A stretch of 64,000 nucleotides of DNA from an uncultured Muribaculaceae bacterium (GCA_964408085.1 CAYOYB010000004.1:1057-65056), one strand, 5' to 3'. Positions 1 to 64,000 are shown, counted from the first letter of the stretch. Numbers and translations are program-made. The notes: generated by a model not told the origin, from the letters alone.

Positions 1-185
1 TCACAGGAGAATATTTTAAGAAAGTTGCATCCCCTATTAATTAGGCAAAAACAACATCATTCTTAGCGAATAATGAAGTGAATGCATTTTTTAATTTATT
101 TCCATTTAATTTTTGGTTGTACTTAACGCGTACCTTCGACTTGCAATTTAGTATCGCCTATTCCCGTCGAACCCAAATCAACCCC
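1..185 (-). ncRNA. ssrA: tmRNA (ssrA), 5' part; gene runs off the left edge of the window
   Basis: Reverse complement of 151-185 reads GGGGTTGATTTGGGTTCGACGGGAATAGGCGATAC, the canonical tmRNA 5' end (GGGG...GGnTTCGACGGG). It lies directly downstream of smpB on the same strand. A tag-like frame (103 down to 41) reads GNKLKNAFTSLFAKNDVVFA-TAA. Confidence 0.85.
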
Positions 186-193
186 GTACAGAC

Positions 194-203
194 ATTATAT
201 CAT
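194..203 (-). promoter_or_regulatory. extended -10 promoter element for ssrA
   Basis: Reverse complement reads ATGATATAAT (TGnTATAAT), ending 8 nt upstream of the GGGG 5' end of the tmRNA. Confidence 0.5.
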
Positions 204-228
204 AAAAAAATAAAAAGTATATAACTTT

Positions 229-678
229 CTATTTTAAATTCAAATTTTTATATTGTTTCTTTACTTCTCTATCAATATCACGCTGTTTAATTGATTCCCT
301 TTTATCATAATTCTTTTTACCTTTAGCAATACCAATTAATATCTTAGCTTTATTATTTTTAAAATAAAGTTTTAAAGGAATCAATGTATAACCATTAAGA
401 GCTATACTATCACGTAATTTAAATATCTCTTTTTTATTCAATAATAATTTTCTAGTTCGTGTTTCTTCATGATTAAAAACATTGCCTTCTTTATATTGAC
501 TAATATGCATATTAAGTATAAATACTTCATTATTTTTAACTATCGCATAACTATCTTTTAAATTAGCTTTTCCATCACGAATAGATTTTATCTCTGTACC
601 TTTTAAAACCAAACCAGCTTCTATTGTTTCTAATATTTGATAATCATAATTCGCTTTTCGATTAACTATTTCTATCAT
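229..678 (-). CDS. smpB: SsrA-binding protein SmpB
   Basis: 149 aa. Recognisable SmpB sequence (NRKANYDY...GTEIKS...NMHISQY...TRTRKLLL...IPLKLYF...KGKK.YDKR). Adjacent to tmRNA. Confidence 0.95.
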   Translation of the reverse strand: MIEIVNRKANYDYQILETIEAGLVLKGTEIKSIRDGKANLKDSYAIVKNNEVFILNMHISQYKEGNVFNHEETRTRKLLLNKKEIFKLRDSIALNGYTLIPLKLYFKNNKAKILIGIAKGKKNYDKRESIKQRDIDREVKKQYKNLNLK

Positions 679-685
679 TTTACAC

Positions 686-1813
686 CTATGCTAAAGGAAC
701 TACTTCTATTGAATTATCATACATTTTTATTATGCCAGAATACTTTTCATATAATGATAGATAATTTGGTAAAATATCAGCATTTAATTCTGTAAATGGA
801 TAAACATAGTAATTTCTAAAATTATTATAATATGTATAAATTAAATGGGCTTTAACATTTTCTATTTTTATACTATTATCCTCATTTTTTACAATATCAT
901 AAGATACCATAGCTCCAACTAATCTATCAATACCTATTTGTGCAGAAATAAAATTACCTAATGAATAAATAACTAAAGTATCACCAATAAATTCAATTGG
1001 TTCAATAACATGAGGATGTGTTCCAATTACAACATTAACGCCTAAATCAGATAAATATTGCGCAATTTGTTTTTGACTATATACAGGTGTCGCTGTATAT
1101 TCTTCTCCCCAGTGCATAGCAACCATAATAACATCTGTATAAGGTCTTACAGCCTCAATATCTTTTCTTACTTGTTCTGGATCATAACGATTAACTAAGT
1201 AATCTTTACCTGATGGAGTTGGAATACCATTAGTATTAGTTGTATAAGAAAGAAGTGTATATTTTATACCATTCATCTCTCTTACTTGAATTTTATTTCT
1301 ATTTTCAAATGAATTATAACTACCAGCTACCATTACTTCCTTAGTTGGCCAATATTGCTCTGTAGAATAAAGAATAGCTCTTTCACCACGATCCAAAGTA
1401 TGATTGTTTGATAAGCTTACTATATTAAAACCAGCATCTAACATAGCGTCAGCAATTTCATCAGGCGAATTAAAGCAAGGATAGGTTGACACTCCTAAAT
1501 CTTTTCCACCAATAATAGTTTCTTGATTATAATATTTTAAATCGTAATCTTTAACTAAATTTTTAATAGATGGTAACATTTTCGTAAAATCATAGCTATC
1601 ACCTGAAATATAAGCATCTTGATAAACAGAACTATGAATTAAAGCATCGCCCGCTGTTATCATTGAAAGTTTATTTGATTGCGACTCTCCAGCATATTTA
1701 AAATCGTTCTTATAACTAAGTGCTTGTAAATCTACCTCATCTTTACCACAACCTGTAAAAATTACTAGCAAACTTAATAATCCAACTAAAAAATTCATTT
1801 TTTTATTTTTCAT
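686..1813 (-). CDS. CapA/PGA_cap-family metallophosphatase-like lipoprotein
   Basis: Start moved to MKNKKMNF (ATG 1813, AGGAGG 7 nt upstream). Lipobox LLVIFTGC. Motifs NNHTLD, HWGEEY and GTHPHV are typical of CapA-like proteins. Confidence 0.7.
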   Translation of the reverse strand: MKNKKMNFLVGLLSLLVIFTGCGKDEVDLQALSYKNDFKYAGESQSNKLSMITAGDALIHSSVYQDAYISGDSYDFTKMLPSIKNLVKDYDLKYYNQETIIGGKDLGVSTYPCFNSPDEIADAMLDAGFNIVSLSNNHTLDRGERAILYSTEQYWPTKEVMVAGSYNSFENRNKIQVREMNGIKYTLLSYTTNTNGIPTPSGKDYLVNRYDPEQVRKDIEAVRPYTDVIMVAMHWGEEYTATPVYSQKQIAQYLSDLGVNVVIGTHPHVIEPIEFIGDTLVIYSLGNFISAQIGIDRLVGAMVSYDIVKNEDNSIKIENVKAHLIYTYYNNFRNYYVYPFTELNADILPNYLSLYEKYSGIIKMYDNSIEVVPLA

Positions 1814-1823
1814 AAAAATCCTC

Positions 1824-3632
1824 CTAATTATCCATAATATATATAAAAGTTGCATATTCCTTAAGCTCATAACTATCATACAACTTAACATAATCTTTAT
1901 CAAATTTATTTTCTTTAATAGATTCTCTATAAAATAGTATTGAATTATCTAAATTAATACCATTACTATCAGTATAATAATTAACTACAATATAATCATA
2001 CAATTTATTTTCTGGATAGTCAATTTTTTTAGTTTCAAAATACGCAGTTAGCCACAATCTAGCATAAGGAAAAGCATTAGATGTAATATTTCTAACTCCA
2101 TTATTGTAAAGATTTTTCAAATCTCTAAGTTCTTCATGATTTAATACTATAGTTGGATTTAAATACTTACTAATATTATAGCCATAAATACCAAGTTTAT
2201 CAAAAGAATTACTAACTATATAATATGGCGTTTTTAATCTAAAATAACTCTCAAAATTAGTTAATAATAAAATACTGCATATTACTATTGAAATAAAAAA
2301 ACTAACTAAAAATATTATTCTATCAAATTGACATTCGCTTACCAATTTAAACACTATAATAAAATTTAACAACCAGAATAAATAATATGATTTAGATAAA
2401 TAATAGGGACTAGAAACGCCAAAATACCAAAGTATTATTATAACAAGAATAAAAAGTAACAATAGAATATAAATAAAAAACTCAAAATCTAAATATTTTT
2501 TTCTAATAGAACATAAAAAATAATATATTATAAATGGTAAAAACATTATAAAACTACTATATATATCAATATAACAGTAACCATCTAAAGAAAGTTGATA
2601 AACTAAATTTTGCTCACTATTATTAATATTAGGTAAAACAAAATATATAAAACCTAATATACATGGTAAAATAAAAACTAAAAATATAAAACGCATATTT
2701 TTAAATGTAACTATTTTCTCCTTATTTTTTAAAGCTTTATAAATTGAATATATAAATAGTCCACCAAAAACAACAGGAACAAAAAAATAATAAGTAAAAA
2801 ATAAACCTAAAGTAGTAAACATAATTAAAATTAAACTAATATTGTTATTTACAATATTTAAATCATACATTTTATATAATATTAATAAAAGCGTTATAAT
2901 TGTTATTGAATGTCCTAAATAGAAAAAACCAATCATTAAACTATTTAATGGATAACCTAGCATATATAATAAAGTACCTATTATTATAATAACCATATTT
3001 ACTTTCTTTTTTAAACTAGAAATTAAAACATAAAACATTAAAGTAGACAATAATAACATACCAATATCAAACAAAATATATAGTTGATAAAAATCAAAAT
3101 TATCAATAAACGGTGAAATTGTTTTAAAAAAAAGGCCTAAATTAACATAAGAAGCAAATTGTCTAGTTTCAAAATTAACAATCGTATTATCTACTGCTTT
3201 ATTCAATAAATATGATTGTTCAAAAAAATCCTTAGAAGTCAAAAAATGTGTTCCTGGATCACAGGTTTCATAAACTATATCAAAAGGAAATCCAAAACGA
3301 AATAACGCTAATAACAAAATTACAATTGTAAAAATTATTGCTACAATAATATCTCTTTTTAAAAAATAATAACTTTGGTAACCAACATATTTTTTAATAA
3401 AAAAAAGTAATAAAATTGATACAAAACAATTTACAATAGTTAAATTTAATAAATTTATTGGAATTCCAAACGCACTTAAAATAAAGGCTACAATAGAATT
3501 GTAACAAAATAGTAACCCAAAAGAAATAATTATCCACTTAATTAAATTTTGTTTTTGAGGTGTTTTTTTTAATAATAAAAACATTACTATTAAAAATATA
3601 TTAGATAACACATAAAATAGCGACGATAGCAA
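1824..3632 (-). CDS. large polytopic integral membrane protein, function unknown
   Basis: 602-aa ORF, hydrophobic throughout (more than 10 predicted TM stretches), with a soluble C-terminal ~150 aa. No catalytic motif recognised. Confidence 0.6.
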   Translation of the reverse strand: MLSSLFYVLSNIFLIVMFLLLKKTPQKQNLIKWIIISFGLLFCYNSIVAFILSAFGIPINLLNLTIVNCFVSILLLFFIKKYVGYQSYYFLKRDIIVAIIFTIVILLLALFRFGFPFDIVYETCDPGTHFLTSKDFFEQSYLLNKAVDNTIVNFETRQFASYVNLGLFFKTISPFIDNFDFYQLYILFDIGMLLLSTLMFYVLISSLKKKVNMVIIIIGTLLYMLGYPLNSLMIGFFYLGHSITIITLLLILYKMYDLNIVNNNISLILIMFTTLGLFFTYYFFVPVVFGGLFIYSIYKALKNKEKIVTFKNMRFIFLVFILPCILGFIYFVLPNINNSEQNLVYQLSLDGYCYIDIYSSFIMFLPFIIYYFLCSIRKKYLDFEFFIYILLLLFILVIIILWYFGVSSPYYLSKSYYLFWLLNFIIVFKLVSECQFDRIIFLVSFFISIVICSILLLTNFESYFRLKTPYYIVSNSFDKLGIYGYNISKYLNPTIVLNHEELRDLKNLYNNGVRNITSNAFPYARLWLTAYFETKKIDYPENKLYDYIVVNYYTDSNGINLDNSILFYRESIKENKFDKDYVKLYDSYELKEYATFIYIMDN

Positions 3633-3719
3633 TTAAAATCACCTACATATACTATATTTTAGACAATTATATCATAAAAACTATAATAGGGCAATTAAAA
3701 AAAGCCACTAAAGTGACTC

Positions 3720-5834
3720 TTAATCCGTATTTTTATTTACATTATTTACAACAAGGAAATCGACTGTTTTAGCTTCTTTATTTGCTGCTTTAACTTTTAC
3801 TCTAATATTATCACCAAGTCTAAATCCTCGTTTGTTTTTAGTTCCACGTAAACTGAAAGTTTCTTCATCAAAAATATAAGTATCATCAGTTAAATCATCT
3901 ATTTTTACTAACCCTTCAACTAAATTAGGAAGTTCAACAAAAATACCAAAGCTCATAATACTACTTATAATACCGTCATATTCTTCACCAATATGCTTTT
4001 CCATATATTCAGCTTTTTTCATATCATCAACTTCTCGTTCACATTCAATAGAATCACGTTCTTTATTAGAAGCATGTTCTGTTAAAAACGGTAATTTATG
4101 CTCCCAATATTCAATTGTATCATTATCTACTTTATGTTCAAATAAATATGTTCTAAGTAAACGATGAACAGTTGTATCTGGATATCTTCTAATCGGTGAC
4201 GTAAAATGTGTGTAGCATTTACTTGCAATTCCAAAATGACCAATATTATTTTTATCATAAACAGCCTTTTGCATACTTCTTAAAAGTAATTTTGATAAAA
4301 TTGAAAATTCTTTTTTATCACTTAATTGTCCTAAAATTTTCTGCATTTCTTTAGGAGTAATATCTTTTATTTTTCCATTTACTTTATATCCTAAAATATT
4401 AATAAATTTTAAAAAATTATTAACCTTTTCTTCATTAGGCTCACCATGAACACGATATACAAATGGTAATTCCATAAAATATATACAAGTAGCTACTGTT
4501 TCATTAGCTGCAATCATAAAGTCTTCAATAAGTTTTTCGCCTACTCCACGATTTCTTAAAACGACATCAATAGCTTCACCTTTTTCATTAACAATAATTT
4601 TAGCTTCATCAATATTAAAATCAATACAACCACGACGTGTTTTATACTCTCTTAAAATATTAGCTAATTCCAACATTTTTTTTAAACTATCAACAAATGG
4701 TTCATAACCCTCAGGTACAATATTTTCTTCTAAAATTTTATTAACACATTTATAAGTCATTTGTTTTTTTGAATTTATTACACTTTCAAAAATATCATAA
4801 CTAACAACTTCACCATTATGATTAATTTCCATTTCGCAAGATATAGCTAACCTATCAACATTTGGGTTTAAAGAACAAATTCCATTTGATAATTTATGTG
4901 GTAACATTGGTATAACACGATCAGCCAAATAAACACTTGTTCCACGATCATAGGCTTCTTCATCTATTTTGGTGTTTTCTCTTACATAATAACTAACATC
5001 AGCGATATGTACACCTAACTTATAATTACCATTATCAAGTATTTCAATTGAAATAGCATCATCAATATCTTTAGTATCATCACCATCAATTGTAAAAATT
5101 TCTTTTTCTCTTAAATCACGTCTTCCAACAAATTCTTCCTCTTTTACTTCATTAGGTAAAATGTCTACTTCTTGCATTACTTCATCAGAAAATGTATCAT
5201 TTATTCCATATTTATTTACAATTGATAAAATATCAACTCCAGGATCATTTTTATGACCCAAAATTTTTATAACCTCTGCTTTATAACAATTTCCTTTTAA
5301 TTTATTACAAATTTTAACTAAAACTTTATGACCATCCATAGCTCCCAAAGTTTTATCTTTATCTATAACAATATCAATATTAACCTTTTCTTCATCTAAT
5401 TTAATATGACCAATACCCTTTGCATAATAAAATTCTCCAACCATTTGTTTAAACTTTCGATCGACGATTTTAACAATTCGTCCTTCTAAATCTAAACCTT
5501 TTTTAGAAATAATTTCAACAATTACCTTGTCACCATGAATAGCTCCATTCATATTTGTAGCAGCGACAAATACATCCTCGTCACCTTCAATATCAACAAA
5601 ACCGAAACCTTTTTTATTACCAATCATTTTTCCAACTTTTAAATGACTATTATTAAACATCATATAATTGTTTTTATTTGTCCTATAAATACTTAAATTA
5701 TCCTCTAACTCATTTAAGTCTTTAAGTAAACTTTTTAAACCATCAACATCATTTATTCCTAACTTATCTTCAAGTTCATGAACACTTAAGGCTTTATCAC
5801 TGTTTTTTAATATTTCTAATATTGATTCTTGCAT
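3720..5834 (-). CDS. rnr: ribonuclease R
   Basis: 704 aa with N-terminal HTH/cold-shock-like region, RNB catalytic core (DGDDTKDIDDA, HFGIAS..YTHFTSPIRRYPD) and a C-terminal S1 domain. Confidence 0.95.
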   Translation of the reverse strand: MQESILEILKNSDKALSVHELEDKLGINDVDGLKSLLKDLNELEDNLSIYRTNKNNYMMFNNSHLKVGKMIGNKKGFGFVDIEGDEDVFVAATNMNGAIHGDKVIVEIISKKGLDLEGRIVKIVDRKFKQMVGEFYYAKGIGHIKLDEEKVNIDIVIDKDKTLGAMDGHKVLVKICNKLKGNCYKAEVIKILGHKNDPGVDILSIVNKYGINDTFSDEVMQEVDILPNEVKEEEFVGRRDLREKEIFTIDGDDTKDIDDAISIEILDNGNYKLGVHIADVSYYVRENTKIDEEAYDRGTSVYLADRVIPMLPHKLSNGICSLNPNVDRLAISCEMEINHNGEVVSYDIFESVINSKKQMTYKCVNKILEENIVPEGYEPFVDSLKKMLELANILREYKTRRGCIDFNIDEAKIIVNEKGEAIDVVLRNRGVGEKLIEDFMIAANETVATCIYFMELPFVYRVHGEPNEEKVNNFLKFINILGYKVNGKIKDITPKEMQKILGQLSDKKEFSILSKLLLRSMQKAVYDKNNIGHFGIASKCYTHFTSPIRRYPDTTVHRLLRTYLFEHKVDNDTIEYWEHKLPFLTEHASNKERDSIECEREVDDMKKAEYMEKHIGEEYDGIISSIMSFGIFVELPNLVEGLVKIDDLTDDTYIFDEETFSLRGTKNKRGFRLGDNIRVKVKAANKEAKTVDFLVVNNVNKNTD

Positions 5835-5882
5835 ATTATCACCTAAAATAATTATAAATTAAAAAATACTAAAATGATATAC

Positions 5883-6779
5883 TTACTTTAAAAGTTTACA
5901 AAATTTGTCAGCTAAATTTATAAAGGTATTATTCTTTACTAAATTGTACCCTTCAATACCTAAATTACAAACTCTATTACTAATAATACGATTAAATTTT
6001 TTTATAAGATTTTGTGTATTAAATAAATAAACATTTTTATTATCGATAAGAAAATCATTACATAATTCACTATTTAAAATTAAAATATTCTTTTTTAAAT
6101 TAAGACATATATTTAAATAATCACTATTTTCTAAAATATTATCTAAAAAAATAACTAAATTACTATTATTAAGATAATTTTGTAATAACTGGTCATTACA
6201 ATACTTATGTAATTTTAAATTATTAGGTATATCCCCCATTAATAAACGTTCTTTTTTTGTTAAATTAGGATTATAACCAATTAACTCATATTGTAAATTA
6301 GGAAATTTATTTATTAAATCAAAACAAGCTTCTAAATATTTATAATTACTATCAATAATAGTAATACATTTTTTTCTTAAATTAAAAAATTTATTTTTAC
6401 ATAAACCTATACATAAATTTTCTTGTGGTATTACTAAAGTTTTTTTAATTCCAATCATTTTTCTTAAATAAGGTAAACTTGTTATAATTATATTACACTT
6501 ATTAAAAAAATCAGTCATTTTATTTTTATAATTAGAATATTTTTTATTTTTCTTTATATAACTATTACTAATTTTTAATTCATCTAAATAAGCAATATAA
6601 ATAACTTTTTTAGATTTTTTAATTAATTCTAAACTTTTACGATTATTTTGAGCAATTATTAATGTTTTAAAATCACTATTAATATTCGTTGTATATTCTA
6701 ATGCACCATAATCTAAATAAGTTACTATTTTCGTCAATAAAGCCTTATCTTCGATATAAATTAGATTCATATTATTCAC
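5883..6779 (-). CDS. hypothetical protein (possibly glycosyltransferase-like)
   Basis: 298-aa ORF with good coding appearance. No motif recognised with confidence. Confidence 0.45.
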   Translation of the reverse strand: MNNMNLIYIEDKALLTKIVTYLDYGALEYTTNINSDFKTLIIAQNNRKSLELIKKSKKVIYIAYLDELKISNSYIKKNKKYSNYKNKMTDFFNKCNIIITSLPYLRKMIGIKKTLVIPQENLCIGLCKNKFFNLRKKCITIIDSNYKYLEACFDLINKFPNLQYELIGYNPNLTKKERLLMGDIPNNLKLHKYCNDQLLQNYLNNSNLVIFLDNILENSDYLNICLNLKKNILILNSELCNDFLIDNKNVYLFNTQNLIKKFNRIISNRVCNLGIEGYNLVKNNTFINLADKFCKLLK

Positions 6780-6875
6780 CTATTCTATTATTTTCATAAA
6801 TAGACAATTATATACAAATTTAAATCATTAAAATTAAAGAAAATAAAGAATTTATTTGATATAATAAGCAACATA

Positions 6876-6884
6876 TGTTATAAT
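6876..6884 (+). promoter_or_regulatory. extended -10 promoter element upstream of the pilin-like gene trio
   Basis: TGTTATAAT (TGnTATAAT) lies about 24 nt upstream of the ATG at 6908, with GGAAAGGA as the RBS in between. Confidence 0.45.
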
Positions 6885-6907
6885 TGAAATTGGAAAGGAT
6901 GTATAAT

Positions 6908-7801
6908 ATGTTTATTTTAGCTGAATGCAATATTCCACCAGTCATAACAGGAATTTTATCACAGTTATATAAAATAATCATTGTTTTAATTCCGATAGGT
7001 ATTGTTATCTTCGGTTCTATAGATTTCATAAAAGCTACGATGGCAAAAGATAGTAACGCTATTGCATCCAGTACTAAAACATTTATAAGTAGATTAATAA
7101 CAGGATGCATAACATTTTTCGTTCTAACAATTGTAACTTGGCTATTTAAGACAATTATTGGAAATGTTGGAGAAGCTAGTAGTGCGATGAGTTGTGCCTT
7201 ACAAATTATAGGTGGTACTGCTGGAAGTTCTAGTGGCTATGGTAGTCAAAATAGCTATTCAGTTCAAATGGCTGCTAATATGGCTTGCTATGGAACTCAA
7301 TATGGATTATGCATTTCTCAAAATCAAAATCCTAACAAAGTTGAAGAATGCAATACAGCTGCCAATTCGATTTGTCACACAAATAATAAAGTACAAAAAC
7401 CAACTACTACGACTACTACAACAACTACAATTAAAACATATGATCAATATCAAAGTTGTATTGAGCAATATTGCTCAGATTTATCAGGTGTAGCTAGAAA
7501 AAATTGTGAATCAAAATATTGTTCAGAAGAAAAACCACAAATAGATTCATATACTTGCTCACCAGAATTAAATGGAGAAGAATATTGTAATTGTTTTGAA
7601 AGTAAATGTAGTGGTCTATCTGGAATTGCTCTATCAAACTGCAAATCAAAGTGTCAAAACCAAAATACTACAACTACGACTAAGTCAAATCTCCAAGCAT
7701 GCTATGACAAATGTAAAACCGATAATAAATGTAATAGTCAAAGAACATGTAATAAAACAGGATATGAAGAATGTAAAGCTGAATGCAATGAGCAGTCTTA
7801 A
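6908..7801 (+). CDS. VirB2/TrbC-like pilin-like membrane protein, paralog P1, with long Cys-rich/poly-Thr C-terminal extension
   Basis: Start chosen at MFILAECNIPP to align with P2 (MFFLDVCGIPD). Shared core: TM helix - GSIDFIKATMAKD....FISRLITG - TM helix. The extension has about 20 Cys, runs of T9 and T5, and an internal duplication (CIEQYCSDLSGVARKNCESKYC / CFESKCSGLSGIALSNCKSKC). Confidence 0.7.
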   Translation: MFILAECNIPPVITGILSQLYKIIIVLIPIGIVIFGSIDFIKATMAKDSNAIASSTKTFISRLITGCITFFVLTIVTWLFKTIIGNVGEASSAMSCALQIIGGTAGSSSGYGSQNSYSVQMAANMACYGTQYGLCISQNQNPNKVEECNTAANSICHTNNKVQKPTTTTTTTTTIKTYDQYQSCIEQYCSDLSGVARKNCESKYCSEEKPQIDSYTCSPELNGEEYCNCFESKCSGLSGIALSNCKSKCQNQNTTTTTKSNLQACYDKCKTDNKCNSQRTCNKTGYEECKAECNEQS

Positions 7802-7838
7802 AATTAAAAAATAATTATATTAGAAAGAAGGAATTTTT

Positions 7839-8162
7839 ATGTTTTTTTTAGATGTATGTGGAATACCAGATGAAATAGCTAATACTGTCGGAGCAGTTTA
7901 TAATATATTATTGGTTGCTGTTCCTGTATTGGTGGTTTTATTTGGAACAATCGATTTTGTTAAAGCTGTTATTTCTGGTAAAGAAGATGAAATAAAAAAG
8001 AATACAGCTACATTTGTTAAAAGATTAATTACTGGACTTATAGTTTTCTTTATCCTAGCATTTGCAAAATTTATAATTGGTGTTATTAAAACAAACAATA
8101 CAAGTGGTGTTGTTGATTGTTTAGATTCTATATTTGGAAATTCAAAACAACAAGACCAATAA
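7839..8162 (+). CDS. VirB2/TrbC-like pilin-like membrane protein, paralog P2 (core only)
   Basis: 107 aa. Hydrophobic helix - GTIDFVKAVISGKEDEIKKNTATFVKRLITG - hydrophobic helix. Same core as P1, P3, P4 and P5. Confidence 0.75.
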   Translation: MFFLDVCGIPDEIANTVGAVYNILLVAVPVLVVLFGTIDFVKAVISGKEDEIKKNTATFVKRLITGLIVFFILAFAKFIIGVIKTNNTSGVVDCLDSIFGNSKQQDQ

Positions 8163-8178
8163 TAAAAGGGGAAACGTT

Positions 8179-9027
8179 ATGTATATACTAGGAAGTGGAT
8201 GTGGTTGGATACCTGATGAGCCTGTCAAATTTATGTATCATATTATCAACCTTATTAAAAATTTAACACCTGTTGTTTTAATAATAATGGGAAGCTTAGA
8301 TTTTGGAAAAGCCGTAATTTCACAAAAAGAAGAGGAAATAAAAAGAGCCCAAGCTGCTTTTATAAAAAAGTTAATTGCAGGAGCAGCTGTATTCTTTGTT
8401 ATTGTGTTTGCTAGATGGGTTCTAACAATTATTGATAATACTGGACAAGCAGATACAAGTGATGCTTTCAAATGTGTATCACTTCTACTAAATGGTTCAT
8501 ACTCTGCTGATGATAAAACATATTATGATGGTTCAAACATTCCTCAAAAAACCACTAAAACAACTACTAATAAAGTTGAAAATATATCATTGCAAGAAAA
8601 ATGTACTGAATGTATATCAAATAAAGAAGCAGAAATTCAAGCATGTATTAATGATAATACTTATGGAGATGATGCGTATAATCTAAATGATTTAGGCTAT
8701 AAAAACTCGCTTGATAACTGCTGGAACAACTATAACAATTTTCTTTCTGCCTATGATAATTATGCTACCTGTATTGAAACTGCAGCGCAAAAAGGAATAA
8801 CAAGCAATTGTGTTGCTGAATTAGCATCACTTGAGAATTATAATCAGACTTATAGTTTAGGTTATTCACTTAATTTGCCTTGTGACTTTGCTGAAACTGC
8901 AACACAGAAAAAGAATTGCTACTCTTATGACCAATACTCTAACGCTTGTGTCAATTATGCTAGAAGTGAGCAAAATTCAGGGGACCACGAAGCATACTGT
9001 CAAAAAAAATACTGCAGTAGTTGTTAA
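8179..9027 (+). CDS. VirB2/TrbC-like pilin-like membrane protein, paralog P3, with Cys-rich C-terminal extension
   Basis: Start moved to MYILGSGCGWIPDE (ATG 8179, AAAGGGGA RBS). Core is GSLDFGKAVISQKEEEIKRAQAAFIKKLIAG flanked by TM helices. About 200 aa of extension with about a dozen Cys, ending CQKKYCSSC. Confidence 0.7.
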   Translation: MYILGSGCGWIPDEPVKFMYHIINLIKNLTPVVLIIMGSLDFGKAVISQKEEEIKRAQAAFIKKLIAGAAVFFVIVFARWVLTIIDNTGQADTSDAFKCVSLLLNGSYSADDKTYYDGSNIPQKTTKTTTNKVENISLQEKCTECISNKEAEIQACINDNTYGDDAYNLNDLGYKNSLDNCWNNYNNFLSAYDNYATCIETAAQKGITSNCVAELASLENYNQTYSLGYSLNLPCDFAETATQKKNCYSYDQYSNACVNYARSEQNSGDHEAYCQKKYCSSC

Positions 9028-9042
9028 CTAGGCATTACATAA

Positions 9043-9088
9043 AAAAGTAATTTTAGATGAAATGTGTATTCCATTTAAAATTACTTTT
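9043..9088. terminator. hairpin between convergent genes (P3 and rmuC)
   Basis: AAAAGTAATTTTA ... TAAAATTACTTTT gives a 13-bp perfect inverted repeat with a 20-nt loop, T-rich on both sides. The large loop weakens the call. Confidence 0.35.
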
Positions 9089-10152
9089 TATTTATAATCT
9101 ATTTTATCCATTTCAACTTGATTAATTGAATCAAACCTTTTTGTTATTTTTTCTGTAGTATTATGAATATCTTTAATATCTTTATTTACTGTTTCAATAC
9201 TTCTAGATAGTTTATCCCAGCGTTCTTTATAACGTTTAAATTCATCAGCTAATAAATTTAATTCCTTATGAATAATAGAAGCATATTTATCTCTTTCAAT
9301 ATTTTTAATTATAACTTGTATAGTTGTCATTGTACTAATTAAAGTAGTTGGAGATGTTATCCAAATTCTTTTTTTATAAGCATACTCAATAATCTCAGAA
9401 TGATATGCATTAATTTCTGCAAAAATAGCCTCTGCTGGTAAAAACATTATTGCTTGATCAGATGTTACTCCTGATATTATATACTTGCTACTAATATCAT
9501 CAATATGCTTTTTCAAATCAGTTTTAAATTTTTTTTCAGCTTGAACTCTTTCTTCAGAACTAATCTTTTTATCAACCATCAAACGATAATTTTCTAAAGG
9601 AAACTTTGAATCAATAGCAACCACCCCTAAAGGGTCTGGTGCAAACAAAACACAATCAGCTATGGTTCCATTAGAAAAAGTATATTGTAATTGATAAACA
9701 TTATCATTTTTTTCACCAAAAACACTACTCATAATATGTTGTAAATTTATTTCTCCAAAAATTCCACGAGATTTTTTATCTGTTAAAATACTTTGTAAAG
9801 AAACAATATCACTAGATAAAGAATCAATTTTTTTCTGAGCTTCATCAATTTTTGAAAGTCTTTCTAAAACAGAAGCAAATGTTTTATTAGTTTTTTCAAA
9901 ATTTTCATCCAATCGCTCATTAACTTTATCATTTATCAAATTTAAACGATTATCCATACGATCAGTTAAAGAATTAAAATCAGTATTTAATGATTTATTT
10001 AACTCAAATTTGAAATCATCTATTTCTTTTATCATATTTGTTTCTAATTTTCCAAGTCTTTCTGTAATATTTGATTCATTTATATTTTTAAATAATGAAA
10101 TTACTGTTAAAATTAGTATTACTATTAATAAAATTATAATTATATAATCCAT
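9088..10152 (-). CDS. rmuC: DNA recombination protein RmuC
   Basis: Start moved to MDYIIII (ATG 10152, AGAGGTGA RBS). N-terminal TM, long coiled coil, and a C-terminal RmuC nuclease-like region (FAPDPLGVVAIDSKFPLENY ... MFLPAEAIFAEI ... ITSPTTL). Confidence 0.85.
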   Translation of the reverse strand: MDYIIIILLIVILILTVISLFKNINESNITERLGKLETNMIKEIDDFKFELNKSLNTDFNSLTDRMDNRLNLINDKVNERLDENFEKTNKTFASVLERLSKIDEAQKKIDSLSSDIVSLQSILTDKKSRGIFGEINLQHIMSSVFGEKNDNVYQLQYTFSNGTIADCVLFAPDPLGVVAIDSKFPLENYRLMVDKKISSEERVQAEKKFKTDLKKHIDDISSKYIISGVTSDQAIMFLPAEAIFAEINAYHSEIIEYAYKKRIWITSPTTLISTMTTIQVIIKNIERDKYASIIHKELNLLADEFKRYKERWDKLSRSIETVNKDIKDIHNTTEKITKRFDSINQVEMDKIDYK

Positions 10153-10295
10153 TTTATCACCTCTTACTATTCTAATTATAATATATATCATAATAAATTA
10201 AAATACCTTTATAAACTAAATATTTACTTTACAAATTATAATTGACTTTTAAAAAAAATAATGTTAATATATAGGCAAGAAAAGAGGGAAAAAAT

Positions 10296-11213
10296 ATGGC
10301 TAGAGTAAATGAATCTCATGAACGACTATTACGTGGATATGATGTTCCTGACAACAATAATAATAATACAACTTCTAATTCTAATTCTGGTAATTCAAAT
10401 AACAGCTGTATAAATTTCTGTTGTACAGGAGATTTTTGGATACCTTTAAAAGAATTTGAAACTATTATATATTCAGATAAATTTGGTAGTCATGCTGGAG
10501 AAATAAAAATTAAAAATGCTAGTTGGATTCCATATGCACAATTCTTTTGGAGAAATACAATCGCTATTGTTGACACAAGACCTAAAACAATAGATTACCC
10601 AAAAAAAGGTTATCTAATAAAGGACCAATTTGAAGCTTCAGTAGATGCATATGTTACATACCAAGTAGTTGATGTAAAAAAATATTATGAGTCATCACAA
10701 AATGTTCTAGAAGAATTAAATCAAAAAGTACAAAGAGTTTTAAGAGGATATTTTGCTTATAAAGAATTCTCAGAATTAAGTGCAAAAACAACTTCACTTA
10801 AAAACGAAATTGGTTCTGAATTAAATCAAGCAACTATGAATATGGGCATCAGAATTACTGATGTGGGCTACACTGAATGTAAATTACCTAAATCATTAAT
10901 AGACGATGCTGAACAAAAAAAAGTACAAGAATTAGCTCATAAAAGACAAAAAAATGAGCTCGCTTTCCAGCAAAATCAAAGTAGAGAAAAACAAGTGTTC
11001 GAAAATAATACTATGGATCCACTCTTAGATGTGCATGAGGGAAACGTAGCAACAAGACAAGCAAAAAGTAGCACAACTAAATTAAAGGCACTTAAGGATG
11101 TAATAAAGGATTTACCACCAGAACAACAAGCAGAAATAATAAAAGCTTATATGTATGCAAATTCTAATGGTAACGTTCACATTGTAAATACAGATTCACA
11201 TAAATCAAAATAA
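10296..11213 (+). CDS. SPFH/band-7 domain protein with Asn/Ser-rich N-terminus
   Basis: 305 aa. The central region (VDAYVTYQVVDVKKYY..., LRGYFAYKEFSEL, GIRITDVGYTECKLPKS) looks like an SPFH fold. No N-terminal TM segment seen. Confidence 0.55.
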   Translation: MARVNESHERLLRGYDVPDNNNNNTTSNSNSGNSNNSCINFCCTGDFWIPLKEFETIIYSDKFGSHAGEIKIKNASWIPYAQFFWRNTIAIVDTRPKTIDYPKKGYLIKDQFEASVDAYVTYQVVDVKKYYESSQNVLEELNQKVQRVLRGYFAYKEFSELSAKTTSLKNEIGSELNQATMNMGIRITDVGYTECKLPKSLIDDAEQKKVQELAHKRQKNELAFQQNQSREKQVFENNTMDPLLDVHEGNVATRQAKSSTTKLKALKDVIKDLPPEQQAEIIKAYMYANSNGNVHIVNTDSHKSK

Positions 11214-11235
11214 AAGCCTTCATTTTGAAGACTTT

Positions 11236-11523
11236 TTATTTATACAATATCCAGCTTTCATATCCACCATCAATACTAGCAACATTAAATCCTTGTTTTA
11301 ATAAAATATCACAAATATTTTCACTTGATAAGCCCTTTTGACAGTAAAGATAGTATTTTTCATTTTTATCCAAAAATTGATTAGGATTAATAATTAATTT
11401 TTCCATTGGAATATTTTTAGCATTAGGGATATGATTATTATTATAACTTTGAATACTTCTAATATCAATAATATTAATTTGATCAATTATTGGCATCAAA
11501 TCATTTATTGAAACTCTATTCAA
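11236..11523 (-). CDS. single-domain rhodanese-like sulfurtransferase
   Basis: 95 aa. IIDIRS...HIPNAKNIP and an active-site loop YLYCQKGLSS. Confidence 0.8.
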   Translation of the reverse strand: MNRVSINDLMPIIDQINIIDIRSIQSYNNNHIPNAKNIPMEKLIINPNQFLDKNEKYYLYCQKGLSSENICDILLKQGFNVASIDGGYESWILYK

Positions 11524-11690
11524 TTAAATCACCCTAATATAATATATGTAAAAATAAAATTTGCGCAATTACGTTTAACTATGCATTTTATCTATTATTA
11601 GCCATATAAAATTATTTTCTATCCTTTTTTATAACCTTAGAAAACATTTACTTTTTTATTTCAATCTATACCTTTAATAATTCATTTATA

Positions 11691-11725
11691 ATACAAAAAT
11701 AATCTCATTTAATATAAATGGGATT
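11691..11725 (-). terminator. candidate intrinsic terminator at the end of the T4SS cluster
   Basis: On the - strand, AAUCCCAUUU-AUAUU-AAAUGAGAUU forms 9 of 10 bp (one C.A mismatch) followed by AUUUUUGUAU. It sits about 25 nt after the coupling-protein stop. Confidence 0.4.
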
Positions 11726-11748
11726 ATTTTAATTTATTAAAACTAATA

Positions 11749-13941
11749 CTATTCGTCATCACTAAAGAAATCATCAAAGAATTGATCATCTGATACATCA
11801 TTAATCTTAACATTACTATCTTGAATAGACTTATCATCTATTATTTTTGGTAATTCCTTTGGTATTACAGCATCTTTTTTCTCTTCTAACTTAATATCAG
11901 GGTTAGAATCTTTATCAATGCTAGAATTTTCATTAGCTTTTTTAGCAGCTTCACGTTTTTCTTCTTCTTCTATTTCTGCTATTTTAGCATCTAATTTTTT
12001 AATTATATCATCAACATTAAAGCCACCATTTGGCATACCACCATTGCCAAACAAACCTGGCATACCATTATTAGGATTAGGATTCATGTTAGAATTCATA
12101 TTAGGATTCATATTATTTCGCATTCCATCAAACATTGGAGGAACAGGCATTCCTGGGTTAAATCCACCTGGCATATTAGGCATTCCAAACATATTGCCTC
12201 CACCCATTCCATTCATCATATTTTCATTAAATTTATCGTTGACATATTTCTTTAAATCAAACAAATGAATACTTTCCTTTTCTCTAATTGGATAATCGGC
12301 TTTTCCATAGGTCTTACCCCAAGAATTTTCTTTTTCCATCAACCAATTAGGTGTTAATTTTGTTTTAAAAGGCATCATTCTAATACGTAATACAACCATA
12401 CTCCACTGAGGTAATCTTTGTAAGTCACTAACTGTAACTAAAGGTGTTGAAGCTGTTTTATCTTTTTCCTTAGATTTTTCTTCACCACACATTTTACTTA
12501 ATTCTTCTAAAGCAGCAAGCTCACTACTAATTAAATAAACAATATTACCACAGTTACCTTTTATTGTTTCACCATTTTCTTTACCATATACTTGATATAA
12601 CTGAGCAAAGTTTTGGATAATAAAACTAAATCTAATTGCTCTACTTCTAGCAGCTGTTACCATAGTTGTAACATCTTTAAGTGGCGGCATATTAGCAAAT
12701 TCATCCAAGATAAAATTTGTTCTAAATGGCAATTTTCCACCTGATTCTTGAGCAACATCAATTAGGGTTTCATATACTTGCTTAATAAATATTGTAACTA
12801 AAGAGTGATAAGTCTTCTTTTCATCTTGAACAACAATAAATACTGCTGTTTTCTCACGACCAATATCTTTCATATCAAAATCGCTATGTGATAACATTTC
12901 AGATAAATTCTCTCTTGAAGAGAAAAGTTTTATTTTTTGCTTAAATACCGACAAAATCGAACCTTTAGTATCTGAAGGTGCCAATAAAGTACTAGAAACA
13001 TTAACATAAGCTGGAGAAGCTTGATCTTTATAACTAAAGTATTGTTTCATATAAGTAGAATTTCTAAATTTTTCTTCCCCAACTGTTGTCATTAAATTGA
13101 TTGTATTTAAATTTATTTCTTCTTCTTTAGCATCATCAAATAATGCTAAAGCTAAACCAGCAAAATAATCTGCTGAAGTTTTTTCCCAGAATGGATCTGC
13201 ATTTTGTGATTTTTCATCATACAAAATATTCATTGCTAAATCGTCCAATAACTCATTGGCTTTATCAGAATTACCTGATTTATATAAAGAATATGGTAAT
13301 GATAAAGGATTCCAACAATTTCCTTTTTGTGGATCACGGAAATTAAGCAATACAATCTTATAGCCACGTTCTCTTAATTCATTAGCATTATTTTCATATA
13401 TTTCACCTTTGGGATCAGTTATAATCATTGATTGGTTACTTTTAGCTAAACATTTAACCATTGGTTGAACGGTCATTTGAGTTTTTCCAGAGCCTGTTGA
13501 ACCAATTATTAAATTGTGATATTCACCATCATCTACCCAAATTTCTTTTCCATTATTAATAAGTGGTATACCACCATAAGACGAATTTTCATCACCTGGC
13601 AATACCATTTTCAATTCTCGTTTCATCTCTTTTTCCTTAGCCCAACGAGAATAACCTTTATCTGCTTTATCCTTTACCTCAAAACCAATACCCTTCTCTC
13701 GATTAAAAATAGTAGAAGATACACCCATAATAATTACAATTAAAATAATTAAGAAAGCTATCATTGTTTTGGGCAAATTTTCACCTATAAAAGCTGGAAT
13801 AGGATTAAAACCAGCTATTTCACCCTTTGTTGCTAAACTATTAATATTAAGCACAGCAATAGCTACAAAATACAATAAAACGATAGCAAAAGTGCCAAAA
13901 GCGACCATATCTTTTGGTGTTGCTCTAAACTTAAGCTTCAT
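11749..13941 (-). CDS. VirD4/TraG-type type IV coupling protein (T4CP) with low-complexity C-terminal tail
   Basis: 730 aa. Two N-terminal TM helices. Walker A is LIIGSTGSGKTQ, followed by ITDPKGE. Walker B-like FILDEFANMPPL. The C-terminus has a 74-aa Met/Asn/Pro/Gly-rich stretch and an acidic end, DDQFFDDFFSDDE. Confidence 0.85.
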   Translation of the reverse strand: MKLKFRATPKDMVAFGTFAIVLLYFVAIAVLNINSLATKGEIAGFNPIPAFIGENLPKTMIAFLIILIVIIMGVSSTIFNREKGIGFEVKDKADKGYSRWAKEKEMKRELKMVLPGDENSSYGGIPLINNGKEIWVDDGEYHNLIIGSTGSGKTQMTVQPMVKCLAKSNQSMIITDPKGEIYENNANELRERGYKIVLLNFRDPQKGNCWNPLSLPYSLYKSGNSDKANELLDDLAMNILYDEKSQNADPFWEKTSADYFAGLALALFDDAKEEEINLNTINLMTTVGEEKFRNSTYMKQYFSYKDQASPAYVNVSSTLLAPSDTKGSILSVFKQKIKLFSSRENLSEMLSHSDFDMKDIGREKTAVFIVVQDEKKTYHSLVTIFIKQVYETLIDVAQESGGKLPFRTNFILDEFANMPPLKDVTTMVTAARSRAIRFSFIIQNFAQLYQVYGKENGETIKGNCGNIVYLISSELAALEELSKMCGEEKSKEKDKTASTPLVTVSDLQRLPQWSMVVLRIRMMPFKTKLTPNWLMEKENSWGKTYGKADYPIREKESIHLFDLKKYVNDKFNENMMNGMGGGNMFGMPNMPGGFNPGMPVPPMFDGMRNNMNPNMNSNMNPNPNNGMPGLFGNGGMPNGGFNVDDIIKKLDAKIAEIEEEEKREAAKKANENSSIDKDSNPDIKLEEKKDAVIPKELPKIIDDKSIQDSNVKINDVSDDQFFDDFFSDDE

Positions 13942-13954
13942 AAATTCACTTCCT

Positions 13955-14668
13955 TTAAATTTGATTATTTTGCTTACGAATATTATTAAATCTAATAATC
14001 ACTATTATAAGAACTATTATAATCAATGAACTAATTATAATAGCCGTTTTATTTCTAAATAAAGTATTCTGTAACATTATATCACTTCTAACCTTATCTG
14101 ACAAATTAAACTCTATTTTTTTTGTTAAATCAGAAGATTTTAAATACCAAGTATAAACATTATTTTTTTCATCAACTTCATCGGCATTATGACTATTCAC
14201 AACATTATAAAATTTTATATTAACTTTTATTTGATCAATATTGTATCTATATACTGCCTCAAGTGGAGTTGAAAAAACTGCATTGCGATAATAATCACCA
14301 AAAGTAGAAAATGAATAAAATTTATTATCATCAATAATCTTAGCACTCTCAAATAATCTAGTATATATTTTACTATTAATATACTGCTCAACACTATTAT
14401 ACGAGTTTTTTACATTTAAACCTGATTGATTATCATCATAAACTCTTTCATATTTATAGTCAGTACCAATAAAATTTTCTTGTTCACGCTCATATAAAAA
14501 TTCGTCAACACTGCCAGCATATTTAAGCATGTTACTATTATCTTCCAAAAATGTTACTTCTTCTATTACTCGTTTTTTATTATCAATAGTTAAATTATAC
14601 TCAACATCACAACCTGTAAAGATAACCGTAAATAAAATCAGTATAACAAATTTTTTTAACTTACTCAT
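13955..14668 (-). CDS. lipoprotein with C-terminal TM anchor, T4SS-associated, function unknown
   Basis: Lipobox FTVIFTGC at the N-terminus and a hydrophobic helix (AIIISSLIIIVLIIVII) near the C-terminus. Packed between the hydrolase and T4CP genes. Confidence 0.6.
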   Translation of the reverse strand: MSKLKKFVILILFTVIFTGCDVEYNLTIDNKKRVIEEVTFLEDNSNMLKYAGSVDEFLYEREQENFIGTDYKYERVYDDNQSGLNVKNSYNSVEQYINSKIYTRLFESAKIIDDNKFYSFSTFGDYYRNAVFSTPLEAVYRYNIDQIKVNIKFYNVVNSHNADEVDEKNNVYTWYLKSSDLTKKIEFNLSDKVRSDIMLQNTLFRNKTAIIISSLIIIVLIIVIIRFNNIRKQNNQI

Positions 14669-14671
14669 ATT

Positions 14672-16894
14672 TTATCCTCCAAAGTTCATATCAAATAAGA
14701 GCGCCGGATTAATCGCATATGCACTAGAACTGGTATTATCTTGTCTAATTTCCAAATGTAAATGGTTTCCTATTGAATAACCTGTATTTCCAACTTGACC
14801 AAGTAAAGTTCCAGCTGAAATAGTTTGTCCAACAGATATATCCGCAGTCGAACTCATATGTCCATAAATAACATAATAATTGTGACCATCTCCAGTATTA
14901 TAACGAATATAAACTCTATTTCCAAAGCCTCCACCGCAACTTGTATCTCCTACAGTACACCAATCAACAACATCAGCTACAACTCCATCAGAAATAGAAT
15001 AAATAGAAGTACCTTGCGGAGCTGCATAATCAATCGCATTATGGTGCTCATCACCTCTTACCTCCCCATACTGACTAGATATATAAAAACTTCCAGTTGG
15101 TAAAGGGGAAAATGTAACATTTAAACTAGCGTCAGGAATGACATTTCCAATTGCATCTTCAAGTTTTCCACCATTTTTAACAGAATCCAATACTTGATTA
15201 ATTTGTTCAGGTGTCAGTGTTATTACTTGACCATTAACTTTAATCGTTCTTCCTCTACTATTCGCTATAGAAGTATTAAGATTAGCCAAATACTTATACA
15301 TTTTTGAATCAGCTTTAAAAGCATCATATATCTCTTTACCAGTTTCATATATGCTATTATCTCCATTAACTTCAGCACTACTATGATTAAATCCACTTTC
15401 CTTATAAACTTGTGTACGAGCAACAATCATTAATGCTCTTAACCTTTCATCAACATTATTGCCACTGTCAACAATTTCCTGTATTTCATTCTTATACTTA
15501 GCTAATGCATATAATAAAACATAATCATCAAAACTAATGGAATTACCATCGGCATCAATAACAACACTTGCCTTTGATTCGTTACTAGCTACAATTTCTG
15601 CAACTTTTTTTTCTATTTTATCTTTACCATATGTTAATTCATAATAATTTTCAACCATATTCATAATATCAGTAGCTGTTTTACGACGATTTTTTCGTTC
15701 TTTTTCAACAATTTCTTTATCAAAAGATGATAATATTTCATCAGCTAATGCTTTTAAAGTACCACTATTATACATAGTCAAATTATCAGCAAATGATAAT
15801 ATATAATTAATTTTTCCTCTTAAATTATCATTATTATCATACTCATTAGCATTATTATAAACTTTATAAGTTTCCTTTAAATTATTAACTATATAACCAT
15901 CATAATAAAAATGTTTAGTACTTGTATCAGCCAATCTTCCTAAAATAAATAAGGTAAGAGCATCGCGAACATTATCCAAAAAATCAGTAAATCGTTGATA
16001 AATACCAGCAAATACTGTAAATTGAGAAAAGTAATTAGTAATGCTACTTGCTACATCAAGCACTTCATTTACAGTTCCAACGGTTTGGCCTATCACATTA
16101 TTTGGCAACACCAAAAAACCAGGCTCAACATCTGTATCAATTTTTTTATCCTCTACGCATAATAATGGTGACATTGAAGGACTACAATCAATTAAAAAAT
16201 CAGTAACTATATTGTATTCAGCAATCAAGTATCCCCTATAACACTGTTCTTCTGTTTCTTTATTATTTTTCGTTAAAAGCGCACATCTTTTTAAAGCAGC
16301 AGCATTAACAAGCATATTTTTATTAGCCTCTACATACTGACTTTGTCCTCCATAAGTTGAAAAAAATCCTCTCTGATAATTAGTAGCAATATTTTTTATA
16401 AAAGACCAAAAAGTAGATTTACCACCAGATATATCTATTATAATTTTACTGGCATCAATATCATCATCCTTTTCTGGTTTTTCACTTAAATAAACTCTCT
16501 CTTCATTACTACCTTCATATAATAGCGTTTGATTTATTATACTTAATTCATAATTATCAAATTTAAACACTTTCTTATAAAGATCTAACATGTCGAAGAA
16601 CTTACCTTCTTCATCCTTTTCTAAATCTTGATTAGTTTTAAATCCATATAAAGATATAGCATTACCTATTCTTTCTCCCCATTTAGTAGAGTCATCTAAA
16701 ATTTCATCAATTTGTTCTAGTGTTCCAAAATAAACACACAAAATAACAATGAAAATTACCGCACCTATTAATATATACGGTAAAATCGTGCCAATAGCAG
16801 TTATTATGGCTGTTTTAATAGGAGCCGTAGCTGCTTTTAACATAGTCTTGGCTCCTAATTTAGCTAACTCTTTTCCATTGTCATTTTGTTCCAT
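14672..16894 (-). CDS. membrane-anchored cell-wall hydrolase with C-terminal M23 peptidase domain (VirB1-function analogue)
   Basis: 740 aa. N-terminal TM region. C-terminal HHNAIDYAAPQGTSIYSISDGVV ... GNTGYSIGNHLHLEIR (HxxxD ... HxH, the M23/LytM signature). Confidence 0.85.
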   Translation of the reverse strand: MEQNDNGKELAKLGAKTMLKAATAPIKTAIITAIGTILPYILIGAVIFIVILCVYFGTLEQIDEILDDSTKWGERIGNAISLYGFKTNQDLEKDEEGKFFDMLDLYKKVFKFDNYELSIINQTLLYEGSNEERVYLSEKPEKDDDIDASKIIIDISGGKSTFWSFIKNIATNYQRGFFSTYGGQSQYVEANKNMLVNAAALKRCALLTKNNKETEEQCYRGYLIAEYNIVTDFLIDCSPSMSPLLCVEDKKIDTDVEPGFLVLPNNVIGQTVGTVNEVLDVASSITNYFSQFTVFAGIYQRFTDFLDNVRDALTLFILGRLADTSTKHFYYDGYIVNNLKETYKVYNNANEYDNNDNLRGKINYILSFADNLTMYNSGTLKALADEILSSFDKEIVEKERKNRRKTATDIMNMVENYYELTYGKDKIEKKVAEIVASNESKASVVIDADGNSISFDDYVLLYALAKYKNEIQEIVDSGNNVDERLRALMIVARTQVYKESGFNHSSAEVNGDNSIYETGKEIYDAFKADSKMYKYLANLNTSIANSRGRTIKVNGQVITLTPEQINQVLDSVKNGGKLEDAIGNVIPDASLNVTFSPLPTGSFYISSQYGEVRGDEHHNAIDYAAPQGTSIYSISDGVVADVVDWCTVGDTSCGGGFGNRVYIRYNTGDGHNYYVIYGHMSSTADISVGQTISAGTLLGQVGNTGYSIGNHLHLEIRQDNTSSSAYAINPALLFDMNFGG

Positions 16895-16918
16895 TTATAA
16901 TCACCACCAATACTGGTA

Positions 16919-18703
16919 TTAGTAACCTCCACCACTACCAAATGAATCTAATTCTTGCTCTGTTACGACAACATTTATTCGCATACGTCTACTACCACAT
17001 ACAAATAATGCTTCACCTTGATTATATCTCTTAATACTTTCTTTTTCATTTTCATTTAAATCTATTAATTTAGCTAAATCTTCAACAGCTTGTTTTTTTA
17101 GCCCCATAATTAAATAATAAGATGCATTATCAAAAATTGCTTTACCTTGAGTTATTACATTATGATCACTAAAATCACTAGGTTGCTGAGTAATAATAAT
17201 TGTTCCAGTATTATATTTACGAGCACGTCTTTGAATTTGCGCTAAAAAGTCTGCTCCTAAAGTATTACTTCCACTAAGTAGAACATGAGCTTCATCAACT
17301 GTTAATACAGTATTTATTGATCTATCTAAAGTAAGACCCCATGCATATTTTAAAATATTAAAGAATAAAGCATTTCTTATATTTGTATCAGCATTCATAA
17401 GTTCCCTTATATTAAATACAATAAACTGACTATTAGAAGAAATAGTTGTATGACCATCAAAATAGTATTTTAATTCTTTAGTAATTGGTCTAATCTTAAT
17501 CTCCAATTTTTCTAAAATATCTTTTTCATGACTTTGTTCTGGCATTGATAAAATTCTACCTTTAATTGTCGCATAAACATCCCTAAATGTTGGATAATCT
17601 TCTGATTTAAATTTTGTAAAATCAGTATCAAAATTCATACCAAAACGTCTATAAGTATCTTGGACAACCTCACTAAACATTGTTAAAACATCTTCTTCTA
17701 TATTAGGATCATAATATTTAAGAAAAGCTTTTATTGTTTGTAAAGTTCTAGTTAAAACAGTATATCCTAAACCTTCTTTAACCTCGTCTTCATCGGCATC
17801 TAAAACAACCTCTAGTGGATTAATCATACCATATTCTCCACCTTTTCCTAGGTCAATGAAATCACCATCATACATAGCTGCCATTTCTTCGAATTCACCT
17901 TCAGGGTCAATAATAACAATTTGGCAGTTATTTCTAATATGTGAACGTAATATCAATTTAGCTGCTGTTGACTTTCCAGAACCAGAAGTACCAAGAATTA
18001 TCAAATTAGCGTTATTACGATTGTGCTCCTTCTTTATTTGAAATAAGAATTGATTAAATAAAATAACACCACCTGAGAAATCAACACCCAATAAAGTAGC
18101 AAGACCTGGATCCTTAATACTATCAAAAATAAATGGATACATAGCTGCCATTGTTGGTGTTGGAATAGGTGTACCAATTCTTTCTTCTATATCTTGTTTA
18201 GGGAAGATAGGAATCATCGATTTTAATACTTTTTCCTGTTCAAATCTTAACGGAAAAGCTTTAAGTTCCATTGCTTCTAAATAATTTCGAACTTGGAACT
18301 TCTTACTTGTTAATTCTTCAGCTGAATCAGCAGTTATCATAATATGCATTTGAAAATCATAAATTTTTGATTGACTTGCCGCAATTTGTGAAATAAATTG
18401 TTCCAAAGATTCATAATCTTGCCTAATTCTTTCTTGAATTGTTTTATCATTTTCTTCATGATATCTTTGTTTTAAATCAGCTATTTCCTTATTTAACATT
18501 TTTCTTAAAATATCAAAAGGTAATGGCAAATGTTTAATAACAACCTTTATACCAGACATACTTGTCAATGACGACAAATAGCCAGGCTCAATATATTTAG
18601 GATATGATACAACTGTCATAATACAAGCGTGTTTATCACTAATAATAAAATCAGAAGCTTTAAATTCTAGTCCCTTAGGAGCTATTTGACTCTTAATATC
18701 CAT
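16919..18703 (-). CDS. VirB4-family T4SS ATPase, C-terminal 594-aa part (ATPase domain)
   Basis: Walker A is ILGTSGSGKSTAAK. Also IIDPEGEF, Walker B LTVDEAHVLL and RRARKYNTGTIIITQQPSDF. The start overlaps the preceding ORF by 11 nt. Confidence 0.9.
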   Translation of the reverse strand: MDIKSQIAPKGLEFKASDFIISDKHACIMTVVSYPKYIEPGYLSSLTSMSGIKVVIKHLPLPFDILRKMLNKEIADLKQRYHEENDKTIQERIRQDYESLEQFISQIAASQSKIYDFQMHIMITADSAEELTSKKFQVRNYLEAMELKAFPLRFEQEKVLKSMIPIFPKQDIEERIGTPIPTPTMAAMYPFIFDSIKDPGLATLLGVDFSGGVILFNQFLFQIKKEHNRNNANLIILGTSGSGKSTAAKLILRSHIRNNCQIVIIDPEGEFEEMAAMYDGDFIDLGKGGEYGMINPLEVVLDADEDEVKEGLGYTVLTRTLQTIKAFLKYYDPNIEEDVLTMFSEVVQDTYRRFGMNFDTDFTKFKSEDYPTFRDVYATIKGRILSMPEQSHEKDILEKLEIKIRPITKELKYYFDGHTTISSNSQFIVFNIRELMNADTNIRNALFFNILKYAWGLTLDRSINTVLTVDEAHVLLSGSNTLGADFLAQIQRRARKYNTGTIIITQQPSDFSDHNVITQGKAIFDNASYYLIMGLKKQAVEDLAKLIDLNENEKESIKRYNQGEALFVCGSRRMRINVVVTEQELDSFGSGGGY

Positions 18704-19253
18704 CGCTCATCACCGTCCCAAATGTCGTTGTTTGACCTCCATTTAAGAAATTATCTAAAACCATTCTTAAATCATCATTAGAGGTTTGCATTGTAGTTAA
18801 ACCTGCATTAGCAAAATTATTAATTAAATTTCTAATACGTTTTTGAATTACTTCAATATCTTTGTGTTTAAATAAAAGGAAATATTCTGTATCAACTACA
18901 TTGTTATTCATAAACATATTAGCTTTTTGAATATCTTGTGTAATTAACTTCCTTTTAGCTTGACTAGTAACTGAATTATATAAAAGTTGAAGTTGTGATA
19001 AATATACATGAATATCAACTGGACGATCTGCTACAATTATCCAAAACTCATAATCAATCATATTATATACATTTTTTAAATTCGAAATAATAATATCTTG
19101 AGCTTCTTGCTCCAAAATGAATATATTTCTAGGTCTAATTTTAACCCCCGAAACTTTCAAATTATCCTCTAAAATAATCATACCATTTGTTATACTTTTG
19201 ATAGGAACAAAAGCTTCATTAGTATACTTACTTTTTGAATTTGTTGACTTCAT
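18693..19253 (-). CDS. 186-aa protein resembling the N-terminal domain of Gram-positive VirB4 (split gene)
   Basis: The sequence FVPIKSITNGMIILEDNLKVSGVKIRPRNIFILEQEAQDIIISNLKNVYNMIDYEFWIIVADRPVDI resembles, from memory, the N-terminal region of TrsE/Orf16-type VirB4 proteins. Its stop overlaps the next ORF's start (GATGGATATTAA). Confidence 0.6.
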   Translation of the reverse strand: MKSTNSKSKYTNEAFVPIKSITNGMIILEDNLKVSGVKIRPRNIFILEQEAQDIIISNLKNVYNMIDYEFWIIVADRPVDIHVYLSQLQLLYNSVTSQAKRKLITQDIQKANMFMNNNVVDTEYFLLFKHKDIEVIQKRIRNLINNFANAGLTTMQTSNDDLRMVLDNFLNGGQTTTFGTVMSDGY

Positions 19254-19551
19254 CTATATAACACCAACCTTTCCATACAAACTTTTGTCTAGATGTAATA
19301 TATTTAAAGAAAATAGCAATAAATTTTCTAACATTGTGATAATACGCTAACGGAAATACCAGAAAAGCACAAAAGACTCCTGGTATTAGCGCAATTATCG
19401 TATAAGTCATTTGTTCTATAGGTAAAGCTAATAATAAAATAAACGAAATTATTACTCCTATCGATAAAATTACTAAATCAGTTGGTTTAAATAAACCTAA
19501 AATTAATGCTGATTTTTTTGAATTAGCTGGTATAAGAAAATTATTATACAC
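19228..19551 (-). CDS. VirB3/PrgI/TcpE-like small membrane protein
   Basis: 107 aa with two adjacent TM helices. Sits immediately upstream of VirB4, as in Gram-positive T4SS operons. Confidence 0.55.
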   Translation of the reverse strand: MYNNFLIPANSKKSALILGLFKPTDLVILSIGVIISFILLLALPIEQMTYTIIALIPGVFCAFLVFPLAYYHNVRKFIAIFFKYITSRQKFVWKGWCYIDEVNKFKK

Positions 19552-19568
19552 TAGTTACCCCTCCCTTT

Positions 19569-21767
19569 TTATTTTTGTCTTTTATTTACTCTATCAATTG
19601 CTTCAATATCTTTATTGTAGCCTGCTATATCTTTATTCATCTGATTAATAGCACCTTGATATTTCTTATATTCTGCATCTTTATCATTATATCTTCTCTT
19701 CCAATATGCTTCTTCATTAGTAGCACTAGTAAGTCTTCTATTATAAGCATCAACACGTTTGATATCATCCTCAATACGATTTTGAAGTGTATTAAAGTTA
19801 GTAGAATTAGTCATATTAAACTTACTTTCAAACTCTGACAATTGATCAGCACTTACTCCTCTATGAGCATTTGTATATAATTTTCTATAATCAGAATATG
19901 ATAATTGACTAAATTTCTTAGTTACGCCATCAACTTCAAATGTATAATCTTGTAGTTGTTCATTATAAGTTCCGCCTAATTCCTTAAATCTATCTTTATC
20001 TATCTTTTCCTCATTATCACGAAGATTTTGTAGCTCGTGAACAGCATTATTATGTTGTTGTAAAGCAGCCATTCGCTCACTAGATAGTGTTGAAAGTTGA
20101 TTTTGAGCATCACGCAATTTATTTTCTGTACTCTTGATATCTGCCTTTATACGTCCTTTTGGACTATAGCTATCTTTAATACCTGCCATTTCGGCAAACT
20201 TTCCATATGCTCCTCTAATTGATGGAAGGATTGGATAAGCAGATTTATATTTATTACCTGCTGTTGCATAAGTCACGGCTCTTGCATTTCTAATATCACC
20301 TGTTCTTGAAATGGCGGTAGACGCAATATTTTTAGCGCTATCCATAACATCCATAGGATTTAGACTACCATTCAATCCCTCACCAGATGGTTTGAAACTT
20401 TTAAATGCACCCAATGCTGAACGTGCACCTGTTCCAACGGCACCTGTTCCAAATGCTAAACCTGAACGAAGCAGACCACCGATACCTAACTTACCATTAT
20501 TCTCATCTTTAATCATTTTACCTGTACCAATAGCATTACCTATTGCTCCACCAATAATACCACCAGTTACACCAGCAATACCACTAGCTATAGCTGTAGT
20601 ACTTTTAGCGTCTCTCATAAATCCACCAAGACTACCAAATAGATTTTCAATCAATTTTGGAAGTTGTAAAGCAAATAAGAAACAACCAATGATTAAGAAT
20701 ATGATTACTAATGGATAATCTTTAAAAGTATATGCCGTTCCTGAATAACCAGCAACACCATTAGAATTAGTTAATATTTTTGTTATAATTAAAATTGCAA
20801 AATAGAAAGCTATTAATCTTATAAATAATTCTAGGAATGTTTTTATTGTTTCTTTAAGCCATTTATTAAACATACTATTAGAATTATCCTTAGGTTCAAT
20901 ATAAGTAATAATTGGTAATGGTGCAATTAAACTTAAAAATGATAATTTAACACTACGAATTGCCACACCTACAGCAATTACTACTAAAACAACTATACAA
21001 ATTGCACCTATCAATAAACCAAATAAGCCATCAACATGAACAACAGCCGTTTTATCGATTTGTAACATAACTACATCAATTAAGGCTTTATACATATTTC
21101 GTTCTTCTAAACCTTCACACATGGCTTTATAAATATCTGGGTCTTCTTTTTGGATAACCTTTTCAACACAATGACTATGGCAAACTTGCTTTTCACCCAT
21201 ATCAGTTGCCTTAATAAATTCATCACAAGATGACAAATCGACACCTGTTGTATCACCCCATATATCTGCTTCCGTATTAAAAGTAACAAAAGGAGCCAAA
21301 ATAGAATAAGCTAAATAATCTGAGGTTTTTATACCAAATCCAACTTCAGGATCAACATTCTCTGAATCAGCTTTACCAGAACCATTACCAAAAACTAATT
21401 TTTCTAAAATTCCATCTTGTAAAATTAATCCTTGTAATTCAAATGCTTTTTTAAAAATAGTGTTTATAGTTCCAAGTAAAACTAGAACCACTACTACTTT
21501 AGTTAAAATTTTACCAGCCCCAGCCTGTTGGTCCGCAATCTTATCAGGATTGGTAATATATTGAATGACAGAAAAGGCTAGTTTAAATATCATGAATAAT
21601 CCAATAAGTCCAAAAACATTACTTTTCAATTTGTCAAAGGCATCACTACCAAGCAAATCCGCATCAGCTAACATCACAATCAAATTATATAATGATCGAA
21701 CCATAAAGCTAATAAATTTAAAAACAAAAGTACTAAGTAAATTAGAAACAGCTCTTACTAATGACAT
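19569..21767 (-). CDS. VirB6-like polytopic T4SS membrane protein, paralog A
   Basis: 732 aa. N-terminal TM pair, a Cys-containing extracytoplasmic loop, a TM bundle, a Gly-rich segment (GIAGVTGGIIGGAIGNAIGTG) and a C-terminal coiled coil. The N-terminus is alignable with paralog B. Confidence 0.65.
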   Translation of the reverse strand: MSLVRAVSNLLSTFVFKFISFMVRSLYNLIVMLADADLLGSDAFDKLKSNVFGLIGLFMIFKLAFSVIQYITNPDKIADQQAGAGKILTKVVVVLVLLGTINTIFKKAFELQGLILQDGILEKLVFGNGSGKADSENVDPEVGFGIKTSDYLAYSILAPFVTFNTEADIWGDTTGVDLSSCDEFIKATDMGEKQVCHSHCVEKVIQKEDPDIYKAMCEGLEERNMYKALIDVVMLQIDKTAVVHVDGLFGLLIGAICIVVLVVIAVGVAIRSVKLSFLSLIAPLPIITYIEPKDNSNSMFNKWLKETIKTFLELFIRLIAFYFAILIITKILTNSNGVAGYSGTAYTFKDYPLVIIFLIIGCFLFALQLPKLIENLFGSLGGFMRDAKSTTAIASGIAGVTGGIIGGAIGNAIGTGKMIKDENNGKLGIGGLLRSGLAFGTGAVGTGARSALGAFKSFKPSGEGLNGSLNPMDVMDSAKNIASTAISRTGDIRNARAVTYATAGNKYKSAYPILPSIRGAYGKFAEMAGIKDSYSPKGRIKADIKSTENKLRDAQNQLSTLSSERMAALQQHNNAVHELQNLRDNEEKIDKDRFKELGGTYNEQLQDYTFEVDGVTKKFSQLSYSDYRKLYTNAHRGVSADQLSEFESKFNMTNSTNFNTLQNRIEDDIKRVDAYNRRLTSATNEEAYWKRRYNDKDAEYKKYQGAINQMNKDIAGYNKDIEAIDRVNKRQK

Positions 21768-21846
21768 TTATTACCACACCTCCCAAGGGCTATATTATTA
21801 TAGTATACCATATAATCTATTAACAATTCAATTATTTTAAGTATAA

Positions 21847-23904
21847 TTATTGTCCTTTTATATATTTATTTAACAATTCTAATCTTTCCTCAATATCATC
21901 AAGTTCTTTTTGCATTTCTTCTTGTTTTGAATATAACTCATCATATTTATCATATGTTTCTTGATTTATAACATCTGAGCCTTCACCACGAGCATTCATT
22001 TCACTAACATATTCTGCATAATTATCATAATGTTGCTCGAATGCTTTTTCAATATTACCTGGATTATCCTCAGAGGCCAAACTAAATGATAAATATTCTT
22101 GACCTTGTTTATACGAATCTTGTAAATTAGTTTGACGAGTTTCAAGTGCTGTTACTTCTGATTTCATATCATCAACAGACAAATCAGATATACCAGTTCT
22201 TCTTGCTTGGCGTTTCATACTACTTTCAGTTATACTAGCTGTAACATCACCAGATTTATAAGCACCTTTATTCTCAACTAATTTTTTAGCTGTTTTGTAC
22301 CCAGAACTTACACCACCAGCAACGATACTACCTGGAACTCTTAATACACTAATTGGAGCACCAGCTACATTCTTAATAGTAGAACCAAATACTCCCAATT
22401 TTCCAAAAAATCCGCTAGATTGAGCTAAATTTGTTTTAAAGTTTTTAATACTTCCTGAAGCATTTGAAAAACTAGTTTTCACATTTCTAATGTTTTCAGG
22501 AGTCGCCGCTATATTAGCAGCTGTTCCACCAATTGTAGAAATTCCAATAGCAGAAGCCCCAATAGCAAATTTTCCCACATCTTTAATTAAACTTAAAAAA
22601 CCATTCTCCTTATTTAAGTTAAATAAAGTACATAATAATTGTGGCATTTGGAAAGCAAACAAGAAAATACCAATTATAATAAATACATTTACCATTATTT
22701 CGTTCTTTGAAGCCGTACTTAATAACCATTTAAATAATAAAACTGAAAAAAATACTACTGCCAATCTAATAAACAATTGTAAATATGTTGTAATAGTTTC
22801 CTTAAGCCAACCATTAAATAATTTACTATCTTTAACATCAATATAAGATATAATTGGAATTGGTGAAATTACCTGTAAAAAAGCTAATTTAATGCATCTA
22901 ATCGCAATATTAACACAAATAATCACTAATAAGAACGTTACAAGTAACCCTACCAATGTAGCTAGGATAAAATGATACTCAAAAATAAAATCACCATCAG
23001 AATATGTCTCTGTTTCGGGATTACACGCATGACCATGTATACCACTATAAAATACTGGATCAGTTTCTATAGCTGTTACAATTTCCGCTGATAGCATAGT
23101 CGAAACAGATTTTTCATCTCTAGCCTTATTGATTAAATCATATACATATTTTCCGTCTCTAACACCACAATAATGCGTCCATTCTGGAAACATAGTAATA
23201 GCGGGATCCTTACCAGATTTGCAATTATAATATAAATCTCGACTATCAGGATAAACACCATTAGCATTTGGCACACCATAGGCAGCATTTCGTGTTGATG
23301 GATAATATAAATAATAAGCACATTTAGGCAATGTAGGGCATAATTCACCACCAGGAACTGGCACACAACAATACTTTAAATCGATTGCATTTGTTGACTT
23401 ATCTTCTTCTAAAAATATATTAGGGCAATCATCAAAAGCTAAAGCTAAAGGGCCAGAAACATTATAATCTAAAAAATTACTAAAAACTAAATAGCTAACT
23501 TCATCACTAATATTTTCGAGTTCTTTTTCACCAATTCTATTTCCAAGAACAATATTTCCAATAATATTATCACGCAAAATAATTCCTTGTAATTGATAAG
23601 CTTTTTCAAAAATTACAGGAACTGTAGGAATTAAAACTAAAGCAATAATAACTCTTTGAACTATTTTTATAGCTGATTGTTGTTTATCGGGATTAATAAT
23701 ATAATTAATTATAACTAAAGCTAATTTAAATAACATAAATAGACCAATTATACCGTATATACGCTCTATAATGTCATTAATATATTTATTCGCTATATTA
23801 ACATCAGCAAGTTGTAAAATTAGTGTATAAATTTTACTAATTAAATCAGCGATAAAAATATCTACTGAAGCAAATAAAGATCTAACACTAGATACAAAAT
23901 CCAT
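21847..23904 (-). CDS. VirB6-like polytopic T4SS membrane protein, paralog B
   Basis: 685 aa with the same architecture as paralog A. Shared blocks: LADxxL/I...GLFMxFKLAxxxIxYIxNPDK and SPxPIISYIxxKD...FNxWLKETIxTxLxLFIRL. Confidence 0.65.
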   Translation of the reverse strand: MDFVSSVRSLFASVDIFIADLISKIYTLILQLADVNIANKYINDIIERIYGIIGLFMLFKLALVIINYIINPDKQQSAIKIVQRVIIALVLIPTVPVIFEKAYQLQGIILRDNIIGNIVLGNRIGEKELENISDEVSYLVFSNFLDYNVSGPLALAFDDCPNIFLEEDKSTNAIDLKYCCVPVPGGELCPTLPKCAYYLYYPSTRNAAYGVPNANGVYPDSRDLYYNCKSGKDPAITMFPEWTHYCGVRDGKYVYDLINKARDEKSVSTMLSAEIVTAIETDPVFYSGIHGHACNPETETYSDGDFIFEYHFILATLVGLLVTFLLVIICVNIAIRCIKLAFLQVISPIPIISYIDVKDSKLFNGWLKETITTYLQLFIRLAVVFFSVLLFKWLLSTASKNEIMVNVFIIIGIFLFAFQMPQLLCTLFNLNKENGFLSLIKDVGKFAIGASAIGISTIGGTAANIAATPENIRNVKTSFSNASGSIKNFKTNLAQSSGFFGKLGVFGSTIKNVAGAPISVLRVPGSIVAGGVSSGYKTAKKLVENKGAYKSGDVTASITESSMKRQARRTGISDLSVDDMKSEVTALETRQTNLQDSYKQGQEYLSFSLASEDNPGNIEKAFEQHYDNYAEYVSEMNARGEGSDVINQETYDKYDELYSKQEEMQKELDDIEERLELLNKYIKGQ

Positions 23905-23932
23905 TTACATCACTCTTTCTAGCAAAAAACTA

Positions 23933-24280
23933 TTATAAACATGTTCCCCCATGATCTACACCAGATATATCTAAAATCCAGTCTAATAATAATGGTAAAA
24001 TAAATAAAATCACAATTGCAATTAATCTTTTAGCAAAATTTTGACCAGCTTTTTTCAAACTATCATCCTTACCACTAGTAATCGCTTTAAAAAAGTCTAG
24101 TATACCTAAAACTATCCCAATTGCTAAAGCAACCCATTTTACCATATCAAATAAATCTTTCAAAAATTCAGCAATATTTGAACCAACTACTTGTTTACAA
24201 TCAGTAGCTGCCATTATCCTTCCTGTTAAAGAAAAAAAAGAAAGGAAGAAAAACATAAATGTATTTTTAATTTTTTTCAT
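23933..24280 (-). CDS. VirB2/TrbC-like pilin-like protein, paralog P4 (with cleavable-looking signal peptide)
   Basis: Start moved to MKKIKNTF (ATG 24280, GGAGG RBS). Signal-like N-terminus ending IMAATDC. Core is GILDFFKAITSGKDDSLKKAGQNFAKRLIA between hydrophobic helices. Confidence 0.7.
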   Translation of the reverse strand: MKKIKNTFMFFFLSFFSLTGRIMAATDCKQVVGSNIAEFLKDLFDMVKWVALAIGIVLGILDFFKAITSGKDDSLKKAGQNFAKRLIAIVILFILPLLLDWILDISGVDHGGTCL

Positions 24281-24306
24281 ATAAGCCTCCAGCATTTCTC
24301 ATAATA

Positions 24307-24335
24307 ATTATACCATACAAAAAATAATAAAACAA
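24307..24335 (-). promoter_or_regulatory. candidate sigma-A promoter inside the cluster, upstream of P4
   Basis: On the - strand: TTGTTT, a 17-nt spacer ending in TGG, then TATAAT. It lies about 27 nt upstream of the P4 start codon. Confidence 0.5.
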
Positions 24336-24420
24336 TAAAAAGTAATTGAACTAAACCATCATATATGAATTAATAAAGCATTAAAAATATATAATATAAA
24401 AACTATTAAACCAATTTATT

Positions 24421-24455
24421 AAAAGCATTATAAAAGGATGATTTTTCATCATCCT
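24421..24455 (-). terminator. candidate intrinsic terminator/attenuator downstream of P5
   Basis: On the - strand, AGGAUGAU-GAAAA-AUCAUCCU (8-bp perfect stem) is followed by UUUAUAAUGCUUUU. It lies about 85 nt after the P5 stop, within a 243-bp intergenic gap. Confidence 0.45.
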
Positions 24456-24538
24456 CTATAATTAATTTCTTTGTCAAATTCATTATCTAGCAATTTTATC
24501 TGATAAAGAATTAAAATAATTCAAAAGTTAGTTTCAGT

Positions 24539-24895
24539 TTATTTTCCACAATCATTATTAACAAAACAATCGAAGCAACCCCAAAATTTATTATTTTCTG
24601 ATTTATCCCCACCAACTAATGAAACTACAAATTGAACCAATGAAACTACAAAGAATACCAAAACGGCAATAACTAATCTCTTAATTAATAATCCTTGATT
24701 TTTCTTTATATCATCTTCCTTTTGGGACATTACAGCTTTACCTAAATCTAGTAAACCAAAAAATACAACCATAATTGGAATAACTACTTTCATTATATTA
24801 ATTATTGTTGAAATAGAAGTAGGAAGAACAGTATCGAATTCTATTTCACCTCCACCACAACTAGTTGTTGCTAAAACATTAATTAAATCTGTCAT
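24539..24895 (-). CDS. VirB2/TrbC-like pilin-like protein, paralog P5
   Basis: 118 aa with a GGGAGG RBS. Core is GLLDLGKAVMSQKEDDIKKNQGLLIKRLVIA between hydrophobic helices. C-terminal tail is CFDCFVNNDCGK. Confidence 0.75.
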   Translation of the reverse strand: MTDLINVLATTSCGGGEIEFDTVLPTSISTIINIMKVVIPIMVVFFGLLDLGKAVMSQKEDDIKKNQGLLIKRLVIAVLVFFVVSLVQFVVSLVGGDKSENNKFWGCFDCFVNNDCGK

Positions 24896-24953
24896 TATAA
24901 TACCTCCCTAAAGCTTATATTACATTAAAACTTAGCAAAAGTCAATATTTAGC

Positions 24954-25955
24954 TTAAAACAACCCCAATATTTTATTCTTTTTTGACATTTCCTCGTCAG
25001 TTTCAACTTCAAATCCTAATTTCAATAAAAATCTACTTAAAGCGTGAATGTTTCTTTCACGATCATCTAATGGTGGTAAATTATAATATACTTTAGATTT
25101 TGATTCATACTCAAATTCCAAAATATCCTTAGAACTTAATAAGCTCTTATTTAAAATTAACTTTTTCTCTTCTTTTTTTACTTTTGAAAATGCATTTCGA
25201 TCTAGCATCATTAATTTATTTAACTTAATAATTGATGGCTCTACTAAGCACAACACATCATTACATAAGCTTTCAGCCTGACGACTAGTATTAATATCAA
25301 TTAACGCAATATCTTTATCACTATATTTTACAATTGCATTACCAATATCATTACTAGTTGAATTAACCATATCCTTATCGTTAAAATAAATAAAATCACG
25401 TTTATCAACTTCAATAGCTACTACTGAATAATGTTTTGATAAAAGTTTTTTCATCATATATATTAAAGTTGAAGCCCCAGCTTGCTTAGTAAGATTTTTA
25501 ACTCCTATTACAATTGTTCCTCTACCTCTAGCATAAGTTTCTCCACTTTCACCATCATCATCATTTTTCTCTACTTCTAATTGATGAATATGAGCTACAT
25601 CACGATAAGTGTTTGGATGATTATATAAATACATAATACCTTCAGCATTTTTAGTAAAATTATAAATTCCCATCGAAATTAATTTAGATAAATACTCAGT
25701 TGAAGAACTTTCAATTGTATCATCTAAAAGTAAAATTACCTTTTCCATATCTAGAGCAATAGAAAGTTTTTGAAGATTTTTAATATCCTTATAATCCTTT
25801 ATTGCAGTTATATCTAAAATCATTCTTTGAAAATAAAAGTTTTGAAAAGTTGAAATAATTTCTTCTGCCTCAAATTCTCCATTCAAAGATTTAATTATAT
25901 CAATATCTAAACCTTGTAACATTGCATTATATTTGTTTGTTATAATTACGTTCAT
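24954..25955 (-). CDS. TadZ/CpaE-like protein (receiver-like N-domain + ParA/MinD-like domain with degenerate Walker A)
   Basis: 333 aa. The C-terminal half (IVIGVKNLTKQAGASTLIYMMKKLL...VVAIEVD...ALIDINTS) has a MinD/ParA layout but lacks the GKT lysine. Its position next to Tad-like genes supports the call. Confidence 0.5.
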   Translation of the reverse strand: MNVIITNKYNAMLQGLDIDIIKSLNGEFEAEEIISTFQNFYFQRMILDITAIKDYKDIKNLQKLSIALDMEKVILLLDDTIESSSTEYLSKLISMGIYNFTKNAEGIMYLYNHPNTYRDVAHIHQLEVEKNDDDGESGETYARGRGTIVIGVKNLTKQAGASTLIYMMKKLLSKHYSVVAIEVDKRDFIYFNDKDMVNSTSNDIGNAIVKYSDKDIALIDINTSRQAESLCNDVLCLVEPSIIKLNKLMMLDRNAFSKVKKEEKKLILNKSLLSSKDILEFEYESKSKVYYNLPPLDDRERNIHALSRFLLKLGFEVETDEEMSKKNKILGLF

Positions 25956-25967
25956 ACTATCACCTTC

Positions 25968-26462
25968 CTATTTATCTCCTAAATCATAAATAATACGTGT
26001 TTCACCATAAACAGGCAATTCTAATTGTGCTCCAATAACTGGTATATCAAAATACATAAAAGTCTTGACTCCATAATAATATCCGCGTTCTGATGGAAAA
26101 GCATAAATACAATAATGATAATTAGAATGTGAATTTAAAGTAATTCCACCTTTTTTTGATACACTTTCATCATCACAATTATTTTGTGACCAACCACCAT
26201 AGTTTGCCTTATAACCAATTTCTGATAATTCGCGATTTATTTGTTCTTCTAAATCGCTTCCCTCTAAATCAATCGGTTCTGGATTACCGTAAATATCTAC
26301 CTTAGTATTATATTCAGCATAAGCAGATACATAATGTAGAATTTTATTTTTTACTTTATTAGCCCTTGAATAATTAACAGCGGCAGTTAAAATAACCATC
26401 ATTAAAAAAGCAAATGCTAAAACTAAGCCAAATACAAAAGCATTTCCCATTGATTCTTTCAT
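25968..26462 (-). CDS. TadE-like pseudopilin / prepilin-like protein
   Basis: The N-terminus MKESMG|NAFVFGLVLAFAFLMMVIL is a short charged leader ending in Gly, followed by a hydrophobic helix. Paralogous to the next gene (C-terminal YFDIPVIGAQLELPVYGE vs YIDMPIIGDYFRIPVYGE). Confidence 0.6.
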   Translation of the reverse strand: MKESMGNAFVFGLVLAFAFLMMVILTAAVNYSRANKVKNKILHYVSAYAEYNTKVDIYGNPEPIDLEGSDLEEQINRELSEIGYKANYGGWSQNNCDDESVSKKGGITLNSHSNYHYCIYAFPSERGYYYGVKTFMYFDIPVIGAQLELPVYGETRIIYDLGDK

Positions 26463-26474
26463 TTAACCACATCC

Positions 26475-26945
26475 TTATTCAAGAGTATCAAAATAATTTG
26501 AGCAATAATTCCAAAAGCAGAAAACACGGTTACTTTCACCATAAACAGGTATTCTAAAATAATCACCAATAATTGGCATATCTATATATATATATGTTAC
26601 AACACCAAATTTAACATACTGCCCATTATGAGCACGTGTCTCTTCAGATTTTGCATATACACAAAACCAATAATCAGGATTTAAATCATCCATAGGCTGC
26701 ATACCACGGCGAAAATTGCAAGAACTTTTTGTATCAGTCTGATAACCTATACTATAAAGGTAATCATTAATACTTTGAGCTGAATTTTCGTTATAACCCT
26801 CATATTTTTCAATAGCATTTATAATTCTATTATTAGCTTTAAAGGCCTTAGAGTAACTCATGGTTCCAGCCAGAATAGCAAAAGTTATTGTAATAAAAAC
26901 AATTATAATATTATATAGTGCTATGCTACCAATACCTTCACGCAT
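26475..26945 (-). CDS. TadE-like pseudopilin / prepilin-like protein
   Basis: N-terminus MREGIG|SIALYNIIIVFITITFAILA. Paralog of 25968-26462. Confidence 0.6.
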   Translation of the reverse strand: MREGIGSIALYNIIIVFITITFAILAGTMSYSKAFKANNRIINAIEKYEGYNENSAQSINDYLYSIGYQTDTKSSCNFRRGMQPMDDLNPDYWFCVYAKSEETRAHNGQYVKFGVVTYIYIDMPIIGDYFRIPVYGESNRVFCFWNYCSNYFDTLE

Positions 26946-26983
26946 AAGTTACTCCTCCTTATTTTAAAACTTAAAATTATTTA

Positions 26984-27235
26984 TTATTCTGTTGCTGCAT
27001 CGCCTTTTCCAGAATTATTTAAACAAGTTTGATAACCAGTTTCATCAAAATCACTGCTACCATTTGCTGCTTGACAAGAATTACCTTTCCAAACACCACC
27101 TGCATCAGTACAACAAGTCCTATTAGCTGTTGATTTCATCAAGCTATTAATTAATGGAGTTACTACAGCAACAATAACACCGATTAAAATAATAGCAACA
27201 ACTGTTAAGTTTGCTTCTCCTGCTGCTTCTTTCAT
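26984..27235 (-). CDS. small Flp-like pilin candidate (major pilin of the Tad-like module)
   Basis: 83 aa. MKEAAG|EANLTVVAIILIGVIVAVVTPLI, followed by a 50-aa tail with 4 Cys. Has a strong RBS (AAGGTGGTGA) and its own promoter-like element. Confidence 0.6.
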   Translation of the reverse strand: MKEAAGEANLTVVAIILIGVIVAVVTPLINSLMKSTANRTCCTDAGGVWKGNSCQAANGSSDFDETGYQTCLNNSGKGDAATE

Positions 27236-27268
27236 TATTTCACCACCTTTAACTTATATACCATTTAT

Positions 27269-27298
27269 ATTATACCACATTTTAAAATGAATAATCAA
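27269..27298 (-). promoter_or_regulatory. candidate strong promoter directly upstream of the Flp-like pilin gene
   Basis: On the - strand: TTGATT, an 18-nt spacer ending in TGG, then TATAAT. It lies in the 66-bp gap between the TadC-like and pilin genes. Confidence 0.5.
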
Positions 27299-27301
27299 TA
27301 T

Positions 27302-28084
27302 TTAAAATTGCATCATCATCATCATTGCAAATAGCATTAATGCTAAGATTCCACCACCTGTAGCAAATAGCATTTGCATAGTCTTGTTTTCCATTTTTTC
27401 AAGACGATCTTTATATTTTTGTTCACGAGCCTTATTTTGTAAATTAGAAACTGTTTTCGAAAACATCAATAATTGTTCATGCTTATTTTCTTGGCTTCCT
27501 AAACCAAGTCTATATAAAAGACGCATCATACGCATTGAATCACGAACTGGATATTCTTTAGCAAAGTCCATATATGGATCAACCGAAGAATCACCCTCTT
27601 CAATTCTAGCAACCATTCTTTCTAAACCTGGTTTAAACATTTCTGGAGCAGTTGCTATACTTCTATTTAAAGCAACTGGAACAGTGTAATGTTGAATTAA
27701 TATTTCTAATCCCTTTAAATAATAAGGTAACATTAAATTGATTTTATATAAATTAGCATTATAAAATCTACGTAATTGTGTATATGGCATTTTAAATACT
27801 AAAAAACCTATAACTACTGCAAAAATGAAATATATAAAAGTAAATTTACTCAAGAATAAGAAAATGAAGAATATAATCACTAAAAGTCCATTTCTTACTC
27901 TAATTCCAAATAACTTATTTACATCAACATCATTTCCATATCTAATAGTTAGTAAAAACTTATAATCATCTTCCATCAAAAATCTAAAATAAGGTTCGGT
28001 ATCATTAACAAATTTTCTTGTATCAATCTTTTTATTATATTCCAATATAAATAAAATAATTATTGCTATAAATATAAAATTCAT
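27302..28084 (-). CDS. TadC-like (T2SS-F family) pilus platform membrane protein
   Basis: 260 aa. TM segments at the N-terminal third and the extreme C-terminus, with a helical cytoplasmic domain between. Tandem with a similar gene (ATGA overlap), immediately downstream of the TadA-like ATPase. Confidence 0.55.
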   Translation of the reverse strand: MNFIFIAIIILFILEYNKKIDTRKFVNDTEPYFRFLMEDDYKFLLTIRYGNDVDVNKLFGIRVRNGLLVIIFFIFLFLSKFTFIYFIFAVVIGFLVFKMPYTQLRRFYNANLYKINLMLPYYLKGLEILIQHYTVPVALNRSIATAPEMFKPGLERMVARIEEGDSSVDPYMDFAKEYPVRDSMRMMRLLYRLGLGSQENKHEQLLMFSKTVSNLQNKAREQKYKDRLEKMENKTMQMLFATGGGILALMLFAMMMMMQF

Positions 28085-28986
28085 TATTCACCACCTACAT
28101 TCTGATTATAATATTTTTCACCACTTAATAAGAAGAATGAATTAATAACTATGATTAAATGAAGTAAAACTTGAACCATCCAATTATCAAGTAATTTAAT
28201 ATAGGAACTTACGCCTAACATAAATTGTACCATCATAACAAGTAAATATAGAATAACACCAAATTGTAAAAATTTTTTATGAAATTGAGCTCTATCCATA
28301 CGATCTCGATAAACATTTTCAACAAGCATATCAATATCAAGAGACATATTTTCTAAAGCTTCACCAGAATCTTTACTACCTTCATTAGTAATTTGTAAGA
28401 ACAATTGATGCATATTTTTTACAATATAATAGTCATATTTTTCATTCATATATTCTAATGCTTGATCAATTGTACCATTTTCATAAGCCATACTAATCAT
28501 AAGTTCAACATCTGCTTTAACAGGATCTTCTAAAACTCCTGATTGTACAACACCTTCTAATGATTTAACAAAAGATTGAGTAACGGCAAATTCCATAATT
28601 GTATTTGTCGTATATACCTGGATTTGTTCAAAAATAAATTCACTATATATTCTTTTGCATCTTAAATAGGTTATATATGGAATAACAGAAACAGCAATTA
28701 ATGCATAAATAATGGAAATTACAATACTATAAAAATACATATAAGAAACCATAAATCCAAAAACTGCAAAAACTGTTATCTGAATTGCGTATTGTCTAGG
28801 TGTATAATCTTGGCCTAGCTCTTTAACCTTTTCTCTAATTATTTTAAATGAATATGGTGCAAATTTATCATAAATTAAGCCAATATTCTTAGTAATAAAT
28901 TTATAAACATTATTACCAACATTACGTCTATATATTACAATAAACGAAATTATTAGAGCTATCGCAATAAACATTATTGCATTCAT
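28084..28986 (-). CDS. TadB-like (T2SS-F family) pilus platform membrane protein
   Basis: 300 aa. Same layout as 27302-28084, directly following the ATPase gene. Confidence 0.55.
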   Translation of the reverse strand: MNAIMFIAIALIISFIVIYRRNVGNNVYKFITKNIGLIYDKFAPYSFKIIREKVKELGQDYTPRQYAIQITVFAVFGFMVSYMYFYSIVISIIYALIAVSVIPYITYLRCKRIYSEFIFEQIQVYTTNTIMEFAVTQSFVKSLEGVVQSGVLEDPVKADVELMISMAYENGTIDQALEYMNEKYDYYIVKNMHQLFLQITNEGSKDSGEALENMSLDIDMLVENVYRDRMDRAQFHKKFLQFGVILYLLVMMVQFMLGVSSYIKLLDNWMVQVLLHLIIVINSFFLLSGEKYYNQNVGGE

Positions 28987-29001
28987 AATATTCCTCCCCT
29001 A

Positions 29002-30159
29002 CTATTCTGCTAATATTTCAACATTATCACTAATTTTTGAAACATTTAAAGGTGCTACATTATTTAAATTAACATTTTGACTATTGTTAGAAACATATGT
29101 CTCACCACTTTTAATTATATCTTTTGGTAAAACAACACCCTGAGCATCTAGATAATCCAATAAATATTGACTTGGATTATTACGATAAACTTTTCCTTCG
29201 GTTGTTTTTCTATAGATTGTGTTATACTCAGCTTGATTATCCTTAGTTACATAAAATTCGGTTACTTCAGCAATTTCCCTTACAAATCTTTTAGTTGCTT
29301 TATCCTGATATCCTCTAATATAAACACCAATTTGAATATAACGATAAATAGACTTTAAAAATTGATCAATATCTTGATTAGTTTCAAGCAAACTATACAT
29401 ACGGTTAGGAATTGAAGCTGCTTTATCAGCATGGATAGTTGATAAAATATAGTGCCCTGAAGAAATTGAGTTTCGAACAGCCATAACAGCTTCAGCACTA
29501 CGTACTTCGGAAAGTAAAATCCACTTAGGATTCTGACGCATACAAGTTACTAAAACATCAGAATATGAAGCTATATTATTAGTCTTCATAGCTACAATAT
29601 CACGATGTGGGAAAATCCTATCCAAATGCAGTTCCAATGTATCCTCGATTGTAATAATTTTTTCGTTTTCTTTAGTCTTTGAAGCTAAATATTTAACAAA
29701 TTCAGTTTTACCAGAACCTGTTTCTCCACAAACAATTATATTACAATGACCTAAAACACATTGTTCCAAAAAATCATGAATATCTAACGTAATATAGTTT
29801 TCGTTTAAAATTTTCTCTTTCTCTAAACGAATTTTAGCAGGTGTTTTACGAACAACCACCGCAATTCCATTTTTAGCAATCGATTCATGAACAAAATTTA
29901 AACGTAATTCAGCACTTTCAGCATCCAAGAATGGATGAGCCATATTAAAGGTTTTACCCATAACATTTGAACATTGAAAGGCCAATTTTTCCATAAAAGC
30001 ATTGTTTATTGCGGGATTCTCAATTCTGAAAATACCACGCGACAAAGTTTTTAACCAAACTTGACCACCATTACTATATGAAACATCGGTAATATCATCT
30101 TCCAATAGATATTCGCGCAATGGGCCGAAATCTATTGAAGAAAACATATTATCATTCAT
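29002..30159 (-). CDS. TadA/CpaF-type (VirB11-superfamily) secretion ATPase
   Basis: 385 aa. Walker A is VCGETGSGKTEF. Asp box IITIEDTLELH, Walker B WILLSEVRSAEA and His box LSTIHADKA. Confidence 0.85.
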   Translation of the reverse strand: MNDNMFSSIDFGPLREYLLEDDITDVSYSNGGQVWLKTLSRGIFRIENPAINNAFMEKLAFQCSNVMGKTFNMAHPFLDAESAELRLNFVHESIAKNGIAVVVRKTPAKIRLEKEKILNENYITLDIHDFLEQCVLGHCNIIVCGETGSGKTEFVKYLASKTKENEKIITIEDTLELHLDRIFPHRDIVAMKTNNIASYSDVLVTCMRQNPKWILLSEVRSAEAVMAVRNSISSGHYILSTIHADKAASIPNRMYSLLETNQDIDQFLKSIYRYIQIGVYIRGYQDKATKRFVREIAEVTEFYVTKDNQAEYNTIYRKTTEGKVYRNNPSQYLLDYLDAQGVVLPKDIIKSGETYVSNNSQNVNLNNVAPLNVSKISDNVEILAE

Positions 30160-30161
30160 AA

Positions 30162-30989
30162 TTACTCACCAAGATTATTATCATCAAGATTATTATCAGT
30201 GTTGTCAGTAGGAGTTTCATCAATTACAACTGTATGTGCATTAATAAAATCTCTTAAATATTGTGTACTAACTTCTGTAACTAATTCTTCATCATCAATT
30301 GTCGTTCCATGTGGAACTGGGAATAAAACTACAGATTTACTTGATAAATAACTAGCTTTTCTTAGTAATATATGTAAATCTTCAGTTACACCAAAATATA
30401 AATAAGCTGGAGTTCTTTTTGAACTCATATCTTCAAAAACATTATTTCCTGATGAATCTTTTACAGCTAAAACTTGAATATTTTCCAATAATCTACCAAC
30501 CATGATTTCTCCATTATCATCAACAGCCTTCATATAGATATCTACATAGCTGTCTGGAACAATTGAGTTACCATAAGTAGTAGCCATACTTACAGGAAAG
30601 TTATATGGAATTTCTCCCTCTTTAATATTAGTAAATAAAGCATCTGGCATATCATCAGCACTAACAACTACTCCACTATAGAACATACTACCAGCTGGAA
30701 TTACAGTATTAATTGCTGAATATTTACCAACAATTGACCCTTCAGATCTAATAACGTTTTCTGAAACTGCAACAGATGGAATGCTAACATATTTAATCAT
30801 ATCTTTAGTAATCAAAGTTCTAGGTTGAATTGTTACCTTTGCAGTTGGAATCCTTACAGGACTAGTAGCTTTTTTAATTTGTGAATTATAACCAAAATAG
30901 ATAATCGCAATTACAAGAATTACTCCTAATATTGTGACAGTATTTTTGTTTGTAAAAAATCTTTTTATAGAAATTATAATATTATTCAT
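30162..30989 (-). CDS. CpaB/RcpC-like pilus assembly protein (N-terminal TM + SAF-like domain)
   Basis: 275 aa. A TM helix (VTILGVILVIAIIYFGY) followed by VTIQPRTLITKDMIKYVSIP...GKYSAINTVIPAGSMF, the usual CpaB pattern. Confidence 0.6.
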   Translation of the reverse strand: MNNIIISIKRFFTNKNTVTILGVILVIAIIYFGYNSQIKKATSPVRIPTAKVTIQPRTLITKDMIKYVSIPSVAVSENVIRSEGSIVGKYSAINTVIPAGSMFYSGVVVSADDMPDALFTNIKEGEIPYNFPVSMATTYGNSIVPDSYVDIYMKAVDDNGEIMVGRLLENIQVLAVKDSSGNNVFEDMSSKRTPAYLYFGVTEDLHILLRKASYLSSKSVVLFPVPHGTTIDDEELVTEVSTQYLRDFINAHTVVIDETPTDNTDNNLDDNNLGE

Positions 30990-31016
30990 ATTTTTTCCTC
31001 TCTTCCTTCTTTTTTA

Positions 31017-31418
31017 TTAATAAGGTGTCTCTAATATAGCATCAAGTGTATTCGTTAAATCAAATGAAATTATTTCATTAGTTATACTAGAATTTAAGCT
31101 ACTAGACACTCGCACACTAACCTTAGGTGGTTCTTCATTAATATCCACTATATCAATTTTATATGTTCTAGATAAATTTGCATTTTCTGCAAAACGACGA
31201 TAAAAATTTTCAATAAATTTTTCCGCATCAATCCTAATCTCTCCAGTTGTATGATAAGTAGGTAAATCAAATGCATCGTACATCGCAGCTTCAGTAGTTT
31301 CCTTTAATAAAGTATAATTATGTTCTTCTGTATTGGTCAAGGATTGGAATAGATAGATAAAGAAAATCATCAATATTCCTACACCTACAACCAAAATTCC
31401 CCAAAACGATTCCTTCAT
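31017..31418 (-). CDS. prepilin-like/pseudopilin-like protein
   Basis: 133 aa. N-terminus MKESFWG|ILVVGVGILMIFFIYLF has the same leader pattern as the other three prepilin-like ORFs. Confidence 0.5.
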   Translation of the reverse strand: MKESFWGILVVGVGILMIFFIYLFQSLTNTEEHNYTLLKETTEAAMYDAFDLPTYHTTGEIRIDAEKFIENFYRRFAENANLSRTYKIDIVDINEEPPKVSVRVSSSLNSSITNEIISFDLTNTLDAILETPY

Positions 31419-31430
31419 TTGATTCTCCCC

Positions 31431-34400
31431 TTATCTAGTCTTTAAAATATCACTAAATCTATCATCATTAGTAATTTTAATAGAAAAATTTCCACCATAA
31501 CTAACGGCAATATTTTCTAATTCTTCATGGATAAATAAACTATATCCTCCACCATAAGTACCTGGTGAATTGCTTGGATAAATAAGTGTACCCTTTAAAT
31601 AATCGCCATCCATGCTATCATGATTGTCTTTTCTAATTTCTTTAATTGCTGCTGGTGTTAATGTTAGACTATATAAAGGTTCTAAAGAATAAACTCCCAT
31701 ACCATTAGCACCTCTATTTTCTGTAATTATAGACTCTTTCCCACTCCAATTTTTACCTGGAATTCTTGAACTACCATCAGCGCCTGGGAAAGGATTATCT
31801 AAGTCAATTAATCGATAAATAACATTTAATCCTGCAACATCTCCACATTCTGGAACTGGCTTACCATCAACTATGCATTCACCATAATCACCAATATCAT
31901 CATCATCGTCATCATCACAAGGTGGATCTACACATATTCCATCATCATCGTCATCATCACAAGGTGGATTTACACATATTCCATCATCATCAGGTGACGC
32001 TATAATTCTATTTTTAACAACAAAACGACAAATACCATATGGGTCACCATATATACATTCCCCGCCAGTACATTCCTCTATACCTAAATCATCAACAATT
32101 GTATCAAAATGACCTTCACCGTTTTCATCAACACTTCCTAAAATCCAATATTTTAAACCAATAGGATATAAACCAGAGCCATTCATAAATTCTACAGACA
32201 ATGTTCCATCTGGTAATTCTTGATAATTATTATATGTTTCTTTAAAACTTTTATATGAAACTTCTCTTACGCATGAACAAGAGCCATCGTCTCCTCTATC
32301 TCTTACTTCACCATCTTTGCATATACAAGCATTTATTTTTTCATTTAATCGATATAAATCAGAAGTTGATATATAGCTAACATAAACTGTATTCCATAGT
32401 TCTTTTGAAGAATAATCAAATGGAGGGCCAGCCTCTATAAATCCTGAACATCTACTAAAGCTATCTACATTCAACATTTTTACATTACCAAAAGCATAAC
32501 GATTACCTAAATCAGCATTAGGATCAACTGGTTTTACTGCACCAGCTCCACAAACACCTTCGTAATCTTCTGTCGCACCAGGAACCCACGAAGCATCATT
32601 AATTAAACAGGTTATACCATCATCACGTTCAGACATAGTAAACACATGTTCTGTGTTACATTCATCATTATTGTCTACACATGCATAATTTACGCCAAAC
32701 CCACCAGCACCATTAATCTTTTCAATATCAGTAGGAGTAGAATAAGTATGCACATCAAATAGTGTTTGATATTCTAATTCTATATTCATATCCAAAAGAA
32801 TATTACCAGATTGATGGCATTCTAAAACATTATTAAATATTTCCGCTGTTTTTGGAGAAAAGCCTTCTACATTAGCCTTATAATTAGCTAAATGTTCTTC
32901 ACAAACTTGAACTTGTGATTTAACAAAATGCTGACCAAGCGAACCACAAGAAGGACTATAAGCAGTACCTCCTATAAAAGCATACCAATGTTGAGCATCT
33001 TTACCAGTTAACTCCTTTGTGCACACATAGTTAGGTTTCCAACCACATATATATTGTTCTGAATGAGTATGACCATTTTGATCTGTGACTGACTTTGTAC
33101 AGTATATAGGGCATTGACCAGCTTGACCAGCTTCTATACAAACACTAGTAGGAGCACAATGATCTTCATATTCGCTCGCATAAGCATTACAATTCGCAAA
33201 ATCTCCATCTGTAACTGGTTGTACCCCCCATTTGTCATTACAAGTCAAATTTGCTAAATCAGCAGCAGCATCCCTAGCAGCCTTACTATATTCCTGATAA
33301 TTATCAATAGCTTTATCCAAATCAATATCAACGGCACAAATTTTTGCCCCAGTAGCTTTAGCAATATCATTTTCTGAATCTTTAATTGTCCATTTGAAAT
33401 ATCTACCAGCTTCTACATAAGGATAATTATCTGGCAAATCAACTTCAAAAACTTCTTGGCAATGAATTTTACAATAGTCATTTATTTTAGTTGAATAACG
33501 AGCATCATTTGAATAAGCCACAGCTAAAAAAGTATTATCAGAAAAATCATTAGCGATGTTCATTACCCAATCTGCTGGTAGCTTTCCATCAACAATTGCT
33601 TTTTCAATTTTTTCTGTAGTATTATATTGTGCAAATTGTCCACCACTACTATTAAATACACCATCTCTAAAATAAGACGTATTATTTGTATTATCATCAT
33701 CACAATAATTTACAATAATTTCTGGTTCTAGATTTGGCACACTACAATTAGTTTTATTTCCACAATACTCTTCAAACAAATCCTGTTTATCTGCCCAATA
33801 GTCACTGTACGATTTTCTTTCAGTTCCATCACAAATTGGAACTCCTGTATCCTCACAGCAAGAATCAATAGCTGATGGTATACAGCATGGTTTACAATAT
33901 AGTTCAAAGAAATCTTGTTTATCTTCCCAATATTTCTCTGCAGGCTCACAAGCTTCTACTGTACCATCTTCACTTATATCACCAGTTTCATAACAGCAAT
34001 AAGGATCATCTGGATGAAAATTATCACCAGCATTTGTTACACAAGCTTCATATTCTCTATAATCGGTGTAATCTTCTGGTTTGCCACATGGCACACAACA
34101 TCCTTTTGGTTCATCACAATTTTTTGCAGCCTTTCCAAGCCATACTAATTGCATAGAAGATCCCCATGGATTTCCATTGCTGTCTTTAGCCTTACCAGCA
34201 AATATATCCATTCTGTTAGAAGGCTCATTCCCCGCATTATTGCTAGTAGGTTGTGAAGTAAAATATGCATATATTGAACCATTCGATTTAAGTTGATATT
34301 TCAACGAATCATTATCTTCTTGATTAGTAAGATACATATTTATCAAATTTCGATATACTGAACCACCAAAATTATTTTTATATGTATTTGTACTTATTTC

Positions 34401-35066
34401 ACCAGCAGCATGAGATGCAGCGAAAAAGTTAGCAGCTTCTGTACCAGAAAAAACATAATATACATAATTATCATCATGCATTCTAACCAACGGTTCAATC
34501 AATACATACGTCTTTTTTAATTCTTCGCACTCATTATTTTCTACATATTTGCAAACATCAAATCCAACATCATTTAAAAAATCTGGGTTCTTACATGAAT
34601 CTCCATTGACCTCCCTATCGATAATATTCTCTAAGGTAATATGTTTTGTACTCCAACTTCCTGTACCCGCACCACTGATATGATTTGCATCATATAGCAA
34701 ATTTCCTACTGCATCAGTTCCATAAGTGTATGGGCCAAAATTCTGCAATGGTGTATAGCCAAGACCACCTTGATTTACAATGGCCGTCTTATATGTAGCA
34801 CCAGGCATTTGTTTGATTGTAGATGAAGAAAATGAAGACTGCCAATAGTCAATTGTTCTTTCTGACTTTCTATTTCCATTTTCATCAACTACAGTAATAC
34901 GAACACCATAATCACCATCGCCAGAAATACGAAGTCCTGTACTAACATTGGTAGTTGTTCCACCTGTTATAGCATTACCATTACTATCAACATCCACATC
35001 CGCCTTTACAGCAAATGGTATCACTAATAAAATTATTAATATTATGTTATAAAAAACTTTTTTCAT
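31431..35066 (-). CDS. 1211-aa secreted Cys-rich protein (candidate pilus-associated adhesin/tip protein)
   Basis: Signal peptide MKKVFYNIILIILLVIPFAVKA|D. I count 52 Cys, often as CC, CxC or CxxC. There is a duplicated motif YWEDKQDFFELYC / YWADKQDLFEEYC and a tandem GICV(N/D)PPCDDDDDD repeat. Confidence 0.75.
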   Translation of the reverse strand: MKKVFYNIILIILLVIPFAVKADVDVDSNGNAITGGTTTNVSTGLRISGDGDYGVRITVVDENGNRKSERTIDYWQSSFSSSTIKQMPGATYKTAIVNQGGLGYTPLQNFGPYTYGTDAVGNLLYDANHISGAGTGSWSTKHITLENIIDREVNGDSCKNPDFLNDVGFDVCKYVENNECEELKKTYVLIEPLVRMHDDNYVYYVFSGTEAANFFAASHAAGEISTNTYKNNFGGSVYRNLINMYLTNQEDNDSLKYQLKSNGSIYAYFTSQPTSNNAGNEPSNRMDIFAGKAKDSNGNPWGSSMQLVWLGKAAKNCDEPKGCCVPCGKPEDYTDYREYEACVTNAGDNFHPDDPYCCYETGDISEDGTVEACEPAEKYWEDKQDFFELYCKPCCIPSAIDSCCEDTGVPICDGTERKSYSDYWADKQDLFEEYCGNKTNCSVPNLEPEIIVNYCDDDNTNNTSYFRDGVFNSSGGQFAQYNTTEKIEKAIVDGKLPADWVMNIANDFSDNTFLAVAYSNDARYSTKINDYCKIHCQEVFEVDLPDNYPYVEAGRYFKWTIKDSENDIAKATGAKICAVDIDLDKAIDNYQEYSKAARDAAADLANLTCNDKWGVQPVTDGDFANCNAYASEYEDHCAPTSVCIEAGQAGQCPIYCTKSVTDQNGHTHSEQYICGWKPNYVCTKELTGKDAQHWYAFIGGTAYSPSCGSLGQHFVKSQVQVCEEHLANYKANVEGFSPKTAEIFNNVLECHQSGNILLDMNIELEYQTLFDVHTYSTPTDIEKINGAGGFGVNYACVDNNDECNTEHVFTMSERDDGITCLINDASWVPGATEDYEGVCGAGAVKPVDPNADLGNRYAFGNVKMLNVDSFSRCSGFIEAGPPFDYSSKELWNTVYVSYISTSDLYRLNEKINACICKDGEVRDRGDDGSCSCVREVSYKSFKETYNNYQELPDGTLSVEFMNGSGLYPIGLKYWILGSVDENGEGHFDTIVDDLGIEECTGGECIYGDPYGICRFVVKNRIIASPDDDGICVNPPCDDDDDDGICVDPPCDDDDDDDIGDYGECIVDGKPVPECGDVAGLNVIYRLIDLDNPFPGADGSSRIPGKNWSGKESIITENRGANGMGVYSLEPLYSLTLTPAAIKEIRKDNHDSMDGDYLKGTLIYPSNSPGTYGGGYSLFIHEELENIAVSYGGNFSIKITNDDRFSDILKTR
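31899..31982 (-). repeat. 42-nt perfect-but-one tandem duplication inside the Cys-rich gene
   Basis: 31899-31940 and 31941-31982 are identical except for one position (c/t at 31928/31970). They encode GICVNPPCDDDDDD and GICVDPPCDDDDDD. Confidence 0.9.
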
Positions 35067-35078
35067 TTTTTCACCCCC

Positions 35079-35546
35079 CTATGAGCAAGTCATTCCTTCT
35101 CCAATATAATAATCAACTGTATAATTGATATTAAAATTGTCATTACTATCGCAGAAATTCAAATAAAAAGGTTCAATTTCTAATAATTTTTCTTTATTGA
35201 TTTTTGAGAAATCAATTGTTAATTCTATATTAAGTTCATTATTAGATATATTGTCACTATATTCAAATCCATCAATTTCTTTAAATTTTTCAAAGTAGCT
35301 TTGTTTATAAGTTTGCATATTTTCTAATGTTGTGACATTATCACTTGAATACTTTTCTGTTCTTGTATACTTAATTAACTTATCAGAACTTGATTCAAAA
35401 TTATACTTAACATCATAAGTATAATCTTCATTAATAGCTTGATGTGAACATTGATGAGATTTAATTTCCTCTTTTTTACTACAACCACATCCACTAATAA
35501 ATAATGCTAATACTAGGAAATTAAGAACAATTATTGCTTTTTTCAT
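35079..35546 (-). CDS. small lipoprotein, function unknown
   Basis: 155 aa with lipobox LFISGCGC. Tightly packed upstream of the Cys-rich gene. Confidence 0.6.
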   Translation of the reverse strand: MKKAIIVLNFLVLALFISGCGCSKKEEIKSHQCSHQAINEDYTYDVKYNFESSSDKLIKYTRTEKYSSDNVTTLENMQTYKQSYFEKFKEIDGFEYSDNISNNELNIELTIDFSKINKEKLLEIEPFYLNFCDSNDNFNINYTVDYYIGEGMTCS

Positions 35547-35560
35547 TTTTTCACCCTTTT

Positions 35561-36208
35561 CTAAAATCCAAATGTATCTTTCTTATAATGAACAATTTTA
35601 ATAATTATTATTATAATTGCTATTCCAATTGCGATATATAATCCATACATACTTATAAAACTCATTGCCAAATCTATAACACTAATTTCTTTATTAATTT
35701 TAGAATCATCTATAATTCCATTTTTTTCTTTATAGTCATTAACTTTCTTTATGAATTCATTCCTTGATAATGAATGTGACACCCATTTTTGACACAATTC
35801 AAATTCTTTAGCATTATCACATACACTTAATTTATAAAAAGGATTGTATGTAGGTGTTGTTGCATATAAACTACCAACGTTTTGATTAATACAAGAATTA
35901 GTCCCATAAAAATTAAATGTATAGCTTTGCCCATCAGAATAATTATTTAAAACTATTTCATTATTAACTAAATCATAAGTTCGATAAATATTACCAAACG
36001 GATCTCTAAAATAAAGTTCTGGATTCAAATTGCTAAATTTAATTGAAAATACTGCATTATCTTGAACCATCTGATAATCATAACTAACATTAATATTAGA
36101 TATAATTTTTTTTAATCTTGCTTTATCTGTAGAAGAACAAGATGCATAAACACTATTAGGAAATAAACATAATAATATTAAAATAAGTATATATTTAAAT
36201 TGCTTCAT
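35561..36208 (-). CDS. secreted protein with C-terminal TM anchor, function unknown
   Basis: Start moved to MKQFKYIL (ATG 36208, GAGGTGGA RBS). Signal peptide ending VYASC and a C-terminal helix YGLYIAIGIAIIIIIIKIV. Confidence 0.55.
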   Translation of the reverse strand: MKQFKYILILILLCLFPNSVYASCSSTDKARLKKIISNINVSYDYQMVQDNAVFSIKFSNLNPELYFRDPFGNIYRTYDLVNNEIVLNNYSDGQSYTFNFYGTNSCINQNVGSLYATTPTYNPFYKLSVCDNAKEFELCQKWVSHSLSRNEFIKKVNDYKEKNGIIDDSKINKEISVIDLAMSFISMYGLYIAIGIAIIIIIIKIVHYKKDTFGF

Positions 36209-36277
36209 TAAACATTTCCACCTCAATTATATTATATATTTTCTTCAAAATCAACAAAAATCAACATTATTTACATT

Positions 36278-37885
36278 TTAAATAACTTTATAGACATAAA
36301 TATAATCACGAACTTTTAAAGTTAATGATAATTCTTGAGCATTTTCTACTTCTTTAATAAGTTCAAGATAATAAGTATTATCTTCATTAAGTCTTATTGA
36401 TTTAACATTTTTTAATATAGAATTATCTTTCTTTTCTGTGCCATCAATAGTATAAGAAAATGAACCATATAAACTAATAAAATTATATAAATTTGTTGTT
36501 TTGCTTCTAGCAACATTTTCATCCCAAGAAATTGTACCATTAACTTTAAGAAGAGTTTTATCATAGTTATTAATAATAGATGGTTTTAAATATTCAATTG
36601 AAGGGTAACAATCGTTTTCACTAACACAGAAGTTATAATCCAGTTTAAACATTTCACTTATATTTTGTTCATTAATTGTAAATTGTGTTTTCTCTAAAAT
36701 ACTGCCACCAAAATCAATTGTTTCTCCTAATTTATATTCCTTTGTTGCTTTTACTTGATCTAAATTTCTTGTTACAATTCCAACATTTATAGTTTTTGCT
36801 TCTGTACTAGATACACTACCACTACTATCAACATATCTAAAAGTCATTTTTTTATCAACATCATTTTTATCAATAGGATAAATAAGCAAATATTTTATAA
36901 ATTGATTATTTATATATTCATTATTATAACCGTTACCTATATCTACAAATTTATCTATATAAGTACTATCATGATAATATTTATTATATCCAACAATCAA
37001 TTCTGGTCTAGCCAAATTAAGTTGTTTTGCTGTTTTACCATTAGTCTTTATAGTAACTTCTAAAATAACAAAAGACTTATTTTCAGAAATTTTGTTACCT
37101 TTGTAATCTAGATTAGTTATATAAGTGTTACTAATTGCCATCGTAAAATCACGAGTAGTAAAAAAATCAGTTTGCGTATATTTTTTACTATATACACCTA
37201 AACTTAAATAAACAATTAAACAAATAATACTAACTGATAAAGAACTAATAAAGAAAAACAAATAACGGTTTTCAACATAAAAATATTTTAAAAATCTTTT
37301 ACTTTTATTAACACCTCTATGAACTCTATCAACATCAATTTCAACATTAAACTCAAATTCTTCATTATCTTCTTCTACTATTTCTAAATCTTTTAAATCT
37401 TCTTTAAAATTAAATTTTTTAATATCAAATCCTAACGCTCTTATGCCATATAGAATAATAGTAATAGCTTGAGCCATACTAATTACGACTAAAAAATCTC
37501 TAACATTTCTTAAAACCTTAGGATCAACGATTTTTATTTCCATATCACCTACTACACTATAAGAATAGGCAATTAAAATAAACGCAATTACATAAGCAAT
37601 AATCGTCCAAATATATAATTTAATAGATTTTTGTTTCATTAACAATAGAAAAATTACTATTAAAGTAAAAATGATAACAGCAAAAATTGCCAAATATATA
37701 TATATATCATATAAAAATTCGGTAGGGTTAGTAGATAAAACTCCCGTGTAACTAGATATAGCTATATCAAAAAAATTAATAATACGACTAAAACGATATA
37801 TAATATATACCATTAATAAAGTTAAAATCAAATGAATTAGTTTAAAATGCTTAATCAAAATTTTATATGGTTTTCTTAATATCAC
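36278..37885 (-). CDS. first gene of the cluster: membrane protein (about 5 N-terminal TM helices, one central TM, large C-terminal extracytoplasmic domain)
   Basis: 535-aa ORF with a GTG start as listed (start uncertain). No catalytic motif recognised. Confidence 0.55.
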   Translation of the reverse strand: MILRKPYKILIKHFKLIHLILTLLMVYIIYRFSRIINFFDIAISSYTGVLSTNPTEFLYDIYIYLAIFAVIIFTLIVIFLLLMKQKSIKLYIWTIIAYVIAFILIAYSYSVVGDMEIKIVDPKVLRNVRDFLVVISMAQAITIILYGIRALGFDIKKFNFKEDLKDLEIVEEDNEEFEFNVEIDVDRVHRGVNKSKRFLKYFYVENRYLFFFISSLSVSIICLIVYLSLGVYSKKYTQTDFFTTRDFTMAISNTYITNLDYKGNKISENKSFVILEVTIKTNGKTAKQLNLARPELIVGYNKYYHDSTYIDKFVDIGNGYNNEYINNQFIKYLLIYPIDKNDVDKKMTFRYVDSSGSVSSTEAKTINVGIVTRNLDQVKATKEYKLGETIDFGGSILEKTQFTINEQNISEMFKLDYNFCVSENDCYPSIEYLKPSIINNYDKTLLKVNGTISWDENVARSKTTNLYNFISLYGSFSYTIDGTEKKDNSILKNVKSIRLNEDNTYYLELIKEVENAQELSLTLKVRDYIYVYKVI

Positions 37886-37914
37886 ACTATCACCCTATTT
37901 TTACCTATTATATT

Positions 37915-37923
37915 AGTATAACA
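37915..37923 (-). promoter_or_regulatory. candidate extended -10 element upstream of the whole cluster
   Basis: On the - strand, TGTTATACT (TGnTATACT) lies about 30 nt upstream of the first ORF. No good -35 element. Confidence 0.3.
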
Positions 37924-38031
37924 CAAAAATCTCAAAAAAAAAGAATTTATTAAAAACTTTTTCAAATAAATTATATTAATCAGTATAAAAAATATTTACA
38001 TATTAATATTGAGCATATTACACTTTTAATT

Positions 38032-38346
38032 TTAAAGTCTTTTTTTTGTACCACTACTTAAATTAATAATTTCCTCAAAATCATCATCAACAGCCATAAC
38101 ATTTTTATGAATCATATTACATTGCTCACATTGATAAATAATCTTGTAAGTATCTTTAAACTTTTCAATTCCAATAGGTCTAAGTAATCCTTTACAAGAA
38201 TTTAACCGATCACCTGGATTAATATCAACATGTTTAGAACATAAGCAATAAGGACAATGATCTCTAGCTGTATAGTTTAATTTCGAAACTTCTTGACCAC
38301 AATTTTCACACTTAAAATTTTCATCACGCATTAAAAATCTTTTCAT
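38032..38346 (-). CDS. RNHCP-domain zinc-ribbon protein
   Basis: FKCENCGQ...ARDHCPYCLCSKHVD...CKGLL...YQCEQC matches the RNHCP pattern (RNHCPxCLxSxHxD). Start set at the ATG after AGAGG. Confidence 0.75.
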   Translation of the reverse strand: MKRFLMRDENFKCENCGQEVSKLNYTARDHCPYCLCSKHVDINPGDRLNSCKGLLRPIGIEKFKDTYKIIYQCEQCNMIHKNVMAVDDDFEEIINLSSGTKKRL

Positions 38347-38416
38347 AAACACCTCTATTTATATAATTTACAATCAAAAATTAAAATGATATAATATTTT
38401 TACTTGGAGTGAGCGT

Positions 38417-39139
38417 ATGGAATATAAATTTACAATAAATGATTTTGAAGGACCACTTGATTTATTACTACATTTAATTAAGCAATCTAACATTAATATC
38501 TATGATATAAATATAGAAGAAATCGCTGAACAATATTTAGATTTCATTAATTCTACTGAAAATCTTAATTTAAATATTGCTAGTGAATATTTAATTATGG
38601 CTGCTGAATTAATGGAAATAAAATCAAAAATGCTTCTTCCAAAACCAGAAAAAGAAAACGATGAAGAAGAAATTGACCCTAAAGAAAATCTTATTAATAA
38701 GTTATTAGAATATAACAAATACAAAAATATTATACCACAATTTCAAGAATTAAAAAGTGAAAGAGATAATATTTACACTAAAAACCCAGAAGACTTAAAA
38801 GATTTAGAAAAAGATGTAATAATTAATGAAAGCTCAGATTTAAAACTTTTAATTGATGCTTTAAATAATTTTTTAAGTTCCCAAAAATTAAATCAACCAT
38901 TAAATACAACTATTACTAAAAAAGAATACTCCATTGCTCAAAGAAATTTAGAAATTAAAAACATTTTAAAAATCAAAAAAAATGTTAACTTTTTAGAATT
39001 ATTTGATATAATTACAAAAGAATACATTGTAATTACATTTTTATCAATTCTAGATTTAGCTAAAAAAAATGAAATAATTATTGAACAAGATAAAAATTTT
39101 AATACAATTTTATTAAAAGATATCGAGGTGAAATCATGA
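38417..39139 (+). CDS. scpA: segregation and condensation protein A
   Basis: 240 aa. N-terminus FEGPLDLLLHLIKQSNINIYDINIEEIAEQYLDFI is typical ScpA. Overlaps scpB by 4 nt. Confidence 0.9.
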   Translation: MEYKFTINDFEGPLDLLLHLIKQSNINIYDINIEEIAEQYLDFINSTENLNLNIASEYLIMAAELMEIKSKMLLPKPEKENDEEEIDPKENLINKLLEYNKYKNIIPQFQELKSERDNIYTKNPEDLKDLEKDVIINESSDLKLLIDALNNFLSSQKLNQPLNTTITKKEYSIAQRNLEIKNILKIKKNVNFLELFDIITKEYIVITFLSILDLAKKNEIIIEQDKNFNTILLKDIEVKS

Positions 39140-39702
39140 ATTTAAAAGCTGTCCTAGAAGGTTTATTATTTTTATCCGGTAGTGAAGGTTTAACTTTTGA
39201 ACAAATTAAAGAAATTTTAGAAATAGATGACGCTAAAGGAAAACAACTTATTGCCGAATTAAACGCTGAATATAAATTAAGCACTCGTGGTATAAGACTA
39301 GAATTATTGGGTGGAGCATTTAAATTAACAACAAAAAAAGAACATAAGCCATATTTTGAAAAAATGTTGAAAAGTGAAGCTGAAGGTGAATTAAGTGAAG
39401 CTGCTTTAGAAACTTTAGCAATAATCGCTTATAATCAACCTATTACTAGAAATCAAATAGATGAAATAAGAGGTGTTAGTAGTTCACATATTATTAGAAA
39501 ATTGTTGATTAAAGCCCTTATTCAAGATTGTGGACGTTCAGAATTGCCAGGAAGACCAATTTTATACTCAACTACACCTCACTTTTTAGATTATTTTGGG
39601 CTTTCAAGTATAAGTGAATTACCACCATTAGAAATTAAAAATAATATAGAAACTACAAAAGAAGAAAATTTATTTGAAACGAGATATACAGAAAATAATT
39701 AA
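39136..39702 (+). CDS. scpB: segregation and condensation protein B
   Basis: 188 aa. LEGLLFLSGSEGLT..., AALETLAIIAYNQPITRNQIDEIRGV, GRPILYSTTPHFLDYFGL. Confidence 0.9.
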   Translation: MNLKAVLEGLLFLSGSEGLTFEQIKEILEIDDAKGKQLIAELNAEYKLSTRGIRLELLGGAFKLTTKKEHKPYFEKMLKSEAEGELSEAALETLAIIAYNQPITRNQIDEIRGVSSSHIIRKLLIKALIQDCGRSELPGRPILYSTTPHFLDYFGLSSISELPPLEIKNNIETTKEENLFETRYTENN

Positions 39703-39708
39703 AAATTA

Positions 39709-39738
39709 TTGATTAGATAAAATAGATTATGATATAAT
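39709..39738 (+). promoter_or_regulatory. promoter of tRNA-Leu
   Basis: TTGATT, an 18-nt spacer ending in TGA, then TATAAT. The -10 ends 12 nt before the tRNA 5' end. Confidence 0.6.
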
Positions 39739-39750
39739 CTATTTGTATTT

Positions 39751-39836
39751 GCCAACCTGGCGGAATGGTAGACGCAGTGGACTCAAAATCCACCGATAGC
39801 AATATCATGAGGGTTCAAGTCCCTTGGTTGGTACCA
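39751..39836 (+). tRNA. tRNA-Leu (anticodon CAA), CCA encoded
   Basis: Acceptor stem GCCAACC/GGTTGGT (G1.U72). Anticodon loop CT-CAA-AA. Long variable arm (CCGATAGCAATATCATGAGG). T-arm GGTTCAAGTCC. 3' ACCA. Confidence 0.9.
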
Positions 39837-39912
39837 TTTAAAAATCTGTTCGAACTTTTTCGAACTTTAAATAGGAGACTTGTCAAAAGTCTTTTTTTAT
39901 GTTATTATGAAT
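39831..39912 (+). repeat. copy A of an approximately 80-bp imperfect direct repeat that begins inside the tRNA-Leu 3' end
   Basis: GTACCATTTAAAAATCTGTTCGAACTTTTTCGAACTTTAAATAGGAGACTTGTCAAAAGTCTTTTTTTATGTTATTATGAAT aligns base-for-base at most positions with 41221-41300. Confidence 0.8.
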
Positions 39913-39914
39913 GC

Positions 39915-40028
39915 AGCAAGAAATCTTGCATAAAATAAAAAAGGGAACATTCAGTTTTGCAATGTTGAATGTCTACCCAATTAGAATTGATTAGACACTT
40001 ATTCTAGCGAATGAGTGTCATTTTTTTA
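39915..40028 (+). ncRNA. putative small RNA 1 (candidate type I antitoxin)
   Basis: Promoter is TTGTCA (39880-39885), 17 nt, TATTAT (39903-39908). Three hairpins: GCAAG/CTTGC at 39916-39929, ACATTCA/TGAATGT at 39947-39972, and terminator GACACTTAT/ATGAGTGTC at 39994-40019 followed by T7. Its 3' end overlaps the stop codon of the convergent peptide gene. Confidence 0.55.
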
Positions 40029-40110
40029 TTGCTAACACCAAGAAGGTAGAGAGTAATAAAATGATAGCAATGAGCTTTAAAACCTTTACTATGAAAGTTT
40101 TAGTTTTCAT
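40018..40110 (-). CDS. 30-aa hydrophobic peptide (candidate type I toxin 1)
   Basis: Not in the ORF track because it is too short. GAGAGGAGG RBS, then ATG at 40110. Sequence MKTKTFIVKVLKLIAIILLLSTFLVLAIKK, with TGA at 40018-40020. Confidence 0.55.
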   Translation of the reverse strand: MKTKTFIVKVLKLIAIILLLSTFLVLAIKK

Positions 40111-40176
40111 CTTATCAAACCTCCTCTCTTTGAAAGATTAGAGGCAGACACTCAACAACTGATATTCCCTAAAATA

Positions 40177-40205
40177 ATTATACTATAAGTTAACTATGTG
40201 TACAA
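40177..40205 (-). promoter_or_regulatory. promoter of peptide gene 1
   Basis: On the - strand: TTGTAC, 17 nt, TATAAT. This gives a 5' UTR of about 60 nt in which CCTCT can pair with the AGAGG of the RBS. Confidence 0.55.
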
Positions 40206-40350
40206 GCGAACATAATAAATTCATGAAAATTTTTTTATGAATCTACTTATATTTTAATACTTGCGTCAAAATATATAGAGTTTAGAAATTTTGTCAAAAC
40301 AAAATTGTATGTTATAATACAATATATTTAAGAATTAATGGAGGTTTTAC

Positions 40351-41199
40351 ATGAATACAATTATTTTAAGTGACACTGCTATTCTAGGTTTAGATTATAA
40401 AAGCACAAAAGAAGGTATTTGTTATTTAAAATTATTACAAAGTAAAGGATATAAACTTGTTGTTTTATCTAATAGACCAGAATTATGTATGAGAAAAATT
40501 GGTGCTTTTATATCAAATAATAATGAAGTATCATATCGATATTTAGGTTCATGTGATATTAAAGGAAATGGTATTGATATAATTTTTCATGATGATAAAC
40601 AAATTATAGACGAAATTAATATAAAATATGACTACACTGTATTTGGAAATGGTATATGTATATTTAATAATCAAGATAAATTAATCTATCAAGGACAATT
40701 TGTAACTAGAGAAATATTAAATGAAATGGTTGAAACTTTTAGAAAAAATGGATATAGATCTTATGGTGAATTGCAAATACTTTCAAAAGATAATTATGGA
40801 GATAGATGCTTTTTAGGACGTGAAGATGTATATAAATTTTTTACACCAACAATAGGAACGACTGAAATAACAGATAATATTTATGGAATGCAATGTAGTG
40901 GTCGAAGTGAAACAGAAGACAACTATATTATAAAAGAAATAGAAAATGCAATTTCAAGTATAAAAGGATATATATTAAATGAGAAACCTTGTTTTTATCA
41001 AAAAGATATAAATAAATTAACAGCGCTTAATTATCTTGCAAATAGTTATGGCATAAATATTGATGAAGCCATTATTTTATTAAGTGAGATTACAGATGAT
41101 GTTATAAATTCCAAATATAAAGCTACTAATTTAATTAATGAAAATAACAATACCTTTAAATATGGATCTATAAATCATGTCCTAAAAAAAGTGATATAG
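40351..41199 (+). CDS. hypothetical protein (weak HAD/Cof-like flavour only)
   Basis: 282-aa ORF with a GGAGG RBS. No canonical DxD motif seen, so no function assigned. Confidence 0.5.
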   Translation: MNTIILSDTAILGLDYKSTKEGICYLKLLQSKGYKLVVLSNRPELCMRKIGAFISNNNEVSYRYLGSCDIKGNGIDIIFHDDKQIIDEINIKYDYTVFGNGICIFNNQDKLIYQGQFVTREILNEMVETFRKNGYRSYGELQILSKDNYGDRCFLGREDVYKFFTPTIGTTEITDNIYGMQCSGRSETEDNYIIKEIENAISSIKGYILNEKPCFYQKDINKLTALNYLANSYGINIDEAIILLSEITDDVINSKYKATNLINENNNTFKYGSINHVLKKVI

Positions 41200-41220
41200 T
41201 TTTAAATAACTATACCAATA

Positions 41221-41300
41221 GTACCATTAAGAAATCTGCTCGAGCTATTCGAGCTCTAAATAGAGAACTTGCAAAAAGTTCTTTTTTATGTTAATATGTA
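41221..41300 (+). repeat. copy B of the direct repeat (no tRNA in front of it)
   Basis: GTACCATTAAGAAATCTGCTCGAGCTATTCGAGCTCTAAATAGAGAACTTGCAAAAAGTTCTTTTTTATGTTAATATGTAT. It starts with the same GTACCATT that ends tRNA-Leu in copy A. Confidence 0.8.
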
Positions 41301-41303
41301 TAT

Positions 41304-41417
41304 AGATGGAGGCAACTCCATATAATAAAAAAGGAACATTCAATATGCCGATGTTGAGTGTTGCCATTTAAATGGTTACCACCTAAATCATTGGATGAGT
41401 TAGGTGGATTTCTTTTA
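41304..41417 (+). ncRNA. putative small RNA 2 (candidate type I antitoxin)
   Basis: Promoter is TTGCAA (41269-41274), 17 nt, TAATAT (41292-41297). Hairpins: ATGGAG/CTCCAT at 41306-41321, AACATTCAA/TTGAGTGTT at 41335-41362, and terminator CCACCTAA/TTAGGTGG at 41379-41407 followed by a T-rich run. Same layout as sRNA 1 with different stem sequences. Confidence 0.55.
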
Positions 41418-41498
41418 TATTAGAGTTATAAATAACAATAATAGTAAAAGGAAGATAATAATTACTAGAGCAAAGATTAAAAAATCTTTCTTGTTCAT
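41415..41498 (-). CDS. 27-aa hydrophobic peptide (candidate type I toxin 2)
   Basis: GGGGAGG RBS, then ATG at 41498. Sequence MNKKDFLIFALVIIIFLLLLLLFITLI, with TAA at 41415-41417. Convergent with sRNA 2. Confidence 0.55.
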   Translation of the reverse strand: MNKKDFLIFALVIIIFLLLLLLFITLI

Positions 41499-41560
41499 AT
41501 TATCGCCTCCCCTCAACACGAAGTTTGGCTCCACCCAACTTATTAAATGTTCCTAAAACA

Positions 41561-41589
41561 ATTATAGCAAACATTTGTTCTTAATACAA
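41561..41589 (-). promoter_or_regulatory. promoter of peptide gene 2
   Basis: On the - strand: TTGTAT, a 17-nt spacer ending in TGC, then TATAAT. Same geometry as the copy 1 promoter. Confidence 0.55.
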
Positions 41590-41661
41590 TAATTTTATTC
41601 TAAATTTATTACTATTTATAAACACAATTGTGCATTACCATAGTTAATGAAAGGAAAAAAT

Positions 41662-42324
41662 ATGAGGTTAGCAATAATAAGTGATATTCATTCTAATTTA
41701 ATAGCTCTTAATCTAGCAATAAATGATTTAAAACATGAAAATATTGATAAAGTAATATTTTTGGGTGATTATATTACAGATGGAGAAAATGAAAATGAAA
41801 TTTTAGATATTGTAAAAAAGAATGCTGATTATGCAATCTTAGGAAATAGAGAAAAATATATATTAAATTATTCTCCTTCAAAAAAAGATTATAACAATTA
41901 CAAAACAATTGCTACTACATTTAATAATTTGAATGAAGAAAGTTTAAATTATATAAAATCATTAAAAAATCACTATACTATTACAATAAATAATCTCAAA
42001 ATTTTAATGATTCATGGTAATAAGTATTATAGTGATATGGAAAACATTTATAATATGTTCGATCAAATAATTGATGATTTTGACTTTGATATTTGTTTTT
42101 TTGGTCATTCACACCAATATACATATAAAAAATATAAAAACAAAATATTCTTAAATCCAGGTTCACTTGGACAATCTGTTGATCGACCTACTTATAAATA
42201 TTGTATAGTAGAAATATCAGATAAAATAAATGTCCTTCTAAAAGAATTTAAAACAAAAGATACACTTAATGAATTTGTTGATAAATATAAAAAGACAAAA
42301 TATTATAGTAAAAATTACGTTTGA
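41662..42324 (+). CDS. calcineurin-like metallophosphoesterase (YfcE/MJ0936-like), ends at an in-frame TGA
   Basis: Start set at MRLAIISDIHSN (AAAGGA RBS). Motifs DIHSN, GDYITDG, GNRE, MIHGN and GHSHQ. The frame stays open for 55 more codons after the TGA. Confidence 0.8.
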   Translation: MRLAIISDIHSNLIALNLAINDLKHENIDKVIFLGDYITDGENENEILDIVKKNADYAILGNREKYILNYSPSKKDYNNYKTIATTFNNLNEESLNYIKSLKNHYTITINNLKILMIHGNKYYSDMENIYNMFDQIIDDFDFDICFFGHSHQYTYKKYKNKIFLNPGSLGQSVDRPTYKYCIVEISDKINVLLKEFKTKDTLNEFVDKYKKTKYYSKNYV

Positions 42325-42496
42325 GCTAACTTAATTTTATATACAATAAAATATGGCAATGATTATTGTGGGATGTTTGTAAAATTATTTAATGATAAAA
42401 TAGCAAGTATAAATGAAATTAGTGTTGATGAATTTAATAAAATGTGGAATGATACTTATGAAGAATTCTGTGATAAATTCAATTTAAATTAAGAAA

Positions 42497-42529
42497 AAAC
42501 CAAACCTTTAAAAGTTTGGTTTTATTTAT
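42497..42529 (+). terminator. intrinsic terminator after the extended phosphoesterase frame
   Basis: AAACCAAAC-CTTTAAAA-GTTTGGTTT (9-bp perfect stem) followed by TATTTAT. It begins 5 nt after the TAA at 42490-42492. Confidence 0.7.
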
Positions 42530-42566
42530 AAATATAGTAAAAAAAGATAATTAAATCACTTTTAAA

Positions 42567-42935
42567 TTAATTAAATATATTCATAATACTTGGTAATAAG
42601 AAAATAGATGCAATAATAACTAATCCAATTATTATCAATATAACATCTTCTAAATTAAATTCTTTGTTTAATATTTTTATTTTTTTATTATTAGTATCGT
42701 CTTTTGTTTCTTCAGTATTAGTTGGTTGTTCAGTTTCTTCTAATACTTCTTCTAATTCATCAACTTTAGAAGTAACATTATCAGTTTCCTCAACCTCTTC
42801 TAATTCCTCTAATTCTTCAACATCATTTAAAACTTCAACATCATTATTTTGATTATCATTATCATTTTTAACCACTTGATTTTCAAAATTAAAATCATAA
42901 GTTAAATCTTGATTTTTATTTTCTTCATTATTCAT
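42567..42935 (-). CDS. acidic, low-complexity protein with C-terminal TM anchor
   Basis: 122 aa, with Asn/Asp/Glu-rich repeats (VEELEELEEVEE) and a C-terminal helix ILIIIGLVIIASIFLLPSI. Confidence 0.5.
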   Translation of the reverse strand: MNNEENKNQDLTYDFNFENQVVKNDNDNQNNDVEVLNDVEELEELEEVEETDNVTSKVDELEEVLEETEQPTNTEETKDDTNNKKIKILNKEFNLEDVILIIIGLVIIASIFLLPSIMNIFN

Positions 42936-43100
42936 ACATATCCCTCGCTTATTATAATAAGTATAACAAAAAAATCAAAAAAATCAAACTATTTTATTAA
43001 TTTTTTTATATTTAGCTAAATATAACATAATATTATTTTACATACTATATTTTTTTATAAAGCATAATCATATCTATCTATACTTAATTTTATTTTATTT

Positions 43101-44669
43101 CTACTTACTAATTGATATTAGATAATCTTCTAATTTGTTCAATAAATAATCTGATGCATCCTGCCCATCAGCCTTCATTCTCAGCATTGTAATTATATCA
43201 TCATCGTTTAATTCTATAATTAATTTGCCACTCTCTGTTAATATCCCTGTTGAAGCTTTACGAGCATTATGCGAAAATCCTTTTCTTGATATAATAATAG
43301 CTACATTTCTTAAAACAGCATTATATAGATATTTTTCAGTTATATAAATAAGATTTTGATCTAGCTCATCTTCATAATTCTTGAATTCAAAAACTACAAA
43401 CCTTGTATTATAATGATGAATAAGAATTTTCCAAAATTCTGAAGTTTCTTTTAACCCACATATTAAATCCATTCTAAACATTCTATCTTCTGTACTACTT
43501 TGTTCTAGCATTCTTGTAAATTCTGTTCCAAACAAAAACCTAACAATATCTACACATAATTTTTCATATATTTTATCACTTTCATTTTTATTACCATATT
43601 CCAAATCCCCTATTTTCTTTATGAAACTGGTTACATTGTCAATCTCCATGTCAATGCCTTCCCTTAATTCTTCTTTTGGTCGAATTTCAAAAGTTTCTAA
43701 ATCTACTAATGGTTTTGGAATAATATCATAAATATTATACTGAACTACTTCTATCAACGCTTTCATTAAATCATCATTTTCTTGTGATAAATATAATAAA
43801 TTAGAAATATCAATAATTATAACTTTTCTTTCTTTATAAGAAATTTCCTTTAATTCATCTGGAACTTGGCAAGACACAATTAGTATAGACACTACTTCTT
43901 CTTCATATTCTTCTTCCCATTTTCCCTTGTAATATTCTACTTGTTCTATTGCTCGTTTAATAATAGTGTTTTGTACAAACTCACTCCTATAGCTCTTAAC
44001 TTCTATAATTATTTTTCTCCCATTATCGTCAACCACAAAATCTGTTCTCATAACTCTTTGGTTTGCTTTTAAAGCTACTTCTTTTTCAATTTTTGAAAAT
44101 TTTAATTCTTTCAAAAGTTTTTCTACAAAACATTCAAATTTAAATTCTAAGTAATTTGGATTTATATACCCATTAGCAATTACCTGCTGTATTGTCAATG
44201 AATAATCAATTGTTTTTTTATCTAACCATTTTTCATCTTTTGTTGTCATTTGAACTCTATCACAAAAACATATCACTTTAGATTCTTTAAATCCATGATA
44301 TATACTTTTATACTTTTCCTCGGATATCTTTTCTATATCATTCAATATAATATAATCAAAACTTACTATTGGAAATATATCATTATAATAATTACCTATT
44401 ACTACATTTTCATGGTCTTTTAATAAATCTTTAAATTGTTGTTCTAAAAATTTTGTTTTATGAATTATTAGTATACGTTTTTTAGAATCTAGCAATTCAA
44501 CCAAATACTTGATTACAGTACTTTTCCCCGTTCCAACTGGCATCTCAATAAAAATCTCTCTTTTATTTTGTTTCAAATTTTTAATGATGGTATCTATTAT
44601 TTCTTTTTGGTATACTCGCATATCATTTTTTATCATAATAATTTCTCCTGATTTTTCATATTTCCACAA
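43101..44669 (-). CDS. P-loop ATPase (helicase-like first RecA domain) fused to two PD-(D/E)xK nuclease-like regions; defence-like orphan
   Basis: Walker A is EMPVGTGKSTV, and a DExx-like IILNDIEK follows. Then RTDFVVDDNGRKIIIEVKSY (D...EVK) and RMDLICG...FVVFEFKNY (D...EFK). Start codon uncertain. Confidence 0.5.
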   Translation of the reverse strand: MWKYEKSGEIIMIKNDMRVYQKEIIDTIIKNLKQNKREIFIEMPVGTGKSTVIKYLVELLDSKKRILIIHKTKFLEQQFKDLLKDHENVVIGNYYNDIFPIVSFDYIILNDIEKISEEKYKSIYHGFKESKVICFCDRVQMTTKDEKWLDKKTIDYSLTIQQVIANGYINPNYLEFKFECFVEKLLKELKFSKIEKEVALKANQRVMRTDFVVDDNGRKIIIEVKSYRSEFVQNTIIKRAIEQVEYYKGKWEEEYEEEVVSILIVSCQVPDELKEISYKERKVIIIDISNLLYLSQENDDLMKALIEVVQYNIYDIIPKPLVDLETFEIRPKEELREGIDMEIDNVTSFIKKIGDLEYGNKNESDKIYEKLCVDIVRFLFGTEFTRMLEQSSTEDRMFRMDLICGLKETSEFWKILIHHYNTRFVVFEFKNYEDELDQNLIYITEKYLYNAVLRNVAIIISRKGFSHNARKASTGILTESGKLIIELNDDDIITMLRMKADGQDASDYLLNKLEDYLISISK

Positions 44670-45026
44670 CTGCAGATTTATTCATATTTTATCATACATA
44701 ACCATTAATTTTCAATAAAGCAATCTATATTCGAAAATTATTTTAAAATTACTTTGGCTTTTAGTAAATAATCCGCCATAAACAATAAACATTAGTGAAT
44801 ATATATTTAACTCATTTATATAAAGGTTATCTATAACTCATTTTAATATTTTTTTCTAACACCTAAAATAATTAAACACTTTTTGCATTTACTGACAACG
44901 ACAATTATTATCTGTTTTACTAATCATGGATATAATTCAAGCTTTGCAATAATTAAAAATTTCTATTTGATTTTCTAAATTTTAATATATAATATTTGCA
45001 ATTAATATATTAGAATCAGATATTAT

Positions 45027-46280
45027 TTATCTTATATTTAACACACATACACATTCAACATGTTTGGTATTAGGAAACATATCAACTGGTGTAATTTCGA
45101 TAACATCATAACTTTCACTTAATAAATTTAAATCTCTAGCTAATGTTACAGGATCACAAGAAACGTAAATAACTTTACAAGGTTTTACACTTATAATTCC
45201 TTTTATAGTGTTTTCGTTAAGCCCGCTCCTAGGTGGGTCCACTATTATTACATCAACATTATTAGTAATATTTTCAAAAGATAGTTCACTAGAACCACAT
45301 ACAAACTCAATATTGTCAACTAAATTAGCCTTACTATTAATAATCGCATCTTTAACTGCGTATTCATTTATTTCATATCCAATAACTTTATGAACAAATT
45401 TGCTAATATAAATACCAATTGTTCCTGTTCCACAATATAAATCTAAAACAATTTCGTCTCCTTTAAAATTTCCATATTCAATAATTTTGTCATATAGTTT
45501 AACACACATTTTTGGATTAACTTGAAAAAAAGAATCAGGGGAAATTTTAAAAATATAATTTCCTAATTTTTCTTCTAAATAATTATCTCCATAAACTAAA
45601 TTATAAATATTATCTTGTTTTACATAAATAGAATCAACGTTATTTTCAAGTTTTTTAATATTACTCAAATTAATATTTTTTCCTATAAATATTACCATTA
45701 CTTTATTATTATAAAAACTACTTCTTATAATTATTTGTTCAATATTTTCTAAATTAATTTTATTTTTTATTTTTAACAAAACTTCATTAATTTTATTTGA
45801 AGCAATATAACATTTATCAACATTAACCAATTTATAACTATTTTTTGTAAACAAACCAATCTCTTTTTCAACTTGAAAAGTTACCTTATTTCGGTAATAA
45901 AAATTATTATCAGATATAAATAAAATTGGTTTTATTTTATTTATATCAATGCTAGCAAACTTAGTAATAATATCTTTAATTTTATTTTCCTTAAAAACTA
46001 ATTGATGCTCATAATTTATATGGTGCAAATCACATCCACCACATCTATCAAAAAATGGACAAATACTATTTATTCGCTTATTACTATATTCTAAAAATTT
46101 AACTACTTTAGCTACATTATATTTTTTCTTTGATTTAGATATACTAACCATAACTTTATCGCCAGGAATAACACTATCTACAAAAGTAACTTTACCATCA
46201 ATATAACCAATACCTCTAGCATCATGATCAAATCTTTCAATCATAACTTCATATAAATTTTCATCATTCATTTTAAACAC
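45027..46280 (-). CDS. RumA/RlmCD-type 23S rRNA (uracil-5)-methyltransferase
   Basis: N-terminal TRAM-like domain. Fe-S Cys cluster CPFFDRCGGCDLHH. SAM motif LDLYCGTGTIG. DPPRSGL, and a catalytic Cys near the C-terminus (YVSCDP). Confidence 0.85.
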   Translation of the reverse strand: MFKMNDENLYEVMIERFDHDARGIGYIDGKVTFVDSVIPGDKVMVSISKSKKKYNVAKVVKFLEYSNKRINSICPFFDRCGGCDLHHINYEHQLVFKENKIKDIITKFASIDINKIKPILFISDNNFYYRNKVTFQVEKEIGLFTKNSYKLVNVDKCYIASNKINEVLLKIKNKINLENIEQIIIRSSFYNNKVMVIFIGKNINLSNIKKLENNVDSIYVKQDNIYNLVYGDNYLEEKLGNYIFKISPDSFFQVNPKMCVKLYDKIIEYGNFKGDEIVLDLYCGTGTIGIYISKFVHKVIGYEINEYAVKDAIINSKANLVDNIEFVCGSSELSFENITNNVDVIIVDPPRSGLNENTIKGIISVKPCKVIYVSCDPVTLARDLNLLSESYDVIEITPVDMFPNTKHVECVCVLNIR

Positions 46281-46371
46281 CTAAAATTATTTTAACATTT
46301 TTATTAATATAACTCAAACATTGTTTTTTATCATAATATATGATAAAATTTATAACAAGGAAGTTGATAGT

Positions 46372-47046
46372 ATGGCTAAGAAAAAAAATAAATCATTTGT
46401 TGAAATTAAAAAAAATAATGATGATTTTAATCAAAACATCATTGATCCTTTAAAACAATATGAATATGTTGAACCCAAAAAAAAGGTACCTATTAAACAA
46501 ATATTATTAGTATTAGCCGTAATTGTAACAATTTGTTTGATACTAATATTTTTTAAAATTATTGACAACCATGATAACGAAATAAATAAATCAAATGACG
46601 CTAATAGCCAGCAAACTAATAAACCTAATACCAACTTAAATACATCAACAACAACCAAACCTAAACAAGATGATAATGACAAAATTACGGAAACACTTGT
46701 ATGTTCATCGTCAAACATAGAAGATAATTTACAAATTGATGTGAAAGTAATTGCGAATTTTCATGATAAAAAATTACGTTCTGATGAAAATTTAATGACA
46801 ATTAAGTTATTAGATCAAAACTCTAAAGATAAATTTGATAATTATGTTACTACCTTACAAATGTTTTCGTTGTATTTAATGGAAAATTCCAACTATGAAA
46901 TAACTGATTATAATGATGATAATGCATTTAGTATTTCAATAAAAACAACTTATACAAAAGATACGAAAATTGAAAGTAATTTAAATTATGATGAAGACTA
47001 TGAATCAGTAAAACAAAAGCTAATTGGACTTGGTCACAACTGTTAA
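46372..47046 (+). CDS. membrane-anchored hypothetical protein
   Basis: Start moved to MAKKKNKSF (AAGGAAG RBS). Single TM (ILLVLAVIVTICLILIFF), an Asn/Thr-rich linker and a globular C-terminus. Confidence 0.55.
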   Translation: MAKKKNKSFVEIKKNNDDFNQNIIDPLKQYEYVEPKKKVPIKQILLVLAVIVTICLILIFFKIIDNHDNEINKSNDANSQQTNKPNTNLNTSTTTKPKQDDNDKITETLVCSSSNIEDNLQIDVKVIANFHDKKLRSDENLMTIKLLDQNSKDKFDNYVTTLQMFSLYLMENSNYEITDYNDDNAFSISIKTTYTKDTKIESNLNYDEDYESVKQKLIGLGHNC

Positions 47047-47077
47047 AAAAAGAAAAATTAATAAAATTTTTCTTTTT

Positions 47078-47842
47078 TTATATTAAATTAACAACCACAA
47101 CGACTACGACTAATATAACAATACATAAAATTATAATCATCGTTTTCATCCAAAAATTATTCTTTTTTAATTTATTTTTTATCTCTTTTATATCATCAAA
47201 ATCTTCTTCCTTAAAACTCATACTTGATGTATAAAAAGAATGATCAATCTCATTTTTCTCTTCAATTATAGGCTTTACTTTAGGAACATCATTCATAACC
47301 CTATTAATTGAACTAATTCCACCAACAATAGTATTTTCATTATTAGATTTTAAATCACCTAATACATCCAATGACAAATCACGATCATTTAAATCTTTTA
47401 ATAATTTAGTACTAGCTATTGTATTTAATAATTCGTTTAAATTTTCATCTTGCTCTTGTTTACTAGCTTTATAAGATTCAATTTTTTTTAATAAATTTAT
47501 TTGTTCTTCTTTTAATTTATGATATTCATTTTTTTCAGTATTATCAGTTTTAGCTTTTTCTAAAATTTCTCTAATATCATAATTTCGATTATCGTCTTCA
47601 TCAATAACATTTAAGTTTAATTCTTCATTTCTTGTTGTTCTACGTTCAGGCTTTTTATCACGATTTAAAATTTCATTCAATTTAGCTGGGCTTATTTCAT
47701 TAGCGTTCGATATTTGTTCAACATCTGGTTGACTTAAACTGTTGTGTATATCATCATAAAGTCGCTGATTTTTACGGGTACGTCTGGCTACTTCAACATC
47801 TGTTTGATAATATCTTTCCATTCTACTTGGCATATATCCCAC
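47078..47842 (-). CDS. hypothetical protein with C-terminal TM anchor
   Basis: 254 aa, highly charged and coiled-coil-like, with a C-terminal helix MIIILCIVILVVVVVVV. Confidence 0.5.
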   Translation of the reverse strand: MGYMPSRMERYYQTDVEVARRTRKNQRLYDDIHNSLSQPDVEQISNANEISPAKLNEILNRDKKPERRTTRNEELNLNVIDEDDNRNYDIREILEKAKTDNTEKNEYHKLKEEQINLLKKIESYKASKQEQDENLNELLNTIASTKLLKDLNDRDLSLDVLGDLKSNNENTIVGGISSINRVMNDVPKVKPIIEEKNEIDHSFYTSSMSFKEEDFDDIKEIKNKLKKNNFWMKTMIIILCIVILVVVVVVVNLI

Positions 47843-47890
47843 CTCATTATAATAATGATATCATATTTTTTTAAATTTTAAAATATTTAC

Positions 47891-47919
47891 TTGCATTTTT
47901 AATACTATTTATCTATAAT
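47891..47919 (+). promoter_or_regulatory. promoter of the ferredoxin gene
   Basis: TTGCAT, 17 nt, TATAAT. AGGAGG RBS at 47927-47932. Confidence 0.65.
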
Positions 47920-47939
47920 CTTTATTAGGAGGAAAAAAG

Positions 47940-48146
47940 ATGAAAAAAGTTATTGTAAATAAAGACAAATGTATCGCTTGTGGTGCTTGTGTTGGGTTAG
48001 TTGATGAAGTGTTTGAATTTGGTGATGATGATTTAGCACAAGTAAAAAACGATATTAATTTTGAAAATATGGATAAAGATTTAGAAGACGCTGTTAAAGA
48101 CGCTATTGAAGGTTGTCCAACAGAAGCAATTGAAGAAGAAAAATAA
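47940..48146 (+). CDS. small ferredoxin
   Basis: 68 aa with CIACGACVG ... EGCPTEAI, a single-cluster ferredoxin pattern. Confidence 0.85.
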   Translation: MKKVIVNKDKCIACGACVGLVDEVFEFGDDDLAQVKNDINFENMDKDLEDAVKDAIEGCPTEAIEEEK

Positions 48147-48158
48147 TTAAAATTATCT

Positions 48159-48196
48159 AAAACCTAATTCACTATGTAGAATTAGGTTTTATTTGT
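48159..48196. terminator. bidirectional intrinsic terminator between ferredoxin and rluB
   Basis: AAAACCTAATTC-ACTATGTA-GAATTAGGTTTT (12-bp perfect stem) flanked by A-rich and T-rich runs. Confidence 0.75.
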
Positions 48197-48204
48197 TATA
48201 AAAT

Positions 48205-48930
48205 TTAATTTTTTGTCTCGGCATATAATTTTTTTACTTCTTTTAAATTTAAATAACGATATTCACCTGATTTTAAATTTTGAACATCTAAAAAAGCAAT
48301 TTTTTCGCGTTTTAATTTTAATACTTCATATCCTACTGCCTCAAACATTTTTTTAACTTGATGATTTTTACCTTCATGAATAATAATCTCAACTAAAGAA
48401 GTATTACTTTTTTTATCAAATTTTTTTAACCTTACCTTAGCTCTAGAAGTTTTAAAATTATCAATATATACACCATTAGCTAATTTATTTAAAATATCTT
48501 TAGGCACAAAACCAGCTACTTTAACTATATAAAGCTTTTCAATTTTATTTTTAGGATGCATTAATAAATTTGCTAACTCTCCATCATTTGTTAACAAAAG
48601 AGCACCTGTTGTATCATAATCAAGTCGACCAACTGGATATAAACGCTTATCTGTTTCAATCAAATCTAAAACAGTTTGCCTATCTTTATCATCACTTGTT
48701 GTCGTTACAACTCCACGTGGTTTATTAAGTAAAATATATTCTTTCTCTTCAAATTTTAAAGTCTTATCAAAAATTGTGATAGTATCATTTTTATCAACAC
48801 AAGTTCCTAAACGATTAATAATCTCACCATTTACTTTTACCTTACCACTACTAATAAGTTCTTCTGCCTTACGTCTAGAACAATATCCGCTATTAGCAAT
48901 AACTTTCTGTAATCTTTCCATCTTAGTCAC
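48205..48930 (-). CDS. rluB: RsuA/RluB-family pseudouridine synthase
   Basis: N-terminal S4 domain (RLQKVIANSGYCSRRKAEELI) and catalytic GRLDYDTTGALLLTNDGEL. Confidence 0.85.
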   Translation of the reverse strand: MTKMERLQKVIANSGYCSRRKAEELISSGKVKVNGEIINRLGTCVDKNDTITIFDKTLKFEEKEYILLNKPRGVVTTTSDDKDRQTVLDLIETDKRLYPVGRLDYDTTGALLLTNDGELANLLMHPKNKIEKLYIVKVAGFVPKDILNKLANGVYIDNFKTSRAKVRLKKFDKKSNTSLVEIIIHEGKNHQVKKMFEAVGYEVLKLKREKIAFLDVQNLKSGEYRYLNLKEVKKLYAETKN

Positions 48931-48975
48931 CTAGACTGATTATACTGAAAAAACAAAAAAAAAGCAAATGCTTTT

Positions 48976-49425
48976 CTATTTACAAGTATAACCAACATTT
49001 TCTAACATTTTTTTTGCTTCTTTTAATTTATTTATTTCCTTTTTAGTAACATACATCATACTTTCAAATAATTCATCGCCTATCTTCTCAACTTTTATTT
49101 TTACATTAACAGTGATAGTTGACTTCTTTAACTTTGCCTTACATTCAACAAGCTTACTGCTAGCTGATTCATAAAAATCACAATACTCAGTAACATCTTC
49201 GTATTCTTTTTGAATTTCTTCTTCTGTATAATATTCATTATAGGTAGATTCCATCTTTATATTAATTTGTTTTAAATTTTCGCCATTTTCATCATAAACT
49301 AATTTATAGCTTTCATTATATGTATAACCAGGATTTTTAGCTTTCTTTTCGCATGTTAATTTACTTTTACTACAGCCTGTAAATACTATTAATATCATGA
49401 GTAATGCCAAAACTTTGTATTTCAT
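48976..49425 (-). CDS. small lipoprotein
   Basis: 149 aa with lipobox LIVFTGC. Confidence 0.6.
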   Translation of the reverse strand: MKYKVLALLMILIVFTGCSKSKLTCEKKAKNPGYTYNESYKLVYDENGENLKQINIKMESTYNEYYTEEEIQKEYEDVTEYCDFYESASSKLVECKAKLKKSTITVNVKIKVEKIGDELFESMMYVTKKEINKLKEAKKMLENVGYTCK

Positions 49426-49471
49426 TTTATCACCAAAATAATATTACACCCTTAATTATGATTAGTCAAAT

Positions 49472-49993
49472 TTATAAAATTAGGTTAACAATAATTATAC
49501 TAATTATTATACAAACAATATCAGCTAATATTCCCGCTTTTAAAGCATATTTTATTTTTTTTACACCAATTGTTCCAAAATAAATTGTTAAAATATAAAA
49601 AGTTGTATCTGTTGAACCTTGTAAAATTGAACCTAACACTCCTAAAAAAGAATCAGGGCCATCATTTTCAAAAATATTTGTTAAAATTGCTAAAGCCGAA
49701 GAACCAGAAATAGGTCGCATAATCATCATTGGTAAAATTTGATATGGAACTTTAAAAAAGGTAAAAAAGTTTGATAATTTATCAAAAAAAGCATCAATAA
49801 ATCCACTTTTCAAAAAAATATTAACACCTAAAATCATCGCTAACATTGACGGAAATAAATTAAGGGCAAGTTCAATACTCTCTTTAGCGCCATCAACAAA
49901 AACATCATATATATTAACTTTCTTTTTAATACCATAAATAATAATTCCTAAAATAATAATAGGAATAATCGCATTTGAAATAAATTGAATCAT
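49472..49993 (-). CDS. spmB: spore maturation protein B (nucleoside-recognition-domain membrane protein)
   Basis: 173-aa polytopic protein, last gene of a dacB-spmA-spmB arrangement. Confidence 0.7.
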   Translation of the reverse strand: MIQFISNAIIPIIILGIIIYGIKKKVNIYDVFVDGAKESIELALNLFPSMLAMILGVNIFLKSGFIDAFFDKLSNFFTFFKVPYQILPMMIMRPISGSSALAILTNIFENDGPDSFLGVLGSILQGSTDTTFYILTIYFGTIGVKKIKYALKAGILADIVCIIISIIIVNLIL

Positions 49994-50571
49994 TTTTTAT
50001 CCCTAATAGCTAAAAAGCGATCAATAATAAGTCCTATAAATAAAGAAACAAAAGTTACGATTATACATGGCAACAAAATAAAAGTTGGGTTACTACTTCC
50101 ATACATCATTCTTAAAGTTATAACAGTTGTTGGAATAATAGTTAAACCACAAGTATTAATAACTAAAAATGTAATCATACTTCTCGTTGCTTCATCTTTT
50201 TTAGGATTTAATTCTTGCAAAGATTTCATTGCTTTCAAACCAAATGGTGTAGCCGCATTTCCAAGGCCAAACATATTCGCAACAATATTAGATGAAATAT
50301 AACTAATTGACTCATGATTTTTTGGAATATCTGGAAATATTTTTGTTAAAATAGGTGAAATTAATTTAGAAAATTTTTCTAGTAAACCAGATTTTGAAGC
50401 AATATTCATGATACCAAGCCATAGAGCCATCACTGGTAAGATTTTTAAAATCATATCTAATGATGTCTTAGTACTATTTAAAATTTCTTCATTTATGATA
50501 TCAACTTTACCAGTTACAACTGAAAAACAAATCCCAATAATTATCAAAAAACCCCAAATTTTATTTACCAT
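49990..50571 (-). CDS. spmA: spore maturation protein A
   Basis: Start moved to MVNKIWGFL (GGTGGA RBS), overlapping the dacB stop. Polytopic, paired with spmB. Confidence 0.7.
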   Translation of the reverse strand: MVNKIWGFLIIIGICFSVVTGKVDIINEEILNSTKTSLDMILKILPVMALWLGIMNIASKSGLLEKFSKLISPILTKIFPDIPKNHESISYISSNIVANMFGLGNAATPFGLKAMKSLQELNPKKDEATRSMITFLVINTCGLTIIPTTVITLRMMYGSSNPTFILLPCIIVTFVSLFIGLIIDRFLAIRDKK

Positions 50572-51653
50572 AAATTCTTCCACCACTTTGCTAATTTTTG
50601 ATACCATTTAAGTTTTTCTTGCTTTTTTTCTTGAACATAAACTTGTGTTGTAAAAATTTGCTTTTCATTCTGCATGACAGAAACATTCCCAACTATATCT
50701 CCATCTTTAACATTTTCATTTCTATTTAGCTTAATTTTTAAATATAAATTACTTTTTTCTGATTTCATCAAAGGATAAGAAAAACCTTCTTTAATATAGA
50801 GCGTAGAATTTATATAATAATTTTCATCATAAATATTAATATCACCAGCCTCTAAAATTTTGTAAGAAAAATAATTATTAAAGGCTTCTTCATATAAATC
50901 TTTATGGTCTGCAAAGTCATTCCCATCATTTAATGTTACAACAACCAAATTTAAATTATCGCGGCTTGCTGTTGTAACCAAAGTTCTTCTTGCTTTATCA
51001 GTAAAGCCAGTTTTTCCACCTGTCGTATATTTATAACTATTTAGTAACCTATTTTTATTATACCAAGCATAAGAATTCATATTAGTAGTTAAAGTATATT
51101 TTTTAGTTCCTACAATCTTCCTATAAGTTTCGTTTTTCATCGCATAACTCGTTAAGATTGCCATATCATAAGCACTTGAATAATTTCCTTTATCTTGATC
51201 TAAACCACTTGGATTATTAAATGTTGATTCATTCATACCAATTTCTTTTGCTTTATCATTCATCATTTTAACAAAACTATCAACATCACCACCAACAAAA
51301 TTAGCAATAGCTAAAGCAGCATCATTTCCACTTCTTAACATAAGACCATATAATAAATCCAAAAGTTTAAGTTGTTCTCCTTGTCTTATATAAATGCCTG
51401 AACCATAAGCTGGTAAGATCTCGTCACCAATTGTCACAACTTCATCCAATTTCCCACTCTCAATCGCAACAATACAAGTCATAATTTTAGAAATTGAAGC
51501 TACTGTTCGAACATTATGAATATCTTTACTATATAAAATTCTACCACTATCCATATCCATTAATATTGCCGATGTAGCACTAGTATCAAAAGCTTTAACA
51601 CTATAAGGAATAATCGCCAAAAAGATTAAAACAAAACAACATAGCCTCTTCAT
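50565..51653 (-). CDS. dacB: D-alanyl-D-alanine carboxypeptidase (PBP5*-like)
   Basis: Start moved to MKRLCCFV (AGGTGG RBS). Signal peptide. SxxK (ASISK), SGN (LRSGND) and KTG (GGKTGFT). Upstream of spmAB as in Bacillus. Confidence 0.85.
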   Translation of the reverse strand: MKRLCCFVLIFLAIIPYSVKAFDTSATSAILMDMDSGRILYSKDIHNVRTVASISKIMTCIVAIESGKLDEVVTIGDEILPAYGSGIYIRQGEQLKLLDLLYGLMLRSGNDAALAIANFVGGDVDSFVKMMNDKAKEIGMNESTFNNPSGLDQDKGNYSSAYDMAILTSYAMKNETYRKIVGTKKYTLTTNMNSYAWYNKNRLLNSYKYTTGGKTGFTDKARRTLVTTASRDNLNLVVVTLNDGNDFADHKDLYEEAFNNYFSYKILEAGDINIYDENYYINSTLYIKEGFSYPLMKSEKSNLYLKIKLNRNENVKDGDIVGNVSVMQNEKQIFTTQVYVQEKKQEKLKWYQKLAKWWKNLW

Positions 51654-51795
51654 ATAACCACCTATAAAAAGATATGAAAAAAAGGACAAAATATGCACTA
51701 TATTGATTATTGATGTCAAATCACGTAAAATTAAATACTTTAGGGAAAAAATTCAATAAAAAATGATACAATAATATAAGAAAAGGAAAATATTT

Positions 51796-52818
51796 ATGAA
51801 AAAGAAAAAAATTATATCATCCATAATATTAGTAATTTTATTCTTAGGAATCATTTATAAACCTAGTATAATTAAGGCTGACTCTGGTTTTGACTCTAGT
51901 TGGGATAGTGGCTCATCAGGATGGAGTAGCTCATCAGATTGGGGGAGTTCTTCAGATTGGGGCAGCTCATCAAGTTGGAGTAGCAGTTCGCATAGTAGCA
52001 GTGGTAGCTATATCTACGGTGGATTTTATTTTGATGTCATCTCTATTACTACTGTTGTTATGTTAACATTTGTTGTATTTACTTTCTATCTAACTTTAGC
52101 AAAAATAGTAAGAAACGATATTATACCAAAAATAATTATTTTTACACCATATTTTACATTTGTTACTTACATATTTGGTTTTATTAATCTTATTGCAGCA
52201 ATAATTACATTAAAGATACTTCTAAATAAAAATAAACAAAATAATAATTCCAACCAATCATCTAATTTACCAAACAAGTTATCTATAGAAGAAATTAACA
52301 AATATCTACCAAATTTCAATGTTGAAGAATTTAATACTACTGTCTTTAAAATATATAAAGATATTCAAGAAGCTTGGATGAATTTTGATTTAGAGACAAT
52401 CAGAAATTTAGTTAGTGATGAAATTTATAATATGTATTCAATGCAACTTAGTACTTTACAAGTTAAAGGTCAAAAAAATATGATGGAAAATATTAAATAT
52501 ATTGATAATTATATCTCTAATATTTCAATAGATAACAATATTACGACGATTCAAACTGTTTTAAAAGTAACTTGTAATGATTACGTTATTGATAATGATA
52601 ATAAAGTAGTAAGAGGTAATAAATATCGAACACTAACCTATACATATGTATTAACATTTACAAAATATACAGAGCCTAAAAATATTACTAATTGTCCAAA
52701 CTGTGGAGCAGAAATTAGTATTAATTCTAATGGTAAATGTAAATACTGTAATGCTACTATCATAAACGAAGAAGAAAAATGGATTATGACTAAAAAACAG
52801 ATGTTAGTTCAAAAATAA
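51796..52818 (+). CDS. Tim44-like domain membrane protein with Ser/Trp-rich repeat and C-terminal zinc ribbon (paralog 1)
   Basis: Signal/TM, then SGFDSSWDSGSSGWSSSSDWGSSSDWGSSSSWSSSS, then TM helices. The Tim44-like region is FKIYKDIQEAWMNFDLETIRNLVSDEIY.... Ends with CPNCGA...CKYCNA. Confidence 0.6.
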   Translation: MKKKKIISSIILVILFLGIIYKPSIIKADSGFDSSWDSGSSGWSSSSDWGSSSDWGSSSSWSSSSHSSSGSYIYGGFYFDVISITTVVMLTFVVFTFYLTLAKIVRNDIIPKIIIFTPYFTFVTYIFGFINLIAAIITLKILLNKNKQNNNSNQSSNLPNKLSIEEINKYLPNFNVEEFNTTVFKIYKDIQEAWMNFDLETIRNLVSDEIYNMYSMQLSTLQVKGQKNMMENIKYIDNYISNISIDNNITTIQTVLKVTCNDYVIDNDNKVVRGNKYRTLTYTYVLTFTKYTEPKNITNCPNCGAEISINSNGKCKYCNATIINEEEKWIMTKKQMLVQK

Positions 52819-52834
52819 AAAATGAGGTGTATTA

Positions 52835-53428
52835 ATGAAATTAAGTATTAACGATATTCTAAACATTGTTCAAAATTTTATAAGTGATAACAAAATAATA
52901 ATCATTGTTATGTTTGCCATAATAATTTTGTCTACTTTACTTGTAAATATTAAAGGTAAGAAAAAAGAAACAAAAAAGAAATTAGATATTAATCATAACG
53001 ACCCAGCACTAACAAATAAAGATATTCCTAATAAGGAAGAAATTCAATTACAAGCCTTTAATCTACTTAAAGACTTAAAAACTGCTAAAATGAATCTTGA
53101 TGTAGATAAAATTAGGGCAATTACAACTGATAATATATTTGAGCTATATAACACTCAAATTGAAACTTTAAAAACAAAACAACAAAAAAATATAAGTGAA
53201 CAAATTGAATATATTAAATCATATATTACCAATACTACTAACAATAATGAAGTTATAAACTTAAGAGTTGTAATAAAATGTTTTGACTATATTGTCGATA
53301 AAAAAAATATTGTTATTAAAGGTAAATATAATAGAAAAACCTTGCAAACTTATGAAATTGAAATTATAAATAATAATTCTAATTACATTATTCAAAAACT
53401 AGAATTATTATATGAAAGAGAGATATAA
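52835..53428 (+). CDS. Tim44-like domain protein (paralog 2, no zinc ribbon)
   Basis: 197 aa with an N-terminal TM and AFNLLKDLKTAKMNLDVDKIRAITTDNIF..., the same domain pattern. Confidence 0.5.
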   Translation: MKLSINDILNIVQNFISDNKIIIIVMFAIIILSTLLVNIKGKKKETKKKLDINHNDPALTNKDIPNKEEIQLQAFNLLKDLKTAKMNLDVDKIRAITTDNIFELYNTQIETLKTKQQKNISEQIEYIKSYITNTTNNNEVINLRVVIKCFDYIVDKKNIVIKGKYNRKTLQTYEIEIINNNSNYIIQKLELLYEREI

Positions 53429-53429
53429 T

Positions 53430-53969
53430 ATGTTAAATGAATTAATTAAATTAGATAATACTTTTTCAGAAAGCAAATTTAAAACTAAAGTTGATAATAT
53501 ATTTGTTATGCTACATATATCACTTATGACAAATAATTTAGATAGAGTTAGACATTTTATAAATGATAAAGTTTATGATGACTTTAATGAAAGGTTAAAT
53601 AAACTAAATATAAATAATCAAACACAAATGTTTGATGAATTAAATGTTAAATCAACAGAAATTCAAAATGTTGAAATAACAAATGATAACTTTATCATAA
53701 CAGTAAAATTAATATCAAGATATATGGATTATATTATTGATACTAATTCAAAAAAATTAATAAGTGGAAATAATAGTCATCGTATAGAAAAAGCTAATAT
53801 CCTAACATTCACAAAAATTAGAGATTTTAAAATTCAAGGTAGTGTTAGAAAATGTCCATCTTGTGGCGCTAATATGAATGTAAATAGTACTGGTAAATGT
53901 GAATACTGTGGAACTATTTATAACAATAAAGATTACGATTGGATTTTAACAAATATTGAAACAAATTAA
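53430..53969 (+). CDS. Tim44-like domain protein with zinc ribbon (paralog 3, no TM)
   Basis: Start set at MLNELIKL. Contains FKTKVDNIFVMLHISLMTNNLDRVRHFINDKVY... and CPSCGA...CEYCG. Confidence 0.5.
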   Translation: MLNELIKLDNTFSESKFKTKVDNIFVMLHISLMTNNLDRVRHFINDKVYDDFNERLNKLNINNQTQMFDELNVKSTEIQNVEITNDNFIITVKLISRYMDYIIDTNSKKLISGNNSHRIEKANILTFTKIRDFKIQGSVRKCPSCGANMNVNSTGKCEYCGTIYNNKDYDWILTNIETN

Positions 53970-53992
53970 AAAATCACTTACGTGATTTTTTT
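53969..53992. terminator. short bidirectional terminator hairpin
   Basis: AAAAATCAC-TTAC-GTGATTTTT, followed by TTT. Confidence 0.55.
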
Positions 53993-54009
53993 ACTTAAGA
54001 TTAAAATGC

Positions 54010-54903
54010 TTACTTTTTAGTATAAACTTTTATCTCTTGACGTGTTTTTTCCACTAATCCATCTCTAACATCATAATCAAATTTATACGATTTAGCATCT
54101 AAAGTTCGATAAACGATTTCATTTTTAATATCAGATAATGAATCATCCCAATAATAATTTAATAAAATAGAACCATTTTCTGTTAAATTTTTATTAGATA
54201 ACTGCTTAACAAAAGAAATATAAGCTTGTTTATCAAGAATATAGTACAATATATTAGATAAATTAACAAAACTATATTTTTTATCAAAAACATCTACTGT
54301 TTTGAAAATACCCACATTTTTAAAATTAATTTGGGCAGTAGCTAATTTAGATTTTAAAATATAATAATTCTTTTCATTAAGATATGGTATTTTACCCATA
54401 AGTAATTCAGGATAACTATAATTTGAAATAAAAATGTGCATTAAATTTTCTTTATCTAAAAATATCTGATTCCAAAATGATCTAACACTATCATCTGATA
54501 TATTCTTTTCAATAACATTACAATAATCAATTCTTTCTTCCTTAAAATTTGCTAATGTATAAAATTTAATAAAATCTTTAAAATCCAAACTTTTAATTGC
54601 GCTTATTTTTAATAATAAATGATAATAGCATAACTTATTAGAATCAAATATATCGACACTTTTGGCTCCATATAAAATTGCGCTTAACACCTGATCACCA
54701 GAGCCACAAACTGTTAGGATATCATTATCCCTAATATTAAAAAGTGGATAATACCAATTAAGATCTTCATTACTGAAGGCATAACATTGTGAAATACGAC
54801 CATACGCATCAGATTTTTTTAGCCATGCATATCGATCGTTACAATTATCCATTTTTATCATTTTTAAAGTATCTTCTAAATCAACCAATATCTCACTAGT
54901 CAT
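54010..54903 (-). CDS. hypothetical protein, possibly DUF3419/BtaA-like SAM-binding fold
   Basis: 297 aa. CGSGDQVLSAILYGAKSVDIFDSN resembles a Rossmann SAM-binding motif. Weak call. Confidence 0.35.
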   Translation of the reverse strand: MTSEILVDLEDTLKMIKMDNCNDRYAWLKKSDAYGRISQCYAFSNEDLNWYYPLFNIRDNDILTVCGSGDQVLSAILYGAKSVDIFDSNKLCYYHLLLKISAIKSLDFKDFIKFYTLANFKEERIDYCNVIEKNISDDSVRSFWNQIFLDKENLMHIFISNYSYPELLMGKIPYLNEKNYYILKSKLATAQINFKNVGIFKTVDVFDKKYSFVNLSNILYYILDKQAYISFVKQLSNKNLTENGSILLNYYWDDSLSDIKNEIVYRTLDAKSYKFDYDVRDGLVEKTRQEIKVYTKK

Positions 54904-55014
54904 AATTTTCCCTCTTTTTTCAAAATATTATAACATTATTTTTTTAAATTGCAACAAAAAAAATAGAATATTAAATTCTATTTCTAATTGTTATTTTAAT
55001 TAATTTAATCAATA

Positions 55015-56226
55015 TTATTTTTCTTTAACCATTACAATCTGAGCATTACCATATGTATCTTCAATTGTTTCTTCTGTTTTGTCATTATATTCAAATGTTA
55101 TACTTCTTATATAAGCATAGCCTTCTTCATAACTATAGCTTTCTACTTTTTTAGAACTATATAACTCTGCAACATAGTTATCTCCATTTTTAGTTGCTGT
55201 TAATTTATACAAATAACCATCTGTACCTAAAATATAAAAACCATTACTATACAAAACAACTTGAGCTTGAATTCTCTCATTATTAGAATTAACAATATAT
55301 TGATTATAGTTGTAATTATCACAAAGCTGAGCATCTAAAGAAGAAGATATTGATAAATAACTTAAAAAACCATCTTTATAAATTAAAACATATTCTTTTT
55401 TTGTATTATTTGGATCTGAAATATCTGAATAATAACTATAAGTCAAATAATCACCACTTTTAGTATTTGAACAATATACAATATTATAATAATCATTATT
55501 ATTAGTTACACCTAAAACTGAACGTGCCTTATCGCTCTGTTCTACTCTATTACCACCATAAGTAATATTAACAAATTTATTATCAGTTTCAAATTTTTCA
55601 GCTTCTCCTACTATAGTATCATTAATATCCCCTTTATAAATATTTCCTTCTTCTGTTAAAATAATATAATAATACATAGATGCAACACCATAACTTACAG
55701 ATGTAATATATTTTGCTTGTTCACCATTTATATTTATCATAGTTGGTTCACAATTTTGTCCACACTCTTCCAAATAATAACCAACATTTTTATTTTCGTC
55801 TATTTCAACTATAATTCCAGTATCCTCAGTTTTAATTTTAGTATCAGTAATTGGTTTATAAACATCAACTAATTTATCATTTAAAACATAATTAACATTC
55901 TCACTATCATAATTATTATTTTGATTGTTATTATCATCAATATTATTGTCTATAGAAGTATTTGGAGTATCAGGAGTAGTAGGTTCATTATTACTATTAT
56001 TGTATTTTATAATAATAGCATAAACTAAAAAGCCGCAAATAATTAAAAGTAAAAAAACTAAAATAGCAATTAAAGCTTTATTACTTTTTTTATTATTAAC
56101 ATTTTTTGCTTCGCCTAAATTTTCCTGTTTTATAGTTGATGAATCCACATTATTAACTGGTTCACCACAATTACTACAAACCTTATCTTCAGGTTTTAAC
56201 ACATTACCACATTTTTTACAATTCAT
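55015..56226 (-). CDS. zinc-ribbon / single-TM / extracytoplasmic-domain protein
   Basis: N-terminus MNCKKCGNVL...CSNCGEP, a TM helix (ALIAILVFLLLIICGFLVYAIII), and a C-terminal domain of about 300 aa. Confidence 0.55.
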   Translation of the reverse strand: MNCKKCGNVLKPEDKVCSNCGEPVNNVDSSTIKQENLGEAKNVNNKKSNKALIAILVFLLLIICGFLVYAIIIKYNNSNNEPTTPDTPNTSIDNNIDDNNNQNNNYDSENVNYVLNDKLVDVYKPITDTKIKTEDTGIIVEIDENKNVGYYLEECGQNCEPTMININGEQAKYITSVSYGVASMYYYIILTEEGNIYKGDINDTIVGEAEKFETDNKFVNITYGGNRVEQSDKARSVLGVTNNNDYYNIVYCSNTKSGDYLTYSYYSDISDPNNTKKEYVLIYKDGFLSYLSISSSLDAQLCDNYNYNQYIVNSNNERIQAQVVLYSNGFYILGTDGYLYKLTATKNGDNYVAELYSSKKVESYSYEEGYAYIRSITFEYNDKTEETIEDTYGNAQIVMVKEK

Positions 56227-56449
56227 ATAATTCTCCCCTTTTTACTTTATAATCATTATAGCATAATTATTTTTTTATATAATATTATAATTCACAAATA
56301 TATTAAAATTATACAATTGTTTGTCACCTACTAGAAAAAGCACTTCAATATATAAACTTTGCATAAAAAATCATATATATTCTTTTATAAATATGATAAC
56401 GCCATTCTTATAATTAATACAAAAAATAGAATTAAATGATTTAATTCTA

Positions 56450-56998
56450 TTAGTATTCATAAATACCCAAAATTTTATCTTCATCTAGACTAGAAATCTT
56501 ATCTAATTGCCATTTATCATCAATCTTCGTTAGCGTCAAATCTAAAGTATACTTAACTTTATCTTTAACACCTTCTAAAAGAGAAAGACGATAATCAATA
56601 AATTTTTCTTGACTATATTTATTATCTTCATCTAAAAATTCTTCCATATGTTCTTCTAAATAAGAATTAGCATTAGCAATCGTCTTTGAATAATCATAGA
56701 CTTCAATTTCAACTGTTACTGTTGCTGTATCACCATCTATTCTTTCGTCTTTTATATCATAAACTAGATTTTTATAGTGATTTTTCATAATGTCTTTATA
56801 TTTTTCTTTTTGCGTTTCATTCATTGAATTATCAGTTGCTAAAACATTATTTAAATCTTCAATTACATCTTTATTTAATGTTTGATAATTCATAAAAAAC
56901 ATTTCAGCCTGTTTAGTTGGTGTATTATTTAATGTTTCACCACATCCACTTAATAATATTGTTAGCGACATCAAAAATGGTATTATTATTTTTTTCAT
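56450..56998 (-). CDS. lipoprotein
   Basis: 182 aa with lipobox ILLSGCGE. Confidence 0.6.
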   Translation of the reverse strand: MKKIIIPFLMSLTILLSGCGETLNNTPTKQAEMFFMNYQTLNKDVIEDLNNVLATDNSMNETQKEKYKDIMKNHYKNLVYDIKDERIDGDTATVTVEIEVYDYSKTIANANSYLEEHMEEFLDEDNKYSQEKFIDYRLSLLEGVKDKVKYTLDLTLTKIDDKWQLDKISSLDEDKILGIYEY

Positions 56999-57142
56999 AT
57001 TTTCCCTCCATTTTTATAATGAATCAAATAAAGAAAAAATATGCTTAATACTTTACAAAATTTATATTTTTACTGTAAACAATTATTAATAAGTAATTTT
57101 CATAAATAAGAAGTATGCTAAAATAAAAATAGGTGAAAACTT

Positions 57143-58006
57143 ATGAAGAAAAAAGTGTTAACAATTTTAATGCTAGTTATTTTATTTTTGGGAATCATTT
57201 ATAAACCAATTATTATTAAGGCTGATTCAGGATTTGATTCTAGTTATGATAGTGGTAGTTCATCAAGTAGTTCATCAGACTGGAGTTCATCAGATTGGAA
57301 TTCATATGGTGTTTCTCATCAAAATTCCCCGTATAATACTATATCTGTGATTATAATTGCCTCTTTAATTGCAATAGTATATATAATAGCATTTAGAAGA
57401 GTAATAAAAACAATTAAAGAAACAATTAATGAACAGATAGAGGCAAGTTATCTACTAAAATTAACTACTGAAGAGATTCAAACTAAACTACCTAATTTAA
57501 ATATAGAAGAATTTAATAAAATTGTATTTAATAATTACAAAGAGATTCAAATAGCTTGGATGAATTTTGATTTAGATACAATTAAAAATCTAGTAAGTGA
57601 CGAAATATACAATATGTATTCAATGCAGTTAGACACATTAAAAGTTAAAGGTCAAAAAAATATGATGGAAAATATTAATTATGTAGATAACTATATATGT
57701 AATATAACAATAGAAAATGATATAACAACTATTAGTACAATTCTATCTGTCACTTGTTATGATTATATTGTTGATAATAATAACAAAGTTATTAGAGGAA
57801 GCAAAAATAAAGAATTATATTATACATATAGATTAACATTCACTAAAAATAGTATTGATAAAAATATAGATAATTGTCCTAATTGTGGCGCCAAAATTAA
57901 TTCTAAGAAAGATACAAAATGTCATTATTGTGGTGCAACTATAGTTAATAACAATTCAGAATGGATTATGACGAAGAAAGAAATGTTAGGACAACAAACA
58001 AAATAA
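57143..58006 (+). CDS. Tim44-like domain membrane protein with Ser-rich repeat and zinc ribbon (paralog 4)
   Basis: N-terminus LVILFLGIIYKPIIIKADSGFDSSYDSGSS is almost identical to paralog 1. C-terminal domain and CPNCGA...CHYCGA are highly similar to 51796-52818. Confidence 0.6.
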   Translation: MKKKVLTILMLVILFLGIIYKPIIIKADSGFDSSYDSGSSSSSSSDWSSSDWNSYGVSHQNSPYNTISVIIIASLIAIVYIIAFRRVIKTIKETINEQIEASYLLKLTTEEIQTKLPNLNIEEFNKIVFNNYKEIQIAWMNFDLDTIKNLVSDEIYNMYSMQLDTLKVKGQKNMMENINYVDNYICNITIENDITTISTILSVTCYDYIVDNNNKVIRGSKNKELYYTYRLTFTKNSIDKNIDNCPNCGAKINSKKDTKCHYCGATIVNNNSEWIMTKKEMLGQQTK

Positions 58007-58036
58007 GTATAGACTAAAAATCTATACTTATTTTTT
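58005..58036. terminator. terminator hairpin between the Tim44-like gene and aspS
   Basis: AAGTATAG-ACTAAAAAT-CTATACTT followed by ATTTTTT. Confidence 0.55.
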
Positions 58037-59785
58037 CTATCTAACTTTTATATGAACTTCTCTTAATTGTTGTTCTGTTACCTCAGTTGGTGAACCCATT
58101 AACATATCAGCTCCACTTGCTGTCATTGGGAACGCTATTGTTTCACGAATACTTGTTTCATCTTTAAGTAACATTAACATTCTATCAATTCCAATTGCCA
58201 TACCTGCATGTGGTGGTGCGCCATATTGGAAAGCTGTATATAACGACTTAAATTTATCTTTAAGTGTTTCTTCATCATAACCAGCAATTTCAAAAGCTTT
58301 CTTCATAATTTCGATATCATGATTTCTGACAGCTCCACTAACTAATTCAATACCATTACAAACAAAATCATATTGATATGCTAAAACATCTTCTGGATTT
58401 TTGGTATTTAAACTTTCCATACCACCTTGTGGCATACTGAATGGATTATGTGTAAATATATAATGATTAACATCACTATCATACTCAAACATTGGGAAAT
58501 CATTGATAATACAAAATTCAAAGCGATTAGAATCTAATAAATCTAATTTACGACCTAACTCTAGTCTTATTTGACCAGCTTGTTTACTAGCTTGTAATTC
58601 ATTTTTATCAGCGATAAAAAATAATACGCTACCAATATTTAAATTAGCTCTTTCAATTAAATCACTTTTATCTTTTTCTGTTAAAAATTTATCAATAGGT
58701 CCTTTAAAACTCATATCATCTTGAACAGTAATATAACCAATTCCTGGCATACCAATACTTTTAGCGTAATCAACAACCTCATTAAACCAACTATTTGATT
58801 TACTAGCTAAATCATCGACTTTAATTCCACGAACAGTTACACCTTTAAATGGTTTAAATTCTGAATTTTCAAAAATATCACTTAAATCAATTATTTCAAA
58901 AGGAATTCTTAAATCTGGTTTATCAGAACCATATTTTAACATAGCTTCACGATAAGGAATACGTCTAAATGGTGTTTCAGACATTTTTTTATCACTGAAC
59001 TTAGCAAATACATCTTTAAATATTTGCTCACCTACCCCATAAACATCCTCTTCTTCAGCAAAAGCCATTTCAAAATCCAATTGATAAAACTCCCCATAAA
59101 CACGATCTGATCTAGCATCCTCATCTCTAAAACAAGGGGCAACTTGAAAATATTTATCAAATCCACTGACCATTAAAAGTTGTTTAAAAATTTGTGGTGC
59201 TTGTGGTAAAGCATAGAATTTTCCATGGAAAAGTCGTGATGGAACGATAAAATCTCTTGCCCCCTCTGGTGATGACGCAGTTAAGATTGGTGTTTGAATT
59301 TCTGTAAACCCTAAATCTTCCATTTCATGTCTTAAAAATTTAATAACATCTGATCTAAAAATAATATTATCATGAACTTTCTTATTTCTTAAATCTAAAT
59401 AACGATACTTAAGTCTAACTTCTTCGCTACTTTCTTTTGATGTCATAACTTCAAATGGTAAAACATTTTTAGCTTTACCTAAAACATCAATACTTTCTAC
59501 GACTACTTCAACTTCTCCAGATTTTAAACGAGGGTTATAATCTTCTTCATTTCTTTTTCTAACCACACCATTTAAACAAACAGTTGATTCACGAGTTAAT
59601 CCATCAAAAATAGAATCATCATTACTTACAACTTGAACAGTTCCTTTTTCATCACGAATATCAAGAAATATTACGCCACCATGGTCACGAATATTTTCAA
59701 TCCATCCAGAAAATTTAACTTGCTTCCCAACATAATCATTATTTATATCACCACAGTAACAATTACGATATTTATTTTCTCTCAT
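58037..59785 (-). CDS. aspS: aspartyl-tRNA synthetase (bacterial type)
   Basis: 582 aa. N-terminal OB fold. Class II motifs: FYQLDFEMAF region, GAPPHAGMAIGIDRMLMLL. A GAD-like insertion is present. Confidence 0.95.
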   Translation of the reverse strand: MRENKYRNCYCGDINNDYVGKQVKFSGWIENIRDHGGVIFLDIRDEKGTVQVVSNDDSIFDGLTRESTVCLNGVVRKRNEEDYNPRLKSGEVEVVVESIDVLGKAKNVLPFEVMTSKESSEEVRLKYRYLDLRNKKVHDNIIFRSDVIKFLRHEMEDLGFTEIQTPILTASSPEGARDFIVPSRLFHGKFYALPQAPQIFKQLLMVSGFDKYFQVAPCFRDEDARSDRVYGEFYQLDFEMAFAEEEDVYGVGEQIFKDVFAKFSDKKMSETPFRRIPYREAMLKYGSDKPDLRIPFEIIDLSDIFENSEFKPFKGVTVRGIKVDDLASKSNSWFNEVVDYAKSIGMPGIGYITVQDDMSFKGPIDKFLTEKDKSDLIERANLNIGSVLFFIADKNELQASKQAGQIRLELGRKLDLLDSNRFEFCIINDFPMFEYDSDVNHYIFTHNPFSMPQGGMESLNTKNPEDVLAYQYDFVCNGIELVSGAVRNHDIEIMKKAFEIAGYDEETLKDKFKSLYTAFQYGAPPHAGMAIGIDRMLMLLKDETSIRETIAFPMTASGADMLMGSPTEVTEQQLREVHIKVR

Positions 59786-59787
59786 AA

Positions 59788-61248
59788 TTACCTCTTTTCA
59801 ATTTCACTAATCATCATGTTTCTTGTCATTGCTGGATTAGCTTGACCTTTTGTCTTTTTCATAACTTGACCTACTAAAAAGTCCACAATATTAGTTCTTC
59901 CTTGTTTATAAGTAACAATAGCGTCTGGTTGTTCATCAAGTACTTCAGTAACAATTTTTAAAATTTCATCTTCGCCACCAATTTGTTTAATACCTAAATC
60001 TTCTACAATAGCGCTAGGATCTTTTTTGTCTTCTAAAGATTTATAAAAAACTTCTTTACTTTGTTTTGAAGAAATCTTACCATCTTCTATCATTTTAATT
60101 AAATCTACTAACATTTGAGGAGTAAAGAATAAATCCTTTATTTCCATTTCATTTTTATTTAAGTAACCCAAAATAATACTAGTAACCCAGTTAGAAGCTG
60201 ACTTAGGATTAGCTCCTAATTTAATGGCTTCTTCATAATAATCAGCGACATCTTTTTCTTTAACAATTATTGTGGCGTCATAATTAGAAATACCATATTC
60301 ATTAATATATTTTTCTTTTCTCTCTGGTGCAAGTTCTGGTATAGATGCTTTTATACTTTCTAACCATTCTTGCGACAACTTAAATTTTGGTAAATTTGGT
60401 TCAATAAAATATTTATAGTCAATGGCATCTACTTTACTTCGCATATAAATAGTTGTACCTGACTCTTCATCCCAACGTCTTGTTTGTTGTTCCATTTTAT
60501 CATATTCGCCAGATTCTTTAAGTTCAATTTGTCTTTCAATTTCATAATTAATCGCATCTCTAACGCCACCAAAAGAATTGACATTTTTGATTTCAACTTT
60601 AGTTCCCCAATTTTCTTCTTTGGTTTCATCTAAGTTTTCATCCATAATAGATACATTGACGTCACATCTAATTTGTCCTTTTTTACTATCTGCTTCACTA
60701 ATACCTGCATATTGATAAATAGACCTCATTGTCTCTAAAAAAGAAACTGCTTCTTTAGCTGAATGAAAATCTGGATAAGTAACTAACTCTAAAAGTGGTA
60801 CACCTGCTCTATTATAGTCAATAGTTGAAACAGTTGCATAATGGTCAGTACTTGCAGCATCTTCCTCTAAGTGAATATTATTAATACGAACTGTTTTTAA
60901 TTCATCATCACATTCATAAGTTAAACTACCATATATACCAACTGGAGCTGGTTTTGTTTCTTGTGTAATTTGAAAGCCCTTTGGTAAGTCAGGATAATAA
61001 TAATTTTTTCTTTCAAAATAAATATATTCAGGTTGCTTACAATTTAAAATAATACTAGCCATTAAAGCTTTTTTTATTGCTTCTTTATTTACAACTGGTA
61101 AAGTACCTGGGAAGGCCATATCAACAGGACGAATATTGCTATTAGGTATATCACTATAAGAGTTGGCAGCACCAGAGAAAACTTTTGTCTTAGTTTCACT
61201 AATTTCACAGTGCATTTCTAAACCAATTAGAACTTTATAACCATTCAT
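59788..61248 (-). CDS. gatB: Asp/Glu-tRNA amidotransferase subunit B
   Basis: 486 aa. VLIGLEMHCEI start, DYNRAGVPLLE, and a C-terminal YqeY-like tail. Confidence 0.95.
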   Translation of the reverse strand: MNGYKVLIGLEMHCEISETKTKVFSGAANSYSDIPNSNIRPVDMAFPGTLPVVNKEAIKKALMASIILNCKQPEYIYFERKNYYYPDLPKGFQITQETKPAPVGIYGSLTYECDDELKTVRINNIHLEEDAASTDHYATVSTIDYNRAGVPLLELVTYPDFHSAKEAVSFLETMRSIYQYAGISEADSKKGQIRCDVNVSIMDENLDETKEENWGTKVEIKNVNSFGGVRDAINYEIERQIELKESGEYDKMEQQTRRWDEESGTTIYMRSKVDAIDYKYFIEPNLPKFKLSQEWLESIKASIPELAPERKEKYINEYGISNYDATIIVKEKDVADYYEEAIKLGANPKSASNWVTSIILGYLNKNEMEIKDLFFTPQMLVDLIKMIEDGKISSKQSKEVFYKSLEDKKDPSAIVEDLGIKQIGGEDEILKIVTEVLDEQPDAIVTYKQGRTNIVDFLVGQVMKKTKGQANPAMTRNMMISEIEKR

Positions 61249-62705
61249 TATTCTACCTCCTTAGCAATTTGATTTTTGTAATCCATTGAACTTTCTAAAG
61301 CATACGCAATATTTAATACATTAGCATCATCATAACAGTTTCCAGTTATATTAACACCAACTGGCAAATTATTAACAAAACCATTTGGAATTGTAATAGA
61401 TGGAAAACCACCAAAATTTCCAATTTGTAAATGTTCTTCTAAAATTTGAGTACTTGCATCTAAAATATCTAAAGAACCATCTAAGTGTTTAGCAGGACCA
61501 CTTCCAACTGGTAAAATAACAGCGTCATATTTTTCATAAAGTTTTTTCCACTCATCAACCAATAATCTTCTAACTCTTTGAGCATTAAAGAAATAACGAT
61601 TTTTATTTTGTGCTTGTAATACATAAGAGCCAATTACAAATCTTCTTTTAATAAGTGGTGAGAAACCTTCAGTACGATAATTTTTCATCATCTCAATATA
61701 ATTTTTACCTTCACCACGTGGACCAAAAATAATACCTGTTAAATTTGACATATTACTTGTTGCCTCAGCACATGATATAACAACATAAACACTTGCTACA
61801 GCATTAAGCAATTTTTTATCAATAGAAACTTCTTCAATTTCCATACCTAATTCACGACATTTATCAAGTGTTTTCTTAAAATTTTCTAAATGACTTTTCA
61901 ATTCATCACTAGCATTAGGATAATTTTCGATATCACAAATTTCTTTAACATAACATAATTTTTTACCTTTAACATCACCATTTAAAGAATCAGCCAAATG
62001 AATATCACTAGAGTCCCAACTAGTCATATCATTTTTGTCAATTCCTTTCATATTGTCAGCAACAATAGCGGCATCTAAAACACATCTAGATAAAACACCA
62101 CAGTGATCTAAACTACTAGCAAAAGGAAACAAACCATATCGTGAAATCATTCCATAAGTAGGTTTATAACCAACAATTCCACAATATGCTGCTGGCTTTC
62201 TTATCGAGTCTCCTGTATCACTACCAGTAGCATATGGGTACACCCCAGCTGCTACTGCACAAGCACTACCTGCAGAAGAACCAGCACACATTCTTGTTTT
62301 ATCCCATGGATTTCTAACCATTCCTGTATGACCAGTTGTACCTGTTCCACCCATACCAAATTCATCTAAAACTGTTTTATTAACAGCTACTGCTCCAGAA
62401 TGCTCCAAATTTTTAATAGCGGTTGCTGTAAAAAAAGGAACATAATCTTTTAAAGTATTTGATGAACCAGTACTTAAAATACCTTTAGTACTATAATTAT
62501 CTTTAATACCATAAGGAATACCTGATAATAAATTATCTGTAACATTACTACCCTTAGCGTCATCTAAAATTGTAACAAACGCATTATACTTATCCTGAAT
62601 TTCATGAGATTTTTTTAAAGATTCCCTAACTAATTCATCACTAGTAACAACACCATTTTTTAAATCCTCATGTAGTTCTTTAATTGTTTTTTCCATATAA
62701 CTCAT
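61248..62705 (-). CDS. gatA: Asp/Glu-tRNA amidotransferase subunit A
   Basis: 485 aa. Amidase signature: GGTGTTG..., CAGSSAGSACAVAAG, GSDTGDSIRKPAAYCG. Confidence 0.95.
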   Translation of the reverse strand: MSYMEKTIKELHEDLKNGVVTSDELVRESLKKSHEIQDKYNAFVTILDDAKGSNVTDNLLSGIPYGIKDNYSTKGILSTGSSNTLKDYVPFFTATAIKNLEHSGAVAVNKTVLDEFGMGGTGTTGHTGMVRNPWDKTRMCAGSSAGSACAVAAGVYPYATGSDTGDSIRKPAAYCGIVGYKPTYGMISRYGLFPFASSLDHCGVLSRCVLDAAIVADNMKGIDKNDMTSWDSSDIHLADSLNGDVKGKKLCYVKEICDIENYPNASDELKSHLENFKKTLDKCRELGMEIEEVSIDKKLLNAVASVYVVISCAEATSNMSNLTGIIFGPRGEGKNYIEMMKNYRTEGFSPLIKRRFVIGSYVLQAQNKNRYFFNAQRVRRLLVDEWKKLYEKYDAVILPVGSGPAKHLDGSLDILDASTQILEEHLQIGNFGGFPSITIPNGFVNNLPVGVNITGNCYDDANVLNIAYALESSMDYKNQIAKEVE

Positions 62706-62706
62706 A

Positions 62707-63006
62707 CTATTCCACCACCTTTGGCACTTCTACTTCACGGTCATTATAGACATCACAGTTTTGAAGTAATTCATCAATTGGTGTTGATTCCTCAACTTCA
62801 TCTTCTCTTAACTCAAATGAAAAATTATCTAAACACCAAGACATTGGCTCAACATCTTCAATATTTGGTACTTTAGTAATAATATCAATATCAATATCGA
62901 TTACTCCAAATTCATCTAATATCATCTTATTTTCTTCTTTTGTTAGATCGATTAATAACTTATCAGCTAAATCATCAACAATCTCACTCGTAAATTTATT
63001 CTCCAT
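62707..63006 (-). CDS. gatC: Asp/Glu-tRNA amidotransferase subunit C
   Basis: Start moved to MENKFTSE (AGGAGG RBS). Small acidic protein immediately upstream of gatA. Confidence 0.8.
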   Translation of the reverse strand: MENKFTSEIVDDLADKLLIDLTKEENKMILDEFGVIDIDIDIITKVPNIEDVEPMSWCLDNFSFELREDEVEESTPIDELLQNCDVYNDREVEVPKVVE

Positions 63007-63025
63007 GATAATCCTCCTTTTATAT

Positions 63026-63055
63026 AAAAAATTCCTGAACGACAAAATTCAGAAA
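63026..63055 (-). terminator. weak AU-rich hairpin + U6 between the tRNA-Asn array and gatC
   Basis: On the - strand, UUUCUGAA-UUUUGUCG-UUCAGGAA (8 bp including one G.U) is followed by UUUUUU. There is no room for a promoter before the gatC RBS. Confidence 0.45.
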
Positions 63056-63070
63056 TTTTATTAACAAATA

Positions 63071-63146
63071 TGGCGCCTGATGTAGGACTCGGACCTACGA
63101 CCTACCGGTTAACAGCCGGGTGCTCTACCAACTGAGCTAATCAGGC
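63071..63146 (-). tRNA. tRNA-Asn (anticodon GTT), copy 3 in transcription order
   Basis: Reverse complement is GCCTGATTAGCTCAGTTGGTAGAGCACCCGGCTGTTAACCGGTAGGTCGTAGGTCCGAGTCCTACATCAGGCGCCA. Cloverleaf with CT-GTT-AA anticodon loop; CCA encoded. Confidence 0.92.
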
Positions 63147-63152
63147 AATAAG

Positions 63153-63228
63153 TGGCGCTCAATGTAGGACTCGGACCTACGACCTGCCGGTTAACAGCCG
63201 GATGCTCTACCAACTGAGCTAATTGAGC
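63153..63228 (-). tRNA. tRNA-Asn (anticodon GTT), variant copy
   Basis: Same length and anticodon. Acceptor stem is GCTCAAT/ATTGAGC instead of GCCTGAT/ATCAGGC (compensated changes), with further changes around the anticodon stem and variable region (CATCCGG...CCGGCAG vs CACCCGG...CCGGTAG). Confidence 0.92.
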
Positions 63229-63233
63229 AGATA

Positions 63234-63309
63234 TGGCGCCTGATGTAGGACTCGGACCTACGACCTACCGGTTAACAGCCGGGTGCTCTACCAACTGAGC
63301 TAATCAGGC
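63234..63309 (-). tRNA. tRNA-Asn (anticodon GTT), copy 1 in transcription order
   Basis: Identical in sequence to 63071-63146. Confidence 0.92.
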
Positions 63310-63317
63310 AAATAACT

Positions 63318-63586
63318 AAAAAAACAGCTATTTCATCCACTTAAGGACGAATAACTGTGTATCCGCGGTACCACCCTTATTATTATATATCACTATATAA
63401 TCACTCATTGTTCTTCTGAACTTGCAATGGTAACGGATCACAGTCCGACTTATTCTACTTTCAAGAGATTTCGATAAGTAACTCCGTGGTGTTATTCATA
63501 TTAGCCACAATGTTAGTTCTCACCATTCTAACTCTCTTTAAATAGAAACTAATATTACTTCTCCACTTCACAGTTTTAAAATAACT
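63318..63586 (-). promoter_or_regulatory. T-box riboswitch leader, specifier candidate AAC (Asn)
   Basis: On the - strand: T-box AAGGGTGGTACCGCG (63364-63378) and F-box CCGTTA (63431-63436). Stem I spans 63480-63575, with K-turn-like GUGAA/GGA, specifier loop AGAAGUA // GAAU-AAC-A, AG bulge AGAGA, and distal loop AAUGGUGAGAA closed by GUUAG/CUAAC. The terminator is a stem of about 14 bp followed by U7 (63318-63358). Confidence 0.85.
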
Positions 63587-63592
63587 AGATAT

Positions 63593-63621
63593 AGTATATA
63601 ATAATTGGCTAATGTTGTCAA
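63593..63621 (-). promoter_or_regulatory. promoter of the T-box leader
   Basis: On the - strand: TTGACA (63616-63621), 17 nt, TATACT (63593-63598). Confidence 0.65.
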
Positions 63622-63677
63622 CAGATTTATATTAAAAATTTTGTATTACTTATAATATATATTTGAATAAAATAATC

Positions 63678-64000
63678 TTACCTAATATTATCATTCTTTT
63701 CATAAACTTCAAAATATCCAGTTTCTGATGAATATCTATATATAATTTTTGAATTAGTCGAATAATTATTAAACATATCTATATCAAATCCAGAATAGCT
63801 TTCATTTAATAGGTAAAACTCTTCTTCTTTAAAAAAATCTAATATAGGAGATAATTTATTTTTATCATCATAGTCTTTCATCATATTAAAATAATCAAAG
63901 TTAGATGTCATATAAATTTCAACATCTGTATTAAACTTATTAATTAGTTTATTTATTGACTCTGCATCTAAATTTCTAATATCTAAAATAATCGAAAATA
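63678..64000 (-). CDS. hypothetical protein, N-terminally truncated by the window edge
   Basis: The listed 77-aa ORF stays open upstream of its first Met all the way to position 64000 (...ILDIRNLDAESINKLINKFNTDVEIYMTSNF...). The real gene therefore starts outside the window. Confidence 0.5.
   Translation of the reverse strand, partial: FSIILDIRNLDAESINKLINKFNTDVEIYMTSNFDYFNMMKDYDDKNKLSPILDFFKEEEFYLLNESYSGFDIDMFNNYSTNSKIIYRYSSETGYFEVYEKNDNIR

Follow-up and report, generated by a model that had tools for sequence, protein, structure and literature searches.

Two diverged copies of a candidate type I toxin–antitoxin-like cassette predicted in a 64-kb window of bacterial DNA

Introduction

The peptide TxpA, 59 residues in length, and its antisense RNA RatA are encoded in the skin element of Bacillus subtilis and, with their kin BsrG/SR4, BsrE/SR5 and YonT/SR6, represent a class of toxin–antitoxin (TA) pairs of type I with convergent promoters. 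The 3' ends of the txpA and RatA transcripts overlap by ~120 nt, with SL3 and the RatA terminator presenting their loops to those of the txpA terminator and SL6, and decay requires both RatA and RNase III (PMC3531473). Convergent promoters and a hydrophobic toxin of ~30 aa are likewise found in Fst/RNA II (the par locus of pAD1), where the Shine–Dalgarno sequence lies in a local stem and a helix ties up the toxin mRNA at its extreme 5' end (PMC7472228), traits also predicted for the loci described here. A further arrangement is exhibited by hok/Sok, with its tac/fbi fold-back, and by AapA1/IsoA1 of Helicobacter pylori, in which long-distance 5'–3' pairing closes the full-length mRNA and goes together with a masked Shine–Dalgarno (PMC9841398); in both, it is to the 5' region that the antisense RNA binds, after 3' trimming has opened the mRNA and not before.

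The window analysed here, a stretch of 64 kb, contains two modules (39880–40205 and 41269–41589), each a cassette of roughly 335 bp in which a tiny membrane-peptide gene is opposed to a small antisense RNA gene. Both show two of the traits by which the type I class is recognised, a short ORF, equipped with a ribosome-binding site, for a hydrophobic peptide of membrane type, and a cis-antisense RNA with its own promoter, the latter at the level of predicted transcripts. With a probability of about 0.7 they are judged to be chromosomal type I TA-like cassettes of a family not described before, a prediction made from sequence. Their layout is of the TxpA/RatA type rather than the Fst type. As in TxpA/RatA, promoters converge, the antisense RNA is 3'-sided and overlaps the mRNA 3' end by roughly 90–120 nt, the terminator hairpin of either RNA is set opposite an internal hairpin of its partner, making loop–loop starts possible, and a long duplex cleaved by RNase III is to be expected (PMC3531473, PMC8594479); in the modules the overlap covers ~90 nt over hairpins 2 and 3, given a predicted mRNA 3' end. 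In contrast to that group, the module peptides (27–33 aa) are half the size of TxpA, the overlap halts at the stop codon and does not enter the ORF, the mRNA 5' end is predicted to pair with the very 3' UTR targeted by the antisense RNA, and the loci are chromosomal and tRNA-linked rather than prophage-borne; no homology to TxpA or RatA emerged from Rfam (up to E = 10), Pfam or NCBIfam. From Fst the modules are set apart by the absence of a single shared bidirectional terminator and of the PXXXG motif (0 of 104 module peptides). In place of the Fst direct repeats DRa/DRb, which render the antitoxin complementary to the translation start, they carry a repeat that is inverted, so that UTR and small RNA agree in sense and the UTR is itself antitoxin-like.

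Two paralogous modules and their family

The promoters, hairpins, ribosome-binding sites and tiny ORFs described for both modules in an earlier, sequence-only reading of this DNA were all recovered at the positions collected in Table 1, as was the imperfect inverted repeat that brackets each peptide gene. That reading had also considered the two copies paralogous, and they are indeed alignable end to end with 77% mean column identity. A covariance model of the small RNA (R1), built from 150 relatives, scores 101.4 bits at module 1 and 96.1 bits at module 2; setting aside the reverse strands of these two, the next-best locus in the window reaches merely 15.9 bits, and there are thus exactly two copies in it. 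The family numbers more than 240 modules, the collection scans giving lower bounds and a profile search 241 matches. The carriers come from gut and rumen metagenomes and include assembled genomes labelled uncultured Bacilli, Tenericutes or Erysipelotrichaceae, with names including 'Coprobacillus sp. CAG:605' and 'Clostridium sp. CAG:433'.

Table 1. Predicted features of the two modules (positions counted from the first nucleotide of the window)
Feature	Position	Strand	Remarks
Module 1
Terminator-like hairpin AGACTT/AAGTCT + T6	39876..39898	+	would serve upstream tRNA-Leu; read from sequence
Small-RNA promoter	39880..39908	+	TTGTCA-17-(TG)T-TATTAT, extended TG -10; promoter scan and family consensus
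Predicted small RNA, ~113 nt	39914..40027	+	antitoxin candidate; predicted ends
Small-RNA hairpins	1: 39916-39929; 2: 39943-39978; 3 (terminator): 39994-40019 + T7	+	
Peptide ORF, 30 aa	40018..40110	-	subfamily A; MKTKTFIVKVLKLIAIILLLSTFLVLAIKK
Shine–Dalgarno GGAGG	40124-40120	-	
mRNA 5' end	40143..40169	-	GGGAAUAUCAGUUGUUGAGUGUCUGCC; loop-less copy of small-RNA hairpin arms; predicted to pair with mRNA 3' end
Peptide-mRNA promoter	40177..40205	-	TTGTAC-17-TATAAT; conserved in family
Predicted peptide mRNA, ~235 nt	39932..40170	-	end is reverse complement of hairpin 2 + U-tract
Inverted repeat around peptide gene	39943-39978 vs 40143-40169		
Module 2
Left flank	41221..41287	+	tRNA-Leu 3'-end copy GTACCA (41221-41226) and two-hairpin trailer
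Left-flank trailer hairpins	41238-41254; 41265-41281 + T-run	+	
Small-RNA promoter	41269..41297	+	TTGCAA-17-(TG)T-TAATAT; read from sequence
Predicted small RNA, ~113 nt	41303..41416	+	predicted ends
Small-RNA hairpins	1: 41306-41321; 2: 41332-41365; 3 (terminator): 41379-41407 + T-run	+	
Peptide ORF, 27 aa counted from ATG	41415..41498	-	subfamily B; MNKKDFLIFALVIIIFLLLLLLFITLI
Shine–Dalgarno GGGGAGG	41513-41507	-	
mRNA 5' end	41527..41553	-	GGAACAUUUAAUAAGUUGGGUGGAGCC; predicted to pair with mRNA 3' end
Peptide-mRNA promoter	41561..41589	-	TTGTAT-17-TATAAT; read from sequence, family-conserved
Predicted peptide mRNA, ~230 nt	41322..41555	-	predicted ends
Inverted repeat around peptide gene	41332-41365 vs 41527-41553		

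Within the family the two convergent -35 boxes mark the exact limits of conservation, with unrelated flanks on either side, and conservation is strongest in the small RNA and its promoter. The consensus of this promoter is TTGnnn-17-TATnAT, with the 17-nt spacer present in 101 of 131 modules and the extended TG in 83 of them, while in the mRNA promoter 63 of 131 modules match TATAAT perfectly. A conserved GGAAC mRNA 5' end follows 6–7 nt downstream. By these motifs both convergent promoters are of the sigma-A type and conserved, and bound a discrete cassette. In module 1 the -35 box of the small RNA is located within the loop of the terminator-like hairpin of the preceding tRNA-Leu, and this arrangement is seen again 3' of many tRNAs in relatives; the corresponding promoter of module 2 falls under the threshold of the promoter scanner, yet aligns with that of the family.

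The modules have no counterpart in the family libraries searched. At gathering thresholds Rfam identified only tRNAs and a T-box in the whole window, and in the module region nothing except tRNA at E-values up to 10 (the best other hit being rli32, with 21.6 bits against a threshold of 100). There was no Rfam hit to RatA or to an SR RNA. The peptides found nothing significant and no known toxin family in Pfam, NCBIfam and PHROGs, the best match to HokA having E = 0.12 (12.4 bits against a cut-off of 89), and none of seven peptides looked up exactly was present in a collection of 15 billion proteins. A scan of viral contigs gave 0 matches and BLAST against plasmids and phages none, hence there is no sign of carriage by mobile elements.

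The peptide gene

Among the modules listed, the peptides comprise 104 distinct hydrophobic sequences of 27–33 aa (mean GRAVY 1.78), which fall into two main subfamilies. In both modules of the window GGAGG precedes the start codon by 7–9 nt and the stop codon abuts the T-run of the small-RNA terminator. Under strict criteria the ORF is intact in 140 of 174 modules, and decayed toxin ORFs, arising by start-codon loss, frameshifts or truncation, account for ~10–14%. A pN/pS of 0.46 in subfamily A and 0.27 in subfamily B, against 0.54–2.4 in shifted frames, marks the ORF as a coding one on which purifying selection acts; the ribosome-binding site is conserved. Nearly all modules retain the ORF, the Shine–Dalgarno and the promoter together with this coding signature.

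Structure of the small RNA

Folding of the two predicted small RNAs yields three hairpins in each, with z-scores against shuffles of -4.9 for module 1 and -6.2 for module 2. In the family alignment of the plus-strand RNA 95.1% of cells are paired, compared with 87.5% in shuffles and 26–42% in slid controls. The suggestion that covariation between the copies reflects a functional RNA is borne out at this broader scale. In the terminator (hairpin 3) 10 of 12 pairs show compensatory double changes. Hairpin 1, counted by folding each sequence because the MAFFT alignment suffers register shifts there, is present in 177 of 180 modules in 85 different sequences with swapped stems. When diverged members are added hairpin 2 covaries as well, both in its stem (ACATTCA:TGAATGT vs TACTTAA:TTGAGTA) and in its clamp (GGG:CCC vs GAGG:CCTC). 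The stems contain 383 G·U cells as opposed to 16 A·C cells, a bias that indicates selection on the fold of the RNA made from the plus strand.

Predicted mRNA ends and 5'–3' pairing

The T-run of hairpin 3 is found on the plus strand only, and the minus-strand T-run comes after hairpin 2. Lacking a minus-strand T-run, the small-RNA terminator is not bidirectional, and the mRNA most likely continues to hairpin 2. It probably ends there, as predicted solely from the conserved U-tract (in module 1, from the conserved oligo-A/T tract adjoining hairpin 2), and the small RNA would then be antisense to the entire mRNA 3' UTR. Hairpin 2 on the minus strand, with a loop of ~10 nt and a bulged stem, was not recognised as a terminator by the scanner. 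The peptide gene had been described as converging on the terminator of the small RNA; this holds for the stop codon, which does lie beside it, but a single shared terminator gives way to a predicted overlap spanning two hairpins.

Complementarity between the mRNA ends is extensive. Helix II is 77% paired and helix I 87.5%, against 30–55% in slid controls, the covariation evidence for helix I being weakened by the search pattern used to gather the modules, which fixed most positions of hairpin 2 and its partner. One of the 5'–3' pairs splits into GC in 84 and AU in 73 members of the family, and segment 2 of the UTR tracks the 3' arm of hairpin 3 (GGTGG/GGTGG, GGTGA/GGTGA, GGATGT/AGATGTC). Subfamily C follows the same rule, with GTGCT in the UTR as in hairpin 3 and GTACT in hairpin 2. 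Predicted MFE folds contain at least 15 long-distance pairs in 141 of 170 mRNAs, and the Shine–Dalgarno is wholly paired in 83 of the 141 predicted folds having a recognisable one. In module 1 (fold z = -7.5) 29 of the first 30 nt are paired to the last 50 in the MFE structure; in module 2 (z = -6.9) there are 26 long-distance pairs, and the GGUGG of the UTR follows that of hairpin 3.

The hairpin-forming repeat that the sequence-only reading had noticed in the 5' UTR is real, and is best read, on these folding models, as long-distance 5'–3' pairing within the mRNA. Since the hairpins are near-palindromic and mutually similar, several alternative pairings fit the covariation: either hairpin 2 or hairpin 3 could partner the UTR, and could do so in cis or in trans. 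When RNAduplex was used to pair the small RNA with the 5' region of the mRNA, the result surpassed shuffles by a small margin (-32 vs -26 kcal/mol), was dominated by long spurious helices, and contained no specific duplex at the Shine–Dalgarno or translation start. The predicted fold-back is of the hok/Sok type, a resemblance of mechanism only, hok and AapA1 being Gram-negative families with peptides unrelated to those of the modules. Unlike in these systems, the antisense RNA covers the lock's own 3' partner, overlapping the 3' UTR and not the 5' leader. The result would be an unusual blend of the Gram-positive 3'-overlapping antisense layout and a predicted hok/AapA1-style 5'–3' mRNA lock.

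Genomic setting

Modules occupy unrelated intergenic sites with no conserved partner gene. Of 184 modules, 37 begin no more than 46 nt from the 3' end of a tRNA, and in all 37 the tRNA and the small RNA point the same way. Tandem arrays of 2–4 modules were found at 26 loci, with the same orientation in 31 of 32 neighbouring pairs, and ORFs on the two flanks are co-oriented with the small RNA at ratios of 95:51 and 90:46. Judged by these orientations, outside transcription enters the modules in the sense of the small RNA and not of the peptide, and the strictness with which modules are oriented 3' of tRNA genes suggests that transcriptional context is under selection. The left flank of module 2 has 81% identity to the junction of tRNA-Leu and module 1, the module bodies 56–67%. 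A tRNA trailer (xATTGATAG plus a hairpin), considered as a possible part of the module, was rejected as such because it also occurs after module-less tRNAs.

Proposed mechanism and alternative explanations

The anatomy, conservation, coding signal, plus-strand structure and 5'–3' complementarity obtained by sequence analysis can be combined into the following scheme. A minus-strand sigma-A-type promoter would drive an mRNA of ~235 nt encoding a hydrophobic, single-pass peptide (27–30 aa), presumed to be a membrane toxin, and the convergent plus-strand promoter, usually with an extended -10, a three-hairpin RNA of ~113 nt, the presumed antitoxin. The mRNA would pass its stop codon and the reverse complements of hairpins 3 and then 2 before ending at the U-tract after hairpin 2, so that the small RNA would complement every base of the ~90-nt 3' UTR and hardly anything beyond it. 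The first ~27 nt of the mRNA, which reproduce the 5' arm of hairpin 2 and then the 3' arm of hairpin 3, would pair with the extreme 3' end and with the arm directly after the stop codon, forming a clamp that conceals both mRNA ends, with the Shine–Dalgarno mostly paired too. The mRNA locked in this state would be stable and poorly translated. Abundant small RNA may invade the 3' UTR from loop–loop contacts at hairpins 2 and 3, displace the mRNA 5' end (the mimic of the small RNA) and form a long duplex, to be cut by RNase III as in the case of RatA on txpA, with subsequent degradation of the mRNA; when the small RNA is too scarce the peptide would be made and would damage the membrane. What we infer in this scheme is where the transcripts end, that the peptide is toxic, that RNase III takes part and in which direction regulation works, and displacement of the 5' end could in principle activate translation instead of repressing it. 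A more specific version is offered tentatively and is doubtful as a whole: that the antitoxin RNA and the mRNA 5' end are mimics competing for the same 3'-UTR sequences, that the small RNA opens a protective clamp and exposes the mRNA to 5'/3' exonucleases and RNase III, and that read-through from the strong promoters of tRNA genes, behind which modules often lie, feeds the antitoxin, coupling silencing to tRNA (growth-rate) transcription.

The type I TA-like interpretation proposed by the sequence-only reading is supported by the cassette bounds, RNA covariation, selection on the ORF, arrays and decay, and orientation, and other explanations must be weighed against the same observations. The peptide may instead be a harmless small membrane protein, such as a modulator of a transporter or sensor, tuned by a cis-antisense RNA without any TA function. 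Its purifying selection and its dissimilarity to the toxin families searched are in line with such a role. Nevertheless, the occurrence of modules at unrelated sites devoid of a conserved partner gene, the tandem arrays of diverged copies, the start-codon loss and frameshifts among copies, and the retention of the peptide gene antisense to outside transcription and behind heavy predicted RNA structure are typical of type I toxins and unusual in accessory membrane subunits, rendering this explanation unlikely. It is less likely still that the plus-strand RNA is the main product, a tRNA-linked regulator with trans targets elsewhere, for which the opposite ORF and mRNA are secondary, a decoy or a sponge. 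While this would suit the position of the small RNA and its promoter as the best-conserved part of the module, the 20% of modules standing directly 3' of a tRNA in the same orientation, and the strand-specific G·U bias favouring the plus-strand fold, it sits poorly with the ORF, which bears a coding signature and, like its Shine–Dalgarno and promoter, persists in nearly all modules. Moreover, the small-RNA model matches nothing else in the 64-kb window, and the mRNA 5' UTR co-evolves with the small-RNA hairpins, tying the two genes together.

Highly improbable, finally, is a reading of the modules as copies of a MITE-like element, mobile or repetitive, small and non-autonomous, whose targets are the 3' flanks of tRNAs and whose ORF and 'promoters' are incidental. 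The inverted repeat around the ORF, the multiple copies in varied contexts and often beside tRNAs, and the copied tRNA 3' end in the left flank of module 2 all invite this view. Against it, even highly diverged copies keep the reading frame, the Shine–Dalgarno and both promoters; the conserved unit stops at the promoters and not at the inverted repeat; neither target-site duplications nor near-identical copies were seen; and the trailer motif is also found 3' of tRNAs without a module. The inverted repeat varies together with hairpin 3, which is internal to the unit, as befits RNA pairing and not transposase binding.

Implications for annotation and assembly

If the type I TA-like reading is true, these modules bring a new and widespread family to the type I TA systems, carried by many uncultured Bacilli of gut and rumen that form a large group, and present a testable regulatory design in which the antitoxin imitates the mRNA 5' end and the target of the antisense RNA is the 3' partner of the lock. 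At module loci nothing is at present detected by gene callers or by libraries of RNA and protein families; the R1 model may be used to annotate them. The HAD gene located between modules 1 and 2 was found again in Logan contigs, which are identical to the window and hold no extra variation. Outside the window it occurs only on contigs of ~1.4 kb that end inside the modules, and the R1 model also explains the assembly breaks at these loci.

The two modules and their relatives

Each module of the window sets a minus-strand peptide gene, the presumed toxin, against a predicted plus-strand small RNA, the presumed antitoxin, and every element listed in the sequence-only reading was found: per module, two convergent promoter-like sites, a three-hairpin plus-strand region and a short minus-strand ORF after GGAGG. 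The same architecture had been claimed for both copies, and an end-to-end alignment was indeed obtained. Their plus-strand RNAs fold far better than shuffles (z = -4.9 for module 1, -6.2 for module 2), and a covariance model of 150 relatives, run over the window (26.9% G+C), gives the two loci 101 and 96 bits. It found no third module there, the next matches being the same loci's reverse strands (31.8 and 20.4 bits), followed by background at ≤15.9 bits.

Features of the two modules, in window coordinates
Feature	Coordinates	Strand	Basis
Module 1 plus-strand promoter-like site	39880-39908	+	sequence
Module 1 minus-strand promoter-like site	40205-40177	-	sequence
Module 1 peptide ORF, 30 aa	40018-40110	-	sequence
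Module 2 plus-strand promoter-like site	41269-41297	+	sequence
Module 2 minus-strand promoter-like site	41589-41561	-	sequence
Module 2 peptide ORF, 27 aa	41415-41498	-	sequence

The seed for the family search was a pattern from hairpin 2 (stems are numbered in order along the small RNA, hairpin 3 being its terminator), the block most conserved between the two modules. The pattern gave at least 120 matches in metagenome contigs and none in viral contigs, and a slightly refined version at least 120 in GTDB species representatives; with chance matches discarded, 184 modules remained among the matches listed (174 unique and full-length), and the fetched loci, searched with a profile, gave 241 matches, 29 of them diverged modules without the seed pattern, all these family counts being lower bounds because both collection searches were seeded on hairpin 2. 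Nearly all listed genome matches are MAGs from the guts of rabbit, ruminant and human, titled as uncultured Bacilli, Tenericutes or Erysipelotrichaceae, or under other names, among them 'Coprobacillus sp. CAG:605' and 'Clostridium sp. CAG:433', and the true phylogenetic range is probably wider than listed. Carriers L135, L147, L169, L182, L195 and L198 bear the title 'uncultured Muribaculaceae' (Bacteroidota); their modules and flanks resemble AT-rich Bacilli MAGs, and the titles probably stem from mislabelled records or faulty binning, not from real carriage beyond Bacilli.

In a whole-module alignment, conservation covers ~335 bp, bounded by the -35 boxes of the small RNA and of the peptide mRNA, and the flanks are unrelated, so that the module is a discrete cassette; an Rfam scan returned no matching family. 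In the small-RNA promoter TTG stands at -35; among 131 modules, its spacer is 17 nt long in 101 and its -10 is extended by TG in 83. The mRNA promoter matches TATAAT exactly in 63 of these 131 modules, the conserved GGAAC 5' end lying 6-7 nt past it.

Structure of the small RNA

Over 150 sequences, 95.1% of cells in hairpins 2 and 3 are paired, against 87.5% in shuffles and 26-42% in slid controls, and 10 of the 12 hairpin 3 pairs show double changes (RNAalifold was also run). The invariance of hairpin 2 in the seeded set is uninformative, being fixed by the search seed; in unseeded diverged modules this stem covaries (ACATTCA:TGAATGT to TACTTAA:TTGAGTA), as does its clamp (GGG:CCC to GAGG:CCTC). 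Hairpin 1 was found in 177 of 180 modules in 85 different sequences, with stems such as CAAG/CTTG, GAAG/CTTC, GAGA/TCTC and CAGA/TCTG swapped among modules. Since a G·U turns into A·C on the opposite strand, the 383 G·U against 16 A·C in plus-strand helix cells place the conserved fold in the plus-strand transcript. The earlier claim that covariation supports a functional RNA structure is thus upheld family-wide, by compensatory changes and by this G·U excess.

The peptide

The family comprises 104 distinct peptides, in subfamily A (module 1-like, 30-33 aa, of the form MKKRnFvIKVLRYIsIILLLLIIMIIVIKK), subfamily B (module 2-like, 27 aa, MNKKDFLIfsLvIIIFLLLfLLFIvLI) and the smaller groups C and D. 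Judged from its sequence, the minus-strand ORF is coding: pN/pS is lower in the ORF's own frame (0.46 for subfamily A, 0.27 for B) than in shifted frames (0.54-2.4), and the second codon position is the least variable. A 15-billion protein collection contains none of seven peptides looked up (both window peptides and five variants common in the family), and Pfam, NCBIfam and PHROGs gave no match. Some 10-14% of copies have a lost start codon (ATG to ATA or ACA), a frameshift or a truncation. Decayed members occur at L160:6292-6376 (-) and in L143, L228, L094, L133 and L153; one decayed module is fused to a tRNA-Leu trailer, without promoter and hairpin 1, and the others, with the toxin ORF start changed to ATA or ACA or the ORF truncated, keep the small-RNA part intact.

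Relation between the two RNAs

A terminator shared by both transcripts, part of the type I background invoked earlier, did not hold up, for hairpin 3 has its T-run on the plus strand alone. The minus-strand T-run comes after hairpin 2, as a nearly invariant AAAATAAAAAAG read on the plus strand, and the mRNA would most likely end there, although a simple terminator scan did not flag the minus-strand hairpin 2 end. The small RNA would then be antisense to the whole 3' UTR, ~90 nt.

Predicted mRNAs of both window copies fold into a long 5'-3' helix (z = -7.5 for module 1, -6.9 for module 2), and the MFE structures of 141 of 170 family mRNAs contain at least 15 long-distance 5'-3' pairs; where a Shine-Dalgarno was recognised, it is fully paired in 83 of 141. 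In the 5' UTR, which lay outside the search seed, segments 1 and 2 keep their complementarity to the mRNA 3' region: pairing reaches 87.5% in the predicted helix I and 77% in helix II, compared with 30-55% in slid controls, and one such pair is split GC:84 / AU:73. The second segment tracks the 3' arm of hairpin 3 (GGTGG/GGTGG in ~21 modules, GGTGA/GGTGA in ~28, GGATGT/AGATGTC in 4), and in subfamily C three modules have GTGCT in UTR and hairpin 3 with GTACT kept in hairpin 2, while two have GTACT in both UTR and hairpin 3. From this tracking, the 5' UTR is a copy of the hairpin 2 5' arm followed by a copy of the hairpin 3 3' arm, in keeping with the earlier observation that UTR and small RNA carry the same hairpin-forming sequence, and so would be a partial small-RNA mimic binding the same 3'-UTR sites. 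Because the hairpins are alike and near-palindromic, cis and trans partners are not separable with certainty. One concerted change, of hairpin 3 from AAGTGTC to AGATGTC with the UTR going from GAGTGTC to GGATGTC while the small-RNA 5' arm stays GACATTTAA, would preserve pairs inside the mRNA alone, and points to pairing in cis.

Comparison with known type I systems

The type I toxin-antitoxin-like reading is supported by conserved convergent promoters, a structured plus-strand RNA and a coding hydrophobic ORF. Nearest in layout is TxpA/RatA, with 3' ends overlapping by ~120 nt, terminator hairpins opposite internal ones, and a decay that requires RatA plus RNase III (PMC3531473); this layout agrees with the general Gram-positive arrangement (PMC8594479). 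The predicted 5'-3' clamp resembles the hok tac/fbi stem (PMC9841398), but the antisense RNAs of hok and AapA1 pair with the 5' side. With Fst the modules share the convergent design, Shine-Dalgarno stem and 5'-end sequestration (PMC7472228), whereas its defining PXXXG motif, direct repeats and single bidirectional terminator are all missing. Given these likenesses in layout and clamp and the missing Fst features, the modules are filed as a putative new type I family with a variant regulatory design, outside every named family, in which, by analogy, the small RNA would repress the peptide mRNA.

Genomic setting

Among fetched loci, 26 carry 2-4 modules, mostly spaced 330-445 nt or ~1.4 kb apart, and neighbours point the same way in 31 of 32 pairs. 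A tRNA 3' end lies ≤46 nt before the module start in 37 of 184 modules (nine amino-acid specificities; chance expectation <1, from 94 tRNAs in 1.29 Mb of loci), in all 37 at the small-RNA side and co-oriented. Flanking ORFs are likewise co-oriented with the small RNA (95:51 and 90:46), so outside transcription tends to enter in the antitoxin rather than the peptide sense, as expected if the peptide is harmful; tRNA read-through could possibly add to small-RNA levels.

Modules directly follow the last tRNA of an operon in 37 loci (e.g., L132, L137, L143, L202, L216), the spacer reading CCA-GATTGATAGnAAA, a hairpin, then a terminator with the small-RNA -35 box in its loop. This conserved spacer was rejected as part of the module, since it trails tRNA genes in these genomes generally. 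In the window, the left flank of module 2 (41220-41298) repeats the tRNA-Leu(CAA)/module 1 junction (39830-39909), including the last six tRNA bases (GTACCA), two trailer hairpins with stems compensated between copies (GTTCGAAC vs GCTCGAGC; AGACTT vs GAACTT) and the promoter; these flanks are 81% identical, the module bodies 56-67%. Module 1 and a HAD-hydrolase gene (40351-41199) make up the 1.39-kb segment that the repeat brackets; the repeat may mark a past duplication or recombination, or may be att-like. Apart from the window, records of the HAD gene are confined to two short Logan contigs from different SRA runs, L001 (1463 bp) and L002 (1444 bp). Both match the window at 100% identity and end inside the modules; paired modules apparently break short-read assemblies.

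Other features of the window

On the minus strand, three tandem tRNA-Asn(GTT) genes (63071-63309) lie behind a T-box leader (63340-63580; 127 bits), and next come ORFs of 112 and 485 aa, which fit GatC and GatA in size; judged by ORF size, 61248-63580 (-) may be an operon for tRNA-dependent asparagine formation under T-box control. Two direct repeats of 78-80% identity, their copies ~5.2-5.3 kb apart (52276-52575 vs 57458-57757, 300 nt; 51802-51911 vs 57146-57255, 110 nt), are probably paralogous genes.

Follow-up and report, generated by a model that had tools for sequence, protein, structure and literature searches.

Here we describe a leader RNA, encoded on the minus strand of a 64,000-nucleotide stretch of bacterial DNA (the window), that is likely to be a transcription-attenuating T-box riboswitch specific for tRNA-Asn and to head an operon made up of three tRNA-Asn genes followed by gatC-gatA-gatB-aspS. 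T-boxes are textbook sensors of tRNA charging, and the genes known to be under their control encode aminoacyl-tRNA synthetases, enzymes of amino-acid biosynthesis, transporters and regulators; to our knowledge, the outputs of these switches are enzymes and transporters, not tRNAs. An Asn T-box on a transamidation operon is already known, and what appears to be new here is that the ligand's own genes have been inserted under the switch. A T-box acting on its own ligand would nest a positive feedback on the signal with a negative feedback via the charging enzymes, which is a different regulatory topology with possible bistability or demand-scaling of a single decoding capacity, and it would mean that bacteria can adjust the expression of each tRNA individually to its state of aminoacylation.

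Upstream of the leader lies a sigma-70-type promoter, TTGACA-17-TATACT, at 63621-63593 on the minus strand (11 of 12 matches), just where the original prediction had placed it, and the identical promoter occupies the identical position in the close relatives L006, L009, L046, L048 and L032. The leader itself (63580-63340, minus strand), with Stem I, Stem II, Stem IIA/B, Stem III, the T-box sequence plus an antiterminator, matches Rfam family RF00230 with 127.1 bits against a gathering threshold of 93 (E = 8e-28, model positions 1-219 of 219), and by every sequence criterion it is a member of the T-box family. The Stem I that had been drawn by analogy with the glyQS leader reappears in the model alignment with the same parts: a K-turn UGUGAA / GGA, the helix GUGG/CCAC, a specifier loop with AGAAGUA on its 5′ side and GAAUAACA on its 3′ side, the helix AUAUUA(G)/(C)UAAUAU, the AGAGA bulge and the distal hairpin GUUAG-AAUGGUGAGAA-CUAAC. 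Distal to Stem I come Stem II (ACUUAU/AUAAGU), CCGUUA, Stem III, the T-box sequence AAGGGUGGUACCGCG (63378-63364, minus strand, located by sequence and model alignment) and a terminator with its run of seven U, and every one of the downstream elements that had been proposed is present.

The proposed Asn specifier also came through the Rfam scan that had been suggested as a check. In the covariance-model alignment the specifier position, which is formed by the three bases preceding the terminal purine of the loop, is filled by AAC (63493-63491, minus strand) with the purine A next at 63490, and this codon matches the tRNA-Asn function found downstream. The neighboring frames, ACA (Thr) and UAA, were considered and rejected on two grounds: the base that comes after ACA is a C already engaged in the GUGG/CCAC helix, and the genes downstream are related to Asn. 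Within the T-box sequence the bulge UGGU (63373-63370) faces the tRNA 3′ end GCCA with three Watson-Crick pairs and a U.G wobble with the discriminator G73, which is the pair that had been foreseen as necessary; in the relative L050 the bulge reads UGGC.

The leader ends in an intrinsic terminator at 63358-63318 on the minus strand, predicted by folding as a 14-bp hairpin with one bulge and a U7 tract. The hairpin (63358-63324) has a folding energy of -16.7 kcal/mol (z = -3.06), the U7 tract occupies 63324-63318, and the outer pairs are kept among the relatives. Terminator and antiterminator are mutually exclusive, the segment 63358-63345 being common to the 5′ strand of the former and the 3′ strand of the latter. 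Folding of the leader had been put forward as a second check, and its outcome is divided: the terminator folds as expected, and the T-box fold of Stem I was not recovered by minimum-free-energy folding of either the whole leader or Stem I by itself. We regard this failure as uninformative because Stem I relies on non-canonical motifs, and its support comes instead from the covariance model and from covariation over 37 leaders. Likewise, a simple terminator scan missed both the leader terminator, which is bulged, and a hairpin beyond the tRNA genes, which has only two G-C pairs, and both were assessed by direct folding.

Only 8 nt, AGUUAUUU, separate the U-run from the first tRNA gene, which starts at 63309. 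As had been predicted, covariance-based tRNA calls find three tRNA-Asn(GUU) genes at this place on the minus strand, each scoring 69 bits: copy 1 at 63309-63234, copy 2 at 63228-63153 and copy 3 at 63146-63071. The second copy has the acceptor stem GCUCAAU, and its differences from copies 1 and 3 are compensatory. All have G1-C72, the discriminator G73 and an encoded CCA. The spacer of 64 nt between the last tRNA and gatC contains an AU-rich hairpin running into a U6 tract (63059-63028, minus strand, by folding), ahead of the gatC ribosome-binding site, with a folding energy of -11.1 kcal/mol (z = -4.17) that was equalled by none of 200 shuffles; it is probably a partial terminator or a processing or stability element. 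In most relatives a hairpin and U-run stand between the final tRNA and the ribosome-binding site of gatC, with differing sequences; in some the stems reach -17 to -19 kcal/mol and look terminator-like, and a few species have a U8 tract only. The position of gatCAB-aspS behind two terminators, the second of them terminator-like in several relatives, is an observation that we count against the explanation proposed below.

The protein-coding genes beyond the spacer were identified with NCBIfam, and their order and strand agree with those originally read from the DNA. On the minus strand, gatC (63006-62707; TIGR00135, E = 9e-10, below the curated cut-off) has AAGGAGG 7 nt upstream of its ATG and is followed by gatA (62705-61248; TIGR00132, 431.7 bits, cut-off 481), gatB (61248-59788; NF004012, 571.6 bits), which has an altered 3-10 turn and a 5-residue insertion, and aspS (59785-58037; NF001750, 739 bits), which encodes a bacterial-type AspRS with a GAD domain and the motif RDHGG. 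GatC and GatA fall below the NCBIfam cut-offs and are therefore divergent. AspRS would be essential for other tRNAs, as would GatCAB if it is needed for Gln-tRNA, yet the control here is Asn-specific, which we also count against the explanation.

A separate promoter for the tRNA genes had been named as a finding that would overturn the prediction, and we looked for one. On the minus strand no promoter-like site was found from 63320 to 62888, that is, from the terminator to a point inside gatC, and over 57000-63320 the 30 promoter-like matches observed were fewer than in shuffled sequences (37.4). The only match inside the leader is a weak one, TTCAGA-17-TATAGT at 63420-63392, which overlaps Stem III and is missing in L006, a relative with 83% GatB identity. 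With no promoter-like site in the interval from the terminator to gatC, expression of both the tRNAs and the enzymes appears to require that the terminator is read through, and the tRNA-Asn genes and gatCAB-aspS would share one transcript from the leader promoter.

The arrangement is conserved. A scan of GTDB at one genome per species, in which a T-box sequence had to be followed by a U-run and then by a tRNA D-arm, gave matches in 45 genomes. In 39 of these, from related uncultured Bacilli of the gut, a T-box with AAC stands before tRNA-Asn. The tRNA was called by ARAGORN in 36 of the 39, the sequence stretch being too short in the other three, and gat genes are visible downstream in 29. The tandem tRNA-Asn genes number 1-6 per locus, counts that are uncertain in that MAG assemblies may collapse or mis-join copies. 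GatB of these relatives is 52% to 96% identical to that of the window, and in 12 species-representative loci, as well as in the window and in L006 and L007, aspS directly follows gatB. The specifier AAC is invariant in all 37 distinct leaders that were aligned, and the base preceding it is U, G or A; some relatives have GAAC in the specifier loop, where GAA and AAC overlap. Across the same leaders 83% of cells are paired, vs 33-45% when the partners are slid by 1-3 columns, and 21 of the 47 helix pairs have changed on both sides, vs 11.6 in column shuffles, a figure that none of 500 shuffles reached. In the helices of Stem I pairing reaches 82-98%, and 13 of the 20 pairs there have changed on both sides; Stem II has compensatory changes as well. 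Given the invariant AAC and this covariation, the leader is under selection as a T-box throughout the clade, and the arrangement did not arise from faulty assembly of a single contig. Because the layout is kept in 39 species-level genomes, gating of the switch's own ligand is supported as far as sequence analysis allows. The claim that the riboswitch controls synthesis of its own ligand therefore stands on its comparative side, in those genomes and in the missing internal promoter-like site; its other half, charging of that ligand by ND-AspRS/GatCAB, is putative.

Several loci depart from the window's layout. In L001 and L004, two sister lineages with GatB at 78-81%, an AAC T-box resembling the window's stands directly before gatCAB-asnS-aspS, without tRNAs, and the 460-aa gene of these operons is AsnRS (594-635 bits). 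In L013, L020 and L045 the order is promoter, T-box 1, one tRNA-Asn, T-box 2 and gatCAB-asnS, with all four RNA elements called by Rfam and T-box 2 beginning about 12 nt past the tRNA CCA; as these loci read, T-box 1 is dedicated to the tRNA gene alone. In a large subclade tRNA-Ile(GAU) and tRNA-Glu(UUC) end about 30 nt before Stem I and there is no well-spaced promoter; here the T-box may act as an internal gate within a tRNA operon. At L032 we found a promoter, a T-box, tRNA-Asn, tRNA-Glu, a strong terminator and an unrelated gene; since the sequence may have been mis-joined at the repeated tRNA-Asn, we did not use this locus as a clean case of a T-box operon with tRNA genes alone.

Other amino acids are represented too. 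The GTDB scan returned six T-box-like leaders before tRNA-Phe, among them that of a cultured isolate, Paenibacillus filicis KACC14197, where a leader of 109.5 bits with UUC precedes three tRNA-Phe genes and then a DUF6273 protein, and that of the MAG L029, where a sub-threshold match of 63.5 bits stands ahead of tRNA-Phe and pheS-pheT. Metagenome contigs, scanned with a looser pattern, yielded 92 stretches; in 77 a tRNA gene occupies the expected place (26 for Tyr, 22 for Phe, 13 for Asn, 8 for Trp, 3 for Arg, and others found once each), and an ORF often begins only 0-40 nt past it. The non-Asn metagenome leaders mostly score under the Rfam threshold (35-87 bits), and one match, L083, was discarded as a false positive, its 'T-box sequence' being the 3′ end of a tRNA; for both reasons we claim a cognate match only where the alignment was inspected. 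Such inspection found the specifier UAC before tRNA-Tyr in L069 (96.6 bits), AAG before tRNA-Lys in L128, and CAC before tRNA-His in L067, whose bulge UGGG would fit a C73, the usual discriminator of tRNA-His. T-boxes that precede genes for their own cognate tRNA were seen, with the specifier checked, for Asn, Phe, Tyr, Lys and His; Trp and Arg are probable further cases. The recurrence with other amino acids, including in a cultured Paenibacillus, makes the idea experimentally approachable.

We propose the following working model for the window. Transcription would start at TTGACA-17-TATACT, and when uncharged tRNA-Asn is available its anticodon would pair with AAC and its free GCCA end with UGGU, so that the antiterminator is held; without uncharged tRNA-Asn, the -16.7 kcal/mol terminator with its U7 tract would form and transcription would stop 8 nt before the first tRNA. 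The read-through RNA would presumably be cut by RNase P and 3′-end nucleases into the leader, three tRNAs and a gatCAB-aspS mRNA, and the post-tRNA hairpin with its U6 tract probably lets part of the transcripts pass or stabilises an end, in which case the outputs of tRNA and mRNA would differ. The switch would in this way raise its own ligand, a positive loop, together with the enzymes by which this ligand is most likely charged, which makes a negative loop, and the whole capacity for decoding Asn would be scaled to demand.

Two other accounts would take the tRNA genes out of the regulatory logic. They might be passengers or punctuation, with gatCAB-aspS as the real target and the regulated tRNA output without a role, the tRNA cluster being either tolerated or useful only in that cleavage by RNase P/Z strips off the leader and leaves an mRNA whose 5′ end is defined and stable. 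Leader cleavage does stabilise T-box-controlled mRNAs, as is known for B. subtilis thrS, and this account would also fit the sister lineages, in which the same T-box runs into gatC without tRNAs, and the metagenome tRNAs that stand, as a processing signal would, often 0-40 nt before an ORF. Yet in all the cases that we dissected (Asn, Phe, Tyr, Lys and His) tRNA and specifier are cognate, which a mere processing signal would not require; a tRNA that is an accidental passenger is also hard to reconcile with the dedicated T-box 1 of L013, L020 and L045, which have a T-box before the tRNA although their gatCAB-asnS retains a T-box of its own. Added to this are the retention of 1-6 tandem copies with compensatory acceptor-stem changes and the layout in P. 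filicis (and in L032 if it is not chimeric), where only tRNA genes lie between the T-box and unrelated genes, and we consider the passenger account improbable. Still less credit, indeed very little, is due to the idea that the T-box is a decaying remnant and that the tRNAs and enzymes are effectively constitutive through a leaky terminator or an unrecognised promoter in the leader or tRNA cluster. The essential genes downstream (aspS and probably gatCAB) would need basal expression, and the weak TTCAGA-17-TATAGT could be called on as such a promoter; this match overlaps Stem III, is lost in L006, and would give a transcript that still includes the terminator, and promoter-like matches in the region are fewer than in shuffled sequence (30 vs 37.4). 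Moreover, the leader's score is well over the Rfam threshold, and covariation of its helices extends to species with as little as 52% GatB identity, which shows that purifying selection acts on it.

A third rival concerns charging only and is the strongest of the three, a real possibility to which we nevertheless give somewhat less than even weight: an AsnRS encoded elsewhere would make Asn-tRNA-Asn and GatCAB would serve Gln-tRNA-Gln only. The Asn control of gatCAB-aspS would then be the legacy of a T-box-gatCAB-asnS-aspS operon from which asnS has moved away, and the co-regulated enzymes would not charge the co-regulated tRNA. G1-C72 and G73 occur in every one of the 92 tRNA-Asn genes of the window and related loci, and none has U1-A72, the identity pair of bacterial GatCAB; in the tested bacterial GatCABs, G1-C72 lowers amidation about 100-fold (Bailly et al., PMC1635274). 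This substitution for the U1-A72 that those enzymes require is a further point counted against the explanation. In a survey of 547 genera, those without AsnRS all had U1-A72 (186/186 and 98/98), and tRNA-Asn without this pair was confined to genera that encode AsnRS (PMC4206432). Together with asnS inside the operons of the sister lineages, G1-C72 suggests a direct route. The enzymes of the window point the other way. The 3-10 turn of GatB lets the S. aureus GatCAB discriminate U1-A72 from G1-C72 (Nakamura et al., PMC2811023), and in an alignment to 2df4_B the window GatB has D-S-K-K in place of the S. aureus K183-M184-E185-E186, at equal length and followed by the 5-residue insertion, and so lacks the canonical turn with its hydrophobic anchor. 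At the place of the anchoring Met184 the window GatB has Ser188, a change to Ser that is clade-wide; the residue counts at this position over 150 representatives are 128 Met, 15 Leu and only 4 Ser. For AspRS the best PDB match is the P. aeruginosa Asp/Asn ligase (4wj3_M), and the His of RDHGG has its counterpart in the His of two Asp/Asn ligases, those of P. aeruginosa and H. pylori; the discriminating AspRS of E. coli and T. thermophilus have Leu there. These AspRS positions, according to work by Bernard et al. in 2006, reportedly mark specificity, and the second of them, which we take to be Gly in P. aeruginosa, is Glu here. The GatB turn and the AspRS His suggest co-evolution towards amidating a G1-C72 tRNA-Asn. 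Also against an AsnRS encoded elsewhere are the constant position of aspS directly after gatB, in the 12 species-representative loci, the window and L006 and L007, and the outcome of a tblastn search with AsnRS, which found no asnS within the 64-kb window and only a cross-match to AspRS. With the AsnRS of L001 as query, the only hits among the 120 matches listed were same-species variants of at least 97% identity. The ND-AspRS/GatCAB route of the original prediction thus keeps the presence of gatCAB and the ligase-type His on its side and has G1-C72 throughout and asnS in the sister operons against it. A G1-C72 tRNA-Asn, an altered GatB turn and an ND-type AspRS signature together make a testable case for co-evolution of an amidotransferase identity rule in bacteria, and if true, a GatB shifted to G1-C72 would be the first bacterial exception to the U1-A72 rule. 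The most far-reaching reading, in which own-ligand T-boxes form a general and overlooked class and the Asn loci are, in addition, complete and self-inducing factories for Asn-tRNA, comprising tRNA-Asn, a non-discriminating AspRS and a GatCAB whose GatB rule has shifted from U1-A72 to G1-C72, is a tentative one that we think unlikely to hold in full.

The Asn loci can be set beside several known systems. In structure they are close to the canonical class I T-boxes (B. subtilis tyrS and glyQS; RF00230), with which the leader shares all structural modules, the purine after the specifier, a UGGN bulge facing the tRNA 3′ end and exclusive terminator and antiterminator forms; the difference is that the genes regulated first here encode tRNAs, and these match the switch's own specificity. 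Tandem T-boxes are familiar from thrZ of B. subtilis and from trp-related operons, and L013, L020 and L045 resemble them in having two Asn T-boxes in series on one transcript, but with a tRNA gene between the switches, so that a single antitermination event suffices for the tRNA and two are required for the enzymes. Co-transcription of tRNAs with an mRNA is known from thrU-tyrU-glyT-thrT-tufB of E. coli. The Anabaena trn operon, repressed by TrcR, is a regulated tRNA operon (PMC10272220). Like these operons, the window's would place tRNAs and protein genes on one processed transcript and make the tRNA supply conditional; unlike it, they have no riboswitch and no control by the tRNA's own aminoacylation state.

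Closest in function is Clostridium acetobutylicum, for which Asn and two-codon Asn/Glu 'NT-box' T-boxes on the transamidation operon were described by Saad et al. (2012 JBC; 2013 PNAS), as related in PMC4052509 and PMC4574755; an Asn T-box on a clostridial transamidation operon, which the original prediction had mentioned, is thus borne out through PMC4052509. As far as these secondary accounts go, the two systems have in common an Asn-reading T-box heading an operon with AspRS and GatCAB, and uncharged tRNA-Asn as the signal that would switch on tRNA-dependent synthesis of Asn-tRNA; the GAAC loop of some of the window's relatives also recalls the NT-box. On the same accounts, the differences are that here 1-6 genes for the ligand tRNA lie between terminator and enzymes, that the tRNA has G1-C72 and that the gene order is gatCAB-aspS. 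The loop of the window itself reads UAAC and therefore holds no Glu codon, unlike the NT-box. Our search of the full-text literature brought up no account of a T-box placed ahead of tRNA genes, and a mention in Saad 2012/2013 or in T-box surveys such as Vitreschak 2008 and Gutierrez-Preciado 2009 is possible.

The composition of the window gives a setting in which such control could pay. Its G+C content is about 27%, Asn makes up 7.7% of the residues in its ORFs and is the fourth commonest amino acid, and the Asn codons comprise 1055 AAU and 124 AAC, both of which we assume to be read by one anticodon. Given this usage, a high and adjustable supply of tRNA-Asn is plausible as a selected trait.

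All 92 tRNA-Asn(GUU) genes compared, those of the window (63071-63309) and those of loci from related genomes (L006, L008-L052), carry a G1-C72 pair and not the U1-A72 pair that has been reported as a requirement of bacterial GatCAB. Every copy has the discriminator G73, an encoded CCA and a T at base -1. At acceptor positions 3-5/68-70 the tandem copies differ by compensatory changes, and a C3.A70 mismatch occurs in a few copies, which are chimeric.

The segment by which the GatCAB of S. aureus tells U1-A72 from G1-C72 tRNA is the 3-10 turn of GatB. In the window protein (gene 59788-61248) this turn, at residues 186-191, has the sequence A-D-S-K-K-G, against x-x-M-E-E/K-G in other bacteria, and Ser in place of the anchoring Met was found in just 4 of 150 representatives. 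The turn is followed by a 5-residue insertion (GatB residues about 203-215), and both changes extend throughout the clade of uncultured gut Bacilli that shares the T-box and tRNA-Asn layout. Beyond the clade, even the closest GatB cluster representative reaches only 47% identity, and the two partner subunits of the window both fall below their NCBIfam equivalog cut-offs: GatC (62707-63006) with 38.8 bits against 47.1, and GatA (61248-62705) with 431.7 bits against 481.1. Judged by its sequence, the clade's amidotransferase is unusually divergent. In the N-terminal domain of the window AspRS (gene 58037-59785) the motif RDHGG is present; its His aligns with the Asp/Asn ligases of P. aeruginosa and H. 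pylori in the PDB, and the discriminating enzymes of E. coli and T. thermophilus have Leu at this position.

The leaders themselves vary in the specifier loop. Eight loci (L004, L013, L015, L017, L020, L030, L041 and L044) have GAAGAACA in the loop, so that a GAA (Glu) and an AAC (Asn) codon overlap, the same overlap as in the NT-box, the two-codon Asn/Glu T-box of C. acetobutylicum. The window loop, in contrast, reads UAAC. Three loci carry a pair of T-boxes around one tRNA-Asn, followed by gatCAB-asnS (L013 3340-3914, L020 7038-7617 and L045 5707-6280); both members of each pair are of the Asn type, and T-box 1 appears to have been duplicated from T-box 2.

Within the L008-L052 subclade, tRNA-Ile(GAU) and tRNA-Glu(UUC) genes lie upstream and stop only some 30 nt short of Stem I (for example L021 6517-6972), and a well-spaced promoter is lacking. 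In these loci the T-box may gate a tRNA operon from within. Another locus (L032 1-540) runs from a promoter through a T-box (AAC), tRNA-Asn and tRNA-Glu to a strong terminator and an unrelated membrane-protein ORF; either only tRNA genes follow the T-box in this locus, or the assembly was mis-joined at the repeated tRNA. Between the last tRNA-Asn and gatC, four loci (L019, L041, L044 and L052) have a spacer hairpin (dG -17 to -19 kcal/mol, followed by U6-7) that contains GTAGGTCGTAGGT...CCTAC, a sequence resembling the variable/T-arm region of tRNA-Asn. This hairpin may be a degenerate tRNA remnant that acts as a terminator or minihelix.

T-boxes directly before tRNA genes also occur with other specificities. 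T-box (UUC) leaders directly precede tRNA-Phe genes in L023, L029, L016, L024, L031 and L043, the leaders from MAGs scoring under the Rfam threshold. In Paenibacillus filicis KACC14197 (L023 6657-7201) the leader is followed by three tRNA-Phe genes and a DUF6273 protein, and a T-box-ileS unit diverges from it on the opposite strand; in L029 (3507-7332) the order is T-box (UUC), tRNA-Phe, pheS-pheT. Among stretches of metagenome contigs (L053-L144), the tRNAs directly behind T-box-like leaders are Tyr (26), Phe (22), Asn (13), Trp (8) and Arg (3), as well as His and Lys, and the specifier was confirmed as cognate to the downstream tRNA in L069 (Tyr), L128 (Lys) and L067 (His). Judged by eye, Stem I seems very short in many of these leaders, the specifier lying within a hairpin loop, and a hairpin and U-run seem to stand immediately upstream of the T-box sequence; often just 0-40 nt separate the tRNA end from an ORF start.

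Elsewhere in the window, a block of conjugation-type genes (about 11700-37000) encodes a T4SS coupling protein, a TraG-type P-loop ATPase domain protein, a TrbL-like protein and a T2SSE/VirB11-like ATPase, and is probably an integrative conjugative element; a tRNA-Leu(CAA) gene (39751-39836) lies about 3 kb from it. Two window proteins (51796-52818 and 57143-58006) have Tim44-like domains, in a Bacilli genome with 27% G+C.
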